From: a virus | Reading direction: 5' to 3' (one strand) | Virus record (IMG/VR): IMGVR_UViG_3300006735_000023 | Location: 15,144 to 79,143 of that record | DNA length: 64,000 bases | Shown: in pieces, positions 1 through 64,000 of the stretch | How positions within the stretch are numbered: the first letter of the stretch is position 1 | How the letters are laid out: each line of letters starts with the position of its first letter | Translations under genes and position numbers: made by a program | Notes under the pieces: generated by a model | Told to the model about the DNA's origin: nothing | Databases searched by the model: none | The model's input: the letters and a program-made list of their open reading frames with translations, nothing else

Positions 1-100
1 AAAGATAAATTCATTATGATAAAAGAAAATGAACTACATATAATACCATTAAATAGAGTTTTCTTAGATAATGAATATTTATAATAAAAGAAACAATATT

Positions 101-319
101 ATGAAAAAAGAACTTAAACAAACAAATGATGCACTAAATGAGTTTTTAGGTGATAGAGGGTCAATTAAAAATAACCCAATCATAGACGATTGTGTGGATC
201 AAGAGTGTAAATTAAAGTCAAAAGACGGTTTAATTGAATCGACTAAAGTTATAAATAAAAAAGTCATAGTAGAAGACGGAAGAGAATTACTTAGAGAAGT
301 AACATTTAAGCACGAATAA
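101..319 (+). CDS. Small hypothetical phage protein
   Basis: ORF track 71..319; start moved to ATG 101 because the TATTTATA motif at 76-83 lies in the upstream extension. Confidence 0.7.
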   Translation: MKKELKQTNDALNEFLGDRGSIKNNPIIDDCVDQECKLKSKDGLIESTKVINKKVIVEDGRELLREVTFKHE

Positions 320-320
320 A

Positions 321-1445
321 ATGAAAAAAAGATCACAGTTGAGTGAAGAACTTAAAAGACACCTAGAAATAGTAAATTATACTGATAGTATAGGGAATCA
401 GTTAAATGAAGCATTAAAGGTAACTTTTCAGGAACAAGAACCTGAAGAGGATGAAAATGTAGATATAGTTGATACTGAAGAAGAACCAACTTCACCACAA
501 CCAGAACCAACTCCAGGGGCGGCAAAACCTCCCACACCACCTACACCTCCTACACCAGGAGCAACACCTCCAACACCAGCAGGAGCTACACCACCAAAAC
601 CAGGTGCAACACCTCCTACACCACCAACTGCGACACCACCAAAACCAGGGGCAACTCCTACACCACCTACTCCACCACCACCACCGGCAGAAGTAGAAGA
701 TGAGGTAGAAGAAGTAGATGTAACTGATTTAGTTAATAATCAAGAAGAAGTAGGAGATTCTGTAAATAAATTCGCATCACAATTATCAGATATTGAGTCA
801 AAATTCTCTGAATTATCAGATAGACTTGGAAAGATGGATATGATATTCCAAAAGATAGATGCTATGGAAGATGAAATACAAAAAATGGCACCTGTAACAC
901 CAGTAGAAAAATTAGAACTTAGGTCTTTAGATAGTTTTCCTTATAACCAAAGATTAGATAATTACTTTGAAGATAAAAAAGCGGAGTATAAAAAATTAAG
1001 AGGTATAGACCTAGAACCACAATCAAAAGAGAAAGAGTATACTTTAACCGCTGGTGAGGCAGAAGAATGGGATGATAATGAAATAGGAAATTCATTTAAT
1101 CCTAACTATAACAATCTAAATGAAGCGGTAAGTGAAGGTAAATTAGTACAAGCTTGGGGTGGTTCACCACAAGGGGGTTGTGTTTGTGTTTACGCCATGG
1201 AAGATGGTTCCTATGACCATGTAACAAATCATAATCCTTGTGAATGTACTATGACAGGTAACTGTTGTTCATCATCAAACGCACCAGTAGGGGGAGAACT
1301 TGTAGGAGTCCAACCTTCAAAAGGAAAAGGAGACTTTATGGATATGGCAGCTATGGATTTTACAAATAGTAATACACTTAAAGGAAAAAATCTTAAAGGT
1401 ATGGCTCGAAAAGGAATGAGAGTTAAACCAAGAATGATGAGATAG
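321..1445 (+). CDS. Acidic, Pro-rich coiled-coil protein; possible prohead core/scaffold-like protein
   Basis: Glu-rich, (L/I)xE motifs, P/T/G/A repeat linker, coiled coil, Cys-rich C-terminal extension. Confidence 0.5.
   Translation: MKKRSQLSEELKRHLEIVNYTDSIGNQLNEALKVTFQEQEPEEDENVDIVDTEEEPTSPQPEPTPGAAKPPTPPTPPTPGATPPTPAGATPPKPGATPPTPPTATPPKPGATPTPPTPPPPPAEVEDEVEEVDVTDLVNNQEEVGDSVNKFASQLSDIESKFSELSDRLGKMDMIFQKIDAMEDEIQKMAPVTPVEKLELRSLDSFPYNQRLDNYFEDKKAEYKKLRGIDLEPQSKEKEYTLTAGEAEEWDDNEIGNSFNPNYNNLNEAVSEGKLVQAWGGSPQGGCVCVYAMEDGSYDHVTNHNPCECTMTGNCCSSSNAPVGGELVGVQPSKGKGDFMDMAAMDFTNSNTLKGKNLKGMARKGMRVKPRMMR
495..687 (+). repeat. Degenerate coding tandem repeat (PGATPPTP / ATPPKPG)
   Basis: Repeated acaccacc/ccagg units encoding a Pro-Thr-rich linker. 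Confidence 0.8.
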
Positions 1446-1448
1446 AGT

Positions 1449-1477
1449 TTGACACTTAAAATAAATAATTATAATAT
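1449..1477 (+). promoter_or_regulatory. sigma70-like promoter TTGACA-N17-TAATAT
   Basis: TTGACA 1449-1454, TAATAT 1472-1477 (overlapping TATAAT 1470-1475), intergenic. Confidence 0.5.
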
Positions 1478-1478
1478 T

Positions 1479-1510
1479 AACCCAACCCGAATAGAGTTGG
1501 GTTTTTGTTT
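1479..1510 (+). terminator. Putative rho-independent terminator
   Basis: AACCCAAC (1479-1486) / GTTGGGTT (1496-1503) stem followed by T-rich tract, just after the stop at 1445. Confidence 0.6.
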
Positions 1511-1521
1511 ATATAAACATG

Positions 1522-1550
1522 TTTACTTTGCCGTAAATGTTTTATATATT
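1522..1550 (+). promoter_or_regulatory. sigma70-like promoter TTTACT-N17-TATATT upstream of SSB
   Basis: Motif and 17-nt spacing; the GTTTACT element recurs at about 10911 and 57408. Confidence 0.45.
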
Positions 1551-1598
1551 TAATAAGTAAAAAAAATATTAATTAACTAGTTAAAAAAAAAATTAAAA

Positions 1599-2417
1599 AT
1601 GAGTAACATATTAGATTCAATTCTTAAACAGTATGAGTCCAACAAGTCTGGAACAGGGACCGAAAAAAAGAAGACAGACCTTAGAAAATATTTCGCACCT
1701 TTTTTACCAAAAGGAGAAACAAGCGGAGAAAGAACAGTTAGAATTTTACCTCCTAAAGATGGAGCATCACCATTCCAAGAAGCTTGGTTCCATGAGGTAC
1801 AAATTGATGGTAAATGGCAAAAATTATATGACCCAGGTAAAAATGATAATGAAAGAAGTCCTATTACTGAAGTAAATGAGGCTTTACTAATGACTGGTGA
1901 CCCAGAAGATAAAGTTCTTGCTAGACAATATAGACCAAGAAAGTTTTATGTTGTGAGAGTTATTGATAGAGATAATGAAGCGGATGGAGTAAAGTTCTGG
2001 AGATTCAAACACAACTTCAAAGGAGACGGCATTATGGATAAATTAATACCATTATTCCAAAAGAAAGGAGATATTACGGACCCTAGAGAAGGTAGAGACA
2101 TTAACTTAATTCTAAAAGCAGTTAAATTACCAAGTGGTAATGGTACCTACACAACAGTATCTACAATTATGACAGAAGACCCTTCTATGTTAACTACAGA
2201 CGCAGAAAAAGCTAAAAATTGGATGGCAAATACAGAGACATTTAGAGATGTATATGTTAAAAAAGATGCAGATTTTCTTGAAAAAGTAGCAAAAGGAGAA
2301 AATCCATATGAGAGAAAAGAAGAAGAAACGCCAAAGGCAACTTCATCTGTTAGTAATACTACTATTTCAGAATTAGATAAAGGAACAGAGATTAACATGG
2401 ATGATATGCCATTTTAA
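1599..2417 (+). CDS. T4 gp32-like single-stranded DNA-binding protein
   Basis: VRILPP, PF..WFH, DITDPREGRDI motifs; acidic tail ending DDMPF; adjacent to recombinase. Confidence 0.85.
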   Translation: MSNILDSILKQYESNKSGTGTEKKKTDLRKYFAPFLPKGETSGERTVRILPPKDGASPFQEAWFHEVQIDGKWQKLYDPGKNDNERSPITEVNEALLMTGDPEDKVLARQYRPRKFYVVRVIDRDNEADGVKFWRFKHNFKGDGIMDKLIPLFQKKGDITDPREGRDINLILKAVKLPSGNGTYTTVSTIMTEDPSMLTTDAEKAKNWMANTETFRDVYVKKDADFLEKVAKGENPYERKEEETPKATSSVSNTTISELDKGTEINMDDMPF

Positions 2418-2429
2418 TAATTAAAGACT

Positions 2430-3425
2430 ATGGCAAAAATTAAGAAAAAAACATTCTCATTAGAAGACTTACAAGGTAAGTATAGTACAAAAGCCAAGTA
2501 TAAAGAAGATAGTTTCTTTGATGTTGGTGAAGCATTTTACAAAGCTTGTGGTATCCCAGGACCTGCAGAAGGACATATAAATGTATTTTTAGGTCATTCT
2601 GATACTGGAAAAACCACGGCTTTAGTAAAAGCGGCGGTGGACGCTCAAAAAAAGGGTAAGTTACCAGTTTTTATAATTACTGAACAAAAATGGGACTTTG
2701 AACACGCTAAATTAATGGGATTTGATTGTGACTTAAATGAGAATGGAGAATGGAGTGGAACCTTTTTATTTAATGATGGTTTTTCTTATATTGAACAAAT
2801 CACAGATTATATAAATGAACTTATAGATGAACAACAAAAAGGTAATATCCCATATGATTTAGTTTTCTTTTGGGATTCAGTTGGTTCAGTACCCTGTAAA
2901 ATGACTTTTGAGGGTAAAGGAGGTAAGATGCATAATGCAAGTACTTTAGCGGACAAAATAGGAATGGGAATAAACCAAAGAATTACAGGATCAAGAAAAG
3001 AAGATTCTAAATTTACCAACACTCTTATTATTGTTAACCAACCATGGGTGGAATTACCAGATAACCCATTTAGTCAACCAAGAATTAAGATGAAAGGAGG
3101 AGAAGCAATCTTTCTAAATTCAACACTAGTTTTTTTATTTGGAAATCAGAAGAACAGTGGAACATCAAAAATCAATGCAACTAAAAATGGAAGGAAAGTA
3201 TCTTTTGCAACACGTACAAAAGTATCAATACTTAAAAATCATGTTAATGGTATTGGTTTTTCAGATGGAAGGGTAATTGTAACCCCACATAATTTCATAG
3301 GGGATGACGCCAATGAAATTAAAAAATACAAAGAATCACACTCAAGTTATTGGGTTGAACAATTTGAAAAAGCTGGAGAAAAAGTAGAAGACGACGGCTT
3401 TGAGTTAATAGAAGAAAATGTTTAA
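2430..3425 (+). CDS. uvsX: RecA/UvsX recombinase
   Basis: Walker A GHSDTGKT, Walker B FFWDSVG, IIVNQ, KGGEA motifs. Confidence 0.9.
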   Translation: MAKIKKKTFSLEDLQGKYSTKAKYKEDSFFDVGEAFYKACGIPGPAEGHINVFLGHSDTGKTTALVKAAVDAQKKGKLPVFIITEQKWDFEHAKLMGFDCDLNENGEWSGTFLFNDGFSYIEQITDYINELIDEQQKGNIPYDLVFFWDSVGSVPCKMTFEGKGGKMHNASTLADKIGMGINQRITGSRKEDSKFTNTLIIVNQPWVELPDNPFSQPRIKMKGGEAIFLNSTLVFLFGNQKNSGTSKINATKNGRKVSFATRTKVSILKNHVNGIGFSDGRVIVTPHNFIGDDANEIKKYKESHSSYWVEQFEKAGEKVEDDGFELIEENV

Positions 3426-3443
3426 CCTTTTAATTATGATGAG

Positions 3444-4475
3444 TTGAGACCAAGAAATAAACAAAAAAAATTCGAAACCCTAGTAGTTGATGGAGATGCT
3501 CTATTAAAAAGAGCTTTCTTCGGAGCTAAAAACGTTTTTAATGACAAAAAAGAACATATAGGGGGAATATTCCAATTTCTTAATATACTAAGACGAACAT
3601 TATCTCAAAAACATTACAATAAAGTAGTAGTTTTTTGGGATGGTAGATATGGTAATAGAGCTCGTCGAAAAATCTATCCTAACTATAAAACTAAACGTAG
3701 AAAATCTTCTAGTTATGACGCAGAGTCGTTTCTTAAACAGAAACTAAGGGCTCAACAATATTTAGAAGAGTTATATGTAAGACAATACGTACAGGAAAAT
3801 ATGGAGGCAGACGATTTAATTGCACATTATTGTATAAAAAAGAATGGTAATGAAATAATTACTATCTACACCTCAGATAGGGATATTGTACAATTAGTTA
3901 ATGAGAAAGTTAGAGTATATCTTTTAGATAAGAAAGAATTAATAAAAGAAGATTCAGTTCTAGTCACCAGAGAATTGGAGTATCTTCCTAAAAATGTATG
4001 TTTAATTAAAATGTTAATCGGAGATCCCTCAGATAATATTTTAGGAATTAAAGGATTATCACCTAAAAGATTAGGTGAGTTAGTACCAGAGTTAAAGACT
4101 AGAAAAGTTTCTCTAGAAGAAGTTAAATCACTAGAATATGAGGGGGACAACTGGAGAATAACCAAAGTACTTAATAACATCAAAACAGGAACCAGTAATG
4201 GAGGAGTTTTTGGTGACGAATTATATGAAATAAATAAAAAAATAATTAACTTAAAGGAGCCTTTTATGGATGAAGGGGCTAGGAAAAATGTAGAAGATTT
4301 AGTAAACTTGGAACTAGATCCATCTGGAAGAGATTACAAAAATGTAATTAAAATGATGATAGAGGATGGAATAGTAAATGTAATACCAGCGTCTTATGAA
4401 GATCAGTCTGAATTTTTAATACCTTTTATAACACTAAAAAAAAATGAAACAAAAAATGGAAAAAAAAGTAAGTAA
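3444..4475 (+). CDS. 5'-3' exonuclease / flap endonuclease (T4 RNase H / PolI N-terminal type)
   Basis: LVVDGD, VFWDG, YPNYK, EADDLIA, SDRD, GDPSDNI.GIKG motifs; TTG start. Confidence 0.92.
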   Translation: MRPRNKQKKFETLVVDGDALLKRAFFGAKNVFNDKKEHIGGIFQFLNILRRTLSQKHYNKVVVFWDGRYGNRARRKIYPNYKTKRRKSSSYDAESFLKQKLRAQQYLEELYVRQYVQENMEADDLIAHYCIKKNGNEIITIYTSDRDIVQLVNEKVRVYLLDKKELIKEDSVLVTRELEYLPKNVCLIKMLIGDPSDNILGIKGLSPKRLGELVPELKTRKVSLEEVKSLEYEGDNWRITKVLNNIKTGTSNGGVFGDELYEINKKIINLKEPFMDEGARKNVEDLVNLELDPSGRDYKNVIKMMIEDGIVNVIPASYEDQSEFLIPFITLKKNETKNGKKSK

Positions 4476-4911
4476 ATATAGCGATAAATTTGAGTTTATT
4501 TTAAGAATTAATGAAAACATAGTTTGCCAAAGATATTTTAACATAAGGGGGTATAACAATAATGCGAAAAATTCATTAGAACTTAGATGGGAATTAGACG
4601 ACATTACACAAACAATACAAAGTTATTTGAAGGGACTTAGCGAAGATTTTCTTTGGGCTAATTACAATCCCTTCTCTAATAAAAACTCCGTAGTTAACGA
4701 TAACCAAAAAGAGGGTGAAGACTACTTTACCTTTGAAATACGTGTAGATGGTAAGATAATAATAATCGAAAGATTCACAGCAATGGACTTCCCACCTAAA
4801 GTAAGGTACTCAGTCAATATAAAATCTTTGATACCGAGTATAATTTCAAAGATTCAAAGGTGTTTGAGTAAGAAAAGATACAACAGTGTGGAAAAACATT
4901 ATGGGTATTAA
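4444..4911 (+). CDS. Hypothetical phage protein
   Basis: 155-aa ORF between exonuclease and helicase; true start may be the MEKK ATG. Confidence 0.7.
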   Translation: MKQKMEKKVSKYSDKFEFILRINENIVCQRYFNIRGYNNNAKNSLELRWELDDITQTIQSYLKGLSEDFLWANYNPFSNKNSVVNDNQKEGEDYFTFEIRVDGKIIIIERFTAMDFPPKVRYSVNIKSLIPSIISKIQRCLSKKRYNSVEKHYGY

Positions 4912-4965
4912 AACCAGTAAGATTAAGATAGAGAATATATTTATAGATAAATCAATTATAAAAGA

Positions 4966-6339
4966 ATGACAGATAGAAATTTCGGATATTTAGGGGATAA
5001 ATTCCAATTAAAATTACATTCATTATTAATCGTAGATACCAAATTCGCAGATAATATTGTTGACGCAATAGAACCTACTTATTTTGACGACCAATATTGT
5101 AGATTATTAATGCAATTAATAAAGGAATATTATGGAAAGTATGAGGCAGTACCAACTTATGATGCGTTAGACCAACTCATTAGAATAGAGGTATCAAATG
5201 AAACGGCGAAAGATGTCTTAAAAGACACATTAAAAAAATTAAAAGAACAGGATTTTTCAGACGCCGATTTTACACAACAAACAGCGTTAAAATTTTGTAA
5301 ACAACAGGAAATTAAAAAGGCGATAAGTAATTCTGAAAAAATTATGTCTAGTGGTAATTTTGAAGATTATGATAAAATTGAAGAATTATTTAGAAAGGCA
5401 CTTAGTGTAGGAAATGATAAAGAAGATGGGATTGATGTCTTTAGTGCACTTGAAGAGGTTTTAGCAGATGATTTTAGACACCCAGTTGCCACAGGTATAA
5501 GTGGAATAGATAATATAACAGACGGGGGATTGTCTAAAGGAGAATTAGGAGTAGTTTTAGCACCTTTTGGTGTTGGTAAGTCAACAGTACTTACAAAGTT
5601 CGCAAATACCGCCTATAATCTTGGACATAATGTAGTACAAATAATTTTTGAAGATAACCCAAAGGTTATACAAAGAAAACATATATCATGTTGGACAGGA
5701 ATTGAATTAAATCAGTTATCTGAAAGAAAAGAAGAAGTAAAAGAAAAATTACAAGGTTTCAAAACAGATAGAGGTAAACTTATAATTAAGAAGATGGCTT
5801 CAGATGGTACTACAGTTAATAAGATAAAACATTACATTAGAAAGTTGATAACTCGAGGAGTAAAACCTGATGTTTTATTATTAGATTATATTGATTGTGT
5901 TGTACCTAGTCGACAGTTTACTGATGAATATGCAGGTGAAGGGAATGTAATGAGGGAATTTGAGACCTTAGTTCATGAATTTGATATGGTAGGTTGGACA
6001 GCAGTACAAGGTAATAGAAGCTCAATAGGAGCGGATGTTGTAGAAGCACATCAAATTGGTGGATCAATTAAAAAAGGACAAATAGGACATTTTATTATGT
6101 CTATAGCAAAAACTTTAGAACAAAAAGAAAGTGGTAGAGCAACAATTGCGGTATTAAAATCAAGATTTGGTAAGGATGGTGTAATATTTGAAGATTGTGT
6201 ATTCGATAATGGAAAAGTTCATATCGACACAGATGACCAAGTATCATTCTTAGGATTTGAAGACGTTAAAAAAGAGAAGAAAGCCAACAGAGTTTTGGAT
6301 GCCATTAAAAAAAGGCAAGAAAAGTTAAATAATAATTAA
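4966..6339 (+). CDS. dnaB: DnaB-like replicative helicase (gp41-type)
   Basis: GGLSKGELGVVLAPFGVGKS Walker A, LLDYID Walker B, WTAVQGNR, KSRFG. Confidence 0.93.
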   Translation: MTDRNFGYLGDKFQLKLHSLLIVDTKFADNIVDAIEPTYFDDQYCRLLMQLIKEYYGKYEAVPTYDALDQLIRIEVSNETAKDVLKDTLKKLKEQDFSDADFTQQTALKFCKQQEIKKAISNSEKIMSSGNFEDYDKIEELFRKALSVGNDKEDGIDVFSALEEVLADDFRHPVATGISGIDNITDGGLSKGELGVVLAPFGVGKSTVLTKFANTAYNLGHNVVQIIFEDNPKVIQRKHISCWTGIELNQLSERKEEVKEKLQGFKTDRGKLIIKKMASDGTTVNKIKHYIRKLITRGVKPDVLLLDYIDCVVPSRQFTDEYAGEGNVMREFETLVHEFDMVGWTAVQGNRSSIGADVVEAHQIGGSIKKGQIGHFIMSIAKTLEQKESGRATIAVLKSRFGKDGVIFEDCVFDNGKVHIDTDDQVSFLGFEDVKKEKKANRVLDAIKKRQEKLNNN

Positions 6340-6356
6340 TAAAAATTTAGTAAAAA

Positions 6357-8267
6357 ATGGATGTATCAAATAGAATTTTGTCGGATATTACTGTGTATAT
6401 GAAATATGCCAAATATATTCCGGAATTAAACAGAAGAGAAACATGGGACGAATTAGTTACCAGAAATAAAAATATGCATATTAAACACTATCCTCATTTG
6501 AAGGAAGAAATTGAAGACAAGTACAAGTTTGTATATGATAAAAAAGTTTTACCATCAATGAGAAGTATGCAATTTGGAGGGAAACCAATTGAAATATCTC
6601 CTAATAGAATTTATAATTGTGCTTATATGCCAATTGATAATATAGATTCTTTTAGTGAGTGTATGTTTTTATTATTAGGTGGGACAGGTGTAGGATATTC
6701 GGTACAAAGACATCACGTAGCAAAACTACCAATTATACAAAAACCTTACCCTAAAAAGAAAAGAAGATTCTTAATTGGAGATTCTATTGAAGGTTGGGCA
6801 GATTCTATTAAAGTTCTAATGAAATCATATATGAATGGTGGTGGGAGTAGAGTAGAATTTGATTTTTCTGACATTAGACCAAAAGGAGCTAGATTAATAA
6901 CATCAGGTGGTAAAGCACCAGGACCTCAACCACTAAAAGAATGTTTGGTTAAGATAGAAGGTCTATTAAATCAAAAAGAAAATGGAGAACAACTTACAAC
7001 AATTGAAGTACACGATATTGTCTGTCATATTGCGGACGCAGTCTTGGCCGGTGGTATTCGTAGAGCTGCTCTTATTAGTCTGTTTAGTGCTGACGACGAC
7101 GCAATGATCGGATGTAAAGCCGGTAACTGGTGGGAAGTAAACCCACAACGTGGTAGAGCTAATAACTCAGCTGTTTTAATGAGACACAAAATTACAAAAG
7201 ACTTTTTTATGGACTTATGGAAACGTGTAGAATTATCAGGAGCAGGAGAACCTGGTATATATCTTAATAATGACAAAGACTGGGGAACTAATCCTTGTTG
7301 TGAGATAGCATTAAGACCTTATCAGTTTTGTAACCTTTGTGAGGTTAACGTTTCAAACATAGAATCACAAGAAGACTTAAATGAAAGAGTGAAAGTCGCA
7401 TCATTTATAGGAACATTACAAGCAGGATACACTTCATTTCATTATTTAAGGGATGTCTGGAGAGAAACTACAGAAAAAGATGCTCTTATAGGAGTGTCAA
7501 TGACAGGTATCGGTTCTGGTAAAGTACTTAAATACGACATGTCTAAGGCAGCTAGTTTAGTGAAAAGAGAAAACACTAGAGTATCTAAATTATTAGGGAT
7601 TAACCCAGCGGCTAGAACAACTACAGTTAAACCAGCTGGAACGACATCATTAACATTAGGAACATCTTCTGGTATCCATGCATGGCATAATGATTATTAC
7701 ATTAGAAGAATTAGAGTTGGTAAAAATGAAGCTATATACACATATTTAACAATTAATCACCCAGAATTGGTGGAAGATGAATACTTTAGACCACATGACA
7801 CGGCAGTAATTAGTATACCACAAAAATCACCAGAAGGTTCCATCCTAAGAACAGAATCACCATTCCAACTACTAGAAAGAGTAAAAAAAGTTGCAACTGA
7901 ATGGGTAAATGCTGGACATAGAAAAGGTTCAAATAGTCATAATGTATCGGCAACTATATCATTAAGAGAACATGAATGGGATCCAGCAGGTGAATGGATG
8001 TGGGAGAATAGAAAGTTCTACAATGGTTTATCAGTATTACCTTATAATGGAGGTACTTACAAACAAGCACCATTCGAAGACATTACAAAAGAAAAATATG
8101 AGGAAATGTTAGAATCTCTAACCAATGTTGATCTATCTAATGTTGTTGAATTGGACGACAATACTGATTTATCGGGTGAATTAGCATGTGCAGGAGGAAA
8201 TTGTGAGATCGATGTTGATATGAAATCTATAGAAGAGAAGAAAGAGGTAGAATTAAATGACGCATAA
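6357..8267 (+). CDS. nrdJ: Class II (adenosylcobalamin-dependent) ribonucleotide reductase, monomeric RTPR type
   Basis: RRETW, PSMR, YNCAY, GGTGVGYS, RRAALI, TNPCCEI, TVKPAGT, C-terminal CAGGNC; no beta subunit adjacent. Confidence 0.92.
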   Translation: MDVSNRILSDITVYMKYAKYIPELNRRETWDELVTRNKNMHIKHYPHLKEEIEDKYKFVYDKKVLPSMRSMQFGGKPIEISPNRIYNCAYMPIDNIDSFSECMFLLLGGTGVGYSVQRHHVAKLPIIQKPYPKKKRRFLIGDSIEGWADSIKVLMKSYMNGGGSRVEFDFSDIRPKGARLITSGGKAPGPQPLKECLVKIEGLLNQKENGEQLTTIEVHDIVCHIADAVLAGGIRRAALISLFSADDDAMIGCKAGNWWEVNPQRGRANNSAVLMRHKITKDFFMDLWKRVELSGAGEPGIYLNNDKDWGTNPCCEIALRPYQFCNLCEVNVSNIESQEDLNERVKVASFIGTLQAGYTSFHYLRDVWRETTEKDALIGVSMTGIGSGKVLKYDMSKAASLVKRENTRVSKLLGINPAARTTTVKPAGTTSLTLGTSSGIHAWHNDYYIRRIRVGKNEAIYTYLTINHPELVEDEYFRPHDTAVISIPQKSPEGSILRTESPFQLLERVKKVATEWVNAGHRKGSNSHNVSATISLREHEWDPAGEWMWENRKFYNGLSVLPYNGGTYKQAPFEDITKEKYEEMLESLTNVDLSNVVELDDNTDLSGELACAGGNCEIDVDMKSIEEKKEVELNDA

Positions 8268-8451
8268 ATTTAGTAAGGAAATACTGTATCATTTTAATTG
8301 TGGTAAATGTAATAAATGGTGGTCAATTGCTGACTACCATTTGTTTTCTAATAATGTACCAGAAAATGAAAAAAAGGTACCTATGTTAATAACATGTCCC
8401 CACTGTGGACATAATGAAGAAATAAAAGAAGTGAAAAATGAGGAGAAGTGA
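8257..8451 (+). CDS. Small zinc-ribbon protein
   Basis: CGKC...CPHC. Confidence 0.65.
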   Translation: MTHKFSKEILYHFNCGKCNKWWSIADYHLFSNNVPENEKKVPMLITCPHCGHNEEIKEVKNEEK

Positions 8452-8656
8452 TGATTGGATTAGTGAACTACACTATAAAGAATTTATTAAACCTAAATTA
8501 CAACCCCAAGACTTTTATTGGGATAAGGGTAATATGGTAATGACAGAAGAGTATCATAAAAAAAGAGGAACTTGTTGCGGTAGTGGGTGTAGACACTGTC
8601 CTTTTTCACCACCACACATTAAAATGAATAGAATACTTAGAGACGATATTATATAA
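8438..8656 (+). CDS. DUF5522-like Cys-rich small protein
   Basis: VMTEEYHKKRGTCCGSGCRHCPF signature. Confidence 0.8.
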   Translation: MRRSDDWISELHYKEFIKPKLQPQDFYWDKGNMVMTEEYHKKRGTCCGSGCRHCPFSPPHIKMNRILRDDII

Positions 8657-8683
8657 CAAGTCTTTACAAATTGAATAGAATGA

Positions 8684-8691
8684 TATTTATA
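8684..8691 (+). promoter_or_regulatory. TATTTATA motif, putative late promoter (representative copy)
   Basis: Also at 76, 4938, 10946, 35948, 50654, 54581, 55896, 57433, 57932 and on the minus strand at 60986-60993, each shortly upstream of a start codon. Confidence 0.65.
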
Positions 8692-8705
8692 ATAAAGAAT
8701 TATAT

Positions 8706-9086
8706 ATGGCAGTTAAAACTATTAATATTGACTTTCCTTTTCAAAAATCACCAATTGGTAATTTTTTGAGACTTAATCGTACTTCACAACGTGCGATAAA
8801 GTCAGATTTAATACATTTACTCTTAACAAAAAAAGGGGATAGACTTTATAATAACGAATTCGGATCAGGACTCTATAATTTTCTTTTTGAACAAATAGAT
8901 GAAAAAACAACCTCCGATATTAAATTAGAGTTAAACACTTCCATAGGTAGGTATATACCAAATTTAACTATAAATGAATTAATAATAACTGCAAATGATG
9001 ACGCTAATCATATTAAAGTAAATATAGATTACACCGTTGTAGAAGCTTCTTTTGAGCAAAGTGATAGTATCGAAATTATATTATAA
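8706..9086 (+). CDS. Baseplate wedge protein, gp25/GPW family
   Basis: IKSDLIHLLLTKKGDRLYNNEFGSGL..FLFE signature. Confidence 0.9.
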   Translation: MAVKTINIDFPFQKSPIGNFLRLNRTSQRAIKSDLIHLLLTKKGDRLYNNEFGSGLYNFLFEQIDEKTTSDIKLELNTSIGRYIPNLTINELIITANDDANHIKVNIDYTVVEASFEQSDSIEIIL

Positions 9087-9088
9087 AA

Positions 9089-10906
9089 ATGTCAAAAAAT
9101 AATAGTATTAATTATAATGCCCGTACATTCGTTGAAATACGAACAGAATTAATAAATTTTGTTAAACAATATTATCCAGATTTATTTAGTGATTTTAATG
9201 ATGCTTCTGTAGGACAAATGTTGTTAGAATTAAATGCTGCAGTTGCGGATATGTTATCATTTAATACCGATAGAACTTTCCAAGAGACACAAATAGAGTA
9301 TGCTCAGGAAAGGTCATCAATATTATCTATGGGTAGAACATTAGGGTTAAAAATACCTGGTGTAAGACCAAGTATGTGTCTAGTCGATTTTAGAGTTACC
9401 GTCCCTCCACAAGGAGATTCTTTTAATAATGGTTATGCGCCAACATTAAGGTATGGATCGGAAGTTGAAGGAGGAGGACAAATATTTCAAGTAGAACAAG
9501 ATATTGATTTTTCTTCTCCACTTTCTGCAGGAGGGGTACCAAATAGATTAGTAATACCAAATAAAGATAGTAACGATCTTATAATTTCATACGATTTAGT
9601 AAAACGAGAGGCTGTAGTTAATGGTAAAACCAAAATACTAAAACGTAATATTAGACCACAAGACTTAAACCCTTTTATGGAGATAATTCTACCGGAGACT
9701 AATGTTATAAGTGTAGAACAGGTAAAAATGGTGATAGGTATAAACGGAGCAGAACCAACACTAAATGAATTTCTTGAGTTTGAAAATCGTTTTTACGAGG
9801 TAGATTCGTTGGCAGAATCCCAAGTCTTTATTGAAGATAAAGTTAGAAGTTCCGATAACTCGTCAATTAAACCAGGAAAATGGGTAGAGGTTACAAAAAG
9901 ATTTGTTGCAGACTATACCGACAGAGGTTTTTGTAGATTAACTTTTGGTAGTGGTACCGCTAACGCAGAACCAATTAACGATTATATTAGTAACGCTTTC
10001 TCAAGGTCACAAGTCCAAACTCTAATTAATAATACAAGTTTAGGTGAATTACCGACAGCTAATTCAACACTCTATGTTAGATATACAGTGGGAGGGGGAC
10101 AACAATCTAATATAGGTCCTAATGTCTTACAAAATAAAGGATTGATTAATATGTTAGTGACTGGTACTGATGCCACTAATAATGCTTTAGTTGAAACTTC
10201 TTTAAGAATAAATAATGTAACTCCAGCTATTGGGGGGACCGACGCCCCTTCTGTAGAAGAACTAAGAAATTTAATTAAATATAATTTTGCATCACAAAAT
10301 AGAGCAGTAACAGTAAGAGATTATTTAGCTTTAATTAAAAAAATGAGTAGTAAATTTGGAGTTCCTTTCAAAACAAATGTGGGTGAAAGACAAAATAAAA
10401 TTGAAATATCTACATTAAGTCTAGGACCAAATAGAAAATTAACCACAACGTCTACTCAGACCTTACGAGAAAATATGTCTAGGTATTTAGCAAATTATAG
10501 GATGATTAATGATTATGTGACTATCACTAATGGGGTTATAATTAATTTAGCTGTTGAGGTAATGTGTTATATTAATAAAGATTATAATAAATCATTGGTA
10601 ATAACTGAAATAATAACAAAAGTTAGGGAATATTTTGATGTTACCTCCCAAACCATGGGACAAAATATATATTTATCAGATTTATCTAAGGAATTAAATT
10701 TAATTGATGGGGTATTAAACATCATTGAAATGAAAATTTATAATCGTGTGGGTGGACAATATGGATTAGGTCAAGTAACACAACCATATGTAGACGATGA
10801 GACTTATGAAATTGACACAAGTGGGAACCTTACACTTTTCGGAAACTTCAATACAATGTTTGAAATAAAATACCCAAACACCGACATCCAAGTAATAGTT
10901 AATTAA
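9089..10906 (+). CDS. Baseplate wedge subunit, gp6 / baseplate J-like
   Basis: DFNDASVG.MLLEL.A, LTFGSG, Y..GGG...N, GGTD..SVEELR, QNRAVTVRDY. Confidence 0.88.
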   Translation: MSKNNSINYNARTFVEIRTELINFVKQYYPDLFSDFNDASVGQMLLELNAAVADMLSFNTDRTFQETQIEYAQERSSILSMGRTLGLKIPGVRPSMCLVDFRVTVPPQGDSFNNGYAPTLRYGSEVEGGGQIFQVEQDIDFSSPLSAGGVPNRLVIPNKDSNDLIISYDLVKREAVVNGKTKILKRNIRPQDLNPFMEIILPETNVISVEQVKMVIGINGAEPTLNEFLEFENRFYEVDSLAESQVFIEDKVRSSDNSSIKPGKWVEVTKRFVADYTDRGFCRLTFGSGTANAEPINDYISNAFSRSQVQTLINNTSLGELPTANSTLYVRYTVGGGQQSNIGPNVLQNKGLINMLVTGTDATNNALVETSLRINNVTPAIGGTDAPSVEELRNLIKYNFASQNRAVTVRDYLALIKKMSSKFGVPFKTNVGERQNKIEISTLSLGPNRKLTTTSTQTLRENMSRYLANYRMINDYVTITNGVIINLAVEVMCYINKDYNKSLVITEIITKVREYFDVTSQTMGQNIYLSDLSKELNLIDGVLNIIEMKIYNRVGGQYGLGQVTQPYVDDETYEIDTSGNLTLFGNFNTMFEIKYPNTDIQVIVN

Positions 10907-10962
10907 ACTCGTTTACTTTTCACAAATAATTGATAAAATAATATTTATTTATAAATGAATCA

Positions 10963-13900
10963 ATGGGAGAAAATCGAGTAATACGTATAACACCAAAACC
11001 AGGGGAACAAAAAGTCAATCTAAACCTAGAACAAGATTTTGATTTTTTAGAAATTTTGAGCCTAAAAATAACTCAAGCAGAAACATATAGAATATTCTGT
11101 TCTAATTATGGTGTTGTTGTAGGTAAGGTAACTTCTAACGGTGGATTTCCCATAAAAAACGCAAAATTATCGATTTTTATTCCCATAGATAATGAAGACG
11201 CAAAAAACTCTTTAGTCACATCTTTATATCCTTTTAGTTCTCCTCATGATATGTTAGTATCTGGTAAAAGGTATAATTTATTACCACGAGATAAACAAAT
11301 TAATACTCCTGGTGACCATACACCTGTTGGTACATTTCCCTCAAAATATGATATAATGTCAAATAAGACATTAAAGTATATACACGAAAAATATTACAAA
11401 TATACAACAACAACTAATGAAAATGGTGATTATATGTTTTTTGGAATTCCAGGAGGTACTCATATTATTCATATGGATGTTGATTTAAGTGATATTGGTA
11501 GTAATTCTGTAATCCCACAAGACTTAATAAACATGGGTTACTCAGAAACGCTATTTGAGGGTCCAGACAAGTTTAGAGATTCTAATGATTTAGATCAATT
11601 AGCACAAATAGTTGGTATAAATAAAACAGTCTTTATAAGACCTTTTTGGGGAGACGCTGATGAATGTGAGTTTGGTATCACTAGACTCGATTTTGATACC
11701 GCTCGTTTTGTTTCACCTAAAGCTTTTTTAATAGGTAGTTTTTTTACTGATGGTGACACTGACACAGTAGACGCCGCATTTATTCCTAGATCCTGTCAAG
11801 GTAATGATATCTATAATAATTTTCCTGGTGGTAATAAAGCTGGTGTTTCTAGAATGGTTAGTGCAAAAGATTTACGTACACCTGGAGAAGTGGCAAATTC
11901 AGGAGCAAAAGTTGGTGGTAGGGGAGTAATTGAGGCAGTTAGAATTACAGAATTTAATGAAAACGTTGAATACGTAGGAAAATGGTTTAGTAGACCAGAC
12001 GGAACTTTCCAAGTGGCACTACCCCTGAATAAAGGTAAAAAAAGTTGGGATGAGAATGAACAAGCATTCGTAGATGACGAAGATGGGTTTCCAACCTATG
12101 CTGACTACCGTTTTATGTTTTATTTTGAAGGACAAGGGCCAGATGATTTTGAGGATGACTCAATACTAGGAATACAAAGTGAATTGGTTGCTTCGGCTCA
12201 TGGGTATGAAGGAAATGGAACAAATTTTGCATGGGGTGACCCAGGAGCCATATGGTCGCCATTAAATGGTGCTTATACTGATGATTATTTTGTTGACAAA
12301 TACACTTATAAAGGTAAAAAAGAAGCAAAAGAAAATAGAGGAGTTATTTTTGCACCTAATCCTGTAATACCAGGAGATAATATAGATAATGAAGTTGAAA
12401 ATAATAGGTATACATTTTGGGCAGCGCCAGAATTAGAATGGAATACAGATATACCCGCTTTTAATATGGATGACCAATTTGGTAATAACGCCACTTATTA
12501 TCGAAATTATTCTAGGATTAGACTAAGTGGATATTATACCACTTCACAAATTTTTAACTTAATTGGGGATTATGATATTGCAGTAAGTGGTAAACAACCA
12601 GAAGGTTTTGATGGTGCTGGTGTTAATGGAGAATGGTGGAATGGAGATGGAGACTTAACTTATCCAGATAATACTTCACCTCCAGATTGGTTTGGTAAGA
12701 GTATTGGTACAAACCCATGGATAATTTCTAGAGCAAAAATAGCACCAACAAATACAGAAAGAAGACAATTCCCAGCAAATTATATATTTGATAGATACTA
12801 TAGAAAAGACCCAAGACAAAGAGGAAGATTTACTGATGGTTCCGAAGAAGTGGTAGGTAATGTATTAAGTAAAGGAGGATTTGTATCAAATTATTATATG
12901 GTTCATACGGGTGTTTTGGCCGAATGGAACGCTACAATACCAATGCCACTTCAAGATGAATTTGGGGGTTGTGCAGATGCGGTTAATGGATATGACCCAT
13001 CCACTGGTTACGATTGGAATGTTATAGCTAATGTAACAAAAACTGGTCTAAGAGATACACCAGTACCACAATCGGCATCAAATAGTTATGTTGGTGACAA
13101 CTGTGAATGTAGTGGTTTCCCTAATGGAACTAATGGTAATTGTCATCATATGAAAATATGCGGCACAAGACCTTATTACTACAATGGACAAGGTGATGGT
13201 CTTTCAACCAATTCAGGGGAGAATACAATTGGTTGTAATTACATGCAACTGGGTAGTGCTGGTACAGGAAGTTATACTCCATATACAGGTTGTGAATTTG
13301 GAGTGTATGGACAATCTTGGGGAGATACAGCTTGTTGGGGATATAATCATTTTAATAGAGTAGGAACAGAATTTGGAGGTACTGCTAGACCATTAGACGG
13401 TTGTAAAGGATGTATTAATTTCTCAGGTATGCAAACAGATCTTTCAGGATATGTCGGAAGAAATAGGGCAGCTAATATTTTTAATCAAAACGCAACTCCA
13501 TACGGATTTTCCCAAGATTGGAGTATTATAAATGGTGGGTCACTACCAGAAAATAATTATGGGTATGGTCTTGGAAATATCCAAGTACCAGATACAGCCA
13601 ACCAAGGAGCAAACAGAACTACAATAGCGGCTGGAAACAACTGTATATTAGGTAACTCTATGAAAGGAGGATTTATAGCACCAACTTGGGGAAATTATAA
13701 ATTTAAGGCAAGATTAAATTATATTGGCGCTGCTGGTGTGTGGTGGGTTGGGGCAGGAATACACTACTGTGATACTACACAAGATGATTGTGACAGTGAT
13801 GCTAATTGGAAATATTCGGCAGCAACAACGAATTTTGGATATACCCCGAGAGCTCGAGAATCTGCAGGTCAGGTCGCTTGGGCGGGTAAAGGAGGAGATG

Positions 13901-15387
13901 TAGGGGCTTACGATTTTACCTACTCAACTAATTTCTGTCCGGATGAGTTTACAACCGCTGAAGAAATCGAAAGTCATTGTTTACAGCTTGATAAAAATGC
14001 TCTTTTATGGGGAAATGGTCCAATAATGGGTATCGCACAACATGATTGGGATAGTGGTGGAGGTTGGCTTTCTTGGAATTTAGAACTTAAAGAAGGGATG
14101 GCGGTTAGGTTAGGTATGGTACCAGCTAATGACTGTACTTCTGGTACGTTTCCAACAAATACTTGTACAACTACTCCTTGTGGTAATACAGGTGATATTG
14201 GTATTTGTGCTTATTGTCACGAAACGGATACTTATGCAAATGACTGGGGTGGAGAAAGAATAGCCCAATTTTTTATTTATAGTTTCACACCTAGACCAAT
14301 TAAAGTAATCGATAATAGTAGAGAACTAGGTACACATGGAGGAGAAGGATTACACGGAGGATTATACTTTCCACAATTCTTTATTGGTCGTGACGAAAGT
14401 GATTGTTGTAGTAGGTCTAATAAGGATTGGGAGGCATATGCGATAACTTCTCAATCAGAGGTACATAAAGCAAGACTCTGGGAAAGATACTCTTTAATAT
14501 TTGCGGGGCAATACCAAGAAGCAGATGGAGAAGTAAAGTTCCAAACATATACAGCGGGATATGGTGACCCAAAAGGTGGTACAATAATAAATAATGGACG
14601 TTATTATAATACTAGAACAATTGGAGGAACGTCAATTGTTGATATAACCAAAAATTATCCAGAGTTTAGAGGAGGACCAAACCAATGGGCAACAATAGAT
14701 ATGAATCTTCCCAACTCTTCTGTTAATACAGATGCTAACTTTTCGTATGAATATACACTAGCTAAATTTGACTATGGAAGGGCATCATTCCAAAATCCGT
14801 CAGCCATAGATGATGGAACAGGAGGTTTAGAATTTTTACAAAACAAATATTTTGCATTATATGATAATTTAGAGTTCAGAACAAACCAACAATATCCTAG
14901 AGAAACATTAGGTAATGATTATAATGGGTTTTTTCCAAATACAAGTAATTATATCAATAGTTGGGACTGGACTTCTTCAAACTGGACTTGGTATGGATGG
15001 AGTTACCCAATGACTGCTCAATTATTGACTACTTCGGTACCTGGAAATCCAGTAGAGTCTAGATATCATATTTATAGAAGAGATAACGGTCCAAATAATT
15101 ACGCTTATCCTAGGTGGTTAGCTTGGGAAAGAGGAGTACCAATTAAATGGTATAATGATAATACTTTTTGGTGGAGAGATGTTATTCCAGAATCACATCC
15201 CGATCCGGCATCACCCGGAAACAGTACAAACCCATGGCTTACTACACCTTATAACCCCGATATGTCCACAAGTGACAATACAGTCTTAAATGCTTACCCA
15301 ATAAGAAAGTATTACTTTTTTGGAATGGATAAATCTCAACCTACAGCGTTAGATAGATTAAAATTAACAATACCAACAATTGAGTAA
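10963..15387 (+). CDS. Very large baseplate/tail structural protein, 1474 aa
   Basis: Follows gp6; N-terminal prealbumin/carboxypeptidase-regulatory-like motifs (GVVVGKV..PIKNAK, TTTNENGDYMFFGIP.G.H); Gly/Trp/Cys-rich C-terminal part. Confidence 0.7.
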   Translation: MGENRVIRITPKPGEQKVNLNLEQDFDFLEILSLKITQAETYRIFCSNYGVVVGKVTSNGGFPIKNAKLSIFIPIDNEDAKNSLVTSLYPFSSPHDMLVSGKRYNLLPRDKQINTPGDHTPVGTFPSKYDIMSNKTLKYIHEKYYKYTTTTNENGDYMFFGIPGGTHIIHMDVDLSDIGSNSVIPQDLINMGYSETLFEGPDKFRDSNDLDQLAQIVGINKTVFIRPFWGDADECEFGITRLDFDTARFVSPKAFLIGSFFTDGDTDTVDAAFIPRSCQGNDIYNNFPGGNKAGVSRMVSAKDLRTPGEVANSGAKVGGRGVIEAVRITEFNENVEYVGKWFSRPDGTFQVALPLNKGKKSWDENEQAFVDDEDGFPTYADYRFMFYFEGQGPDDFEDDSILGIQSELVASAHGYEGNGTNFAWGDPGAIWSPLNGAYTDDYFVDKYTYKGKKEAKENRGVIFAPNPVIPGDNIDNEVENNRYTFWAAPELEWNTDIPAFNMDDQFGNNATYYRNYSRIRLSGYYTTSQIFNLIGDYDIAVSGKQPEGFDGAGVNGEWWNGDGDLTYPDNTSPPDWFGKSIGTNPWIISRAKIAPTNTERRQFPANYIFDRYYRKDPRQRGRFTDGSEEVVGNVLSKGGFVSNYYMVHTGVLAEWNATIPMPLQDEFGGCADAVNGYDPSTGYDWNVIANVTKTGLRDTPVPQSASNSYVGDNCECSGFPNGTNGNCHHMKICGTRPYYYNGQGDGLSTNSGENTIGCNYMQLGSAGTGSYTPYTGCEFGVYGQSWGDTACWGYNHFNRVGTEFGGTARPLDGCKGCINFSGMQTDLSGYVGRNRAANIFNQNATPYGFSQDWSIINGGSLPENNYGYGLGNIQVPDTANQGANRTTIAAGNNCILGNSMKGGFIAPTWGNYKFKARLNYIGAAGVWWVGAGIHYCDTTQDDCDSDANWKYSAATTNFGYTPRARESAGQVAWAGKGGDVGAYDFTYSTNFCPDEFTTAEEIESHCLQLDKNALLWGNGPIMGIAQHDWDSGGGWLSWNLELKEGMAVRLGMVPANDCTSGTFPTNTCTTTPCGNTGDIGICAYCHETDTYANDWGGERIAQFFIYSFTPRPIKVIDNSRELGTHGGEGLHGGLYFPQFFIGRDESDCCSRSNKDWEAYAITSQSEVHKARLWERYSLIFAGQYQEADGEVKFQTYTAGYGDPKGGTIINNGRYYNTRTIGGTSIVDITKNYPEFRGGPNQWATIDMNLPNSSVNTDANFSYEYTLAKFDYGRASFQNPSAIDDGTGGLEFLQNKYFALYDNLEFRTNQQYPRETLGNDYNGFFPNTSNYINSWDWTSSNWTWYGWSYPMTAQLLTTSVPGNPVESRYHIYRRDNGPNNYAYPRWLAWERGVPIKWYNDNTFWWRDVIPESHPDPASPGNSTNPWLTTPYNPDMSTSDNTVLNAYPIRKYYFFGMDKSQPTALDRLKLTIPTIE

Positions 15388-15389
15388 AA

Positions 15390-18300
15390 ATGGGAATGGA
15401 TAGAAAAAAAATAATAAGAACAGAAGATCGTAAAGCTGACGCTATAGGAATAGGATATAATGTTAATGTTACCACTAATAACAGTAATAAACCTTTACCT
15501 ACTGGTGAAGTTATAAAAGTAGTTGGTGCGGAAGAACAATTTCAAAAAGAAAGAAAAGAATCCACCAATTATAGATTAACAGCAACGATAAATACCACTA
15601 TGTATTATCCACAGGATTATCATTGGATAGGAACATGGAATAGTTCATATGAATTACAAGAAGATGTTGATGAAACCTTTGAAACAGATATCTTCAAAGA
15701 CTGGAACTACCTTTTACCTAATATTCTTAGTCCAGACTCAATTAATCCTACAGAAGAAGATTTTAGAATTGATAAAATAATTAATTGGGTAGGACATGTT
15801 GTTTATCCATATGAAAATGACTATCTTAAATTATATGAATTACCCTCATTTAGTGTTAATGTTGATTTCTTACCAAGTAATGAAGACGGAGTTTTAAGTA
15901 TAGACACTGGTATAACTAATATACTATATAATGACATTCTTATTTATTTAGATGAATATGTAACAATATGGCCTGGTGTTAATGTGGGTAACACACCAAT
16001 AGAAAACTATTTTGACCCATCTAAACCAGTAATCGCTCCTTTAATGACAGATGCGTCAACAACACTAAAGATTTCAAATAAAGAAATTAAGGGATATACC
16101 CAAGACGGAGTGCCATTTTTATTTACAGTACCAGTACCAACAGAAAATGGTTGGAAAACAGCATTATATGTTCCATTCAAACATAATTTTGAGGAAGGGG
16201 ATTATATATTTATAAAACCTATAGCTTCTGATGAAGTTGGAGACGAATATAGTAATTGTGACCCTACACTTTATGGTTTCAAAAGAGTATTGGAAACTTC
16301 CTGGCGTGCTTTAAGTGAAGCCACTTCCCTTAATTATATAATAATTGACCATAAAACAGAATATCATTGGGATTGGACAACTCTAGTACAAGGGGAAAAT
16401 ACAGAGGGAGAAGATTATCCTTGGACAGTAACTTCTTCACAAGGATTTATTAAAAGAGTCGTCAATTATTCAGACTCTAGTACATTACCAATTACTATTG
16501 AAGACTTAAATAACGGACATTTTTCCCCATCCGTAAATGACCCACTAAATGCAATAACGGTAACTCTATTAGTACCACATAACTTAAAGGTAAATGATTT
16601 TACTTTAATTACTGTTTCAGAAGATGCTTTAGGAACAGACTTTAATAATGATAAAAAACCAACCCTTTTTAATTTAAGTGGGATATACACAGTAATAGAT
16701 GTGTTAGACAACTATTCATTTGATATAAGGGCCAAGTCACAACAAGACTTAATTGCTTTTTTTAATGGAGCTTATACCGATTCACAATTAGTAGCAAGTC
16801 CAACCAATTATTATATAGAATGTTATAAGTTATTAAGTGTTCCCTCTGAATATTATTTACGAAAAGGTAAAATTATTAATTCTATAAATAATTTTGATGT
16901 GAGCGACTTACCGATGAGTAATAGTATTTTTATGGATAAAAATTATAATGCTGTTATAGACGAAGATATAAACACAAAAGGTTTAGTAGATAATTGGGGA
17001 TTACCAATTACACAGTTATATGTTTTATTAACAAAAAGAGCGGGTCAACTACCTTACGACTTTACGGATGTTGAGACTTTTTTTAGTTGGAAATTTAATT
17101 ATAGAGTTTTATTGTCTAAAACAGGTGATGGTTTAGATGTAGTTTCTAGAAGAAGTAATACTGATAACAGAGGAGGGTATGTAAAAGATTCGGGTGGTGG
17201 ATACATGGATGAATTTGATGAATATTTAGGTGACTGGTACTATATAGATTTTAGTGAATTTAATAATAATCTTTTATTAGAAAAACAAGTAACCACATTA
17301 TCAAATCGATTTAATGGGGCGCAACGTGAATGTGGTGGATTGGGAGATTGTAACTATGAGGTATATGCTAATGATTTTGATGGAATTATGTATAACGCTT
17401 GGTCAATCTATACAAGTTATAATACTAGTAATTTAACGGTTTCACAAGTTGCAGGTAAGGCAAAATTAGTTTCAACCACTTCTTGGGTTTCACCTAATGC
17501 TCAAGCTAACTACGGAGGTAATTACATTAGAACAACATTTATGGTTACTCCGGATCTAGTAGGTGAAACACTGGTCTTAAAAGTTAATTATGAACAAGAA
17601 TCATCAACAGGAATGATAAGAATATTTAACCCAGGAGGTAATCAAATGATATTAGGTAATGGGTCTTATGGAAAACCGGTTGGTAACGCGGCTAATTTAA
17701 CCGTACCTTCAACAAACTCTGCTAATGATTATACAGTTTCTTTTATACCTACAGTAGTTGGAAATCATACAATTGCTTTAGGTTTAATGAATTATGTGGG
17801 CGGTTTAGTTGGTTACGGTGACTTTATTGGGTATTATGATAATTTAGAAATAATAAAATATTATGGTACTCCACAATATGCTGGTTGGGTTTACGATCCT
17901 CTAACAGAATATCAATTACAAGTGTGGTCTAGTTATATAGAAACGGCAGACCCTAATGTATTGGGGATACCTTATTGGGCTAAATACATTGATGGGTTGT
18001 ATTTTTGGAGAGATTTATTAAGTGTTGGTTATTTTGAGGATGTTGACCAAACAATTGGAGTGGATTATCCATTTTTGAATGGAAGTCATTATATAAATAA
18101 AGATAAAAATTTAATGGTTTCTTTAAGCCCTTATAAGTTAAACGAGTCTGGTACATCACAAATTATATTCGGATGTATGGATATTAACGCAACAAATTAC
18201 AATACTGTGGCAACTTATGCTTGTGGAAATATTGTGGACCAAGGGGGACCTTGTGTTGTAGATGCTTTAGGAATTTTACAAACTGATACACCAGGAGTAG

Positions 18301-20576
18301 GGAATTATAACGCAAATGGGTGTTGTTGTCAATATGATGGAGGTAACGCTGTTGTTAATGTTTTAACTGAAGGGGATAAATTTGTGGCACGTACAAAAAA
18401 AATACAGAATAGTTATAATAATGTTTCAGGGCCAACTCCAGCATATGATGTTGGTGACCAAATGATAGGGTGGAATATTTGTAGAGGTATTTATCCTTTT
18501 TGGAAAGACGCAACCTATTGGGGTACTGGTTTTGCCGATTATATTCCTTCAGAAACTTATCCTACCGTTAAATTACCTACATTAACAAAACTTGCGGGAG
18601 TTATGGTAGGGGAGGACAATCCAGCATTTAATGTATCTATAATTAATGGTAGTGCTACCTATGATGTATTTAGATATGAGAATTACACAGCCGACCCAAA
18701 CTTTAGTTATCTCTATGGAGATTTAGGAGATGGGACAGGATCACCACTATTTACTGCAGAAACAGGGAGATACCAAGAGTTATTTGATTTAGGTCAAGGA
18801 AGTTATGGGTTAGCAGACGTACCACCCTCAGGAAATTGGACAACACAATACGATAATGGATTATCCACTTGGAATACTACCATAACTGATACAAATGGAG
18901 ACTCTATTTCACCAGAATACTTTTCTCATAATTTATTTGAATTTTATAAGTTCGATACCAGTCAGTGTAAAACATGTTTTAATCAAGGATCAACACTTTC
19001 TACAGGTGACTATTTGGCACCTAGACATGGATGGCCAGTTGATGTAAACTCAGACAATATCCCAACAGCAACCGATATAAACGGAAACGGAATACCACAT
19101 TTTCAAACATTACCCTTACCAGGTAATCAAATTGCGAGATCAACAGGAACTGGTAGTGATTTAGAAGGTTACGCCGGGATAGTTTCAAATACAGTAGTTG
19201 GTTCTGAAACAGTAAATATTGCGGCACATAGAATACCTTCCGATCCTAATAACTGGAGAATGTTTTATGGTACATGTGTATCTACTTGGGCGTGTATGGT
19301 GGATGCAGAAAAAGGAATATGGCCTACAGGTAGTTCCTATCCGACTTGTGCAGACCCTTCTTGTACAAATGAGGCAGATTGTATAAGTCCATTGGGCTGT
19401 AATTCAACATGGGGACCATTACCAACACAAACTTGGACAACTGACGAATTAATTAATAATTGTAAAGGTGGTACAAATTGTCAAAGACAATGTAGTTGTG
19501 TAAATCCGGCGGGTGGTTCACTTTTTGAAAATTATTATGGTACTTCTTCTTCGGCTATAGGAGGACCGATATTGCCTTTAGAACAACCTACACAATTTTT
19601 TCCTAACGTACCCCCTAATATGGTTAATAATTATGAATTTAGAGGAAGAGTTAATATTGAAATGGGTATTAATTACGATGGTTATGAAAAATATTATAAT
19701 GCTGGTTCTTTAGACCAGGGATGGGCAGTTGCGGGACCAAATACTGGGGGCCCACCCATCACATATAATAACCCTTGGATGGATTTAGGTTTTTCTTGTG
19801 CAGACCCCACATGTTTAACAGAGGCAGACTGTGTAGGGACTGGTGCTGGACAATGTAGTTCTACATGGTCAGCAACCTTACCAAGTACAACAACTTCAAG
19901 TATTTCACAAACTTTAGCAGCTTCTATGGCTGTTACAGATGGATATAAAAAATACACAAGACTTTACTCCGGATTTTGGATTGGTATTGTTTCTGAAAAA
20001 TGTGGTGTGGCGGGTCCTGGAAGTGGAACTGAAAAATGTACCTATATTTATGACCCAGATGATGGTACTGAAGGCGGTGGTGCGGGAGCCCCAATATACC
20101 AATCAGATGGATGGGGAGGTGCATTTACAAATGTTAAATGGAATCACGGATGTGGTGGATGGAAAATGGATGGAATTACTGAAGCAGTTAATAAAATGGC
20201 ATATTCACCTTGTAGAGACAATAGTAATGGTTACGCTGATTGTAATGTTGGAGACCCAACAGCAACAAATTATGATGTTATCAATTACCAAAGTCCTACA
20301 TATCTACCTAGTTGTGGTGAAAATGGATCAACATCTTCCAAATCAGATTTCCAAAAAATATGGTCACAAAGTTTTAAGTCAGAATCCATTCCAATGCATG
20401 AAGGAGATAAGGCATTTATATTTATTCGTTCTGTAGGTGGGGCACTTAGACCGAATAACAGCGCAGTCGATGCTTATGGTTCACAAAATGTAACAATAAA
20501 CGGTTCATCAGTTCAGGTAGAAACTTACCTACCTACTTATTGGGGAGCGAGACTAATTAATAGTGAAGTAGCTTAA
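15390..20576 (+). CDS. Very large baseplate/tail structural protein with inserted CBM-like and Cys-rich modules, 1728 aa
   Basis: HNF.EGDYI / HNLKVNDF beta-barrel repeats, GVDYPFLNGSHY, one GCMD repeat, two CADP modules. Confidence 0.7.
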   Translation: MGMDRKKIIRTEDRKADAIGIGYNVNVTTNNSNKPLPTGEVIKVVGAEEQFQKERKESTNYRLTATINTTMYYPQDYHWIGTWNSSYELQEDVDETFETDIFKDWNYLLPNILSPDSINPTEEDFRIDKIINWVGHVVYPYENDYLKLYELPSFSVNVDFLPSNEDGVLSIDTGITNILYNDILIYLDEYVTIWPGVNVGNTPIENYFDPSKPVIAPLMTDASTTLKISNKEIKGYTQDGVPFLFTVPVPTENGWKTALYVPFKHNFEEGDYIFIKPIASDEVGDEYSNCDPTLYGFKRVLETSWRALSEATSLNYIIIDHKTEYHWDWTTLVQGENTEGEDYPWTVTSSQGFIKRVVNYSDSSTLPITIEDLNNGHFSPSVNDPLNAITVTLLVPHNLKVNDFTLITVSEDALGTDFNNDKKPTLFNLSGIYTVIDVLDNYSFDIRAKSQQDLIAFFNGAYTDSQLVASPTNYYIECYKLLSVPSEYYLRKGKIINSINNFDVSDLPMSNSIFMDKNYNAVIDEDINTKGLVDNWGLPITQLYVLLTKRAGQLPYDFTDVETFFSWKFNYRVLLSKTGDGLDVVSRRSNTDNRGGYVKDSGGGYMDEFDEYLGDWYYIDFSEFNNNLLLEKQVTTLSNRFNGAQRECGGLGDCNYEVYANDFDGIMYNAWSIYTSYNTSNLTVSQVAGKAKLVSTTSWVSPNAQANYGGNYIRTTFMVTPDLVGETLVLKVNYEQESSTGMIRIFNPGGNQMILGNGSYGKPVGNAANLTVPSTNSANDYTVSFIPTVVGNHTIALGLMNYVGGLVGYGDFIGYYDNLEIIKYYGTPQYAGWVYDPLTEYQLQVWSSYIETADPNVLGIPYWAKYIDGLYFWRDLLSVGYFEDVDQTIGVDYPFLNGSHYINKDKNLMVSLSPYKLNESGTSQIIFGCMDINATNYNTVATYACGNIVDQGGPCVVDALGILQTDTPGVGNYNANGCCCQYDGGNAVVNVLTEGDKFVARTKKIQNSYNNVSGPTPAYDVGDQMIGWNICRGIYPFWKDATYWGTGFADYIPSETYPTVKLPTLTKLAGVMVGEDNPAFNVSIINGSATYDVFRYENYTADPNFSYLYGDLGDGTGSPLFTAETGRYQELFDLGQGSYGLADVPPSGNWTTQYDNGLSTWNTTITDTNGDSISPEYFSHNLFEFYKFDTSQCKTCFNQGSTLSTGDYLAPRHGWPVDVNSDNIPTATDINGNGIPHFQTLPLPGNQIARSTGTGSDLEGYAGIVSNTVVGSETVNIAAHRIPSDPNNWRMFYGTCVSTWACMVDAEKGIWPTGSSYPTCADPSCTNEADCISPLGCNSTWGPLPTQTWTTDELINNCKGGTNCQRQCSCVNPAGGSLFENYYGTSSSAIGGPILPLEQPTQFFPNVPPNMVNNYEFRGRVNIEMGINYDGYEKYYNAGSLDQGWAVAGPNTGGPPITYNNPWMDLGFSCADPTCLTEADCVGTGAGQCSSTWSATLPSTTTSSISQTLAASMAVTDGYKKYTRLYSGFWIGIVSEKCGVAGPGSGTEKCTYIYDPDDGTEGGGAGAPIYQSDGWGGAFTNVKWNHGCGGWKMDGITEAVNKMAYSPCRDNSNGYADCNVGDPTATNYDVINYQSPTYLPSCGENGSTSSKSDFQKIWSQSFKSESIPMHEGDKAFIFIRSVGGALRPNNSAVDAYGSQNVTINGSSVQVETYLPTYWGARLINSEVA

Positions 20577-20577
20577 T

Positions 20578-21429
20578 ATGGAAGAAAATAACAAATATTA
20601 TTTCACACCTTCTCCAACACAAAGAGAGATTATAGTCCCAATTACAGAAGACATCTTTCCGGTTGATAATACAGAATTGGTGGATAAAAGAGCCGACCAA
20701 AAAGCACAATTAGCAATAAATAATATAGATGATTGGGAAAAATCAAGATATAAATTAGCTTGTAACTCTACACAACAAAATGAAAATAGTTGTTTTGATA
20801 TCTATTTACATTTTTTTAAGTTTTCACCACCAGCAGGACAAACAATAAATTGGGTTGATGCAGAAATGTTTACTGAACAAGATATATATCTAAAAACAAA
20901 CAGATTTGTTGGTAGTTTTATAAGAATATCATACTATACTACACCACATAGAGAAACACAAAAACTAATAGGGTATAGTAGTTTACAACTAGAGGAAACA
21001 CCAATATCAAAAATATCCATTTGTCCAAATCAACCAGGTAGTTTTTTATATCATTGGAAATCAAAGAAAAAATTAAATATTACAAATAATAAATTATATA
21101 TGAAAGTTGAATTTTTTAATTCGGCTAATGGTAAAGTTTATGTTTTGGGTAGTGCATTACCTGTATGGTCATATGCCCCAGAATATTATATCGATTTTTG
21201 GAATGAAGAAATGGATTACACAGTAATTTCCTTAAATGACAATACAAGAACTTTTACACCACAACCTCAAACTTGGGATTTTGAGGCAATGGATTGGTAC
21301 ATGGAGTTTTTGGCTGGAAATAATCCAGTCGCAGAAAACTTTGTAAAGATTAGAAATTACGATGTGGGATGTGAGATGGATTTGTATTATAAAGAATTAA
21401 TAACATGTCCAGCTCCGTTCTGTACTTAA
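20578..21429 (+). CDS. Putative structural protein
   Basis: Within the baseplate operon; LYMKVEFFNSANGK motif. Confidence 0.6.
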   Translation: MEENNKYYFTPSPTQREIIVPITEDIFPVDNTELVDKRADQKAQLAINNIDDWEKSRYKLACNSTQQNENSCFDIYLHFFKFSPPAGQTINWVDAEMFTEQDIYLKTNRFVGSFIRISYYTTPHRETQKLIGYSSLQLEETPISKISICPNQPGSFLYHWKSKKKLNITNNKLYMKVEFFNSANGKVYVLGSALPVWSYAPEYYIDFWNEEMDYTVISLNDNTRTFTPQPQTWDFEAMDWYMEFLAGNNPVAENFVKIRNYDVGCEMDLYYKELITCPAPFCT

Positions 21430-21442
21430 AAATAAAATAATT

Positions 21443-21703
21443 ATGGTAAACACAGGAACAACAAAAAATTATCAAGTACCACCTTTCCCAAGGTTACAAG
21501 CGGCGAGAGTTTTAGAAATAGAACCACAACCTCAAGACGCTAAAATACCCGCTGATTATTTTAGTGAGGGTGTAAGAATGAGTATAGAAAGAACAAGAAG
21601 GATAAGACCTAAATATTTAGGTAAAAATGAATTTGTAAAACAATATACAGGTGGTGTTATAAACGAATTACCAGATACACCAATAATTAGTGGAAGAACA
21701 TAA
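21443..21703 (+). CDS. Small hypothetical protein
   Basis: 86-aa ORF tightly packed in the operon. Confidence 0.6.
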   Translation: MVNTGTTKNYQVPPFPRLQAARVLEIEPQPQDAKIPADYFSEGVRMSIERTRRIRPKYLGKNEFVKQYTGGVINELPDTPIISGRT

Positions 21704-21705
21704 AA

Positions 21706-24700
21706 ATGGAAAAGATAATTAGAAAAATATCAAGAGAAAATTTATTAGGTGATAAACTTAATTTAACACCTCCTGCGTTAAATCCTGAACCATTATTTCT
21801 TAATAATATTAATCCGTATCAGTGCACAGATCCAGATATGTCTTTTGAAGATTGTGAAACTACAATACTCGATCCACTCTTTATTATGGATGGTATCGAT
21901 GGAATGATAGCCCAAGAGTATACCAATTTTATTTCTAAAGTATTCATAGATAACTTCCAACTAGGGACTTTTAATTGGGAACATTTTAGTAGTGAGTTTA
22001 CTACAGGGATGTATTGGGATACTACACCACCTTGGGTAGAAAGTGCTGGTGACTATAGTATGAGAATACAACTTACAGACGCTTTCCAACCAACAGGATT
22101 TGTTTATGTGGGAACAAAAGGAAAAACAGTACTTGAGGCAGGTGCTAATTATAGAGTTTCTTTTACTCTTAGTACCGATGTACAATACATTAAAGACCAA
22201 ATAACAGCAAGTATAAGTTCTACTTCAGTAATGTTATGGATAGAGAATCCAGAGTCTAATCTATTCTCTCTCTTGACCTGGTCAACTTTAGAAACTCCAG
22301 TATTTCCAGAACGTGATATATTAACCACAACTTTTACAGCCCCTGATGGGGGTGCTTACGACTTTACCTTTTGGTTATACACAGGATGGTCAGTTTTAGG
22401 TTCTCAGGCACAAACTGGAGATTTTTGGTTATTTGATGATATTACCATATCTCTAGAAGATACCCAGTCTACTGAAAATAGTTTTACTAGTGTAAAAAGA
22501 GATGTCTTCGGCTTTTTTAAGTCATTCAATATTGAAGCAACCGAATATAATTTAAGATTATATGAAAATAATATAAATAATTACCTTTTTATTGAACCTT
22601 TAGATGTTGATGAATTGGCTCTTGGTGCATACGGCAATCAACAAATAGATGAAGATACAGGATTACAAACAGGTGTCTATACTCTTTCATCTCCACCTGA
22701 AGGAGTGGTACCTTTTTACTATCTAAGTTATAATTTATATGGTGCTTTGGTAACTAATGTACAGGGTACAACAACAACTAACGATGGGTTTTTATATTGC
22801 CAAGCTCCTGATTTAGGACCATGGGATCCTAATGAAACATATTCACTAGGAGATGTAGTAGAGGATAGTGACGGTAAGATATGGTATTGTTCAGACATAC
22901 CACAAAATAGTTGTGACCTTGATCCTCTTGACCCATCTTGTAGTTTAGGACAATGTGGTTGGATATCATGTCTTAATATAGTTTCATATAAAACAAGAAA
23001 TATAAACCTGACTTTTCCTTTATACCAAGACATTAAAGATATGGGTATTTATACAGATTTAATTTATCCAGGAATTGCGGAAGAGTGTAGTGGGTCAACA
23101 GAAACTTTAACTAAAGATTATAAATGTCCAGTACCTTATTTTATTAGTGATGGAGGTGAAGTTATTTTTTATGACAATCAAACAACTAGTGAAGTAAGAG
23201 TAGAAAGAAAATGTTGTGAAGATTATAGTGAATATGGGTTTGTGTGGTTTGAAGGTAAGTGCTATAAAGATTACGGATTACCAGGGGTCGGAGTAGGACT
23301 AGAACTATTCAATTTTACATACCCAACTTTATTTATAGGAAGAGGTGATAACCAACAACTATTTGATGATGGACCCGTCCAAGTTATGGATGAAATCAGC
23401 TTAAATACTAGTAATTTAGGTACTATACTTAATTACGTAGGGGGGAGAAACTTAATATACACTCCATTAGTTAGTGGACTAATCAATGGGGAAAAATATG
23501 TTATGAAGGCTAACCTAATAATGGATTATTATGATAATTCTACTTTAGCTGTTATAAAGTTAAGTGCAACAGGACAACTAGACCCTAATTGGGGATATGT
23601 TTGGTATCAAAATTTTGATTTAGGTAGTTCAGATATTTTACCACCTGTTACAGAAGGTCCACCTTGTATTGGAGGTAATGTGACACAGACAGTGCAGTAC
23701 CTTTCTGCAAACAATCCAAATGGAGTTTTATTTACAACCACAACCAACTGTAACTCCGCAAATATGTCTAAATATGTCCAATTAGACCAAGGAGTAGAAT
23801 ATAGAATTCGTTTTGGATATATAGGATTAACTAACGGAAGTTCACCAGTCAGTGTCGCTAATCAATTAGGTAATAATGATATGTTTTTTGAAATAGAAGA
23901 TATTGCTAATTCTACCTCTATGTTATTTGATACTTTTGGAGGTCCAGGATTTTATGATAAAGAGTATCTATTTACCCCAATAGCTAGTGGAACCTATGCA
24001 CTACAAATCGGTGTAACCAACCCAATGCCACCAGGAAATGGTCCTTTCGGTGATTATGGTTTTGGTTTAGATTATTGGGCTTTAGACGAAAGACCATTTA
24101 GTTACACACAAGAAGAAAATGTAATTGTAGATGCGGTAAAAACATGGTCTAGTAATTCTGGAGACGTTGCAGACGGTACAACATCTATTCAGTTAGAAAG
24201 TATATTTACCCTAACCAACGCGTCTAATTTAAGTTTAAGATTAGTTTGTGATGTAAAAGAAGCTATAATAACAAATCCTTTATCTTTTGGTTTAACTATA
24301 TCTGACATAAGTCTTAAAAAATATACAACACCTAATTTTTTAGGTTGTGAAAAAACTAACTTTCTTAATGAAGTTTCCAAAAACCTAGTTCTTACCGGTC
24401 AAACCATGTTTGACCCAGACGGTAATCCAAATACTCTTAATAGTTATTTGGCTGATATACAATTTGACCAAGGTCAAGAAATCATAACTACTTCAGTTCC
24501 GTATGTTACAACAGTTAGTAATACAGATACTAGAATTTTTCCAGCCGCTGGTGCAGAAACTAGTGCTTTATGTGAACCTTCACAACTTGTAGTAGGGTGG
24601 CATTGTGTTCCCGAATATCCTTACCTAACTGGAGGAGTGGTACAAGTAGGTAATCCAGTAGCGGCTTGTGTGGCTTCAACGGTTATAATACCAGGTGTTA

Positions 24701-25482
24701 CAATGTATGCTTCGGCACAACAATGTCTAAATAATAGTACTTGTAATTGGACCGCAGGGTGTACAGACTCAATAGCATATAATTATAATGAAGACGCTAA
24801 TACTCCGTGTGTAGACCAAACATTACCAGGATATCCATTAACTTCAGTTCACAATGTAGAGGGAGATTGTTGTATATACCCAATATTTGGTTGTATGAAT
24901 CCTTCTTCCTTACAATATGACCCTTTAGCAAATGAAGAAACAGGACAATCTTCTTGGTATCTAGGACAACAAATATTTAATGAGTTCGGTATGTTTGGAA
25001 CATGTTCTTTCCCTGCAGGATGTTCAGATCCTATGGCTGATAATTACTCTCAACCATCGGGAGCCCCAGACTTTGGTTGTGCACCATCTCTTGGTGTAAA
25101 CGGTAATGTTGTGACTTGTACAGATTGTTTAGGAAATCCACCTTCATCATTATTTGGACATCCACTTTATCCAGAAGCTATTTTACCAGGTACTATGGGT
25201 GATGTAAGTTGCTGTGAATATGATACTAGTGGAGACTTAGTTGCGGGTTGTACAGACTTTACTGCCGTAAACTATGATCCATTAGCCCAACTAGATGATG
25301 GTAGTTGTAGTTATAGCACAACATGGACTGTTTGGTGTTGCGACTTTTTTGTAGTAGGACCATGTTGTTATGATGTTACCGTTACTACACAAGTAACATA
25401 TCAAAGTATGATAGATTCATTTATGTGTTTTGATGACCTTGCTGATTGTAATGGTGGAGCATTTACTCCGTGTAATTGTTAA
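21706..25482 (+). CDS. Large structural/adhesin-like protein with CBM-like domains and GCxD repeats, 1258 aa
   Basis: LEAGANYRVSF..FDDITI jelly-roll signature, WDPNETYSLGDVV (CBM5/12-like), four GC(T/M/S)(D/N) repeats. Confidence 0.65.
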   Translation: MEKIIRKISRENLLGDKLNLTPPALNPEPLFLNNINPYQCTDPDMSFEDCETTILDPLFIMDGIDGMIAQEYTNFISKVFIDNFQLGTFNWEHFSSEFTTGMYWDTTPPWVESAGDYSMRIQLTDAFQPTGFVYVGTKGKTVLEAGANYRVSFTLSTDVQYIKDQITASISSTSVMLWIENPESNLFSLLTWSTLETPVFPERDILTTTFTAPDGGAYDFTFWLYTGWSVLGSQAQTGDFWLFDDITISLEDTQSTENSFTSVKRDVFGFFKSFNIEATEYNLRLYENNINNYLFIEPLDVDELALGAYGNQQIDEDTGLQTGVYTLSSPPEGVVPFYYLSYNLYGALVTNVQGTTTTNDGFLYCQAPDLGPWDPNETYSLGDVVEDSDGKIWYCSDIPQNSCDLDPLDPSCSLGQCGWISCLNIVSYKTRNINLTFPLYQDIKDMGIYTDLIYPGIAEECSGSTETLTKDYKCPVPYFISDGGEVIFYDNQTTSEVRVERKCCEDYSEYGFVWFEGKCYKDYGLPGVGVGLELFNFTYPTLFIGRGDNQQLFDDGPVQVMDEISLNTSNLGTILNYVGGRNLIYTPLVSGLINGEKYVMKANLIMDYYDNSTLAVIKLSATGQLDPNWGYVWYQNFDLGSSDILPPVTEGPPCIGGNVTQTVQYLSANNPNGVLFTTTTNCNSANMSKYVQLDQGVEYRIRFGYIGLTNGSSPVSVANQLGNNDMFFEIEDIANSTSMLFDTFGGPGFYDKEYLFTPIASGTYALQIGVTNPMPPGNGPFGDYGFGLDYWALDERPFSYTQEENVIVDAVKTWSSNSGDVADGTTSIQLESIFTLTNASNLSLRLVCDVKEAIITNPLSFGLTISDISLKKYTTPNFLGCEKTNFLNEVSKNLVLTGQTMFDPDGNPNTLNSYLADIQFDQGQEIITTSVPYVTTVSNTDTRIFPAAGAETSALCEPSQLVVGWHCVPEYPYLTGGVVQVGNPVAACVASTVIIPGVTMYASAQQCLNNSTCNWTAGCTDSIAYNYNEDANTPCVDQTLPGYPLTSVHNVEGDCCIYPIFGCMNPSSLQYDPLANEETGQSSWYLGQQIFNEFGMFGTCSFPAGCSDPMADNYSQPSGAPDFGCAPSLGVNGNVVTCTDCLGNPPSSLFGHPLYPEAILPGTMGDVSCCEYDTSGDLVAGCTDFTAVNYDPLAQLDDGSCSYSTTWTVWCCDFFVVGPCCYDVTVTTQVTYQSMIDSFMCFDDLADCNGGAFTPCNC

Positions 25483-25493
25483 AAAAATGAAAT

Positions 25494-26468
25494 ATGAAAA
25501 TTGAAAAAAATAAAATAGGGTGTTTAGATAGTGAATCGTCAAATTACGATCCAACTTGTGGTATTGCTTGTGAAAGGTGTTGTATTAATGACGAGATGGA
25601 TAAGGAGATTACTAAATTAATTAACCTTAAACGATATAGATATCAAGATGTTGAAAATATAGATTACTCATTATATGCAGTAAAACATCTAGATAACCAA
25701 CCTTTATTTAGGCTTAAAACTCAAGCAGAAGATTATGGATTACAAGTTGATTGTTTAGGGTACCATGTTCATAAAATTGATGAAATAAATTATTATATGG
25801 CTTGTAGTAGTCACGAAGAAGCAACAGAAGAAGCTGGGACCAAACCAACAGTCGAAGATTTTATTGAAGAGGTGAATAACCAAGGAGTAATAGAATGGAA
25901 GAAGATGATTAATTATAAAAGACAAAGACAATACTGTGAAGAAAAACAAAAAGACGGATATTTTTGGAATTTAAGAGAAAAGAAGTGTATGATAGAACCT
26001 CAAAAAAATGAAAGTTTAATCGGAAACTATCAAATACTTGGATATGTCGAAAATGTACCAGTTTTTTACACATCTGGTGCGGCTTTATCATATGGACACT
26101 TAATAAAATGTGAAGGATATAATACATATAATATGAACGGGACTTTAGGTTATTTACCGTGTAAAGAACAAAGAATTGCAACAACTAATAGAGGGGATGT
26201 ATATTGTTTAGACGTACAGGAAAGAATAAATGAACAAATTCTATTTACCGCTTTGAGTCCAACAAATATAAAAACTTATGGTGAAATGTGTTGTATGGAG
26301 TGGAATCATAAGGGATATAATTGGAATGGTAGTGGGTGTATTAAAAACGAAAAACCTTTAACCTGGTCTTGCGTAGAAGAATTAACAACTCAAATCTATA
26401 ATGGAACTGGAGAATATAAAACTTTTGAGGAATGTTATAATTCCTGTGAGGTAAATAAAATAAAATAA
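25494..26468 (+). CDS. Cys/His-rich mosaic protein
   Basis: One GCLD repeat; two P.F...A..YG....C.GY...Y(M/L).C modules. Confidence 0.6.
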   Translation: MKIEKNKIGCLDSESSNYDPTCGIACERCCINDEMDKEITKLINLKRYRYQDVENIDYSLYAVKHLDNQPLFRLKTQAEDYGLQVDCLGYHVHKIDEINYYMACSSHEEATEEAGTKPTVEDFIEEVNNQGVIEWKKMINYKRQRQYCEEKQKDGYFWNLREKKCMIEPQKNESLIGNYQILGYVENVPVFYTSGAALSYGHLIKCEGYNTYNMNGTLGYLPCKEQRIATTNRGDVYCLDVQERINEQILFTALSPTNIKTYGEMCCMEWNHKGYNWNGSGCIKNEKPLTWSCVEELTTQIYNGTGEYKTFEECYNSCEVNKIK

Positions 26469-26472
26469 TAAC

Positions 26473-28209
26473 ATGGCACAAGCAGGATGTACTGAACTTT
26501 CACTTTCTTTTGATTTCGCCAATCTATTATCGACGGTGCAAACTAATGCAGGAGGTAATGGGACTAGTATATGGGTTGATTATTCAGTACAATCAGCTTT
26601 TTGGGGAAATTGGGGAACTTATACAGACGGTGTATGGAATTTCTTTAGTGCGTTATATATGCAAAACGTTACTACTTACATGCAACTTTATAATGGTCCT
26701 ATTTTAGAAGATGATGTTAAACATATTGACCAGAATGGAGGTGTGAATAATTACAATTATGAGTTATATTATTTTGATTCTGGTGTGTTAACTCCCTTTC
26801 ATCCATTTAATAATGGTACGTTATTGGCCCCACAAACATATCTTATAAGAATAACCAGTACTCAAAATACAGGAGATAATGGAAACGCGTGTGTTTATAA
26901 TTACTCTTTTGTAATTAATAATAGTCAAACCTTTATCCCTCTTACCTTAGGTAATGATACTTGGGCAAATTCTTGGGGATGTATTGACCCAAGTGCTACA
27001 AATTACCTTTCTTCTTTTAACGCAGATAATAATGGTTGTGATTATGATGTAGTGGATGATATTCCTGGATGTACCACTAATACTGCTTGTAATTTTAACA
27101 TTGATGCTAATATAGATGATGGTAGTTGTGATTATACATGTTATGGATGTACAGACAGTAACGCCACCAATTTTAGTACCAGTGCAACAATACCATGTAA
27201 CGGTACATTTAGTTTCTGCCTTAACATAAATCAACCCAACTGTTGTTGTGTATACGGAAATAATGAAGTTTTTGGATGTACAGACCAGTATGCCGCAAAT
27301 TTTAACTCCTTAGCTACAATTGAAGATGGAACCTGTAGTTATCCAACTATTGGTTGTACCAATCCAGAGGCAGACAACTTTAATCCTTTATACACTGAAG
27401 ATGATGGTTCATGTAGTATAGGTGGATGTATGGATGGATTAGCTTCAAATTTTAATCCTAATGCTACTTTTGATAACGGTACTTGTATATATGATGATTG
27501 TGTATATGGTTGTACAGAACCAACAGCCTCAAACTATAAACCTTCAGCCACTTGTGATGATGGTTCGTGTTATGGGGGTTGTTGTGGGACAGACTCTACG
27601 GGGGCGTATCTTATAACAGGTTTTACACAAAGTAAGATTAATAATATTAAATTCGCTGGTAAAGCATATTCTGAAACTTGTGCAGACCCTAGTTGTACAA
27701 ATGAGGTGGATTGTATAGGAAATGGAGCTGGACAATGTAACTCTGTATGGGGGTTTAATAATATTACGGTAGCAACTACAGATCCTGATATAACTGCTAA
27801 GTATGGTGTAAATCCTTATTATCCATTACAAATGAGGGTGCCTTCTTTAGGTATAACAGATGGTTGGACACAAATAACACCGGGAATAGTAACAGCTTAT
27901 ACAATAAATAATATATTTTATTGGGACTATTCTAGTGATACAGGTCTTAATAAATACGGAAATAATCAAGTAACTCCCGTTTTTACTAGGTTTGCCGTTA
28001 GAATGAAAAATTGTTGTCCAGGATGTTTATATCCAGATATCAAAGAAGAGTGGACAATGGGACACGTTTTCCCTCCACAAATAGAAAATAATGTATTTAT
28101 AGATAGAGGAATTGCTTCTGTGTTTGAAGAACATTATAGAATAACAGAAATTAATAGATTAGAAGATTTTGACTTTTATCAAGGAGGGTATTTTAATCTT
28201 ATTAACTAA
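26473..28209 (+). CDS. Structural protein with seven GCxD..A.N(Y/F)..DDGSC repeats and a CADP module
   Basis: Repeats visible in the translation; C-terminal PQIENNVFIDRG..SVFE domain. Confidence 0.7.
   Translation: MAQAGCTELSLSFDFANLLSTVQTNAGGNGTSIWVDYSVQSAFWGNWGTYTDGVWNFFSALYMQNVTTYMQLYNGPILEDDVKHIDQNGGVNNYNYELYYFDSGVLTPFHPFNNGTLLAPQTYLIRITSTQNTGDNGNACVYNYSFVINNSQTFIPLTLGNDTWANSWGCIDPSATNYLSSFNADNNGCDYDVVDDIPGCTTNTACNFNIDANIDDGSCDYTCYGCTDSNATNFSTSATIPCNGTFSFCLNINQPNCCCVYGNNEVFGCTDQYAANFNSLATIEDGTCSYPTIGCTNPEADNFNPLYTEDDGSCSIGGCMDGLASNFNPNATFDNGTCIYDDCVYGCTEPTASNYKPSATCDDGSCYGGCCGTDSTGAYLITGFTQSKINNIKFAGKAYSETCADPSCTNEVDCIGNGAGQCNSVWGFNNITVATTDPDITAKYGVNPYYPLQMRVPSLGITDGWTQITPGIVTAYTINNIFYWDYSSDTGLNKYGNNQVTPVFTRFAVRMKNCCPGCLYPDIKEEWTMGHVFPPQIENNVFIDRGIASVFEEHYRITEINRLEDFDFYQGGYFNLIN
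26977..27573 (+). repeat. Seven tandem Cys-containing repeats (GCxD..A.N[YF]....DDGSC)
   Basis: GCIDP, GCTTN, GCTDS, GCTDQ, GCTNP, GCMDG, GCTEP units. Confidence 0.85.
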
Positions 28210-28227
28210 AAAAAAATTAATTAATAG

Positions 28228-29118
28228 ATGGCAACAGGTAATTATGGAATAAAAAGACCCGCAGACGTTTCCCCGTCAGACATGGAAATGTTTTTGCATT
28301 ATACACCAAGTAGAGATTCTAATTTTACAGACTCTTTTACAAAATTAGATCCAGGTACATATATAAAACAATACTCAACCCCTTCAGATGCAGGAAGTAG
28401 TGGTATTGGAATCCTCGAGGGGATGTATAATTTAAGTTTAGATCCGGCAATATTTAACTCTAGAGGAATATATACAATTTATATTCGTCCTCGACAAATT
28501 ATTAAACAAATTGTAGATTGTGGTAATTTAGCCGCATTACCTGAGGTTAAAGGTATCGTCTTAGACCAGAGTAATTTAATTGGTGAAGCCACAAATGGTG
28601 GTTTAGTTGGTTATAGAATAGAGTATTATGATAGTGCCGGTCAAAAATTAAGAAATTTCTTTAGGATTATTACCTCTTCTAATCTTTGTGAACCAGTTAA
28701 TCAACAACTTTCTAACACAACACAGAAGGCAATTAGATATAATTTTAACGATGGAGGGTCATTACTATTTTTAACTTTAACACCTAGTTCTGCACCCAAC
28801 GTAAAACCAAATGCTGAACCTTTCATAGGTAGTCCAGGGCAACAAATATCGATATCAAATACTTTTTTTAATCCAATCTCAATAGAAATTGAGTTAGGAG
28901 AATACGATTTCGATAGTTTAGGTACTGGATTATTCGGGAATCAAACAAAATCCATTCAAGATGGAATATACACGATTTATAACGGAGATAATGACATATA
29001 TAGACAATATAATTTATATGAAATTAAAGATAACTTTAATGAGTCTTTATATGAAATTAGAGAACAAAGAACTACGATAGATACAACTAAAAACTTTATT
29101 GATATAACTTCATTATAA
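28228..29118 (+). CDS. Virion structural protein (baseplate module)
   Basis: 296-aa ORF; stop overlaps next start (TAATG); operon context. Confidence 0.6.
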   Translation: MATGNYGIKRPADVSPSDMEMFLHYTPSRDSNFTDSFTKLDPGTYIKQYSTPSDAGSSGIGILEGMYNLSLDPAIFNSRGIYTIYIRPRQIIKQIVDCGNLAALPEVKGIVLDQSNLIGEATNGGLVGYRIEYYDSAGQKLRNFFRIITSSNLCEPVNQQLSNTTQKAIRYNFNDGGSLLFLTLTPSSAPNVKPNAEPFIGSPGQQISISNTFFNPISIEIELGEYDFDSLGTGLFGNQTKSIQDGIYTIYNGDNDIYRQYNLYEIKDNFNESLYEIREQRTTIDTTKNFIDITSL

Positions 29119-32100
29119 TGGCATATAAAAAAATAATAGGAAATTACCAGTCTAACGCAGACTTTTCCCCAAATCTGATAGGATATCAGATAGTACAGGG
29201 ACAGCTTACCCTATTATCTAATTTTTATACGTCGTCAACGAATACCCCTAAAACTACACAATACTACGCCACTGAAAATTTTAACCAACCGGTTAATCTA
29301 AATTCACTTTCTATAACTGCGTCACAATCTAAAAGATTATTAGATAATAATCTTAAATTAGTACTTAATTTAGATAGAAGTGATCTTTTTAACTATACAT
29401 TATTTGGTAGTTTAAGGGAACACATCAAAGCAAGTCTTACAAGTATAATTAAAAAATGGCCGGCTTCATTATATATTGACAAATATGTTAGTGGTAGTAC
29501 ACTAAACACAGTTTTAGAATATAGATACGTTAGTGCGACGGACAGCGCATACTTCAAAATCCCAGTATCGGCAATACATAATAAATTTCAGATAAATATT
29601 AAAAATAATCCTAACACATACCAAGGTTGGAATGGAATAAAAATGATGAGTCAAGATTTTTATAAATATAATCTTGTATATCCGATATCATCCTCAGTTA
29701 GTGCTGATGGAACGTATGTGGGTAACTCACCTGGATTTTTTAGTAACACACAAGAACATCAAGTTATAGCTTTTACGGGTACAACCCCACAATCACCTAA
29801 TTACATACATTTCAAAGTTAAGGGTAATCCATTTACCGGTACTACTTTAGGTATTTTATCGGATAACTTCCATATTAAACCTAAAACGTTATATAAAGAA
29901 CAGTTTTATGATAAATTAGGTAGTTTAGATGGATTTTTACTTAACAGAAATGTTACACCAATTTACACTTCAGAATTTAAGGTACCTACTGAAGGACCTA
30001 CAGGTACTTTTACACTAATACCACGTAAATTTACATGGCCAACGACAGACGGATATAATATTGATATTGATACAACTACATATGGTAGTTATGTAACTAA
30101 CTTAATGAATTTGGCAGACTCTTATGACGAGTATAAAACAGATTTAGTTTCTAGATTTTTTACAACAGACGCAATTAAAGAATTTGATACAGATGATAGA
30201 AGAGTACAAAAATTATTAAGAATTTACGGTAGAGAATTTGATGAAGTTAAAAAATACATAGATGGTTTAGCTTATGCAAATACAGTAAGTTATAATAAGA
30301 GTAATAATATTCCAGATAGATTAGTTAAAAATTTCGCAAGAACTTTAGGATTTGAAACAATAGATTTTGCCGACCAAAGTAAGGTAATGGAGGCCTTTTT
30401 CGGAGGTACTAATGAAACAGTATTTTCCGGTACTTCAGTGGGTATGACTCCAGTACAATTTGATATTGAACTGTGGAGAAGAATTATAATTAATGCGGGG
30501 TACCTATATAAAGGTAAGGGAACAAGGAAGATTATTGAATTTTTCCTAAGATTCATAGGGGCACCAACATCTCTTATAGAACTCAATGAATATGTCTACA
30601 CAGTAAAAGGAAAACTAGACACCAAACAAGTGGGTATTGCTTTATCACATTTATTAGGGGAGGCTCCCGAGGGTGAAGTATCACTATTTAATGGATTGGA
30701 AATTCCTATGGATACGGATGGTTATCCAGAAGTACTCCCACCATCTGACGATTACTACTTTCAAATGAAAGGTGGTTGGTACCAAACAACAAGTTATAAC
30801 GGGGCGAATAACCCTCATATGGGTCCATATGATGCTGGACAAGAATACTTTAATAGATTTAGGTGTTTTACCGAAATAACTGGACAGACAGTAACTATAC
30901 CTTCAGAGATAACGGGTACAATAGGTCCAGAGTCATTTGTGGCGGTGTTAGTTTCTAATGAGGCAGGTCAAGACACCAACTTTCAACTGATAAAAAATGC
31001 AGGGGGGTTAGGTTATGTTAATTCTAGAGGGGATGGAGGTATAGGAGCTGGAAATACTCCCGGAGCTTGTGACCCAACCAATCCTTTAACATTCTGTACA
31101 TACAATACAGTAAGTGACGCGGTTAATTATGGAAATGCGGCAGTATTTGTTTTTGAACACATAGGGGCAGATATTCCAGCAAATATGCAACAATTAGCAA
31201 AGGAGTTATACGATGCAGGATACGCAGTTTTAACAATAAGTAATCAGGCAACAAATTCCTTATACCCAATAAACTCTACATCAGACCATTTTGTCGGTGA
31301 AGAATGGGGATTCCTAGAGAATCCTTTATTAGATCCATTAAACCCACTCAGTCAAGGATGGGTTAGTTATGGTTCAACTACACAACTTTATGGACAGAAC
31401 ATAGATTCTGTAATATCAGAGGCAACAATTTTATCTTACAACGATATACCTAATGAAACAAATATAAACGCCGCTTATCTATATAACACTAATGGAGGAA
31501 GATGGGTACACTGTCAAAATCCGAATCTTTATCAAGCACCCGTTCTATTTGCGAACATTATGGATTTTTTAACCATGAGAAGTGAACAATACAGGGACTA
31601 CTTTAGATTTGAGTGGAGTGGTACGTATGAAGAAGAAATATATGTTTCATGTCCTGGGTTTACACTGTCTCCTCAAGTAGATAATAAAAAATCTTGGATT
31701 GTATCTTCTGGAGATACTCTAAACGTTGAAAGAGAATGGCATCTTAGTGATTCTGATACAACAACAACTAATGGAAGAAGAGATACCTTATATTATGTGG
31801 GGGATGACGAAAGATTGGTATTAAACACAAAAATGGTTGATGCGCATCTTAACGTGGCTAAAGGTATTGAACATGATATGTACACATATAATAAATTAAG
31901 TGGTTTTCCTATAACACTTAAGTTTGATTATCTTGACCACATTGATGAAAATTTATGGCCAGTAGTTGGTGAAAATGTGTATACCTCTCGAGGTTATAAT
32001 AGACAAAATTTAGGTACTAACATATACTATGGTTCTTCTTTAAGTGCTGCAGGGTTTACAGTAAGTGCAACAACTTTCGCTCAATACATAGATAATCTAA

Positions 32101-33290
32101 AAGAAAAATTTATTAATGTTAAAAATAGAAAAACTATTGGTGGGGGTGGTTTCGGATTCCAACCAAACTGGCCAGCATACCCAACACTACGGAATCTTTA
32201 TGAAGCCTATGCATCAGGAGGGACTTCTAGTACAATAGTGGCAGGACCTGTAGTTGATAATATAGGTAGTAATCAATTTACATATCAAAAAATGATAGGA
32301 TTTGTCGATAAAATAGAACCATATTGGACAAATTTATTGGAACAATTTATCCCATCAACTACAATAGTAGGATTAGGTACAAAATATCGTAATACAGTAT
32401 TTGATAGACAGAAATATGTTTATAAACATGGACAAAGTTCGGTGGTAGAAATAGAAAATCTCTCAAACGACTCTATGTTAATAAATCCACAAGAAGATTC
32501 AGTAGGTGATACATTAAATAATAATACTGGTAGTCAATGGCACAATAGAACTGTATTGTATGCGGGTAGTGTGGGTCCTTGGACTAGTGCAATTACAGAA
32601 CCGTTAGTACTGAGAGATTCAGATGGTGCAAACACAGCACCAGGAGTAGGTACACCAACAACTGCCTTTATAGCCGGTAAGGAGTATTATTTTAGGATAG
32701 GTGTTAAATTTATGGCCGGTATACAAAATGCAGGTGGTACAATTATTAGTGGTCCTAATAGTGCTAGTGTAGGTGGTTTAATTGCGGATCCGGGACAAAC
32801 TTTTACTGGTTGGGTACCTGGAGTAGGATATGTAAGTAGACAAGGTAGAATATGGTTAAAAACAGCAATAAGTGGGGGAGCTACACCTAAAGATGTTGAG
32901 ATTTTAGTTTTTGGTCCAGGATTCTATGATGTTAGGTTCATACCACAGGCAACAGCAAACGCAAATTTACACATTGTAACAGACATTAACGGTTTAATAC
33001 TAGATAGTGTTAAATTATATAATGTGACAGACTCAGTCTATATATGTGATACAGAGGTTCGAAATGGTAATTTTACTCAGGGTATGGAATATTACGACCC
33101 ATTAAATAACTTAGACCAAAATAGATTACAAAATTGGTCAGGTTTATCAGGAAGTGGAGCACCAGGAGGAACAGATAAAAAATGGCAAATAGCACCAACT
33201 CATTTCCAAGTGTGGCCAGGTTCAGATGGAACAGAGTCAGCAACAGTTATTGACTGGTATGAAAGAGGATTAATTGATGACGTACCATAA
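29118..33290 (+). CDS. Large baseplate/tail structural protein (gp7 / tail protein I-like region) with inserted domains, 1390 aa
   Basis: IPD.LVKNFARTLG and LYKGKGTRKIIEFFL motifs typical of baseplate I/gp7-like proteins; GATase-like and CBM-like inserts. Confidence 0.65.
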   Translation: MAYKKIIGNYQSNADFSPNLIGYQIVQGQLTLLSNFYTSSTNTPKTTQYYATENFNQPVNLNSLSITASQSKRLLDNNLKLVLNLDRSDLFNYTLFGSLREHIKASLTSIIKKWPASLYIDKYVSGSTLNTVLEYRYVSATDSAYFKIPVSAIHNKFQINIKNNPNTYQGWNGIKMMSQDFYKYNLVYPISSSVSADGTYVGNSPGFFSNTQEHQVIAFTGTTPQSPNYIHFKVKGNPFTGTTLGILSDNFHIKPKTLYKEQFYDKLGSLDGFLLNRNVTPIYTSEFKVPTEGPTGTFTLIPRKFTWPTTDGYNIDIDTTTYGSYVTNLMNLADSYDEYKTDLVSRFFTTDAIKEFDTDDRRVQKLLRIYGREFDEVKKYIDGLAYANTVSYNKSNNIPDRLVKNFARTLGFETIDFADQSKVMEAFFGGTNETVFSGTSVGMTPVQFDIELWRRIIINAGYLYKGKGTRKIIEFFLRFIGAPTSLIELNEYVYTVKGKLDTKQVGIALSHLLGEAPEGEVSLFNGLEIPMDTDGYPEVLPPSDDYYFQMKGGWYQTTSYNGANNPHMGPYDAGQEYFNRFRCFTEITGQTVTIPSEITGTIGPESFVAVLVSNEAGQDTNFQLIKNAGGLGYVNSRGDGGIGAGNTPGACDPTNPLTFCTYNTVSDAVNYGNAAVFVFEHIGADIPANMQQLAKELYDAGYAVLTISNQATNSLYPINSTSDHFVGEEWGFLENPLLDPLNPLSQGWVSYGSTTQLYGQNIDSVISEATILSYNDIPNETNINAAYLYNTNGGRWVHCQNPNLYQAPVLFANIMDFLTMRSEQYRDYFRFEWSGTYEEEIYVSCPGFTLSPQVDNKKSWIVSSGDTLNVEREWHLSDSDTTTTNGRRDTLYYVGDDERLVLNTKMVDAHLNVAKGIEHDMYTYNKLSGFPITLKFDYLDHIDENLWPVVGENVYTSRGYNRQNLGTNIYYGSSLSAAGFTVSATTFAQYIDNLKEKFINVKNRKTIGGGGFGFQPNWPAYPTLRNLYEAYASGGTSSTIVAGPVVDNIGSNQFTYQKMIGFVDKIEPYWTNLLEQFIPSTTIVGLGTKYRNTVFDRQKYVYKHGQSSVVEIENLSNDSMLINPQEDSVGDTLNNNTGSQWHNRTVLYAGSVGPWTSAITEPLVLRDSDGANTAPGVGTPTTAFIAGKEYYFRIGVKFMAGIQNAGGTIISGPNSASVGGLIADPGQTFTGWVPGVGYVSRQGRIWLKTAISGGATPKDVEILVFGPGFYDVRFIPQATANANLHIVTDINGLILDSVKLYNVTDSVYICDTEVRNGNFTQGMEYYDPLNNLDQNRLQNWSGLSGSGAPGGTDKKWQIAPTHFQVWPGSDGTESATVIDWYERGLIDDVP

Positions 33291-33302
33291 AAAATATTAA
33301 AT

Positions 33303-33623
33303 ATGAAGAAAAAAGGGAATGTAAATATACTATTAGATATAACAACCAGCACAACCTCTTATGGTAATGCTCGTTCTCCAGTAGAAGAAATTTCTATAGA
33401 AAAAAGTGATGCAAGTTATAAAAGAGGGACTGGAACTCTAGACAATACACAAAATCATGGTACATTAATACTTGCACAAAATATAGAAACAGATGGTGTA
33501 GTAAAAAGAGAAAATAAAAAATTATTTGGAAACATAAATATGGGTAATAAAATTACAAATCCTATAATTAAAACAAATACAATAAAAGGAGCGACTAATT
33601 CATCACTATACTCAAATGGATAA
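33303..33623 (+). CDS. Small hypothetical protein
   Basis: 106-aa ORF overlapping the next start. Confidence 0.55.
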   Translation: MKKKGNVNILLDITTSTTSYGNARSPVEEISIEKSDASYKRGTGTLDNTQNHGTLILAQNIETDGVVKRENKKLFGNINMGNKITNPIIKTNTIKGATNSSLYSNG

Positions 33624-35931
33624 ATGTAGATATAAAACATTATTAAGAGATTCGGCTAAACTGATTAGTAATTCACAATATACCAATCAAAATACCGCGT
33701 ATATACCTTTAGACGTTTATACGTGTTATGACCATTTCAGTGCTCCAATATTTAATGTAAGTGGAGCATCCAAACCATCTGCTTTTTATACCTATACTTT
33801 AAGTGGTAGTCCATATTCATTAGTTAATATGACACCTACAGGTCCAACCGCTTCAACTAATAATGCTGTGTGGAACGTAAGTAAATCAGCAGCAACGATA
33901 GAATACTATCTACCAAATAATTTTGCTAGTGGATATACAGGTAAGTTTAGAAGTAGTGTATATAAATGGGACGACAATAAAAACGGATTCGTTTATCCTC
34001 CAGTACACACTAAAACCTTCTCAACTTTTCCTAAATCAACAGATTTGGCTTGTTCAGCATCAACTACATCTTCAACATTTAGTGTTTTCTTTAGTATTTC
34101 AGGGGTAAGTTCAACAACAAATTATCTTTCAAAACCATCATTTTATTGGTGGGGTAGAGATATTACAAGATCGGATAGTGCAGGGGGTCATTTAGCACCT
34201 ATTTGGGATGGGTTTTATACCGCAGGAACTTTAACTAATTACTTAAGTGATGTAAGGATAAACACTGGAGGAACCTTTGGGTCCTCAATAAACGTTGGTT
34301 TAACCGGGGGAACCGGAGGAACATATATTTCAGGTACAAGATTTAATGAACCAGTGAAAAATGGGCATATAATACCAATTCCAAACCCAACAACAGGTGC
34401 GATTAACGTAACAAACGCAGGGGTAACAGGAAATGGAGGATATTGGTATAAAAATCAATGCTATATGAGTGGTATGAGTTTTGATTTAACAATAGGTCAC
34501 GGTATGAGTGCACTCACAGGAGGACCAACATTTGTAAGTGCCACTTCAGCTTACCATGGTTATTGGACAGGTTTTGCAACAGGAAATGTATATGTTTACA
34601 GTGCATGTTGCCAACATAAGGTTGTCGACCAAATTCCAACAAGTCAGTTAGGTTCTAGTAGGTCAAATAGTTCAGCTAGAAGTAGTAATGATTATTTAGT
34701 TAAGGGGTCGTTTGTTTATTCTGGTGATGGAACAACAGCTTCTTGTTATTTAACATCTGGTAATACATACGACACACTTGTTGATAATCCAAGCAGTGTA
34801 GAATACCAATCCTTAAATAGTAATTTATTTAATTATAATTTATATTATTCAGGTACAGACCATACATTTATTGCCGTAACAGATCCACCTAAACCCCAAA
34901 TTTATTTATCAAAAACAGAAAAGGTAGTGGATGGTACGTACCTAAATACCACAACAACTGATGCGATAACAGAAGGGTTAGACATGGGTGATACCAAAAT
35001 GGAATTAATGGTTGAAAATTTACCAATAACAACGTCAGGACAAAGTGAGTATTATTTAAGTCAAGATCCAGTTGGGGATGTGTGTCTAAGCTTAAATGGT
35101 GTTACACTAATAAAAGATATAGAATATATTGCAGACCAACGTAAAATAAGTATTAGTGTTGATAAAACAATTGCGGATAGTGTTAATATTAAGATTACTG
35201 ATGAAATCGTTGCAACTTATGTAAAAGGAAATACTCTAGAGGGTTTTGTCTCTGAAACAAATGCAGTTCCTAGTAATGTGTATTCAGGAGGCACACTTCA
35301 GGGTATAACGTATGATGTATTTAACTATAACACAGGGTCAACTTATAATTTTAATAATGTATGGTATGAAAACGGGAGTCCAGAAGGTTTTTGGGAGTAC
35401 TATACTGAACAACCTATAACAATAACAGAAGATAATCTAAGTAATATAATTGTATTAGTTAATGGGGTTAAATTAACACCAAACCAGGACTACTTTAGGT
35501 CAACAACTAATGTTTACAGAATAATATTTAATCAAAATATAAATTTAACGGTGGGAGATATTGTTAATGTTTATTATATCACTAATTTATTAGGACAATT
35601 GAGTCAAAGTCTAAGTAGTCCTTTCAAGGATATTTTTTGGACAGTAGATCCACCACCACAAACAAGTAATGGTATATTTGAAATACAAGTAACAAGTAGC
35701 GGAGATACAAGTTTTCTTTCTGCTACTACTGTACAGACACTTACCTACCAAGAAGGAGAAAGTAATTATCAAGCAACCATAGGACCATACACTGCTCTTA
35801 ATCAAAAGTATTTATATAGAGTAAAAAATACTAGAACTTATATATCAGCTAGTGGTTCTTCATTAACTACGACAGCAACTAGTTTAACAAATAAGTTTGA
35901 TACTAATAATCCAGCTATAGAAAGTTACTAG
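33616..35931 (+). CDS. Ser/Thr/Gly-rich tail/baseplate protein
   Basis: Two (L/V)NGV.L....Y....I.......GD.I...Y repeats of a kind common in tail-associated proteins. Confidence 0.65.
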   Translation: MDKCRYKTLLRDSAKLISNSQYTNQNTAYIPLDVYTCYDHFSAPIFNVSGASKPSAFYTYTLSGSPYSLVNMTPTGPTASTNNAVWNVSKSAATIEYYLPNNFASGYTGKFRSSVYKWDDNKNGFVYPPVHTKTFSTFPKSTDLACSASTTSSTFSVFFSISGVSSTTNYLSKPSFYWWGRDITRSDSAGGHLAPIWDGFYTAGTLTNYLSDVRINTGGTFGSSINVGLTGGTGGTYISGTRFNEPVKNGHIIPIPNPTTGAINVTNAGVTGNGGYWYKNQCYMSGMSFDLTIGHGMSALTGGPTFVSATSAYHGYWTGFATGNVYVYSACCQHKVVDQIPTSQLGSSRSNSSARSSNDYLVKGSFVYSGDGTTASCYLTSGNTYDTLVDNPSSVEYQSLNSNLFNYNLYYSGTDHTFIAVTDPPKPQIYLSKTEKVVDGTYLNTTTTDAITEGLDMGDTKMELMVENLPITTSGQSEYYLSQDPVGDVCLSLNGVTLIKDIEYIADQRKISISVDKTIADSVNIKITDEIVATYVKGNTLEGFVSETNAVPSNVYSGGTLQGITYDVFNYNTGSTYNFNNVWYENGSPEGFWEYYTEQPITITEDNLSNIIVLVNGVKLTPNQDYFRSTTNVYRIIFNQNINLTVGDIVNVYYITNLLGQLSQSLSSPFKDIFWTVDPPPQTSNGIFEIQVTSSGDTSFLSATTVQTLTYQEGESNYQATIGPYTALNQKYLYRVKNTRTYISASGSSLTTTATSLTNKFDTNNPAIESY

Positions 35932-35995
35932 AATTTCTGTAGTTTGATATTTATAATAAAATGAAAGATAATATATTAAAAGAAAATAAAGTAAA

Positions 35996-38386
35996 ATGGG
36001 ATATATAAAAAAAGATAGTGTAGCATATGTAAGTGCGAAATTAACCGATTACGGGAGAGAAAAGTTAGCTTTAGGACAGTTAAATTTTAGTTATTGGGGT
36101 TTCGGCGATTCAGAAATAGACTATGGAACGTTTAACGACGATTATTCCTGGTTAAATAACGGAGCGGGAGGTAATGTAGACTTAGGTTTATTAAATATAT
36201 TAAGACCAGCGGATAATCCACCAGGACCAAGATATCCATTATTACGAGTACCAGGTAACAGTGGAAGTACATTCACATCAATAGCATCTCCCGAACTTAA
36301 CAAAACAATTATTAATAACCAAGCAGTAACTAGAGGATTTTTTACTGGAGAAAGTAAAACAACGACTTACGGTACTAGTTATCCTGAACGTAAATATAAC
36401 TATTTTCTTAGGACTGCAACAACTTATACTAAAGCAGTAGGTTCACTTAATTTAGCTAGTATTAGAAGGTCAGGGTCTAATACTATAAATGACGATGGTA
36501 GTTATGGTGGTGGTGGAAAATTTGGTGCTATAACAGATGTTAGTGGAAATGGTGTAGAACCAGTTGCAGGAGACTTCATGTTAATTAAACCTAATGAGTT
36601 TGCAATCGACCCAACAGCACTGGGAGATCCTGGAGAAGTTGGTGCGGACAATCCAATACCTTACTTATGGTATAGAATTGTAGAAGTAGAAGGAACAACA
36701 ACTTTAGCGGCGGACAACTTATTATTAACAGTTGATAGAGCAATACCTAATTTTACTGGATCTACTTGTACACAGTATAGAAATTCTACAGTTTTCTTTT
36801 ATGACGGTGGAGGTGTGAATCATAACCCTATCGACTCTTATTATGGAACAGGTACAACAATCCCTTATTGGAATGAATTAAGTTTAACTTTTGATAGTAA
36901 CTGTGATGTTTCTGTTAATGATGTTAAAATTTGGAATATGAATATTCCATGGACTGAACCACTTTGTGGATTGACTGCAGCAACACACGGAACAGTTGCC
37001 AATCTTGGGTCTACAGCCTACACATCAACTAAAGAATATTTAGATTATACTAATCCAGTTTATTCAGAATCTTACGGAGGATGGGTAGATAACTATAGAC
37101 AAAAATCGATAGCAATTTTACACTATACAAATAACTCCATATCTAATTTCTACGGAGAAGGATTTCACTGGGCAGATAATGGAGGTAACAATTTCCAAGT
37201 AACCCTCCCAGAAGTTATGTATAATTACACTGGAAATACATCAATTGGGTTGTTATTAACAGGAGAAACAAGAACTACTCCAAGAACTTTAACTTCAACA
37301 TTTAATGTTAACAGTGAGGTAAATTATTATGAGTTACACACTTCAGGTGGTACGGCAGGTATTACGAACCCAAGTTACATTGCACCATCAAGTGTAGGAA
37401 AAATATTCCCTGACTTAAAAATAGCAGTTATTGATGATGAAGAAATAGTTGCGGCTTTATCCTATAAAAGTAATAGAAATTGGGTATTACCACAATTAAG
37501 TGCTAGTTATACAGCGGTTTCAGGTGGTACAGCGGCAGAAGGAGTTTCACAACCCGGAGACCAGTTCTGGATTACATATCAATTTACTACAACTAGTGGA
37601 TACACAACAGGTATGTACTGTAATAAATTTACTTTTATGTCTCAGGATACAACTAATTGTGATAATTGTGACGGAGCTAATAAAAACATTAAAGTTAGTT
37701 TCCCTTATGGTAGTTTACCATTTATGAGAAGAGGTGGAATTAGTTCAACACTTGGGACACCGGAATCCGATACTGATGTTAATTCTAAATTTATTGGATG
37801 GGAAGCCACAGGTTTTGACATACTAATCCAAAAAGCACAAAATAACGAACCACCTTTAAGTAACGCATGGAGGAGAATTCCAGTTAACCAAGCGATGGAC
37901 GGTACCTCTATATATAATAACCACAACGGTGTCTATTGGGTTGACTACGAAATTCTATATAATAACGAATTTGTTGTCACCAAAGCAGATTATGACACAG
38001 GAACCGGAACTTATGCACCAGATGGGGGTAATTACAGTCTTAATGATTGGATTCTAATGCCAACAGTTACAGAAATGACAGACTCTACTCCTACACCTAC
38101 TTTAACTTTTGGGGACGAAAGATGGTTATGGGGTAATGTTGATACTGATATAAAGGCCACAGTTTTCCGTACTACATTTATGTTTACAGCAGGAGGAACA
38201 GAATTTAACACTTCACAGAATCCTACATGGGGAACTGGACCAGCAAACCCAGCACATAATGTAAGGATAAGTGAGGTATCGGTATATGATAGCACATTTA
38301 ATGAGGTAATAACAGGTAAAATAAGTGATCCAATTGAAAAGAAAATGGATTCGAACTTTACACTAGCAATGGGATTAGACTTTTAA
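35996..38386 (+). CDS. Tail-collar/fibre-attachment-like structural protein
   Basis: N-terminal LTDYGREKLA..F..GDSEIDY and C-terminal NPTW..ISEVSVYD..GKISDPIEK resemble the two halves of the DUF3751 fold. Confidence 0.6.
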   Translation: MGYIKKDSVAYVSAKLTDYGREKLALGQLNFSYWGFGDSEIDYGTFNDDYSWLNNGAGGNVDLGLLNILRPADNPPGPRYPLLRVPGNSGSTFTSIASPELNKTIINNQAVTRGFFTGESKTTTYGTSYPERKYNYFLRTATTYTKAVGSLNLASIRRSGSNTINDDGSYGGGGKFGAITDVSGNGVEPVAGDFMLIKPNEFAIDPTALGDPGEVGADNPIPYLWYRIVEVEGTTTLAADNLLLTVDRAIPNFTGSTCTQYRNSTVFFYDGGGVNHNPIDSYYGTGTTIPYWNELSLTFDSNCDVSVNDVKIWNMNIPWTEPLCGLTAATHGTVANLGSTAYTSTKEYLDYTNPVYSESYGGWVDNYRQKSIAILHYTNNSISNFYGEGFHWADNGGNNFQVTLPEVMYNYTGNTSIGLLLTGETRTTPRTLTSTFNVNSEVNYYELHTSGGTAGITNPSYIAPSSVGKIFPDLKIAVIDDEEIVAALSYKSNRNWVLPQLSASYTAVSGGTAAEGVSQPGDQFWITYQFTTTSGYTTGMYCNKFTFMSQDTTNCDNCDGANKNIKVSFPYGSLPFMRRGGISSTLGTPESDTDVNSKFIGWEATGFDILIQKAQNNEPPLSNAWRRIPVNQAMDGTSIYNNHNGVYWVDYEILYNNEFVVTKADYDTGTGTYAPDGGNYSLNDWILMPTVTEMTDSTPTPTLTFGDERWLWGNVDTDIKATVFRTTFMFTAGGTEFNTSQNPTWGTGPANPAHNVRISEVSVYDSTFNEVITGKISDPIEKKMDSNFTLAMGLDF

Positions 38387-38389
38387 GAT

Positions 38390-38899
38390 ATGGGATTCGT
38401 AGACATAAATAGTGAAAATTTTAACATTTACCTAACACCAATGGCGAGAGAAAGACTCTATACTGGTAAGGGAGGTGATTTACAAATAGAATATTTTAGT
38501 CTACATGATGGAGATATAAATTACACTAAATCTAAATCTAATGAGGCATTTGTCGATACCCCTGCGGGGAAATACGATAAAGTACCCAATTTAAGAGGTA
38601 ATCCTAGCACCATAGGTGTTAATGGATGTCAAATATATGAATTAGAAGATTTTATAATGAGAAATCAAGGAAGAGAAGAAAAATGTCCAGCTGGTTTCGT
38701 AAAAGATATGAATGGAGAATGTGTAGAAATAAAATATATTAGACAACAAAATAAGGAGATAACTAAAAAACTTATAAAAAGTAAAAAGGCAACAGAACCT
38801 AATGAAAGTAATATAATGGGAGGGGCGCGTATAGTTACTCCTAATAGTAATAACACAAGTACAAGTACTTCTAGCAGCGGAGGCGGTGGAGGATACTAG
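38390..38899 (+). CDS. Paralog with only the N-terminal tail-collar-like motif; C-terminal S/G-rich GGGGGY tail
   Basis: LTPMARERL..FSLHDGDINY. Confidence 0.6.
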   Translation: MGFVDINSENFNIYLTPMARERLYTGKGGDLQIEYFSLHDGDINYTKSKSNEAFVDTPAGKYDKVPNLRGNPSTIGVNGCQIYELEDFIMRNQGREEKCPAGFVKDMNGECVEIKYIRQQNKEITKKLIKSKKATEPNESNIMGGARIVTPNSNNTSTSTSSSGGGGGY

Positions 38900-38920
38900 A
38901 TAAATAAAAAATTAAATTAA

Positions 38921-40504
38921 ATGGGATTTCAACCTTCAGGAGATACAACAACACAAGTAACTTTAGATGTAAGTTTAACTAAATTAGGTAGAGAAAAGTT
39001 AGTTTATGGAACTGGTTCTAAAATTGCTTTTTTTACATTACATGATTCAGGAGTTAATTATACTTCTACCGCAAAACCAACTAGAGGTAATGTGCCAGAT
39101 GTGGCAGGAACATTAAATTCTAATAAAGGAGTATCCAACGGACAAGGATTTAAGGATATAATTATGAGAAACGTCCCTACTGGGATGGAAGATTTAATTG
39201 AGCAGACTGGCACAAAAAAAGTTAAATTTGGTACATCATCTAGAGGATGGGGAGATGAACTTGGTTTAACTGCTGACACAGAGAACTATAATAAATTAAA
39301 TGTAACAGTTAATTTAGATTACGCCCTTAATTTTATGAAGTGGCTATCAGAACAAGTAGAAGCGGGACAAACTATAGACTATAGTATTTTTTATGATACT
39401 AATAACCATCCAGCTTCAACACTTAGAGACGGTTTTTTAGATTTTATAGATTATATAGATATAGAGACAGACGATGAATCAACCCAAAAAACACTAAACA
39501 CAGAAAAGGATGAAATAGATGTTTGTTTCCTTAACTCTAACACTAGAGTACTTAATAAAAGTACGGACAAATACTCTTCTGACATACAGAAGTATATGTT
39601 TATGTCAAAAGAGTTTTTATATGATAATGGTGGTATGCCAGTCAATGCTAGTTATGAAGAAAATGCGATAGATAGTCCATTCAAGTTTGCTTTTTCATCA
39701 GGAAGAGAAAATACAGTTTCACAATCTATTAGTAGACTTACAGATAATCCACCTCAAAAGAAAGAATTTGGAAAATTATATGGAGGAGCAGGAAAATGGG
39801 GTATTACACTAGGAATGACAGATTATGTTTATGGAATAAGAAGAAGTGATTGGAAGAGAGATGGTATAAATGGTAATTTTGAAAGTGGTATAATTGCTGG
39901 TAGTGGATCTAGATTCACTAAAGTGTCCTACTTTGATATGGTTAATTATAATGATGGTAAAAACGCATTAAACACGGATTTAGATTTTATTACAATCGAT
40001 CCAACAGATTATGAAGGTAGACCATTACCAACCAGTATAACTAATCAAGGAGTTACCGTTCCTTTATATTTGGGACAATCGATAGAAGTTTCTAAAAATA
40101 AAGGGTTTTACCCTAGGACTCATTTAGGGGGTTATCCTTTTGCTATTCCTCTTTTAGAAATGTGTTCTTTTGGGTCACAATCAATTGCAGTACAAAATGA
40201 TATTATTGAATCGTTTTTTAGAAGAACGAGTCTAACACCATATTCTTTTACAAATAACGATGGGAGTGATAACTATAGAACTACTTTAAGTTTTGTTGCA
40301 AAACCAAGAACAATGAAATCAACTAGATCTAACCCTATTAAAGACGGTCTTTTAACAATAACATTTAAGTATAATAAATCAGTTGCTGAGGGTTCAACTA
40401 TAGATTGGAGTAAAACAGGAGACTGGTCAAGTAGTTATAATTATAATAATTTCGTGGTTAGAGAGAAAAAGGACTACGGATTGACATATCAACCAGCACT
40501 ATAA
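38921..40504 (+). CDS. Structural protein with N-terminal tail-collar-like motif
   Basis: LTKLGREKL..FTLHDSGVNY. Confidence 0.6.
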   Translation: MGFQPSGDTTTQVTLDVSLTKLGREKLVYGTGSKIAFFTLHDSGVNYTSTAKPTRGNVPDVAGTLNSNKGVSNGQGFKDIIMRNVPTGMEDLIEQTGTKKVKFGTSSRGWGDELGLTADTENYNKLNVTVNLDYALNFMKWLSEQVEAGQTIDYSIFYDTNNHPASTLRDGFLDFIDYIDIETDDESTQKTLNTEKDEIDVCFLNSNTRVLNKSTDKYSSDIQKYMFMSKEFLYDNGGMPVNASYEENAIDSPFKFAFSSGRENTVSQSISRLTDNPPQKKEFGKLYGGAGKWGITLGMTDYVYGIRRSDWKRDGINGNFESGIIAGSGSRFTKVSYFDMVNYNDGKNALNTDLDFITIDPTDYEGRPLPTSITNQGVTVPLYLGQSIEVSKNKGFYPRTHLGGYPFAIPLLEMCSFGSQSIAVQNDIIESFFRRTSLTPYSFTNNDGSDNYRTTLSFVAKPRTMKSTRSNPIKDGLLTITFKYNKSVAEGSTIDWSKTGDWSSSYNYNNFVVREKKDYGLTYQPAL

Positions 40505-40516
40505 AATAAATTAATT

Positions 40517-41092
40517 ATGCCTTTAATAAATAAAATACCAACCATATCATCAGGAGATTATAAAAATTATAATGCATATTTTGATGAAACACCAGGAAGG
40601 GCGGCGGTACAATATGTATTAAAACCTAAAATGGTAATAAGTGACACAGAAGGAGTTTTTAGAACAATGTTAGGAGATTTAAGTAGAGATGAACCTTATG
40701 CGGATTTCACATCTGTTTATGTAAACACTTTTATTGATTATACATTTAAGAAAAATCCAGCTTATAATACAAAACAAGGAAATATTAAAGTAAAAAATGG
40801 AGGTACAATGATAATTCAAACACCACAAGGTGAGAATAACCCGATGTACAAGTCCCAACCTACTTTTTTAATGGCTTTTCCAGGTAGAGATACGTTAGCA
40901 TTAAATCCTCATACTAAAATGTTAACTAATACTAAAGTAGTTACACAGGGAGGGTTAGCGGTAGATAAGACAGCAAATAACGCACCAAATAACACACCAA
41001 CACCAACACCATCACCAAGTTCCACTAGTATGGGAAGTTCTTCATCTATGGGAGTAGGTGGAGGAATGGGATCAGTAGGTGGAGGATATTAA
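40517..41092 (+). CDS. Hypothetical protein with P/T/S linker and GGGY C-terminus
   Basis: ORF in structural operon. Confidence 0.6.
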   Translation: MPLINKIPTISSGDYKNYNAYFDETPGRAAVQYVLKPKMVISDTEGVFRTMLGDLSRDEPYADFTSVYVNTFIDYTFKKNPAYNTKQGNIKVKNGGTMIIQTPQGENNPMYKSQPTFLMAFPGRDTLALNPHTKMLTNTKVVTQGGLAVDKTANNAPNNTPTPTPSPSSTSMGSSSSMGVGGGMGSVGGGY

Positions 41093-41106
41093 ATAAAGAA
41101 AATAAA

Positions 41107-42429
41107 ATGGCAGTAAATCAAGGATTTTTTAAGAAAGTTGAGGAGGGGTCCTCAAAAATTAAACCAATAACTGTTTTTACCGACAGTGTAACATTAAGTG
41201 GTAAATCAGCAAAATATTACGCAGCTGATCGTAGAAATCTTACGAATCAACAGAATAATATTTTTATGACAATGAACTTACCACTAACACCAACACAACA
41301 AACAGTGTTTCAAGGTAATTTTGCTACAGGAACAAGTTACAATTTTTCAGGTACAAGTGGATTCAACCAAAATGTGATAATTTATAGTCCAATTACAGGA
41401 ACAAGTTATGGTGAATTAGTTGTAGGACACTCAATACACATGAAAGTACCAATCCAAACTGCCGATACAACATTTGGTGCTTATTGTGGAGTTATTCCAT
41501 GTGTACAAACAATTGATATATACGGTTCTTACCAATACCAGGGAGGGTATCAAGACACATTTGATATCTTAACTTCTGAAAGTAGTGCAAATGCGGTAGA
41601 ATTTGGACAACCAATGTATAATATAAATGGGGATTTAGTTAACTATGACCCATATAAAAGTAATATTGTATTTTTATTTTCTGATTTTGTTAGAAGACCT
41701 AATAATGACTCGGCTAAGTCTTGGGCAACTCAGTCAGCAAACGCTTTAATAAACACTAATAAAGTTTATAAAGATGGTAAAGATCCTTTTAATTACGAAT
41801 CAATCAATATAAGTGGTAGAGATATAATTGATGTACCAGTAGGGTTATGTAGATTAGATTCAGGATTTTGTGCAATTACTCATCCTTTTATTGTTAACGC
41901 TTTTGCCTTAACGGCTGGAACAGTAACAGGTGCTGGATGGGTAACACCATCTGATGGTAGTTATGCAGGTCCAGGTACAGTACAATCGGGTACAGACTCA
42001 GTAGGTGCAGAATGGGCACAAGCTAACAGTGCTTCCAACTACGGAGACACTAACTTTAATGCAGGTTGGTTAAATCAAGGGGATAGTGGTTCACCATTTA
42101 CCGCATTATACTATACAGGAGGTACAGATAATGGTGGAACCGCAGGACAAACAACCGCAATTTCTGCATCAACATCATTTAGAACAGTAAGTACAGATTA
42201 TGTACAAAGTATTACTTGTGTTGCTGAAGCAGGATCATGGACTACCTCAACAAATCCAACTTGGGTGGAACAATATGGAGACCAAGGACCTAACAATTCA
42301 GGGGTATATGTAACGAAGATAGGTTTATGGGATGCTAATCAAAATTTATTAGGGGTGGCAGTTCCAGACACACCAATATTAAAAACTGGTACACAATTTA
42401 TGACTGCAACTCTTAACTTAAAGAGATAA
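41107..42429 (+). CDS. Structural protein with C-terminal tail-collar-like motif
   Basis: STNPTW..VYVTKIGLWDANQNLLGVA..PILK, paralogous to the C-terminus of 35996..38386. Confidence 0.6.
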   Translation: MAVNQGFFKKVEEGSSKIKPITVFTDSVTLSGKSAKYYAADRRNLTNQQNNIFMTMNLPLTPTQQTVFQGNFATGTSYNFSGTSGFNQNVIIYSPITGTSYGELVVGHSIHMKVPIQTADTTFGAYCGVIPCVQTIDIYGSYQYQGGYQDTFDILTSESSANAVEFGQPMYNINGDLVNYDPYKSNIVFLFSDFVRRPNNDSAKSWATQSANALINTNKVYKDGKDPFNYESINISGRDIIDVPVGLCRLDSGFCAITHPFIVNAFALTAGTVTGAGWVTPSDGSYAGPGTVQSGTDSVGAEWAQANSASNYGDTNFNAGWLNQGDSGSPFTALYYTGGTDNGGTAGQTTAISASTSFRTVSTDYVQSITCVAEAGSWTTSTNPTWVEQYGDQGPNNSGVYVTKIGLWDANQNLLGVAVPDTPILKTGTQFMTATLNLKR

Positions 42430-42449
42430 CAGGCTTATATTTTCCTCAT

Positions 42450-43040
42450 ATGGAAAAAAAAGGTACTATATTAGGATTAGATGTCTCAACAAAAACAATA
42501 GGAATTGCTTTGTTCAATTTGGATGGTAAGTTATTAGAATTAACACATATCACACCAAGACCAAAACCAAAACCAGAAACAAAGGTAGGTGAGTTAATTA
42601 AAAAGGCTAACATTTTTAAGGAGTTTATACAAAAATATAAAAAATTAAACGTCGTAAAAGTAATTATCGAAGAACCGTTATTAAGAAGTAATAATGTTAA
42701 TACTGTGGGTACTCTTTTAAGATATAATGGTATGATATCTAAAATATGTTACGATGATTTAGAAATTTTACCAGAGTATATTTCCACATATAACTCTAGA
42801 AAATTTGCATTCCCAGATTTAATGAAAGCTAGAAAAGAGGGACTTAAACCAGTTTTATTTGGTGGATATGACACAAAAATAGATAAAAAAATGGTTATTT
42901 GGGAAAAAGTATCCCTTTTAGAACCACAAATAGTCTGGCTTTATACTAGAAATCAAACACTCAAAAAAGAATCCTTTGATATGACAGATGCGTACACATG
43001 TGTCTTGGGTCATATGAAAGAAAAAGGTATTTGGTCTTAA
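42450..43040 (+). CDS. ruvC: RuvC-like Holliday junction resolvase
   Basis: ILGLDVSTKTIG, IIEEP, DMTDAY catalytic motifs. Confidence 0.85.
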   Translation: MEKKGTILGLDVSTKTIGIALFNLDGKLLELTHITPRPKPKPETKVGELIKKANIFKEFIQKYKKLNVVKVIIEEPLLRSNNVNTVGTLLRYNGMISKICYDDLEILPEYISTYNSRKFAFPDLMKARKEGLKPVLFGGYDTKIDKKMVIWEKVSLLEPQIVWLYTRNQTLKKESFDMTDAYTCVLGHMKEKGIWS

Positions 43041-43069
43041 TTGACATCCTCCCCATATATTCGTATTTT
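43041..43069 (+). promoter_or_regulatory. sigma70-like promoter TTGACA-N17-TATTTT upstream of primase
   Basis: TTGACA 43041-43046 and TATTTT 43064-43069 fill the 35-nt intergenic gap. Confidence 0.5.
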
Positions 43070-43075
43070 TAACAC

Positions 43076-44032
43076 ATGGCGAATGAATTTATACTTGATA
43101 TTTTAGACGAAATCCTAGGAGAAAGACAAAAATCTAACGAAGGTAAACAACAGGTAAGTTATGACTGCCCTGTTTGTTCTTATGATATAAAAGGTTTACA
43201 AGATGGCGACGGTAAAGGAAATTTTGAGGTTAATTATCGTTTAGGTGTTTATAAGTGTTGGGCTTGTAGTGAAACACATGGAACTCATGGTAGTTTACGT
43301 AAATTAATTAATGTCTATGCACCAAAAAAAATAAAAGAAAGATATTTTTCTCTGGTAGACGGAAGTAATTTTGAATATTCAGAAGCCAATATAGTAACAG
43401 AAAAAATTGGATTACCTAAAGAATACATTCCCTTAATTAATAACACAAAAGAAGATTATCATACAATAAGAGTTATGAGATATCTAAAAAGTAGGGCGAT
43501 TACAAAAGATATTATAAATAAAAATAAAATTGGTTTTTGTAAAAGTGGAAAATATTCAGGTAGAGTAATAATACCTTCCTACGATAAATACGGTGAATTG
43601 AATTACTTTATTAGTAGAAGTTATGTAAATCATAAAATGAAATACCTTAATCCTCTTACCTCGAAGGAAGATATAATTTTTAATGAGGATAAAATAGAAT
43701 GGGATAAGAATTTATTTTTAGTTGAAGGAGTCTTCGATTCATTATTCATACCCAACTCAATACCCATGTTAGGTAAAGTTATGGGGGATAAATTATGGGA
43801 AGTAATTTATAAAAAATTAACGAAAAAAATATTTATAGTATTAGATTCTGATGCTTGGAGTGATGCAATAAAATTATATAAAAAACTAGATGGTGGGAAA
43901 CTAAAAGGGCGCGTTTTTATAACAAAAATACCAGATAATACAGACGTTGCCGACATAGTTAAAGACCATGGTTTAGAAGAATTAAAAAAAATATTATTAT
44001 CATCTGGTAGATTAAAAGAAAGTACATTATAA
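43076..44032 (+). CDS. dnaG: DNA primase (Zn finger + TOPRIM)
   Basis: CPVC..CWAC, GRVIIP, KYLNP, LVEGVFD, LDSDA. Confidence 0.9.
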   Translation: MANEFILDILDEILGERQKSNEGKQQVSYDCPVCSYDIKGLQDGDGKGNFEVNYRLGVYKCWACSETHGTHGSLRKLINVYAPKKIKERYFSLVDGSNFEYSEANIVTEKIGLPKEYIPLINNTKEDYHTIRVMRYLKSRAITKDIINKNKIGFCKSGKYSGRVIIPSYDKYGELNYFISRSYVNHKMKYLNPLTSKEDIIFNEDKIEWDKNLFLVEGVFDSLFIPNSIPMLGKVMGDKLWEVIYKKLTKKIFIVLDSDAWSDAIKLYKKLDGGKLKGRVFITKIPDNTDVADIVKDHGLEELKKILLSSGRLKESTL

Positions 44033-44799
44033 TGGAAACAATAAGAGAATTAGCAAAATTTAATCATATTAAGTATTATGATAAACCACACAAATATTAT
44101 ATCGATGGAGAAGAAATGATTTCAGCGACAACCTTTATTGGTAAATTTAAGGAAAAGTTTGAGGAGGATTATTGGTCTAAAAGAAAGGCAAAAGAGAGAG
44201 GAATAACACAAAAAGAAATATTGGCAGAATGGAAACATAAGGCATTAACATCAACAGAAAAAGGTACAGCCTTTCATGAATATGCGGAAAACTACCTTAC
44301 TAACAGAATTTTTCCTTACCCTGAAAAAAGAATTAATTCTGTTCTAGGAGAAGGAAATGATGTTAAAGAAAGATTTGATAAATTGGTTAAGTTATTTGAC
44401 AAATTCTATGAAGATTCGTACGGTAGACTAATCCCAATTAGGGCTGAACTTGTTGTAGGAGATAAAGAATTAGGTATTTGTGGTATGGTCGATCAGTTAT
44501 TCTTTAATGAAAAAAGTAATAAGTTGGAAATATGGGATTGGAAAACAAATAAAAAGATTGATAAAAGTAATAGATGGCAGAATTTCAAAGAACCGGTTTC
44601 ACATCTAGATGTTTGTGAACTTAATACATATTCTTTACAATTATCACTATACAAATACATCATAGGTAGAAACACGAACATTGAACTTGGAGACTGCTAT
44701 ATTGTCTGGTTTAATGAAAAAAATGATAAATATTTTCCAATAAAATGTCATGACTACACAGAGGAAATAAAATTAATGATAGAATCGTACTCAAAATGA
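44032..44799 (+). CDS. PD-(D/E)XK exonuclease
   Basis: GTAFHEYAE, CGMVDQLF, IWDWKTN, YSLQLSLY. Confidence 0.85.
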   Translation: METIRELAKFNHIKYYDKPHKYYIDGEEMISATTFIGKFKEKFEEDYWSKRKAKERGITQKEILAEWKHKALTSTEKGTAFHEYAENYLTNRIFPYPEKRINSVLGEGNDVKERFDKLVKLFDKFYEDSYGRLIPIRAELVVGDKELGICGMVDQLFFNEKSNKLEIWDWKTNKKIDKSNRWQNFKEPVSHLDVCELNTYSLQLSLYKYIIGRNTNIELGDCYIVWFNEKNDKYFPIKCHDYTEEIKLMIESYSK

Positions 44800-45605
44800 T
44801 AAAAGTAATATATCACATAGCGGATATCCACATAAGATTATTTAAGAGACATGAAGAATACCAAAGTGTCCTTAATAAGTTCTATAAAATGGTAAAAAAA
44901 GACATTGGAAAAAGAGGTTTGTCCAGAGATGAAGTAAGAATCGCCATAGCGGGAGATCTAGTACACTCCAAAAACCAAATGACACCAGAATTAGTTAGTT
45001 TTGTTATAAAAATGCTTAATGATTGTACCAGCATTTGTAAAACTGTAATAATTTTAGGTAATCATGATTTTCTCGCAAACAATTTAGATAGGTTAGATGC
45101 GTTATCACCACTTATTGAATCATTAAAAAATGAAGACATATTATTTTATAAAGATACTGGATGTTATGAAGACGATAATGTAGTATGGTGTGTTTATTCA
45201 CAAGTAACAGGGTCTGATAGACCTAATATAGAAGAAAAAAAGGAAGAATTACCTGAAAAAAAATACATTGGATTATACCATGATCCAATAATGGGATTAA
45301 AGACTGATGTGGGTTACGAGTTTGAAGATGGTCAAGAAGTAACTATATTTGAAGGTTTAGATTGGACACTTTGTGGGGACATACATAAACGAGAAGTATT
45401 AATTATTGATAAAAGACCAGTAATAATGGTGGGGTCATTAATACAACAAAATTTTGGTGAAGGAATAAATAAACATGGGTTTTGTATAGTTGATATAGAA
45501 AAAGATAAGTACGAATTCAAGGACATAAAAAATGAATATGGATTCTATACTTTTAAGATAAAATCTATAGACGATATAGAAATGGAAAAAGAAATATTAT
45601 TATGA
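44796..45605 (+). CDS. sbcD: SbcD/Mre11 (gp47-like) metallophosphoesterase nuclease, short C-terminus
   Basis: ADIH, AGDLVH, GNHD, GDIH, GSLIQQNFGE. Confidence 0.88.
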   Translation: MIKVIYHIADIHIRLFKRHEEYQSVLNKFYKMVKKDIGKRGLSRDEVRIAIAGDLVHSKNQMTPELVSFVIKMLNDCTSICKTVIILGNHDFLANNLDRLDALSPLIESLKNEDILFYKDTGCYEDDNVVWCVYSQVTGSDRPNIEEKKEELPEKKYIGLYHDPIMGLKTDVGYEFEDGQEVTIFEGLDWTLCGDIHKREVLIIDKRPVIMVGSLIQQNFGEGINKHGFCIVDIEKDKYEFKDIKNEYGFYTFKIKSIDDIEMEKEILL

Positions 45606-46072
45606 AAATAAAAGTTTTAGAAGAATTGGAAGATGAATTTAGAAAATTCTGTAAATTAAATGAAATAGAAGACATAAATAAAGAAGCTTATAACTGTTTC
45701 ATTTCAGGTTTTAATGTTAGAAAATACGGACCAACACCAATAGGCCAAAAAGAGGTGGTGGAAAAAGTTGTTGAGGTGGAAAAAATTATTGAAAAAATTA
45801 TTGAGAAAGAAGTACCAATAACCGATGATGTAAAAATACAAGAATTTATAAAAGAAATAGAAAACTTAAAAAATAACTATAATGATTTACAAGGTCTAAC
45901 TAATGAAAAAGACAATCAAATAAAGGCTTTAAGTTCACAAACTCAATTTTATAAAACACAAATATCTGGACTACAAAAGGAGATGGAAAAACGTACAGGG
46001 CCTTTACAAAGATTAATGAGAGGTGATTTCCTAAGAGGCTCTAAACTAAATAATAACTTATACGATGACTAA
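45602..46072 (+). CDS. Coiled-coil protein with EKIIEK repeats
   Basis: EVVEKVVEVEKIIEKIIEKEVP then coiled coil; overlaps both neighbours. Confidence 0.65.
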   Translation: MKIKVLEELEDEFRKFCKLNEIEDINKEAYNCFISGFNVRKYGPTPIGQKEVVEKVVEVEKIIEKIIEKEVPITDDVKIQEFIKEIENLKNNYNDLQGLTNEKDNQIKALSSQTQFYKTQISGLQKEMEKRTGPLQRLMRGDFLRGSKLNNNLYDD

Positions 46073-48410
46073 AATAAAAGTACCACCTAAGGCAAATCTT
46101 AGAATTTTTTGGGAAGACAAAGCGGAAAACTACACCCAACAACGAAGAAAAAAAGTTGAGTCATACTTTAGAAACAAATACGGAGTAAAAAAAGTTAACC
46201 TAATTTTCAAACCAACAAAAATTAATGAAAAAACAGGAAAAGTAGAAATAGACATTAGTGAGAATATAATGGATGATAATTACCAAAAAAAGTTATTTGC
46301 ATCCTGGTTAAGTTTAACAAATCATGAAGTTGAGTGGGAAAGATTACTAGCTCTAAACACTAAAGTCCAAGAAAAATTAGAACAAGAAAGAGATATTGAT
46401 TATAGACATCGTACTTGGAAAATTAAAAAAATAGAATTTGATAATTTTTTATCTTTTGGTGAGGGCAATGTTGTTGATTATTCTAAATTAAATGGAATTA
46501 GTGTTGTTTCATCATCTCCTCCTAATTTTGGAGGTAAAACTATTTTTTGTTTAGATCTTCTACTATTCCTATTGTTTAATACCACAACCAGAACCTCAAA
46601 AACTATAGAAATTTTTAATAAATATTCAAATCAAGATAGAGTAAGGGTTAAAGGGTATCTGATTATTGATAATGAAGAGTATAGTATTGAAAGAGGTATT
46701 ATACGTAGAAAAACTAAAAAAGGAGATTGGGCGGTAAAGACAGAACTAAGATTTCAAAAAATAATGGAGGATGGGTCGGTATTGAATTTAGAAGGAGAAC
46801 AAAGAAGAGAAACAGATGAACTTATAAAGAAAAGTATAGGAACATATGACGATTTTATGGCAACAATAATTTCTACCGCTTCCAACCTAGAAAACCTAAT
46901 TGAAACTAAACCAACGGAAAGAGGTAAAACACTCTCTAAATTCATAGGATTAGAAATATTAGAAAATAAAGAAAAAATAGCCAAAGAAATGTATTCCAAC
47001 TGGAATAAAACATTAAAGATGAATCTTTATAATACCGAAGAGTTAAAAAATGATAATAAAATTCTTAAAGAAGATATAGAAGAAGATGAAAAATTAAAAG
47101 TTGGAGAAAACGCGTTATTAAAACAACTTGAAAATAATATTGGAGATATTGATAATGAAAAAGAGTTTTACCTTTCCCAAAAAACAAAGATTGATGATAA
47201 CTTAACCAAGGTTAAACCCAATGAGATACAAGAAGAAATACAAAAGATTGAAAAAAAGATAACCGATGCAGATAAACTCTACGAAGAAAGAGAAAAAGAA
47301 ATAACTAATATTGGGAATACAAATTACGATATTGAAATATACACCTCACTTACACAAGAAGAAAAGGATGTAGAAATACTCATAGTAAAAAAGAATTCTG
47401 AAATTAATGTAAAACAAAATCAAGTTAAAAACTTAGAGAATAGTGAATTTTGTCCAGTTTGTAAAAGAGCTATGGAAGAAGTGGATCATAGTAAAGAAAT
47501 AACAGAAGTTAAAAAACAAATTGAAAAATTTGAGGACGAAAAGGTTAAGGAACAAAAGAGATTAAAAAAAATCCAGGATAAATTAGAAAAACAAAAACAA
47601 CGTAAAAGTAATTTTGATGAGGTAGAAAAAATTAAAATAACACTTAGTAGGATAGAAATTGATAGGGAGAGGTGGGAGTTAGAAATAGAGAGAAAAAAAG
47701 AAGTAATAAACAAATACAACACCAATCTTAAAGCAATTGAAAATAATATAGAGATAGAGAAAAAAATTGTTGATGCTAATTACAGAAAGAGTAAAAAATC
47801 TTTAGAAAGAGATAACTCATTAAATAAAATTACAAGTATGTCATCAAGAATTGCGGTAAATCAAAAAACTCTAACTAATAATGAAAAGATTATTGAAGTT
47901 ATAAAAAAAGAGGAAGAGATAGATAATGTCTTTAGAGTATTCATTCAAATGGTAGGAAAAAACGGTATCGGTAAAATTGTTATGAATAATATAATTCCTT
48001 CGATTAATAATGAGTTAGAAAGATTGCTAAGTGACACAACTGAGTTTGATGTTAAGTTAGAACTTAATGAAAGAAAAGAGATAGAATTTCACATGATGGA
48101 TAGGAAGACTCAAATATCCAAACCTCTAGTCGCTGGTAGTGGATTCGAAAAAACTTTAGCCTCGTTAGCTCTAAGATGTGTTCTTACTAGAATTAGTTGT
48201 TTACCAAAACCTAACATAATTGTTTTAGATGAAATACTAGGTAAGGTATCAAATGAAAATCTTGAAAGAGTCTCTCAATTCTTTGATAAGGTAAAAGAAT
48301 ATTTCCCTATTGTTATGTTAATCACACATAATGAAATGGTTAAAGACTGGTCTGAAAAAATATTAACAATAACAAAAAAAGATAACATTAGTTCTATTTG
48401 TAGAGTCTAA
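46065..48410 (+). CDS. sbcC: SbcC/Rad50 (gp46-like) ATPase with N-terminal extension
   Basis: FDNFLSFG, PNFGGKT Walker A, CPVC zinc hook, GSGFE signature, IVLDE, LITH. Confidence 0.9.
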   Translation: MTKIKVPPKANLRIFWEDKAENYTQQRRKKVESYFRNKYGVKKVNLIFKPTKINEKTGKVEIDISENIMDDNYQKKLFASWLSLTNHEVEWERLLALNTKVQEKLEQERDIDYRHRTWKIKKIEFDNFLSFGEGNVVDYSKLNGISVVSSSPPNFGGKTIFCLDLLLFLLFNTTTRTSKTIEIFNKYSNQDRVRVKGYLIIDNEEYSIERGIIRRKTKKGDWAVKTELRFQKIMEDGSVLNLEGEQRRETDELIKKSIGTYDDFMATIISTASNLENLIETKPTERGKTLSKFIGLEILENKEKIAKEMYSNWNKTLKMNLYNTEELKNDNKILKEDIEEDEKLKVGENALLKQLENNIGDIDNEKEFYLSQKTKIDDNLTKVKPNEIQEEIQKIEKKITDADKLYEEREKEITNIGNTNYDIEIYTSLTQEEKDVEILIVKKNSEINVKQNQVKNLENSEFCPVCKRAMEEVDHSKEITEVKKQIEKFEDEKVKEQKRLKKIQDKLEKQKQRKSNFDEVEKIKITLSRIEIDRERWELEIERKKEVINKYNTNLKAIENNIEIEKKIVDANYRKSKKSLERDNSLNKITSMSSRIAVNQKTLTNNEKIIEVIKKEEEIDNVFRVFIQMVGKNGIGKIVMNNIIPSINNELERLLSDTTEFDVKLELNERKEIEFHMMDRKTQISKPLVAGSGFEKTLASLALRCVLTRISCLPKPNIIVLDEILGKVSNENLERVSQFFDKVKEYFPIVMLITHNEMVKDWSEKILTITKKDNISSICRV

Positions 48411-48427
48411 TTTTATTTGTATATTTG
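48397..48427 (+). promoter_or_regulatory. Bacteroidota sigmaA-type promoter TTTG-N19-TATATTTG
   Basis: Matches the -33/-7 consensus TTTG-N19-21-TAnnTTTG upstream of 48451. Confidence 0.65.
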
Positions 48428-48450
48428 TAACATATAAAATCATATATAAA

Positions 48451-48987
48451 ATGAAAAAATACATATTATTTATTTTTGGTTATGCAAATGAAGAGTTTGT
48501 TTTAGAAACATTAGCTGATTTAGAAAAGATAAGCGATGATATAAGATTTATGACTGGTGATGGGTATGGTATCTATCATTTTGAAAGTAAAGAAACAGCT
48601 AAAGAAATTAAGGATATACTTTTTGATTATCTTGACGGAACTATACAGACCTTGTTTTTATTTTCCTTAGATAGTGAACATTCTATCGAGATGGATAAAG
48701 ACCTTAAAGATGCATTTTTAGATGCTAAATTTAGTCAGGATGATTTTGAAAAAAAATTAAAAAATATAGAAAACAAATATTTAGGTATTGTTGAAAACGA
48801 GGAAGAAAGGGTTGGTTTAACTCCCCTTAAAGAGTTATTAAAAATGCATCTAGATAAATTACCAGAAAAACCTCTTACTGTAGATGATATTTTAGATAAA
48901 ATTTTAGACAAAGGTCTAAAATCTTTAACAGATAGAGAGAAAAAATTTTTAGACAATCAAAGAAAGTTATTAAATGGAGATAAATAA
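48451..48987 (+). CDS. Hypothetical protein with C-terminal DUF6576-like motif
   Basis: VDDILDKILDKGLKSLTDREKKFL. Confidence 0.65.
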   Translation: MKKYILFIFGYANEEFVLETLADLEKISDDIRFMTGDGYGIYHFESKETAKEIKDILFDYLDGTIQTLFLFSLDSEHSIEMDKDLKDAFLDAKFSQDDFEKKLKNIENKYLGIVENEEERVGLTPLKELLKMHLDKLPEKPLTVDDILDKILDKGLKSLTDREKKFLDNQRKLLNGDK

Positions 48988-49801
48988 AGTACACACCATT
49001 GATGGTATCGATGGATTAAGAATGTTAGAGAATGATAGTGTTGATTTGGTAATTACGTCACCACCCTATGCAGATATGAAGAAATACACTGATGGTAGTA
49101 CCGGTATTCCGGTTACACAATATGTGGCCTGGTTTTTACCATTTGTCGAACACATATCAAGAGTTCTAAAACCTTCTGGTAGTTTTATTCTTAATATAAA
49201 CGATAAAGTTAGTAACAAGTTTAGAGATCCCTACGTATATGAACTTATCTATAAGATTACCAATAACACTAATCTAAAATTATATGAAAGATTATTTTGG
49301 AATAAAGGTAAGGGACTTTCACACCCTAAAAGATTTGGTGATAAAATAGAATACATTTTTTGGTTTGCCAAAGGAACAGATTTCACATTTAATATAGATG
49401 AAATGAGAGTCCCATATAGTAAGTCATCTCTAAAGAGATTCAAAAAACCAATTAAAAAAAGATTTAATAGAACTGAAGGGGATGAGAGTATCGGATATAA
49501 AGACTGGGGACCAAACCCAAAGGGGGCTCTTCCGTCAACACTAATTAACATTGGTTCAGAATCTAAAAGAATATCTGATAATCATATTGCGGTATATCCT
49601 GAGACACTAACAGATTATTTTATTAAAGGGTCTACTAATGAAGGTGATTTAGTTGTTGACCCATTTATGGGTAGTGGTACAACTGGTGTTTCCGCAAAAA
49701 AATTAAAAAGACAGTGGATTGGTTTCGATAATATAGAAAAATATGTTATATTTGCTAACCAAAGAATAGAAGAAACAAAAGTAAATGACAAAATGTCATA
49801 A
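48974..49801 (+). CDS. DNA methyltransferase, N4-C/N6-A family, beta class
   Basis: TSPPY catalytic motif precedes DPFMGSGTT SAM-binding motif. Confidence 0.92.
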   Translation: MEINKVHTIDGIDGLRMLENDSVDLVITSPPYADMKKYTDGSTGIPVTQYVAWFLPFVEHISRVLKPSGSFILNINDKVSNKFRDPYVYELIYKITNNTNLKLYERLFWNKGKGLSHPKRFGDKIEYIFWFAKGTDFTFNIDEMRVPYSKSSLKRFKKPIKKRFNRTEGDESIGYKDWGPNPKGALPSTLINIGSESKRISDNHIAVYPETLTDYFIKGSTNEGDLVVDPFMGSGTTGVSAKKLKRQWIGFDNIEKYVIFANQRIEETKVNDKMS

Positions 49802-49825
49802 AATTCACATTGGCACGAATATTGA
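49785..49825 (+). promoter_or_regulatory. Palindrome ATGACA-AAA-TGTCAT plus sigma54-like -24/-12 element TGGCAC-N5-TTGA
   Basis: Palindrome 49785-49799; TGGCAC 49811-49816; TTGA 49822-49825; 26 nt before the sigma ATG. Confidence 0.6.
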
Positions 49826-49851
49826 ATAGTAATAATAAAAAAGAATAAACT

Positions 49852-50652
49852 ATGAGTAGATTTATAAGTAATGACGAAGAGTCAATATCAAAATATTTTA
49901 AGGATGTACGTAAAGAAACATTATTAACAGCTGAAGAGGAAATAGAGTTATCTAAAATGATACAAGAAGGTAATCAAGCAGCCATGGATAAAATGGTGAA
50001 GTCAAATTTAAGATTTGTCATATCCGTAGCAAAACAGTATCAAAATAAAGGACTAAATTTAAGTGATCTAATTGCCGAAGGTAATCACGGTCTTATGAAG
50101 GCGGCTCAAAGGTTTGACCACACAAAAGGTTTTAGATTTATCTCTTACGCTGTATGGTGGATAAAACAAACAATAACTCAGTCTCTTAACGAAAATTCAC
50201 GTACTATAAGAGTACCGGTAAATGTTATAACAGAAAACCAAAAGTTATATAGGGAGTTACAGAAAGCTTCTTCTCATGATGAAGAGGAAAAGATAAGAGA
50301 AAATTCAAAAGCTAAAAGAATGCCAACCACTACTTCACTTTTTACAAAAATAGATGAAGAGGGTTCAGAATTAATTGATTTAATACCGGATGATAGTTGC
50401 CAACCACCAGATTTCTGTGCCGACGAAGAGGTACAACTAAAAAAAGAATTAAATCAAGTCCTATCGATACTTTCCGACAGGGAACAAGATATTGTAAGAA
50501 GGTATTTTGGACTAACTGGAGAAAGTCAAACCCTAGAAGCAATAGGGGAAGAATATTCATTAACAAAAGAAAGAATTAGACAAATAAAAGAAAAAGCAAT
50601 TCGTAAATTAAGAAATAATTCATTCTCTCTCTTTAGGTTCATGGAGGATTAA
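49852..50652 (+). CDS. rpoD: Phage-encoded RNA polymerase sigma70 factor, Bacteroidota RpoD/SigA-like
   Basis: NLRFVISVAKQYQNKGL, DLIAEGN.GL..AA.RFD.TKGFRFISYAVWWI, TLEAIG..LTKERIRQIKEKA; no region 1.1. Confidence 0.92.
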   Translation: MSRFISNDEESISKYFKDVRKETLLTAEEEIELSKMIQEGNQAAMDKMVKSNLRFVISVAKQYQNKGLNLSDLIAEGNHGLMKAAQRFDHTKGFRFISYAVWWIKQTITQSLNENSRTIRVPVNVITENQKLYRELQKASSHDEEEKIRENSKAKRMPTTTSLFTKIDEEGSELIDLIPDDSCQPPDFCADEEVQLKKELNQVLSILSDREQDIVRRYFGLTGESQTLEAIGEEYSLTKERIRQIKEKAIRKLRNNSFSLFRFMED

Positions 50653-50678
50653 GTATTTATATATAAAATAGATGCATT

Positions 50679-51884
50679 ATGGGTAAAAGATTTTTCCCTT
50701 TCTTAATTGGTTTAGCCGCACTTTTAGTATCTGGTTCTGCCGCATTTTATTCAGTATTTGGATTAAGTAAACTATTTGCTGGTGCTAGTATGCAGGTTAT
50801 AATAATGGCCGGATCCTTAGAATTTGCTAAATTAGTTTGTGCATCGTTACTCTACCAATATTGGGACACAATTAATAAATGGTTAAGGGCTTACCTATCA
50901 GTTGCTGTATTAGTTCTAATATTAATTACTAGTGGTGGTATATATGGATTCTTATCTGGGGCCTATCAGGAGACAGCGACCAAATCTGAATTCCTAGATA
51001 AGTCATTAGCGGTATTACAAACTAAACAAAATAGGTTTGAAGAAAATAAGACAGATTTAACTTTAGAGAAATCACAATTAAATACGACCATTTCTGATTT
51101 AAGGACATCACTTTCAAATCCAGCTCAAGTATCATACTATTCAGAAGATGCAGGACAAGTGATTACAACTACTTCAAGCTCTACTAGAAAGGCGTTACAA
51201 TTAGAATTGGATGCGACAATTGATGATAGAAATAATATAAATCTAAAGTTAGAGGCTGTACAAGATTCTATAATGAGACTTGATACAGAACTATTGGATC
51301 TTGAAATAGGTAATGAAGAACAAAGAGAACTTGGTCCATTAAAATATTTAGCAGAAACAACTGGTAAAGATATGGGACAGGTAGTTAATTGGTTCTTATT
51401 ATTAATTATATTTGTATTTGACCCATTAGCAATTGCAATGGTAATAGCAGCAAATTTTGCATTTGCTCAAATCAAACCTAAAGAAGAAAAAGAGGTCCCA
51501 TCGCCCCATTACTCACCCCAACCAATTATTCCTAGAGAAGTTATAATGGAAGAACTAAGCCAAACAGAAATATCCAGAGAGTTAGATAAAAATGATGAGA
51601 AACCCAAAGAAGAGTTATATACAGAAGAAGATGAAAAACGAATGGATGTAATTGGACAAAACGGAAATGATGGAATTCATTATGAAAAAATTGAAATGGT
51701 TGAGGAAAAAATAGAGACCAAACCTGGACATGTTATTAAACAGGAGTTAAAATTAGAGAAACAAAGAAAAGATTTAGAAGAAGTTAAACAGAGAGAACAA
51801 GAAAAATTAAATAAAAAGATAGTATCCCTAAGTACGGGTAAAAAAGTACTAACTTATAAGAGTAATAGAGATGGAAATAGATAA
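50679..51884 (+). CDS. Multi-pass membrane protein with long coiled coil
   Basis: Three N-terminal hydrophobic helices, coiled coil, further TM (WFLLLIIFVFDPLAIAM), charged tail. Confidence 0.7.
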   Translation: MGKRFFPFLIGLAALLVSGSAAFYSVFGLSKLFAGASMQVIIMAGSLEFAKLVCASLLYQYWDTINKWLRAYLSVAVLVLILITSGGIYGFLSGAYQETATKSEFLDKSLAVLQTKQNRFEENKTDLTLEKSQLNTTISDLRTSLSNPAQVSYYSEDAGQVITTTSSSTRKALQLELDATIDDRNNINLKLEAVQDSIMRLDTELLDLEIGNEEQRELGPLKYLAETTGKDMGQVVNWFLLLIIFVFDPLAIAMVIAANFAFAQIKPKEEKEVPSPHYSPQPIIPREVIMEELSQTEISRELDKNDEKPKEELYTEEDEKRMDVIGQNGNDGIHYEKIEMVEEKIETKPGHVIKQELKLEKQRKDLEEVKQREQEKLNKKIVSLSTGKKVLTYKSNRDGNR

Positions 51885-52491
51885 GAAAACTTTATCACTG
51901 AGTAATAAACATTATTACTCTAAAAAACAAAAAAAGAAAAAGATAATTTTATCTAATTCACTATCAGGAGACATGAAGTATTTCAAAGGATGGGAACTTA
52001 GAAGAAACGGTAACTATAAAAAGGTAACACACTATAGTATAGATAAAAAAGGAAAGGTATACCAACACTTTAATCCACAATATTTTTCCGAGTTTATGGG
52101 TTCAGAAGATTTAGATAAGGAAACTATAAGTATCAATATCGTAAACCAGGGATGGTTAAAAAAAGATTCAAACACAAATAAGTACAAAGACTGGGTTGGG
52201 AATATTTATAATGGAAAGGATGTTTATAAGAAAGAATGGAGAGGATATTTTTTCTGGGCTTCTTATACTGAAAAACAAATGAAAGCTGTTGCAGAACTAG
52301 TGGATTATTTATGTGAAAAACATAAGATTGAAAGAAATTCTTTATCACATAATGTAATGTTTGAAAATGCACCATCGTTCAATGGAGTACTCAGTAGAAG
52401 TAATTTTTCTAGAAAATATAAAGATGTCTCACCTTCATTTAATTTTGATACCATCGATAATAAATTATTAAAAGAGAAAATAGATGACTAA
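51871..52491 (+). CDS. N-acetylmuramoyl-L-alanine amidase (Amidase_2) homolog, probably catalytically degenerate
   Basis: THYSIDKKGKVYQ, ISINIVNQG, YTEKQMKAVAELV..LC..H.I, KDVSP; Zn-binding His and catalytic Glu appear replaced. Confidence 0.75.
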   Translation: MEIDKKTLSLSNKHYYSKKQKKKKIILSNSLSGDMKYFKGWELRRNGNYKKVTHYSIDKKGKVYQHFNPQYFSEFMGSEDLDKETISINIVNQGWLKKDSNTNKYKDWVGNIYNGKDVYKKEWRGYFFWASYTEKQMKAVAELVDYLCEKHKIERNSLSHNVMFENAPSFNGVLSRSNFSRKYKDVSPSFNFDTIDNKLLKEKIDD

Positions 52492-52996
52492 TTCATATGA
52501 TGAAATAAAAGAACTACTTAAAAAAAGTAGAACACGTACCCACCAAATCCTTAAAGAGGAAGAAGGTAGAGAACTAACTCCCCAAGAACAAAAAAAAGAA
52601 GAAGATGATTTTAGGAGAGCAGTTTCTGATAGAGTAAAATTTGGTAAAATTAGAATTTACGAAAGTGGGGGACTACCTAAAGTAGAGTGGATGGGTGAAT
52701 TAGTTAGAGAAAGAATGGAATGGGTTTATTCTTTAGATGATACTGTTGGTTGTTATATAAGTGGTGATCTTTTACAATTAAGAGATGAAACATTAAAAAC
52801 ACTTGAAAAACTTAGGGCTTACTATGATGGTTGGGCTAAGAAATGGTCGGAGGAAACATCAGCTGAATTTGAGGACATGGAGGAATATGACCAGGAGGAG
52901 GCCGATTTCGAAGATCCAGTTACAGAACCTGGAGATGATATTAATATGGACGATGAAGAATTTGATACGGACATAGAAGACGCACTAAATGTATAA
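52484..52996 (+). CDS. Acidic hypothetical protein
   Basis: 170-aa ORF, ILKEE motif, D/E-rich tail. Confidence 0.65.
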   Translation: MTNSYDEIKELLKKSRTRTHQILKEEEGRELTPQEQKKEEDDFRRAVSDRVKFGKIRIYESGGLPKVEWMGELVRERMEWVYSLDDTVGCYISGDLLQLRDETLKTLEKLRAYYDGWAKKWSEETSAEFEDMEEYDQEEADFEDPVTEPGDDINMDDEEFDTDIEDALNV

Positions 52997-52998
52997 TT

Positions 52999-53307
52999 AT
53001 GGAGTTTATTAAAAAGTTTTGGAAATTTATAGTTGCGGTAGTTGGATTTATCTTTGGTTTAATTTGGTTTATGAACGCTAACTCTAATAAGAAAGTTAGA
53101 AGGATTAAAAAAAATATAAAAACTAACGAAAAAAAGACTAAAGAAGTAGAAAAGAAAATACAACAAATAAAAGAAGAAAAGAAACTCACAAAAGAAAAAA
53201 TTGCAACTACTGATAAGGAGTTAAGTGAAATAAAGAAGAAAAAACCTGTAGTTAAAAAGAAAACAGCTTCACAAGCCACTTCATCTCTTAAAAATAGACT
53301 TAAATAA
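52999..53307 (+). CDS. Single-TM basic coiled-coil protein, i-spanin-like
   Basis: N-terminal TM (FIVAVVGFIFGLIWFM) followed by Lys-rich coiled coil. Confidence 0.55.
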   Translation: MEFIKKFWKFIVAVVGFIFGLIWFMNANSNKKVRRIKKNIKTNEKKTKEVEKKIQQIKEEKKLTKEKIATTDKELSEIKKKKPVVKKKTASQATSSLKNRLK

Positions 53308-53309
53308 TA

Positions 53310-53341
53310 TTTGGAGAATACATTTATTTTTTATATTTTTG
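53310..53341 (+). promoter_or_regulatory. Bacteroidota sigmaA-type promoter TTTG-N20-TATTTTTG
   Basis: TTTG 53310-53313 and TATTTTTG 53334-53341 upstream of 53378. Confidence 0.6.
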
Positions 53342-53377
53342 TATTACAAAATTAAATTAAAAATTAAAAATAATTAA

Positions 53378-54034
53378 ATGAAAAATATTCTAATAATTCT
53401 AGTTCTCATCTTTGGGATTAACACTAATCTCCATTCACAAACGAATCTTACTACAGCAATTGATTTTACCGTAACAGATTTTAACGGTAATACCATTAAT
53501 CTATTCTCAATTCTTGATAGTGGACAATGGGTACTTATTAATTTTGGTGCTTATTGGTGTGGACCTTGTATGACTTTAGCGCCAGATTTTGGACAGGCTT
53601 ATGAAGATTTTGGTTGTAATAATGGTGATATTTTTTTATTAGAGGTAGAGTATCAGGGAACAAATGCACAATGTCAGGATTTCCTAACCCAATACGGAGC
53701 AGGACATGACGTACCTTATGTATGTGGAGCAGAACAATTAACTCTCGATTGGGGAATTGCGGCCTTTCCATCTAACGTTCTAATTAATCCAGATGGTGAT
53801 ATTGTACTACAAGATATTTGGCCAATAGATTATACAATTATATCAAACACATTAAATTACTATGGAATAAATCCAGGTAACTGTAATACAACAACTTCGA
53901 TAGAAGAGGTGGAAGTACAAACAATCACTGATAATAGATTATATGATATGTTAGGTAGAGAGTGGCCTAACTATGAATCTTTACCGTATGGTTTTTATAT
54001 TAAAAACGGTAAAAAATTTATAAAAACTAAATAA
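53378..54034 (+). CDS. Secreted TlpA/thioredoxin-like oxidoreductase with T9SS C-terminal sorting-like domain
   Basis: Signal peptide ..NLHS|Q; DFTVTD.NG, INFGAYWCGPC, AFP (cis-Pro loop), LINPDG; tail SIEE..LYDMLGR..GFYIKNGKKFIK. Confidence 0.8.
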   Translation: MKNILIILVLIFGINTNLHSQTNLTTAIDFTVTDFNGNTINLFSILDSGQWVLINFGAYWCGPCMTLAPDFGQAYEDFGCNNGDIFLLEVEYQGTNAQCQDFLTQYGAGHDVPYVCGAEQLTLDWGIAAFPSNVLINPDGDIVLQDIWPIDYTIISNTLNYYGINPGNCNTTTSIEEVEVQTITDNRLYDMLGREWPNYESLPYGFYIKNGKKFIKTK

Positions 54035-54154
54035 ATGAAAAAAATAATTACATCTTCATTACTAATTTTAATTTTGTTAGCAAGTTGTGGTGTGACAAAA
54101 ACTACAGAAAAGTGTGACACTAAAGAAAAAAAAGAATGTTGTTCTAAAAAATAA
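54035..54154 (+). CDS. 39-aa Cys-rich lipoprotein (absent from ORF track)
   Basis: Hand translation MKKIITSSLLILILLASCGVTKTTEKCDTKEKKECCSKK; lipobox LAS|C; fills the gap between flanking genes. Confidence 0.75.
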   Translation: MKKIITSSLLILILLASCGVTKTTEKCDTKEKKECCSKK

Positions 54155-54158
54155 TTAA

Positions 54159-54563
54159 ATGAAAAAAATAAACTATTACGAATTTCTAATATGGACATTT
54201 GTTGTGTCCATTATGTTAACCATGGCGATACCAGCACAAGCCCAAAACCATATTTTTACCGATAAGGAAGTAGTAAAAATGGATTCACTATTCCAAGTGT
54301 ATGAGCAAACAGATAGTCTAAATAAAATAGAAATCAAATTACTCAATACTCAATTATTAAACTACAAAACATTACATAAACAAGACAGCTTACAAATAAT
54401 GTATTTGGAAGAAAATGTTAAATTATTAAATCAAAGAGTTAACCTTTACATAGACCTTACCAAGGAACTAGAACCTAAGTGGTATCAAAAACCAGCGGTA
54501 CACTTTTTTTTAGGCGCTGCCACTATAGTCACATCCTCATGGGTAGTTTCAAATATTAAGTAA
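54159..54563 (+). CDS. Signal-peptide, coiled-coil, C-terminally membrane-anchored protein (spanin-like)
   Basis: AQA|Q cleavage site, coiled coil, KWYQKP plus hydrophobic C-terminus. Confidence 0.55.
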   Translation: MKKINYYEFLIWTFVVSIMLTMAIPAQAQNHIFTDKEVVKMDSLFQVYEQTDSLNKIEIKLLNTQLLNYKTLHKQDSLQIMYLEENVKLLNQRVNLYIDLTKELEPKWYQKPAVHFFLGAATIVTSSWVVSNIK

Positions 54564-54605
54564 TTATCTTTATTTCCGTATATTTATATATAAATGAAAT
54601 AAATT

Positions 54606-54932
54606 ATGGATCCCATTAAAAAATCTATACGACAACAACTCATAGAGAGAAGAGTTAAAAAATCTCGTGCACCCGAAGTAGAGGATGTAGATATCGTTTA
54701 TGATCAACAAGATGAACAAACAACATTAATGATGCACGAAATAAATAATTTACATTCTAGAGTAGATTATTTATCTAGTCTTAATTCGGACCTTGTCGAT
54801 TTTTTACATAGTTTAGTGAAAAATTTAGACCATGAAAATGATTTAGATTTAGGGGAAGCTAGAAGAGACTTTACTGTACTTCTTAATAGATCAGGTAGAC
54901 GTAAATTCTACCAACAACAAAAAAGACTGTAA
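54606..54932 (+). CDS. Hypothetical protein, possibly head-internal
   Basis: Follows TATTTATA; IRQQLIE motif. Confidence 0.6.
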   Translation: MDPIKKSIRQQLIERRVKKSRAPEVEDVDIVYDQQDEQTTLMMHEINNLHSRVDYLSSLNSDLVDFLHSLVKNLDHENDLDLGEARRDFTVLLNRSGRRKFYQQQKRL

Positions 54933-54933
54933 T

Positions 54934-55461
54934 ATGAACTTAAGAGAAACAATAAGAAAAAAACTTGAAGAAGAAGAATGTGGTGTTGGAATGTACTGGT
55001 GTCCAATAGGAGGTAAGTGTGTTCCAGAAAAAAAGAATAAAAGAAAAAAAGAACAAACTACCGCAGCTTCATCAGGTGCTTATGTCACATCATTATCGGC
55101 AGAACCAATTAAAAGAAAAATTAAAGAACAAACCTTAAACCAAGGAATGAAAATAAAAGAGTCTGAACTTATTAGTTTAATTGAAAAATCTATTTATGCA
55201 GCTAAACATGGTCGTATAATTAAAGAAGCACTCACTGACGCGGATGAAAAAAGAATTGGAGTTTTAGCTAGAAAAGAATTAAAAGACTACGAATCCAAAT
55301 TAGAAAAGAAAATTGATAATATGATAGAAAAATCTTTTAAGGGAAAAAAGTTTGAGGACGCTACAGTAAAAATCGCAAGAAACGCCATTGTACAATTATA
55401 TAAAGCACTTTGGATTAGAAGAAGTTTCTGGACAAACTATATTAAAAATGTATCGTCATAA
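54934..55461 (+). CDS. Putative protease-processed head protein
   Basis: LRE, IKE motifs; MKIKESELISLIEK; EQTTAASSGAYV. Confidence 0.55.
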   Translation: MNLRETIRKKLEEEECGVGMYWCPIGGKCVPEKKNKRKKEQTTAASSGAYVTSLSAEPIKRKIKEQTLNQGMKIKESELISLIEKSIYAAKHGRIIKEALTDADEKRIGVLARKELKDYESKLEKKIDNMIEKSFKGKKFEDATVKIARNAIVQLYKALWIRRSFWTNYIKNVSS

Positions 55462-56822
55462 TGGAGGATGTTGTAAAACAAGATATGATAAACGCTTTTA
55501 GCGCTACATCAATTAATGAGGATTATCTTGTTGATGAACAAACAACTTCGGGAGATGCTGGACAATATGTACAACCACAAGTTTGGGCGAAAAATGAAAA
55601 AAATTGGAGAGCCTTTAGTAAAGATTTCCCAAAGTATGGAGGACCAGGGGCTAAGTATGTAAAAGTAAAAGATAAATGTAGAACTTTTCCGTATTGTAAT
55701 CAGGGAGATATAAACGCTCTAGATTTCTTTGAACCCGTTAAAAGAAAAAGAAAAAAGAAATCTAAGAAAGCAAAACTTACCCCACTTGGTAGAAGAAAGA
55801 GAAAAATTGCTAAAGATTTAGTAAGAACTCAAAAAATAAAAACACCAAGAGGTAAACATTATAACATTGGAAGAAGAATATCTGAAAGTAACAGATATTT
55901 ATATTATAATAATGAACTAACTCAACAGGAGGTTGATAAAGCAATATTAGAAAATACTATGAAAAATAAAATTAACAATCCGAAAACTCAGGGTAAAAAT
56001 CTTGAAGACAATATAAAAAAACAACTTAAGATAGTAAGTGAACAAAAAGCTTTTAAGGATCCTCAAGGGGGGTACAAAACTTTTCAAAAAATGCATGCGG
56101 AAAGTGGAGACCATAATGCAGAAGGTATTAAATTAGCGGCAGAAAAAATCAAAAAATTTATGAAAGATGATAGTGGAATGGATATTGCACCACCAATGTA
56201 CCGTAATACTACGACACAAGATGAATTTATAGAAGATGTTTATTATAGTTCAGGACAATCAGGTTTGAAGTATGACCAACCTTTATCAGATGAAACTAAA
56301 GAAAGACATGAGAAATACTTAAAAGGTTCACCAGAGACTGGTAATGCTGTTAAGGGAGGAGAACTGGATAGAGTCGGACCAGGAGGTGCGGTCTCTAATG
56401 TTATGACGAAAAATTCTGAAGGAGGAGCAAACACAGCTGGGGAGATGTTATCTAAAGCGGCCAAAAGAAGAGCAAAAAAAGAGGCAATGGGTATGAGAAT
56501 GGCTAACAATGATAGAAGATATACTCCTGACACGGTAACAACTAGTTCAAAACCAATAGTACAATTAGATGAACATATAATAGATACAGGGGAACAAATC
56601 TTAAAACTTATACCAGAGTCGTTAAAGAAGAATGGACAAAAATTTAAGGTTACTAATGGGAAACAAATTAAAGAGTGTATATATGAAAGTTTTATTAATT
56701 CTAATGGAGGACAAGTAATTATAATAAACTCAAAAAATCCTAACAAACTTACCGAACAAATGGTTAGAATGAAACAATTATTTAACTATGATATTAACAA
56801 GAAGCATGATAAGTTTAGATAA
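55461..56822 (+). CDS. Putative protease-processed head protein; possible nested start at 55959
   Basis: Multiple (I/L/V)xE motifs; EQTTSGDAGQYV; internal TATTTATA at 55896. Confidence 0.55.
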   Translation: MEDVVKQDMINAFSATSINEDYLVDEQTTSGDAGQYVQPQVWAKNEKNWRAFSKDFPKYGGPGAKYVKVKDKCRTFPYCNQGDINALDFFEPVKRKRKKKSKKAKLTPLGRRKRKIAKDLVRTQKIKTPRGKHYNIGRRISESNRYLYYNNELTQQEVDKAILENTMKNKINNPKTQGKNLEDNIKKQLKIVSEQKAFKDPQGGYKTFQKMHAESGDHNAEGIKLAAEKIKKFMKDDSGMDIAPPMYRNTTTQDEFIEDVYYSSGQSGLKYDQPLSDETKERHEKYLKGSPETGNAVKGGELDRVGPGGAVSNVMTKNSEGGANTAGEMLSKAAKRRAKKEAMGMRMANNDRRYTPDTVTTSSKPIVQLDEHIIDTGEQILKLIPESLKKNGQKFKVTNGKQIKECIYESFINSNGGQVIIINSKNPNKLTEQMVRMKQLFNYDINKKHDKFR

Positions 56823-56824
56823 AA

Positions 56825-57400
56825 ATGGGTCTAAGAAGAATAGTTTTAACCGAACAACAATTATCAAGGATAGTTAAATTAATCACTGAGGAATCATTAG
56901 ATTTCACTGATTTTACCCATAAAGGGTCTCCGAATCAAGGTCTAGGTAAAAAAAGTAAAGCACCAAATACAGGGGAAGCCACTTTTGCACCACTATTCAC
57001 TACAGATATAGGTTATGAAAAAACTATAACAAATAATATTGATTATCATTATCCAAAAGTATTCAAAGGACCAAACCCTTCAAAAATACCAAACACTAAC
57101 GATGAGGGTAGTAAGTTAAAAGTAAAAGACAATTTTATGACCCAAGGTACTCAATTAAAAACACATAAGGGTAAACAAAGTATTAAAGTTGGTAAGGAAT
57201 TTACTAAACAAATGAAAAAGGGTAAAATGAGAAAAAACGCATCAAAGAAATACCCTTCATTAAATCCAAAAAGACATTCTTCATCAGAAAAAACAACTAA
57301 TGTTGTTCATAAGAATAATATAACCAGAGGAGGGGTGGTATTTGACTCTAGCTTCAAACCCAATAAAGGGGCGGACCCATTCACAATTAAAACATCATAA
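56825..57400 (+). CDS. Basic protein with N-terminal RIVLTEQQLSRIVKLITEE leader; putative head-packaged protein
   Basis: Leader motif followed by Lys-rich body. Confidence 0.55.
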   Translation: MGLRRIVLTEQQLSRIVKLITEESLDFTDFTHKGSPNQGLGKKSKAPNTGEATFAPLFTTDIGYEKTITNNIDYHYPKVFKGPNPSKIPNTNDEGSKLKVKDNFMTQGTQLKTHKGKQSIKVGKEFTKQMKKGKMRKNASKKYPSLNPKRHSSSEKTTNVVHKNNITRGGVVFDSSFKPNKGADPFTIKTS

Positions 57401-57444
57401 TTTTTTCGTTTACTTAGGAGGTTCCAACATTATATTTATTTAAT

Positions 57445-57927
57445 ATGAGTGATAAAAGGGAACCAATGATAAATCCTAGAGATTTTTTTAAGTATGTTAG
57501 TACTCCTCTAAGTGATGAGCATGTAAAGCTAGCTTATAAAGCTTATGGGATCATACCAGAAAAAGTTGAACTTTACTATGATTTTGTTTTTTCTTTGTTT
57601 GATACGGTATTTCATACTTATTTAGGAGATGACCATATTAACACAGAAAAAAAAATAAAAGAACACTTTATGTGGTCCTGGGAAAAAAATATCGATAATT
57701 TCTATAAGGAAGGAATTGAAATAAACTCAACTAAAGAATTAGAAGACTACTTTCTTCAATTTACAATAGAATCATATTATAATGAACCTGAAAAAGAAAA
57801 AAAGAATACAGAAATTAAAATTAAATGGTTTTGGGGGAAATGTTTTAGTTTTGAAGGTACACGAACTAGGAGTGAATTAGACATTCTTTTAGAAGTATAC
57901 CAAATTTTTGAAAAAAGCTTGAAATAG
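57445..57927 (+). CDS. Hypothetical phage protein
   Basis: 160-aa ORF with upstream GTTTACT and TATTTAT motifs. Confidence 0.7.
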   Translation: MSDKREPMINPRDFFKYVSTPLSDEHVKLAYKAYGIIPEKVELYYDFVFSLFDTVFHTYLGDDHINTEKKIKEHFMWSWEKNIDNFYKEGIEINSTKELEDYFLQFTIESYYNEPEKEKKNTEIKIKWFWGKCFSFEGTRTRSELDILLEVYQIFEKSLK

Positions 57928-57977
57928 GCTTTATTTATAAGGTTTTTTATTATAATTTTTAACAAAAATATACAGTT

Positions 57978-58202
57978 ATGAGAATTATGCGAGTAGTAGA
58001 ATTAGAATTACTTTCACAAAAAGAAAAATTAGAATTTGAATTAGAAGAGTTACTTAATAGAGAATCTAATATTTCTACTGACGAAAGAGTTAATAAAGTT
58101 TTGGAACTTTTGGATAAACAAACAAAAAACTTAAGTTCTTTACAATTATGGAGTTCCTACATGACAGGAGTTGCAGAAAATAATAAAACAGAAAAAAGAT
58201 AA
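57978..58202 (+). CDS. Small helical hypothetical protein
   Basis: 74-aa ORF. Confidence 0.6.
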   Translation: MRIMRVVELELLSQKEKLEFELEELLNRESNISTDERVNKVLELLDKQTKNLSSLQLWSSYMTGVAENNKTEKR

Positions 58203-58207
58203 TTAAA

Positions 58208-58387
58208 ATGAATACATATTTTGAAATAAAAAAATTAATAGAAGAGATGGAAGACGATGTTACTAAAGTCTACACAAAAAATAATAAAGCAGCTGCAGTT
58301 AGAGTTAGAAAAAACCTACAAGAACTTAAGACAATGGCTCAAACATTTAGAATTGAAATAAACGAAGTTAGAAAACAATGGGACTAA
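58208..58387 (+). CDS. Hc1-family (histone H1-like) small protein, 59 aa (absent from ORF track)
   Basis: Hand translation MNTYFEIKKLIEEMEDDVTKVYTKNNKAAAVRVRKNLQELKTMAQTFRIEINEVRKQWD; NKAA..R.RK..ELK..A...R signature. Confidence 0.8.
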   Translation: MNTYFEIKKLIEEMEDDVTKVYTKNNKAAAVRVRKNLQELKTMAQTFRIEINEVRKQWD

Positions 58388-58584
58388 TCTTATTAAATAA
58401 ACTATTAATTTTATGCTTGTGGTTATCAGTATTTAATGTGATTAAAGAAATAACCTTATTTCTAGTCAATCTATTGGTTACTGATCAACCCTCTCCTTGG
58501 GTTATGTCTGATAAAAAAAGTTTTTTATTAGGAATATCATTATCATATATTATGTTATGTATATTTAACGGAATTACAATTTAA
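58378..58584 (+). CDS. Small two-TM membrane protein
   Basis: Two hydrophobic segments. Confidence 0.6.
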   Translation: MGLILLNKLLILCLWLSVFNVIKEITLFLVNLLVTDQPSPWVMSDKKSFLLGISLSYIMLCIFNGITI

Positions 58585-58586
58585 TT

Positions 58587-58985
58587 ATGAGTGTTAAAGA
58601 AAGAGTATCGACATTATTACCATATCTAAAAGAAATTAAGTTTAGTGAAAACTTAGTTTTAGTTAGTGGGGCGTTTTATCCTAAATGGGTTGTTTTAGAA
58701 AAAAAGAATTTACCCATTAAAATGCATAAAGGAGAGGCAGATGAAAATGGAAGAGTAACATATCATTTTTATGGTGAAAATAAAAATGTAGATGTAGATA
58801 TAGTACTTGATTTTTTTGAAGATGTTATAAATGAGAATTTAGATAGGGAAAGAAAAGAGGATTTATTTAAGAAGAAGGTAGATGAACTTAAGAAAGTCTT
58901 TAAGACAAACACAATAACAGATTTAGAAAATCTTGAAATAGAAATAAAAGAAGAAATAGGATTAATAGAGAAAGAAAATGAGTAG
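58587..58985 (+). CDS. Hypothetical phage protein
   Basis: 132-aa ORF; N.DRERKE.LFKKKVDELK coiled coil. Confidence 0.65.
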   Translation: MSVKERVSTLLPYLKEIKFSENLVLVSGAFYPKWVVLEKKNLPIKMHKGEADENGRVTYHFYGENKNVDVDIVLDFFEDVINENLDRERKEDLFKKKVDELKKVFKTNTITDLENLEIEIKEEIGLIEKENE

Positions 58986-59307
58986 TAGTTTAATTTATAT
59001 ATTATTAGCTTATGGGCTAACAAACATAGTTGTATACGGGAGTATATTTAACACCCCAAGAACATGGTTAAAATCAAAATCAACATGGATAGATGAATTA
59101 TTATCTTGTATGATGTGTTCCTCATTCTGGGTTGGAGCAATTCTAGGTTGGTTCGTAAAGAATCCAGTTGATAAGATAGTCACATTTGAAGAAAACCTGT
59201 GGTTTATTCCTCTAACGGGTCTATTATATGGTGTATTTACATCAGGATGTGTGTGGTTAATACATACTTTGCAAGAGTATTTTGAAAGATCTAACCCTTC
59301 AGAATAG
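58978..59307 (+). CDS. DUF1360-like membrane protein
   Basis: IF..PR..L, ELLSCMMCSSFWVG. Confidence 0.75.
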   Translation: MSSSLIYILLAYGLTNIVVYGSIFNTPRTWLKSKSTWIDELLSCMMCSSFWVGAILGWFVKNPVDKIVTFEENLWFIPLTGLLYGVFTSGCVWLIHTLQEYFERSNPSE

Positions 59308-59328
59308 TAATATTATTTTTTGGTTTGT

Positions 59329-59367
59329 AAAATGAGAGATATAACATTTATTCTCTCATTTTTTTTG
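59329..59367 (+). terminator. Putative rho-independent terminator
   Basis: AAAATGAGAGA / TCTCTCATTTT stem followed by T run, intergenic. Confidence 0.6.
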
Positions 59368-59381
59368 CATAATTATAACAA

Positions 59382-59621
59382 ATGAACAATATTGAACGTA
59401 ATATACGAATATTAGAAAATGAAAAAATTTCTATAGATAAGAGTATAAATAACCACAAGAAAAAATTTATTGATGAAATAAAGAATGGACTGGGTAAAAA
59501 AATAATAGAAGAAATTAACAACCCTAAAGAAAAAAAGCAAGAGGTAAAAGAAGAAAAAGAACAGAGTAATGGGTTATTTAGAACAATGAAGAAATGGATA
59601 TCGAGTCTATTGGAAAAATAG
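59382..59621 (+). CDS. Small hypothetical protein
   Basis: 79-aa ORF. Confidence 0.6.
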   Translation: MNNIERNIRILENEKISIDKSINNHKKKFIDEIKNGLGKKIIEEINNPKEKKQEVKEEKEQSNGLFRTMKKWISSLLEK

Positions 59622-59806
59622 TAGAGTTTTTTGAAACCGAAGTTAAACAATCTAATGTCACTATTAGAGTTGATTTACCATCCTTGGTGCATAAAAAACT
59701 TCAGAAAGAACTACAGGAATTAAATATTATCAACCAGAAAGATTTTATTGATGAATTTAATATAACTATAAAAGATATAGAATTTAACTTTGTAATAAAA
59801 AAATAA
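59594..59806 (+). CDS. Small hypothetical protein
   Basis: 70-aa ORF. Confidence 0.55.
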   Translation: MDIESIGKIVEFFETEVKQSNVTIRVDLPSLVHKKLQKELQELNIINQKDFIDEFNITIKDIEFNFVIKK

Positions 59807-60016
59807 ATGACTACCTTTACACATAGAATAAAACAAAAACATTTACCTGAAGGAATAAATATAATAATCGAGGGTAAAAAAAATAACATTAAACACACCT
59901 TTAATACAACTCTAACTTATAAAGAGTTAAAAAAACAAAACTATAATGAAGTAGTTAAGGGTTTAGTAGATGGGTTAGAACAAAAAATCAATATATTAAC
60001 TATTCAGAATATTTAA
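59807..60016 (+). CDS. Small hypothetical protein
   Basis: 69-aa ORF abutting the previous stop. Confidence 0.55.
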   Translation: MTTFTHRIKQKHLPEGINIIIEGKKNNIKHTFNTTLTYKELKKQNYNEVVKGLVDGLEQKINILTIQNI

Positions 60017-60022
60017 GAATAC

Positions 60023-60322
60023 ATGACAGTCCAACAATATCTAGATAAAATGGAGAGACAATTAGAGGAAACTTTAACTAAAAATCTCCAAAAATATATT
60101 CCAGCAATTCTAGAAAGAGTCGAAAAACTATCCGTAGAAAAATTTATTAATGAAGGTGATCCCGTCCTAGACATTATAGAGTTCAAAACCATTTTTGATA
60201 AAATAATAACAGAGGCACTCCAAAGAATATATAATGAAAATCAAGAAGAAGGAATATTTCAAACAATAACAATTAAAGATTTAGATGAAAAAACTTTGAC
60301 TTTTCGAATTGGGTTAAATTAA
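60023..60322 (+). CDS. Small hypothetical protein
   Basis: 99-aa ORF; stop overlaps the convergent gene's stop. Confidence 0.6.
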   Translation: MTVQQYLDKMERQLEETLTKNLQKYIPAILERVEKLSVEKFINEGDPVLDIIEFKTIFDKIITEALQRIYNENQEEGIFQTITIKDLDEKTLTFRIGLN

Positions 60323-60981
60323 CGAGTCATACCTCTCCATAAGTAATCTCTACTTATTTTAAGAACACTACCTAACTTAGTATACAAACCACTTCTTTTG
60401 TCTCTAGGTACCTCACCAGAAAAAAGAACATTTATTTTTTTCTTTTTCATAAATAATTCTTTTATCCTTTCATAAAGACGAATAGAATCCAACTTATTTT
60501 TAGTAACAACTAAATTAATATCCCTACCAACCTCAACACATAGTTTATTTTGAAATCTATATATATGACCAGTTTCTTTTTTATTAGAATTTAGAGAAGG
60601 GTTAATAACTTTTGAAATTAAATCTATAAGTGTAAATCTTTCACTTTCTCCATACACCTTAAAGTTTTCTTCATAGTAGTAAGGACGATGTTTTAATAGA
60701 ACCCATTCATTATCATCACTAAACACGGGTTCTTTAGTTCGCCCAAACCCGTCTCTTAACAAGATACTTTGTTCTGAATCAGAACTTCTTCGCTTCAAAA
60801 GAAGGATTTCAAAGTTTACATCTATGGGAGTTTTATTACTTATAAACTTAACAGGAAATAAGACTTTATTGTTGCGTACTAATGTGTTAAAACGCTGAGT
60901 CGCGTTCTTTTTAACATTAGTCTCAAAAACAAGCTTCTTTTTTCTTCTATTTTTTGTTATTATTATACAATATGTTTTCAT
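60319..60981 (-). CDS. Basic hypothetical protein; the only credible minus-strand gene
   Basis: Occupies an otherwise empty 700-nt gap; start MKTYC at 60981 preceded by minus-strand TATTTATA. Confidence 0.75.
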   Translation of the reverse strand: MKTYCIIITKNRRKKKLVFETNVKKNATQRFNTLVRNNKVLFPVKFISNKTPIDVNFEILLLKRRSSDSEQSILLRDGFGRTKEPVFSDDNEWVLLKHRPYYYEENFKVYGESERFTLIDLISKVINPSLNSNKKETGHIYRFQNKLCVEVGRDINLVVTKNKLDSIRLYERIKELFMKKKKINVLFSGEVPRDKRSGLYTKLGSVLKISRDYLWRGMTR

Positions 60982-61012
60982 ATTATATAAATATAAATTA
61001 ATTAAGATAAAA

Positions 61013-61957
61013 ATGAACAATTATTACGATATTCTTGGTGTTACAAAGGATTCAACAACGGATGAAATTAAGAAGGCCTATAGGAAACTATCCAAAGAAC
61101 ATCACCCAGATAGGGGAGGAGATGAAAATAAGTTCAAAGAAGTTGCGGAGGCCTACGGTACTTTAGGAGATGAAAATAAGAGACAGCAGTACAATAATAA
61201 GTTAAATAATCCATTTTCTAATTTTTCAGATGGAAATATGAACACTAGTGATATTTTTGACCAATTTTTTAACTCAGGAGGTGCCACATCAAGGAATTAT
61301 AGACCTGGACAAGACCTTAACGCTAATATTCGAGTCACTCTAATAGATATTGATAATGGAATGACAAAAACCATTAGATATAAAAGGAGAATTTTTGATA
61401 GAGATAGACCACCACAAACCTGTAGATCATGTAATGGAAGAGGGGTGGTAAATTTGATGGGTCCTTTTCAAACTAAGTGCAGTCAATGTCAAGGACAGGG
61501 AAGAATAAATGTACATAAAATAGTAGAACAACAGATAGAATTTGATATACCAAAAGGTGTAAAAAATGGAGAAAGAATATTTTATGCTGGTTTCGGTAAT
61601 GAGGATGTAGGAGGAATGGGTAATTTATATATTGTAATAAACGAAGTTCCACACCCAAAATTCCAAAGAGAAGGTAATAATTTAATAATAGAGACTCCAC
61701 TTACATTTCCAGATTTAATTCTGGGAACTTCAATTGAAGTCGAGACCCTTAAAGGGTTAATAAAGGTTAATATAGAACCAAACTCAAAACCTTTTGATAG
61801 ATTAAGAGTAAAAGGTAAAGGATTACATAACGAGTGTGGTGTTGGTAATCTTATAGTAATATTAAAACTAATTGTACCAGAAAAAATTAATGAACAAGAA
61901 AGAAAACTTTTAGAGGAGTTGAAACTCTCTGAAAATTTTAATAATATTAAGTATTAA
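61013..61957 (+). CDS. dnaJ: DnaJ co-chaperone with only two CxxCxGxG motifs
   Basis: J domain with HPD, F-rich linker, CRSCNGRG and CSQCQGQG, C-terminal substrate-binding domains. Confidence 0.92.
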   Translation: MNNYYDILGVTKDSTTDEIKKAYRKLSKEHHPDRGGDENKFKEVAEAYGTLGDENKRQQYNNKLNNPFSNFSDGNMNTSDIFDQFFNSGGATSRNYRPGQDLNANIRVTLIDIDNGMTKTIRYKRRIFDRDRPPQTCRSCNGRGVVNLMGPFQTKCSQCQGQGRINVHKIVEQQIEFDIPKGVKNGERIFYAGFGNEDVGGMGNLYIVINEVPHPKFQREGNNLIIETPLTFPDLILGTSIEVETLKGLIKVNIEPNSKPFDRLRVKGKGLHNECGVGNLIVILKLIVPEKINEQERKLLEELKLSENFNNIKY

Positions 61958-61969
61958 AAAATTAAATAA

Positions 61970-62182
61970 ATGGAAGAATCTAAATACTACTTGGTAAAAG
62001 TAAAAGAAAAGTTTGTGGATGTAGAAACAAACAAAGTAAAAACAACAACCAGACAAAAATTAGTAGACGCTATGTCTATAACAGAGGCTGAAGTTAAAAC
62101 AGTTAAGTTATATGAAGGGTGTACTTATGAATGGAAAATAACAAGTGTCGCTGAAAGTCCAATCGACGAAATAATATCTTAA
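61970..62182 (+). CDS. DUF4494-like small protein
   Basis: LVDAMSITEAE...ITSVAESPIDEI. Confidence 0.7.
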   Translation: MEESKYYLVKVKEKFVDVETNKVKTTTRQKLVDAMSITEAEVKTVKLYEGCTYEWKITSVAESPIDEIIS

Positions 62183-62183
62183 A

Positions 62184-62405
62184 ATGAAAGGAAAAAAATT
62201 AATGTACGATGCCTTAATGGCACAATGTGGAGCTGAAAAAACTGAGGCTCTTTTTACTCTTAATAACTATATGGAAAATAGTGTAGGTATTGGAGAACAC
62301 CCACAACAAGTGGAGGAGGCAATGAAGGCTTTAAGTAAATTATCAGAAGCTGAAGATAAAATGTCAAAACTAGAAAAATATTTTAACGAAAAAGAAAATC
62401 TGTAA
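62184..62405 (+). CDS. Small phage helical protein
   Basis: NSVGIGEHPQ motif. Confidence 0.65.
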   Translation: MKGKKLMYDALMAQCGAEKTEALFTLNNYMENSVGIGEHPQQVEEAMKALSKLSEAEDKMSKLEKYFNEKENL

Positions 62406-62407
62406 GT

Positions 62408-63226
62408 ATGTGTCTAAGTTATATAGGTGGAAAAAGTAGAATAGGTAAATGGATTGCAGGTTATATTCCTTCAGATATTGAAACTTACGTGGAACCGTTT
62501 GGAGGAATGTACTGGGTCTTTTTTAAGATGAATCCAGATTCCTTAATGAATCTAAAGACAGTTGTATATAATGACTTTAATCCATTAAATACAAATTTCT
62601 TCAAATGTATTTCTAAAAAACATAAAGAAATGTTACAATACATGCAAAATATCCCAGCACAAGAAAAGGATAGATTTTATGAGTATCAGAAAGAAATATT
62701 TTCAAATGATTTAGAAATGAATGATGATGGGGATGTGCCAATAGCTGTTAAGTACGCTTATGTATTAACACAGGTCTGGAGTGGAACCAATCCAGACGGT
62801 GCATCTTTTATCGATCTCAAGGGTAAATACAAATCTAAGTTTGACACATTTAGAGATAAACTATCAAATCCTAAATGGACCAAATTATTTGAAATGATAA
62901 CATTTGTGGAGAATATGGACTTTCAAAAAGTTGTTGAAAAGTATGACTCACCAACAACTTATGTTTACTTAGACCCACCATACTGGAAAACAGAAGATTA
63001 TTATTCTAATCATGATTTCGATCGAGCAGACCATGAAAGAGTTGCAAAAACTTTACATAAAATGGAAGGAAAGTTTTCATTAAGTTATTATGATTTTGAA
63101 CTATTACATACATGGTTCCCACAAACAAACTACAAATGGGAACGAAGAGAGTTCGCAAAAGCGGCCGGAGCCAAGTCAGGTAAAAAACAATCCAAAGGAG
63201 AAGAACTTTTAATTATGAATTATTAA
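62408..63226 (+). CDS. dam: DNA adenine methyltransferase, Dam/D12 class
   Basis: YIGGKS, YVEPFGG, VYNDFN, YLDPPY; target sequence not determinable from sequence alone. Confidence 0.9.
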   Translation: MCLSYIGGKSRIGKWIAGYIPSDIETYVEPFGGMYWVFFKMNPDSLMNLKTVVYNDFNPLNTNFFKCISKKHKEMLQYMQNIPAQEKDRFYEYQKEIFSNDLEMNDDGDVPIAVKYAYVLTQVWSGTNPDGASFIDLKGKYKSKFDTFRDKLSNPKWTKLFEMITFVENMDFQKVVEKYDSPTTYVYLDPPYWKTEDYYSNHDFDRADHERVAKTLHKMEGKFSLSYYDFELLHTWFPQTNYKWERREFAKAAGAKSGKKQSKGEELLIMNY

Positions 63227-63236
63227 TTTTTTTTAG

Positions 63237-63244
63237 TATCTTTG
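63237..63244 (+). promoter_or_regulatory. Bacteroidota -7 element TATCTTTG
   Basis: Intergenic, immediately before ATG 63249; -33 element imperfect. Confidence 0.45.
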
Positions 63245-63248
63245 TAGT

Positions 63249-64000
63249 ATGAAAGATAATGAAAAAGTTATATTAAGGTATTCATGGGAAAATCTGTGTT
63301 CAACAGAATACCATAACTATATGCCTATTGATGGTTATAGAGTCAAAAATGAGGATATAGTAAGTGACGTAAGTCCAGAGTGGATAACCTTTAACAATTC
63401 ATTAGTAAAGAAAAGTAAAGAAGGGGTTGACTTGTTTAAGTCTACACAAGTACCCGATAATTCTTTATTATATTATAAAAAATCTGAAAAATGTCAGATG
63501 AATGAGAAAGAGTGGAATGAAAAGGCATTTAATAAGTTAACTCATAATATGGTTAATAGGGTAACTCTTGTATTATCTGAGTTACCAGGAAATAAACTAA
63601 AACTTTCATTATTTAGATTTAGAAAAGAAAAAAGAGCAGGTTTCCAAAACTTTAAGAAAAGTAATGATGATGTTCACATCACAATCAATCGAGATACTAA
63701 GAACTGGTTCTACACAAAAACTTCATTCTTAAATAGAAAAAGAACTGTTCGTACATCTAAAAATCCTTTTATTTGGGTAGAGAACAATTTAGAAAATTCC
63801 TTCAAGTTAGATAATATTTTCGGGTGGTATAGAGTAGTTACTCATGTGGAAGCAGTGGATTCACAAGATCCAATCAGAAAAGAAATGGTAACAGCACTCC
63901 TTACAATTCATAATAAAATTGCTAAACTACTTAAACAAGATACCGACTCAACCCTATCACATAATATTATACAAGGTACACCAGTAACATTTGGTTATAG
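63249..64000 (+). CDS. Hypothetical protein truncated by the window edge
   Basis: ATG 63249 (MKDNEKVILRYSW..); frame appears open to the end, so it is missing from the ORF track. Confidence 0.65.
   Translation, partial: MKDNEKVILRYSWENLCSTEYHNYMPIDGYRVKNEDIVSDVSPEWITFNNSLVKKSKEGVDLFKSTQVPDNSLLYYKKSEKCQMNEKEWNEKAFNKLTHNMVNRVTLVLSELPGNKLKLSLFRFRKEKRAGFQNFKKSNDDVHITINRDTKNWFYTKTSFLNRKRTVRTSKNPFIWVENNLENSFKLDNIFGWYRVVTHVEAVDSQDPIRKEMVTALLTIHNKIAKLLKQDTDSTLSHNIIQGTPVTFGY

What the first reader, a model, noticed from the sequence alone, without database searches (positions are those of the whole stretch)
53310..54154. Phage-encoded type IX secretion cargo: secreted WCGPC thioredoxin plus an unannotated Cys-rich micro-lipoprotein with their own host-type promoter
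Seen: a TTTG-N20-TATTTTTG promoter; a 218-aa protein with Sec signal ending before Gln, a TlpA/thioredoxin fold with WCGPC and four further Cys, a Thr linker, and the tail SIEE..LYDMLGR..GFYIKNGKKFIKTK; directly followed by a 39-aa LAS|C lipoprotein whose 22-aa mature part has three more Cys (C-x7-CC). Known: YDxxGR, GxY(I/L) and terminal KxxK motifs define the T9SS type A CTD (short form without YPNP), Bacteroidota SPI substrates often start with Gln, and T9SS cargo is exported to the cell surface. Inference: the phage uses the host T9SS to place a thiol-disulfide oxidoreductase on the infected cell surface, with the lipopeptide as redox partner or substrate. Candidate roles: maturing disulfides of progeny virions, reducing disulfide-rich adhesins of competing phages (superinfection exclusion), or altering a receptor. 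I know of no described phage system of this kind. It may instead be a recently captured host gene.
Basis: partly seen in the sequence, partly recalled or inferred. Interest (0 to 1): 0.82.

Follow-up and report, generated by a model that had tools for sequence, protein, structure and literature searches.

The report
Phage thioredoxin with mini secretion tail
A marine phage of Flavobacteriales encodes an exported thiol-disulfide enzyme whose short, conserved C-terminal tail belongs to a large, mostly phage-borne tag family in no curated library; the tail looks like a cut-down type IX secretion signal, while the neighbouring 39-residue lipoprotein is probably a leftover gene stub, not a partner.

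Summary
The observed features are all present. There is a 218-aa Sec-exported ResA/TlpA-type thioredoxin (WCGPC, invariant Gln at +1), a 39-aa lipobox ORF, and a Bacteroidota-type promoter motif.

The tail fails the type A CTD models (TIGR04183 12.3 bits against a cut-off of 23; no PF18962 hit). The structured part is only about 32 residues.

It is nonetheless a real modular tag:
- A 51-position profile finds 737 protein clusters, with the tail almost always at the extreme C-terminus of signal-peptide proteins.
- It is common in viral contigs (44 loci) and rare in Flavobacteriales genomes (about 4 of 151).
- A related short tail occurs in 49 of 151 Flavobacteriales genomes.

On the thioredoxin tree, short tails and canonical CTDs replace each other. 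A complex model places the tail's conserved residues on PorV (0.75 against a best control of 0.00).

The best reading is a reduced, phage-type T9SS-like export tag. This is untested.

The lipoprotein as redox partner is not supported. Its only homologue is the N-terminus of a 317-aa lipoprotein in a related phage. The cassette lies in a variable island between two spanin-like genes.

Phage T9SS cargo has been reported before (PMC7468147, PMC6949934), and this scan noted similar short tags on other DNA.

The parts
53310..53341 (+). Bacteroidota-type promoter-like motif, TTTG-N20-TAttTTTG, in the 70-nt gap before the thioredoxin gene
   Evidence: There are 6 such motifs in the window against 2.3 expected, so the support is positional rather than statistical.
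53378..53437 (+). Sec signal peptide (residues 1-20), with predicted SPI cleavage LHS|Q
   Evidence: Sequence. Q21 is invariant in 19 relatives. The Bacteroidota Q-rule is cited from memory.
53438..53881 (+). ResA/TlpA-type thioredoxin domain (residues 21-168). It has WCGPC at 60-64, the cis-Pro P131, and Cys 80/99/116 (with C169) as probable structural disulfides.
   Evidence: Pfam and NCBIfam hits. AF2 pLDDT is about 90. Foldseek matches ResA 1su9 at E 7.5e-11.
53882..53935 (+). Flexible Thr-rich linker and SIEE segment (residues 169-186)
   Evidence: AF2 pLDDT is 35 over residues 172-183. The I-x-E motif is conserved in the tail family.
53936..54031 (+). Core of the short C-terminal tail (residues 187-218): LYDMLGRE..LPYGFYIKNGKKFIKTK, a small four-strand beta module
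   Evidence: AF2 of the tail alone gives pLDDT above 90 for residues 20-50. The profile finds 737 clusters. The predicted PorV contacts fall on exactly these residues.
54035..54154 (+). 39-aa lipobox ORF (LAS|C; mature part C-x8-C-x7-CC, Lys-rich). Probably the stub of a larger lipoprotein gene.
   Evidence: It resembles the N-terminus of the L002 317-aa lipoprotein, sharing the lipobox and KKECC at DNA level. P0175 is another variant.
52999..53307 (+). Upstream flank of the island: 102-aa protein with an N-terminal TM segment and a Lys/Glu coiled coil, Rz-like
   Evidence: PHROG phrog_739 (Rz-like spanin), E 1.1e-5. It is syntenic in L002.
54159..54563 (+). Downstream flank of the island: 134-aa protein with a signal peptide, coiled coil and C-terminal TM segment, and no Cys
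   Evidence: The L002 homologue matches at E 8.6e-49.
51871..52491 (+). Amidase_2-like (endolysin-type) gene that marks the lysis/envelope neighbourhood
   Evidence: Pfam PF01510, E 7.6e-11. PHROG amidase/endolysin hits.

Best explanation
This is an accessory gene of a marine phage of Flavobacteriales, probably with its own host-type promoter. It sits in a variable island between two conserved spanin-like genes next to the lysis genes.

Shown: the product is exported by Sec (cleavage before an invariant Gln). It carries an intact ResA/TlpA-type thiol-disulfide oxidoreductase domain with the CxxC motif, the cis-Pro and two probable structural disulfides.

Shown: it ends in a flexible linker plus a conserved beta module of about 32 residues (Y-D-x-L-G-R-E ... 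P-x-G-x-Y-I-x-N-x-K-K-x-I-K). This tail is a modular C-terminal tag shared by hundreds of otherwise unrelated secreted proteins, mostly from phages.

Inferred: the tail is a cut-down derivative or functional equivalent of the T9SS type A C-terminal domain. It engages the carrier PorV, so that the infected cell exports the enzyme to its surface or into the medium.

Inferred: outside the cell, or in transit, the enzyme acts on disulfides of envelope proteins or of co-secreted proteins. The most economical substrates are the Cys-rich proteins that carry the same tail. In another phage lineage one of these is encoded immediately upstream, overlapping the thioredoxin gene.

The 39-aa lipoprotein ORF is not a dedicated partner. 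It is most likely the retained 5' module (signal peptide plus Cys/Lys-rich stalk) of a larger, variable lipoprotein gene.
For: 1. Thioredoxin identity and intact catalytic residues.

2. Positional equivalence of tail and CTD. More distant relatives P0021-24 carry PF18962. Metagenomic relatives end in full PNP-type CTDs. In alignment A1 the phage tail aligns to their YDxxGK, GxYxx and RFIKK segments.

3. On the thioredoxin-domain tree, short-tail and canonical-CTD proteins are interleaved. Starred branches force 3 changes by my labels, one of which reflects my labelling of L031 as canonical. A bacterial member, L031, carries a third, related short tail.

4. Modularity.
- The 7-sequence tail profile finds 737 clusters at E<=1e-3 and 62 at E<=1e-10 among 1.84 billion representatives.
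- 139 of 155 matches end within 5 residues of the C-terminus.
- 60 of 75 long proteins have a signal-peptide-like N-terminus.
- In L004 an unrelated 172-aa Cys-rich protein with the same tail overlaps the thioredoxin start.

5. Taxonomic fit with T9SS hosts.
- The tail occurs in 44 viral loci.
- The only confirmed genome hits are Flavobacteriales MAGs.
- The three of these MAGs that I searched all have PorV, and one locus (L166) holds porU-porV.
- A related short tail is present in 49 of 151 Flavobacteriales genomes, on hydrolases, LRR proteins and thioredoxins.

6. Complex model of the tail with a Flavobacteriales PorV.
- ipSAE is 0.75 (runs 0.69, 0.75, 0.76) against a best of 3 controls of 0.00.
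- That mark was reached by 58 of 80 solved complexes and 2 of 110 mismatched pairs.
- The runs agree in at least 61% of contacts, and partner pLDDT is at least 59.
- Contacts fall on tail residues 21-29 (YDMLGREWP), 35-40 and 43-49, including the conserved Lys.
- Solved CTD-PorV complexes exist (PMC10994853), so this pass shows likeness and not binding.

7. Profile-profile comparison of the tail with 16 real CTDs gives P about 1e-4 and probability 55-64% over the YDLLGRE strand.

8. Among only 13 PDB chains with Z>=2 to the tail model, three are T9SS CTDs: HBP35, NucA and PorU.
Against: - The tail fails the curated type A CTD models. TIGR04183 gives 12.3-13.3 bits against a cut-off of 23, and only in some members. 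There is no PF18962 hit and no other NCBIfam or Pfam family.
- My own HMM built from 16 canonical CTDs does not retrieve the tails.
- The folded part has about 32 residues and four short strands. Type A CTDs are seven-stranded sandwiches of about 70-80 residues (PMC10994853).
- The structural matches to CTDs are all weak (Z<=2.6; no Foldseek hit at E<=0.001).
- The PorV used in the complex model comes from a stand-in MAG, not the unknown host.
- There is no expression, secretion or enzymatic data.
- A WCGPC reductase-type enzyme has no obvious electron donor outside the cell.
- The tail family is far more conserved in sequence than type A CTDs usually are. That could mean a different, sequence-specific partner.
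Confidence: 0.55

Rival explanations
1. Lysis-cassette reading. The thioredoxin stays in the periplasm and serves the neighbouring envelope and lysis proteins. The 102-aa Rz-like protein would be an i-spanin and the 39-aa Cys-rich lipoprotein an o-spanin. The thioredoxin would form or control the o-spanin's intermolecular disulfides. The tail would only tether it under the outer membrane, for instance to PorV from the periplasmic side.
For: - The gene lies between an Rz-like gene (phrog_739, E 1.1e-5) and a signal/coiled-coil/TM gene. An Amidase_2-like gene is two genes upstream.
- In L004 the thioredoxin is again near a peptidoglycan hydrolase, an M23-like peptidase.
- The lipoprotein ORF starts at the thioredoxin stop codon.
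- Lambda spanins need intermolecular disulfides made by the host Dsb system (Berry et al. 2013, from memory).
- An earlier scan note, e1-6091905, proposed the spanin-like set independently.
Against: - The two coiled-coil proteins contain no Cys.
- The lipoprotein's only homologue is the N-terminus of a 317-aa protein, separated from the thioredoxin by another gene.
- L003 and L004 have the thioredoxin without such a lipoprotein next to it.
- The same tail sits on hundreds of unrelated secreted proteins, which fits an address tag better than a lysis-specific role.
- The PHROG hit is weak and could reflect TM plus coiled-coil composition.
- A 21-aa mature o-spanin would be unusually short.
Confidence: 0.2
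2. The tail is a phage-specific tag with a function other than T9SS export. Examples are anchoring to another outer-membrane or cell-wall component, oligomerisation, or blocking PorV/T9SS so that surface receptors for competing phages are no longer delivered (superinfection exclusion). Its resemblance to the CTD would then be ancestry only, or convergence.
For: - It fails all CTD models.
- It is too short for the seven-strand fold.
- Its sequence is unusually conserved across 737 clusters.
- It is enriched in viral contigs and rare in bacterial genomes.
- T9SS and gliding components are known to be needed for infection by Flavobacterium phages (from memory).
Against: - The tail is interchangeable with canonical CTDs on one cargo family.
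- The N-terminal domains are diverse, as expected for cargo.
- Related short tails sit on ordinary bacterial enzymes in a third of the sampled Flavobacteriales genomes.
- The predicted PorV contacts include the conserved C-terminal Lys, as in solved CTD complexes.
Confidence: 0.15
3. The gene is a recently captured host gene, or a decaying passenger, whose CTD has been truncated and no longer works. The cassette has no role for the phage.
For: - Bacterial relatives with full CTDs exist.
- The window's island is a reduced version of the one in L002 and contains a probable gene stub.
Against: - The closest bacterial relatives are at most about 43% identical.
- Phage homologues span 39-72% identity and keep the catalytic residues and the tail residues D190, G193 and R194 invariant or nearly so.
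- The same tail is conserved in 44 viral loci.
- The stretch recurs in marine metagenomes from many studies.
Confidence: 0.05

Closest known systems
T9SS type A C-terminal sorting domain (Por_Secre_tail, TIGR04183 / PF18962), carried by PorV
   Same: - It sits at the extreme C-terminus of Sec-exported proteins of Bacteroidota.
- It shares the motif order (v-Y-D-x-x-G-k/r ... G-x-Y-x ... K-x-x-K) and has Lys residues near the C-terminus.
- It occupies the same position as true CTDs on homologous thioredoxins.
- It is predicted to contact PorV.
   Different: - The folded module has about 32 residues (about 50 with the linker) instead of about 70-80.
- It has four short strands instead of a seven-strand sandwich, and no YPNP segment.
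- It scores below the cut-offs of both curated models.
- Its sequence is far more conserved than that of typical type A CTDs.
- It is carried mainly by phages.
Phage-encoded T9SS cargo: 'Cryophage' endoglucanase, GH39 and PA14 proteins (Bellas et al. 2020, PMC7468147), and crAss-like BACON or T9SS-sorting-domain ORFs (de Jonge et al. 2019, PMC6949934)
   Same: These are phage genes for signal-peptide proteins ending in a T9SS-type tag. They lie in variable regions and are presumed to hijack the host secretion system. None has been tested experimentally.
   Different: Those proteins carry canonical type A sorting domains that standard models recognise. Here the tag is a short, unannotated form, and the cargo is a redox enzyme rather than a glycanase or adhesin.
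ResA / TlpA / DsbE (CcmG) extracytoplasmic thiol-disulfide oxidoreductases
   Same: The thioredoxin fold with the ResA-type insertion, a W-C-x-P-C active site, the cis-Pro loop, and an extracytoplasmic location. Foldseek TMt is 0.87 to ResA 1su9.
   Different: - All scores lie far below the equivalog cut-offs (ResA 52.7 bits against 170).
- It is not membrane-anchored.
- It has four extra Cys and a C-terminal sorting tail.
- It has no link to cytochrome maturation genes.
Two-component spanins (lambda Rz/Rz1 type)
   Same: A small lipobox protein with Cys residues lies near an N-terminally anchored coiled-coil protein (phrog_739) and an amidase-like gene.
   Different: - The two genes are separated by the thioredoxin gene.
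- The mature lipoprotein would be only about 21 residues and is Lys-rich rather than Pro-rich.
- Its homologue in the related phage is a 317-aa protein.
- The coiled-coil proteins lack Cys.

Membership tests
Thioredoxin-fold thiol-disulfide oxidoreductase (TlpA/ResA-like; Pfam AhpC-TSA, Thioredoxin_8, Thioredoxin) | Domain model score above the curated cut-off | tested here: met
   AhpC-TSA scores 44.2 bits (cut-off 26), Thioredoxin_8 37.7 (27) and Thioredoxin 29.9 (23.5).
Thioredoxin-fold thiol-disulfide oxidoreductase (TlpA/ResA-like; Pfam AhpC-TSA, Thioredoxin_8, Thioredoxin) | CxxC active site and cis-Pro loop conserved | tested here: met
   WCGPC lies at 60-64. C61, C64 and P131 are invariant in 19 relatives.
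Thioredoxin-fold thiol-disulfide oxidoreductase (TlpA/ResA-like; Pfam AhpC-TSA, Thioredoxin_8, Thioredoxin) | ResA-type fold | tested here: met
   The AF2 domain has pLDDT of about 90. Foldseek matches ResA 1su9_B at E 7.5e-11, TMt 0.87, rmsd 2.3 over 143 columns.
ResA or DsbE/CcmG equivalog (cytochrome c maturation) | Equivalog or subfamily model score above the cut-off | tested here: not met
   NF002854 ResA scores 52.7 bits against 170. TIGR00385 DsbE scores 31.9 against 123.
T9SS type A CTD (TIGR04183 / PF18962) | HMM score at or above the curated cut-off | tested here: not met
   - TIGR04183 gives 12.3 bits and E 0.12 (cut-off 23) for the window protein, and matches only 1 of 19 relatives.
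- A related MAG tail scores 13.3 bits.
- PF18962 does not hit at E<=1.
- The whole viral record has no hit.
T9SS type A CTD (TIGR04183 / PF18962) | Seven-stranded beta-sandwich of about 70-80 residues (PMC10994853) | tested here: not met
   AF2 shows a disordered linker plus about 32 residues with four short strands, both in the full protein and in the tail alone (pLDDT 84.6).
T9SS type A CTD (TIGR04183 / PF18962) | Structural similarity to solved CTDs | tested here: inconclusive
   - Foldseek finds no match at E<=0.001.
- VIA-align wide gives HBP35 CTD at Z 2.6 (rmsd 3.8, 37 aligned), NucA CTD 8glk_D at Z 2.3 (rmsd 4.2, 40 aligned) and the PorU C-terminus at Z 2.0.
- These three are among only 13 chains with Z>=2.
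T9SS type A CTD (TIGR04183 / PF18962) | Extreme C-terminal position on proteins with an N-terminal Sec signal | tested here: met
   139 of 155 matches end within 5 residues of the C-terminus. 60 of 75 long proteins have a signal-peptide-like N-terminus.
T9SS type A CTD (TIGR04183 / PF18962) | Sequence relationship to bona fide CTDs | tested here: inconclusive
   - It aligns to the CTD of homologous thioredoxins in A1.
- hhalign gives probability 55-64% and P from 6.5e-5 to 1.2e-4, over 19 columns only.
- An HMM built from canonical CTDs does not retrieve the tails.
T9SS type A CTD (TIGR04183 / PF18962) | Restricted to organisms with a T9SS (or their phages) | tested here: met
   - All confirmed genome hits are Flavobacteriales MAGs.
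- PorV was found in all 3 MAGs tested.
- 44 viral loci carry the tail.
- The window phage's own host is not identified.
T9SS type A CTD (TIGR04183 / PF18962) | Binding to the carrier PorV through a conserved near-C-terminal Lys | tested here: inconclusive
   This is a prediction only. ipSAE is 0.75 against a best control of 0.00. That mark was reached by 58 of 80 solved complexes and 2 of 110 mismatched pairs. Runs agree in at least 61% of contacts and partner pLDDT is at least 59. Contacts include tail K45 with PorV residue 125. Solved CTD-PorV complexes exist, so the pass may come from the model's memory.
T9SS type A CTD (TIGR04183 / PF18962) | T9SS-dependent secretion and PorU cleavage | not testable with these tools
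   This needs expression in a Flavobacteriales host and in its T9SS mutants.
Bacterial lipoprotein (39-aa ORF) | Signal peptide with a lipobox [LVI][ASTVI][GAS]C | tested here: met
   The sequence reads LLILILLAS|C. The Pfam LPAM_1 match is only E 0.064.
Bacterial lipoprotein (39-aa ORF) | Conservation as an independent small gene | tested here: not met
   The only homologues are the N-terminus of the L002 317-aa lipoprotein and the 61-aa P0175. There is none beside the thioredoxin in L003 or L004.
Two-component spanin (i-spanin plus o-spanin) | An N-anchored periplasmic coiled-coil protein adjacent to or overlapping a small outer-membrane lipoprotein gene, within a lysis cassette | tested here: inconclusive
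   The 102-aa protein hits phrog_739 at E 1.1e-5, and an amidase-like gene is nearby. However, the lipoprotein gene is separated by the thioredoxin gene and is not conserved as a small gene.

The most novel reading that the evidence does not exclude
The tail is a phage-evolved minimal T9SS/PorV-targeting signal of about 32 residues. It marks a large 'phage secretome' that has not been catalogued: at least 737 clusters of small, mostly Cys-rich exported proteins in phages of marine Flavobacteriales. The thioredoxin would be the folding or redox helper for this secretome on or outside the infected cell. If so, it would be the shortest natural T9SS signal known, and it would show that phages routinely reprogram the surface of infected Bacteroidota through the host's own secretion system.
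Probability: 0.35. Interest if true: 0.8.

Novelty: new variant of a known kind. Interest (0 to 1): 0.6.

Why it matters
If the short tail is a working export signal, three things follow.

1. It would define a minimal T9SS/PorV recognition element, about 32 residues against about 75. That would be useful for dissecting how the translocon reads its substrates and as a compact secretion tag.
2. Current Pfam and NCBIfam models would be missing a whole class of T9SS cargo. This class includes a related short tail present in about a third of the sampled Flavobacteriales genomes.
3. Marine Flavobacteriales phages would be exporting a large, diverse set of small Cys-rich proteins plus a redox enzyme from infected cells. 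This bears on superinfection exclusion, receptor masking and how infected cells interact with particles and polysaccharides in the sea.

The thioredoxin domain itself is ordinary, and the lipoprotein-partner idea does not hold.

Tried and rejected
The contigs of the closest relatives, P0001-P0003 (66-99% identity), could therefore not be inspected. Synteny rests on L002-L004 and L025/L026 only.
There is no read-level evidence on expression, contiguity or the deletion junction.
A search with the L002 lipoprotein N-terminus among shorter proteins found only P0175.
- Megablast of 46000-58000 against GenBank phages found nothing. tblastn of the thioredoxin found only distant thioredoxin-domain hits, none covering the tail.
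- The search for related loci with the short tail alignment A3 failed because no stretch was conserved enough. It was redone with A5.
- Foldseek of the tail model against the PDB gave no match at E<=0.001.
- The sigma-70 promoter and intrinsic terminator scan of 52400-55000 was uninformative: promoter-like sites were below the shuffle mean and there were no terminators.
- No tRNA genes are present in the window.
- The tail HMM found no second tail-bearing ORF in the 79-kb viral record.
- I rejected a role for the 134-aa neighbour as a disulfide partner, because it has no Cys.
Full report
**What is there.** The window is part of a 79-kb IMG/VR viral record that CheckV rates 24% complete. All long ORFs lie on the + strand. 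PHROG hits to a DnaB-like helicase, ribonucleotide reductase, baseplate wedge and an SbcC-like nuclease show that it is a large tailed phage.

- TTTG-N20-TATTTTTG at 53310-53341, in a 70-nt gap.
- A 218-aa ORF at 53378-54034.
- A 39-aa lipobox ORF at 54035-54154, which starts at the base after the thioredoxin stop codon.
- A 134-aa gene four bases further on.

The promoter motif matches the Bacteroidota -33/-7 pattern. The pattern occurs 6 times in the window against 2.3 expected by chance, so only its position supports it.

**The enzyme.** The 218-aa protein passes the Pfam cut-offs for AhpC-TSA, Thioredoxin_8 and Thioredoxin. Its best NCBIfam similarity is to ResA, DsbE and StoA, far below their equivalog cut-offs.
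- An AlphaFold2 model built on 19 relatives gives the domain a pLDDT of about 90.
- Foldseek's best matches are Bacillus ResA structures (1su9, E 7.5e-11, TMt 0.87).
- In 19 relatives, Q21 (the residue after the predicted signal-peptide cleavage), C61, C64, C80, the cis-Pro P131 and C169 are invariant.

The protein therefore looks like an active, Sec-exported oxidoreductase with structural disulfides.

**The tail does not pass as a type A CTD.**
- TIGR04183 gives 12.3 bits (cut-off 23), for this protein only among 19 relatives.
- PF18962 gives nothing, and no other Pfam or NCBIfam model covers the tail in any protein tested.
- An HMM I built from 16 canonical CTDs found in related loci does not retrieve the tails.
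- AlphaFold2 shows a disordered linker (172-183) followed by about 32 well-predicted residues forming four short strands. This holds in the whole protein and for the tail alone (pLDDT 84.6).
- A seven-strand sandwich, the defining fold of type A CTDs (PMC10994853), is not possible at this length.

**It is nevertheless a genuine modular C-terminal tag.** In L004, a related viral contig, an unrelated 172-aa Cys-rich secreted protein ends in the same tail. Its gene overlaps the start of that phage's thioredoxin gene.

A 51-position profile of seven tails was searched against 1.84 billion representative proteins. It found 737 clusters at E<=1e-3 and 62 at E<=1e-10.
- Among the best 150 proteins, which gave 155 matched stretches, 139 stretches end within five residues of the C-terminus.
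- 60 of the 75 proteins of 140 aa or more have a signal-peptide-like N-terminus, typically MKKLLLVLLVLLGLQTQAQ.
- The N-terminal parts are diverse. Most are small Cys-rich 'Q..CDS...CxxCD...W' modules. Others include thioredoxins, lipase-like proteins and LRR proteins.

**Where the tail lives.** A scan of 2.9 million viral contigs confirmed 44 loci. A scan of 185,579 species genomes confirmed six, all in Flavobacteriales MAGs.

Four of the six are one orthologous gene of about 200 aa in Crocinitomicaceae-type MAGs, in ordinary chromosomal context. It sits next to proteins with canonical type A and type B CTDs.

In 151 sampled Flavobacteriales genomes the phage-type tail appears in about 4. A related second short tail (..LGRE..NTPLFYIYxDGTVEKKIIIE) appears in 49, at one to six copies. 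It is found on beta-lactamase-fold hydrolases, LRR proteins and thioredoxins. This second tail is also unrecognised by NCBIfam and, for the one protein scanned, by Pfam.

The three MAGs tested all encode PorV, and one locus shows porU-porV.

**Link to the T9SS.** Four lines of evidence connect the tail to type IX secretion.
1. More distant relatives of the thioredoxin carry PF18962, and metagenomic relatives end in full PNP-type CTDs. In alignment A1 the phage tail lines up with the YDxxGK, GxY and terminal basic segments of those CTDs.
2. On a maximum-likelihood tree of the thioredoxin domains, short-tail and canonical-CTD proteins are interleaved. Well-supported branches force 3 switches by my labels. 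One of the three reflects my labelling of L031 as canonical, and it in fact carries the bacterial short tail. The tags have therefore replaced each other on one cargo family.
3. Profile-profile comparison gives a weak but non-random match over the YDLLGRE strand (P about 1e-4). Three of the only 13 PDB chains with Z>=2 to the tail model are T9SS CTDs, though every Z is 2.6 or lower.
4. A complex prediction of the tail with PorV of a tail-bearing MAG scored 0.75 (runs 0.69, 0.75, 0.76) against 0.00 for the best of three controls.
   - That mark was reached by 58 of 80 solved complexes and 2 of 110 mismatched pairs.
   - The runs agree in at least 61% of contacts, and partner pLDDT is at least 59.
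   - Contacts fall on the conserved YDMLGRE, PYGFYI and KKFIK residues.
   - Solved CTD-PorV structures exist, in which a near-C-terminal Lys touches PorV. The pass therefore shows that the model treats the tail like a CTD. It does not show that the tail binds.

**The lipoprotein and the neighbourhood.** L002 is a viral contig with a 57% identical thioredoxin. It shares the upstream genes with the window: a membrane protein, an amidase-like gene, an acidic protein and a 104-aa TM/coiled-coil protein. It also shares the downstream 123-aa signal/coiled-coil/TM gene. Between these flanks it carries four genes: the thioredoxin, a 200-aa secreted protein, a 317-aa lipoprotein and a PG_binding_1 protein.

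The N-terminus of the 317-aa lipoprotein matches the window's 39-aa ORF. The lipobox and a KKECC segment are shared at the DNA level. P0175 is a third variant of this module.

The window's ORF is therefore most simply the retained 5' module of a larger, variable gene in an island that has shrunk. L003 and L004 have the thioredoxin without such a neighbour. The redox-partner idea has no comparative support.

The 102-aa upstream flank gives a weak Rz-like spanin hit (phrog_739, E 1.1e-5). The island therefore sits between two spanin-like genes beside an amidase-like gene. Earlier notes of this scan read it the same way here (e1-6091905) and on another genome (e1-6082550). A periplasmic, lysis-related role for the thioredoxin stays open as a rival. 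However, the coiled-coil proteins have no Cys and the pairing is not conserved.

**Prior knowledge.** Phage genes with T9SS sorting domains have been reported, without experiments, in 'Cryophage' (PMC7468147) and in crAss-like phages (PMC6949934). This scan has also noted phage T9SS-type cargo and a 35-residue 'half-size' tag on other DNA.

What is new here is the extent and phage bias of this particular short tail, its bacterial cousin, their absence from curated libraries, and the swap with canonical CTDs on one cargo family.

**Other points.** The 1.8-kb stretch recurs in marine metagenomes from many studies.

**Verdict.** The most likely mechanism is export through the host T9SS via a reduced PorV-binding tail (confidence about 0.55). 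The thioredoxin would act on disulfides of co-exported or envelope proteins. The lipoprotein is probably a gene stub. This is a new variant of a known kind.

Noticed in passing
L004:5429-5947 (also L025 and L026); proteins P0027-P0174: There is a very large family of small (about 160-190 aa) secreted, Cys-rich phage proteins. They are built from one or more 'Q..CDS ... DTxKxC ... CxxCDxLVxD...W' modules and end in the same short tail. None has a Pfam or NCBIfam match. In L004 the gene overlaps the start of the thioredoxin gene.
   Followed up: partly
L031:269-421 and L031:1445-1594; L161:1504-1653; G001 and 48 other Flavobacteriales genomes: A second short C-terminal tail (..K-x-L-x-K-I-x-D-x-L-G-R-E-T..N-T-P-L-x-Y-I-Y-x-D-G-T-x-E-K-x-x-x-I-E) sits on bacterial beta-lactamase-fold hydrolases, LRR proteins and thioredoxins. 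It was found in 49 of 151 sampled Flavobacteriales genomes at 1-6 copies. No NCBIfam model recognises it, nor does Pfam for the one protein scanned. It may be an unannotated class of sorting signal.
   Followed up: partly
L110:3530-4135 (orthologues in L107, L108, L109): A chromosomal 201-aa secreted protein of Crocinitomicaceae-type MAGs carries the phage-type tail. Its neighbours are ordinary bacterial genes, including proteins with canonical type A and type B CTDs. This may be a phage-derived gene domesticated by the host, or the source of the phage tag.
   Followed up: partly
window 52999-53307 and 54159-54563: Two conserved coiled-coil membrane proteins flank a variable island. One is N-anchored and Rz-like by PHROG. 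The other has a signal peptide and a C-terminal TM segment. The island holds 2 genes here and 4 genes in L002:5953-8924. This looks like an insertion hotspot inside a non-canonical spanin-like pair.
   Followed up: partly
window 48397-48427: A second well-placed TTTG-N19-TAnnTTTG motif lies just upstream of the gene that starts at 48451, in the short gap after the SbcC-like gene. The phage may use host-type promoters at several accessory or late genes.
   Followed up: no
window 49852-50652: The phage encodes its own sigma-70-family factor (phrog_351, E 8.9e-64), about 3 kb upstream of the cassette.
   Followed up: no
L106:1038-3458: An 807-aa protein beside a tail-bearing gene ends in an unusually short (about 60 aa) but still PNP-containing CTD (..KIYNTLGDVIL..NGMYILESESMRKKIIKQ). 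It looks like a length intermediate between canonical CTDs and the phage tail.
   Followed up: no
protein P0048: One tail-bearing protein (185 aa) starts with an N-terminus very like that of the window's 134-aa neighbour (MKKFNYYEGLIW.. against MKKINYYEFLIW..). This suggests that modules are shuffled among the envelope-targeted genes of these phages.
   Followed up: no
L002:7252-8205 and protein P0175: The lipoprotein signal peptide plus Lys/Cys-rich stalk module is joined to different downstream sequences in different contigs: 317 aa, 61 aa, and 39 aa in the window. This is the behaviour of a variable cassette gene with a conserved 5' end.
   Followed up: partly
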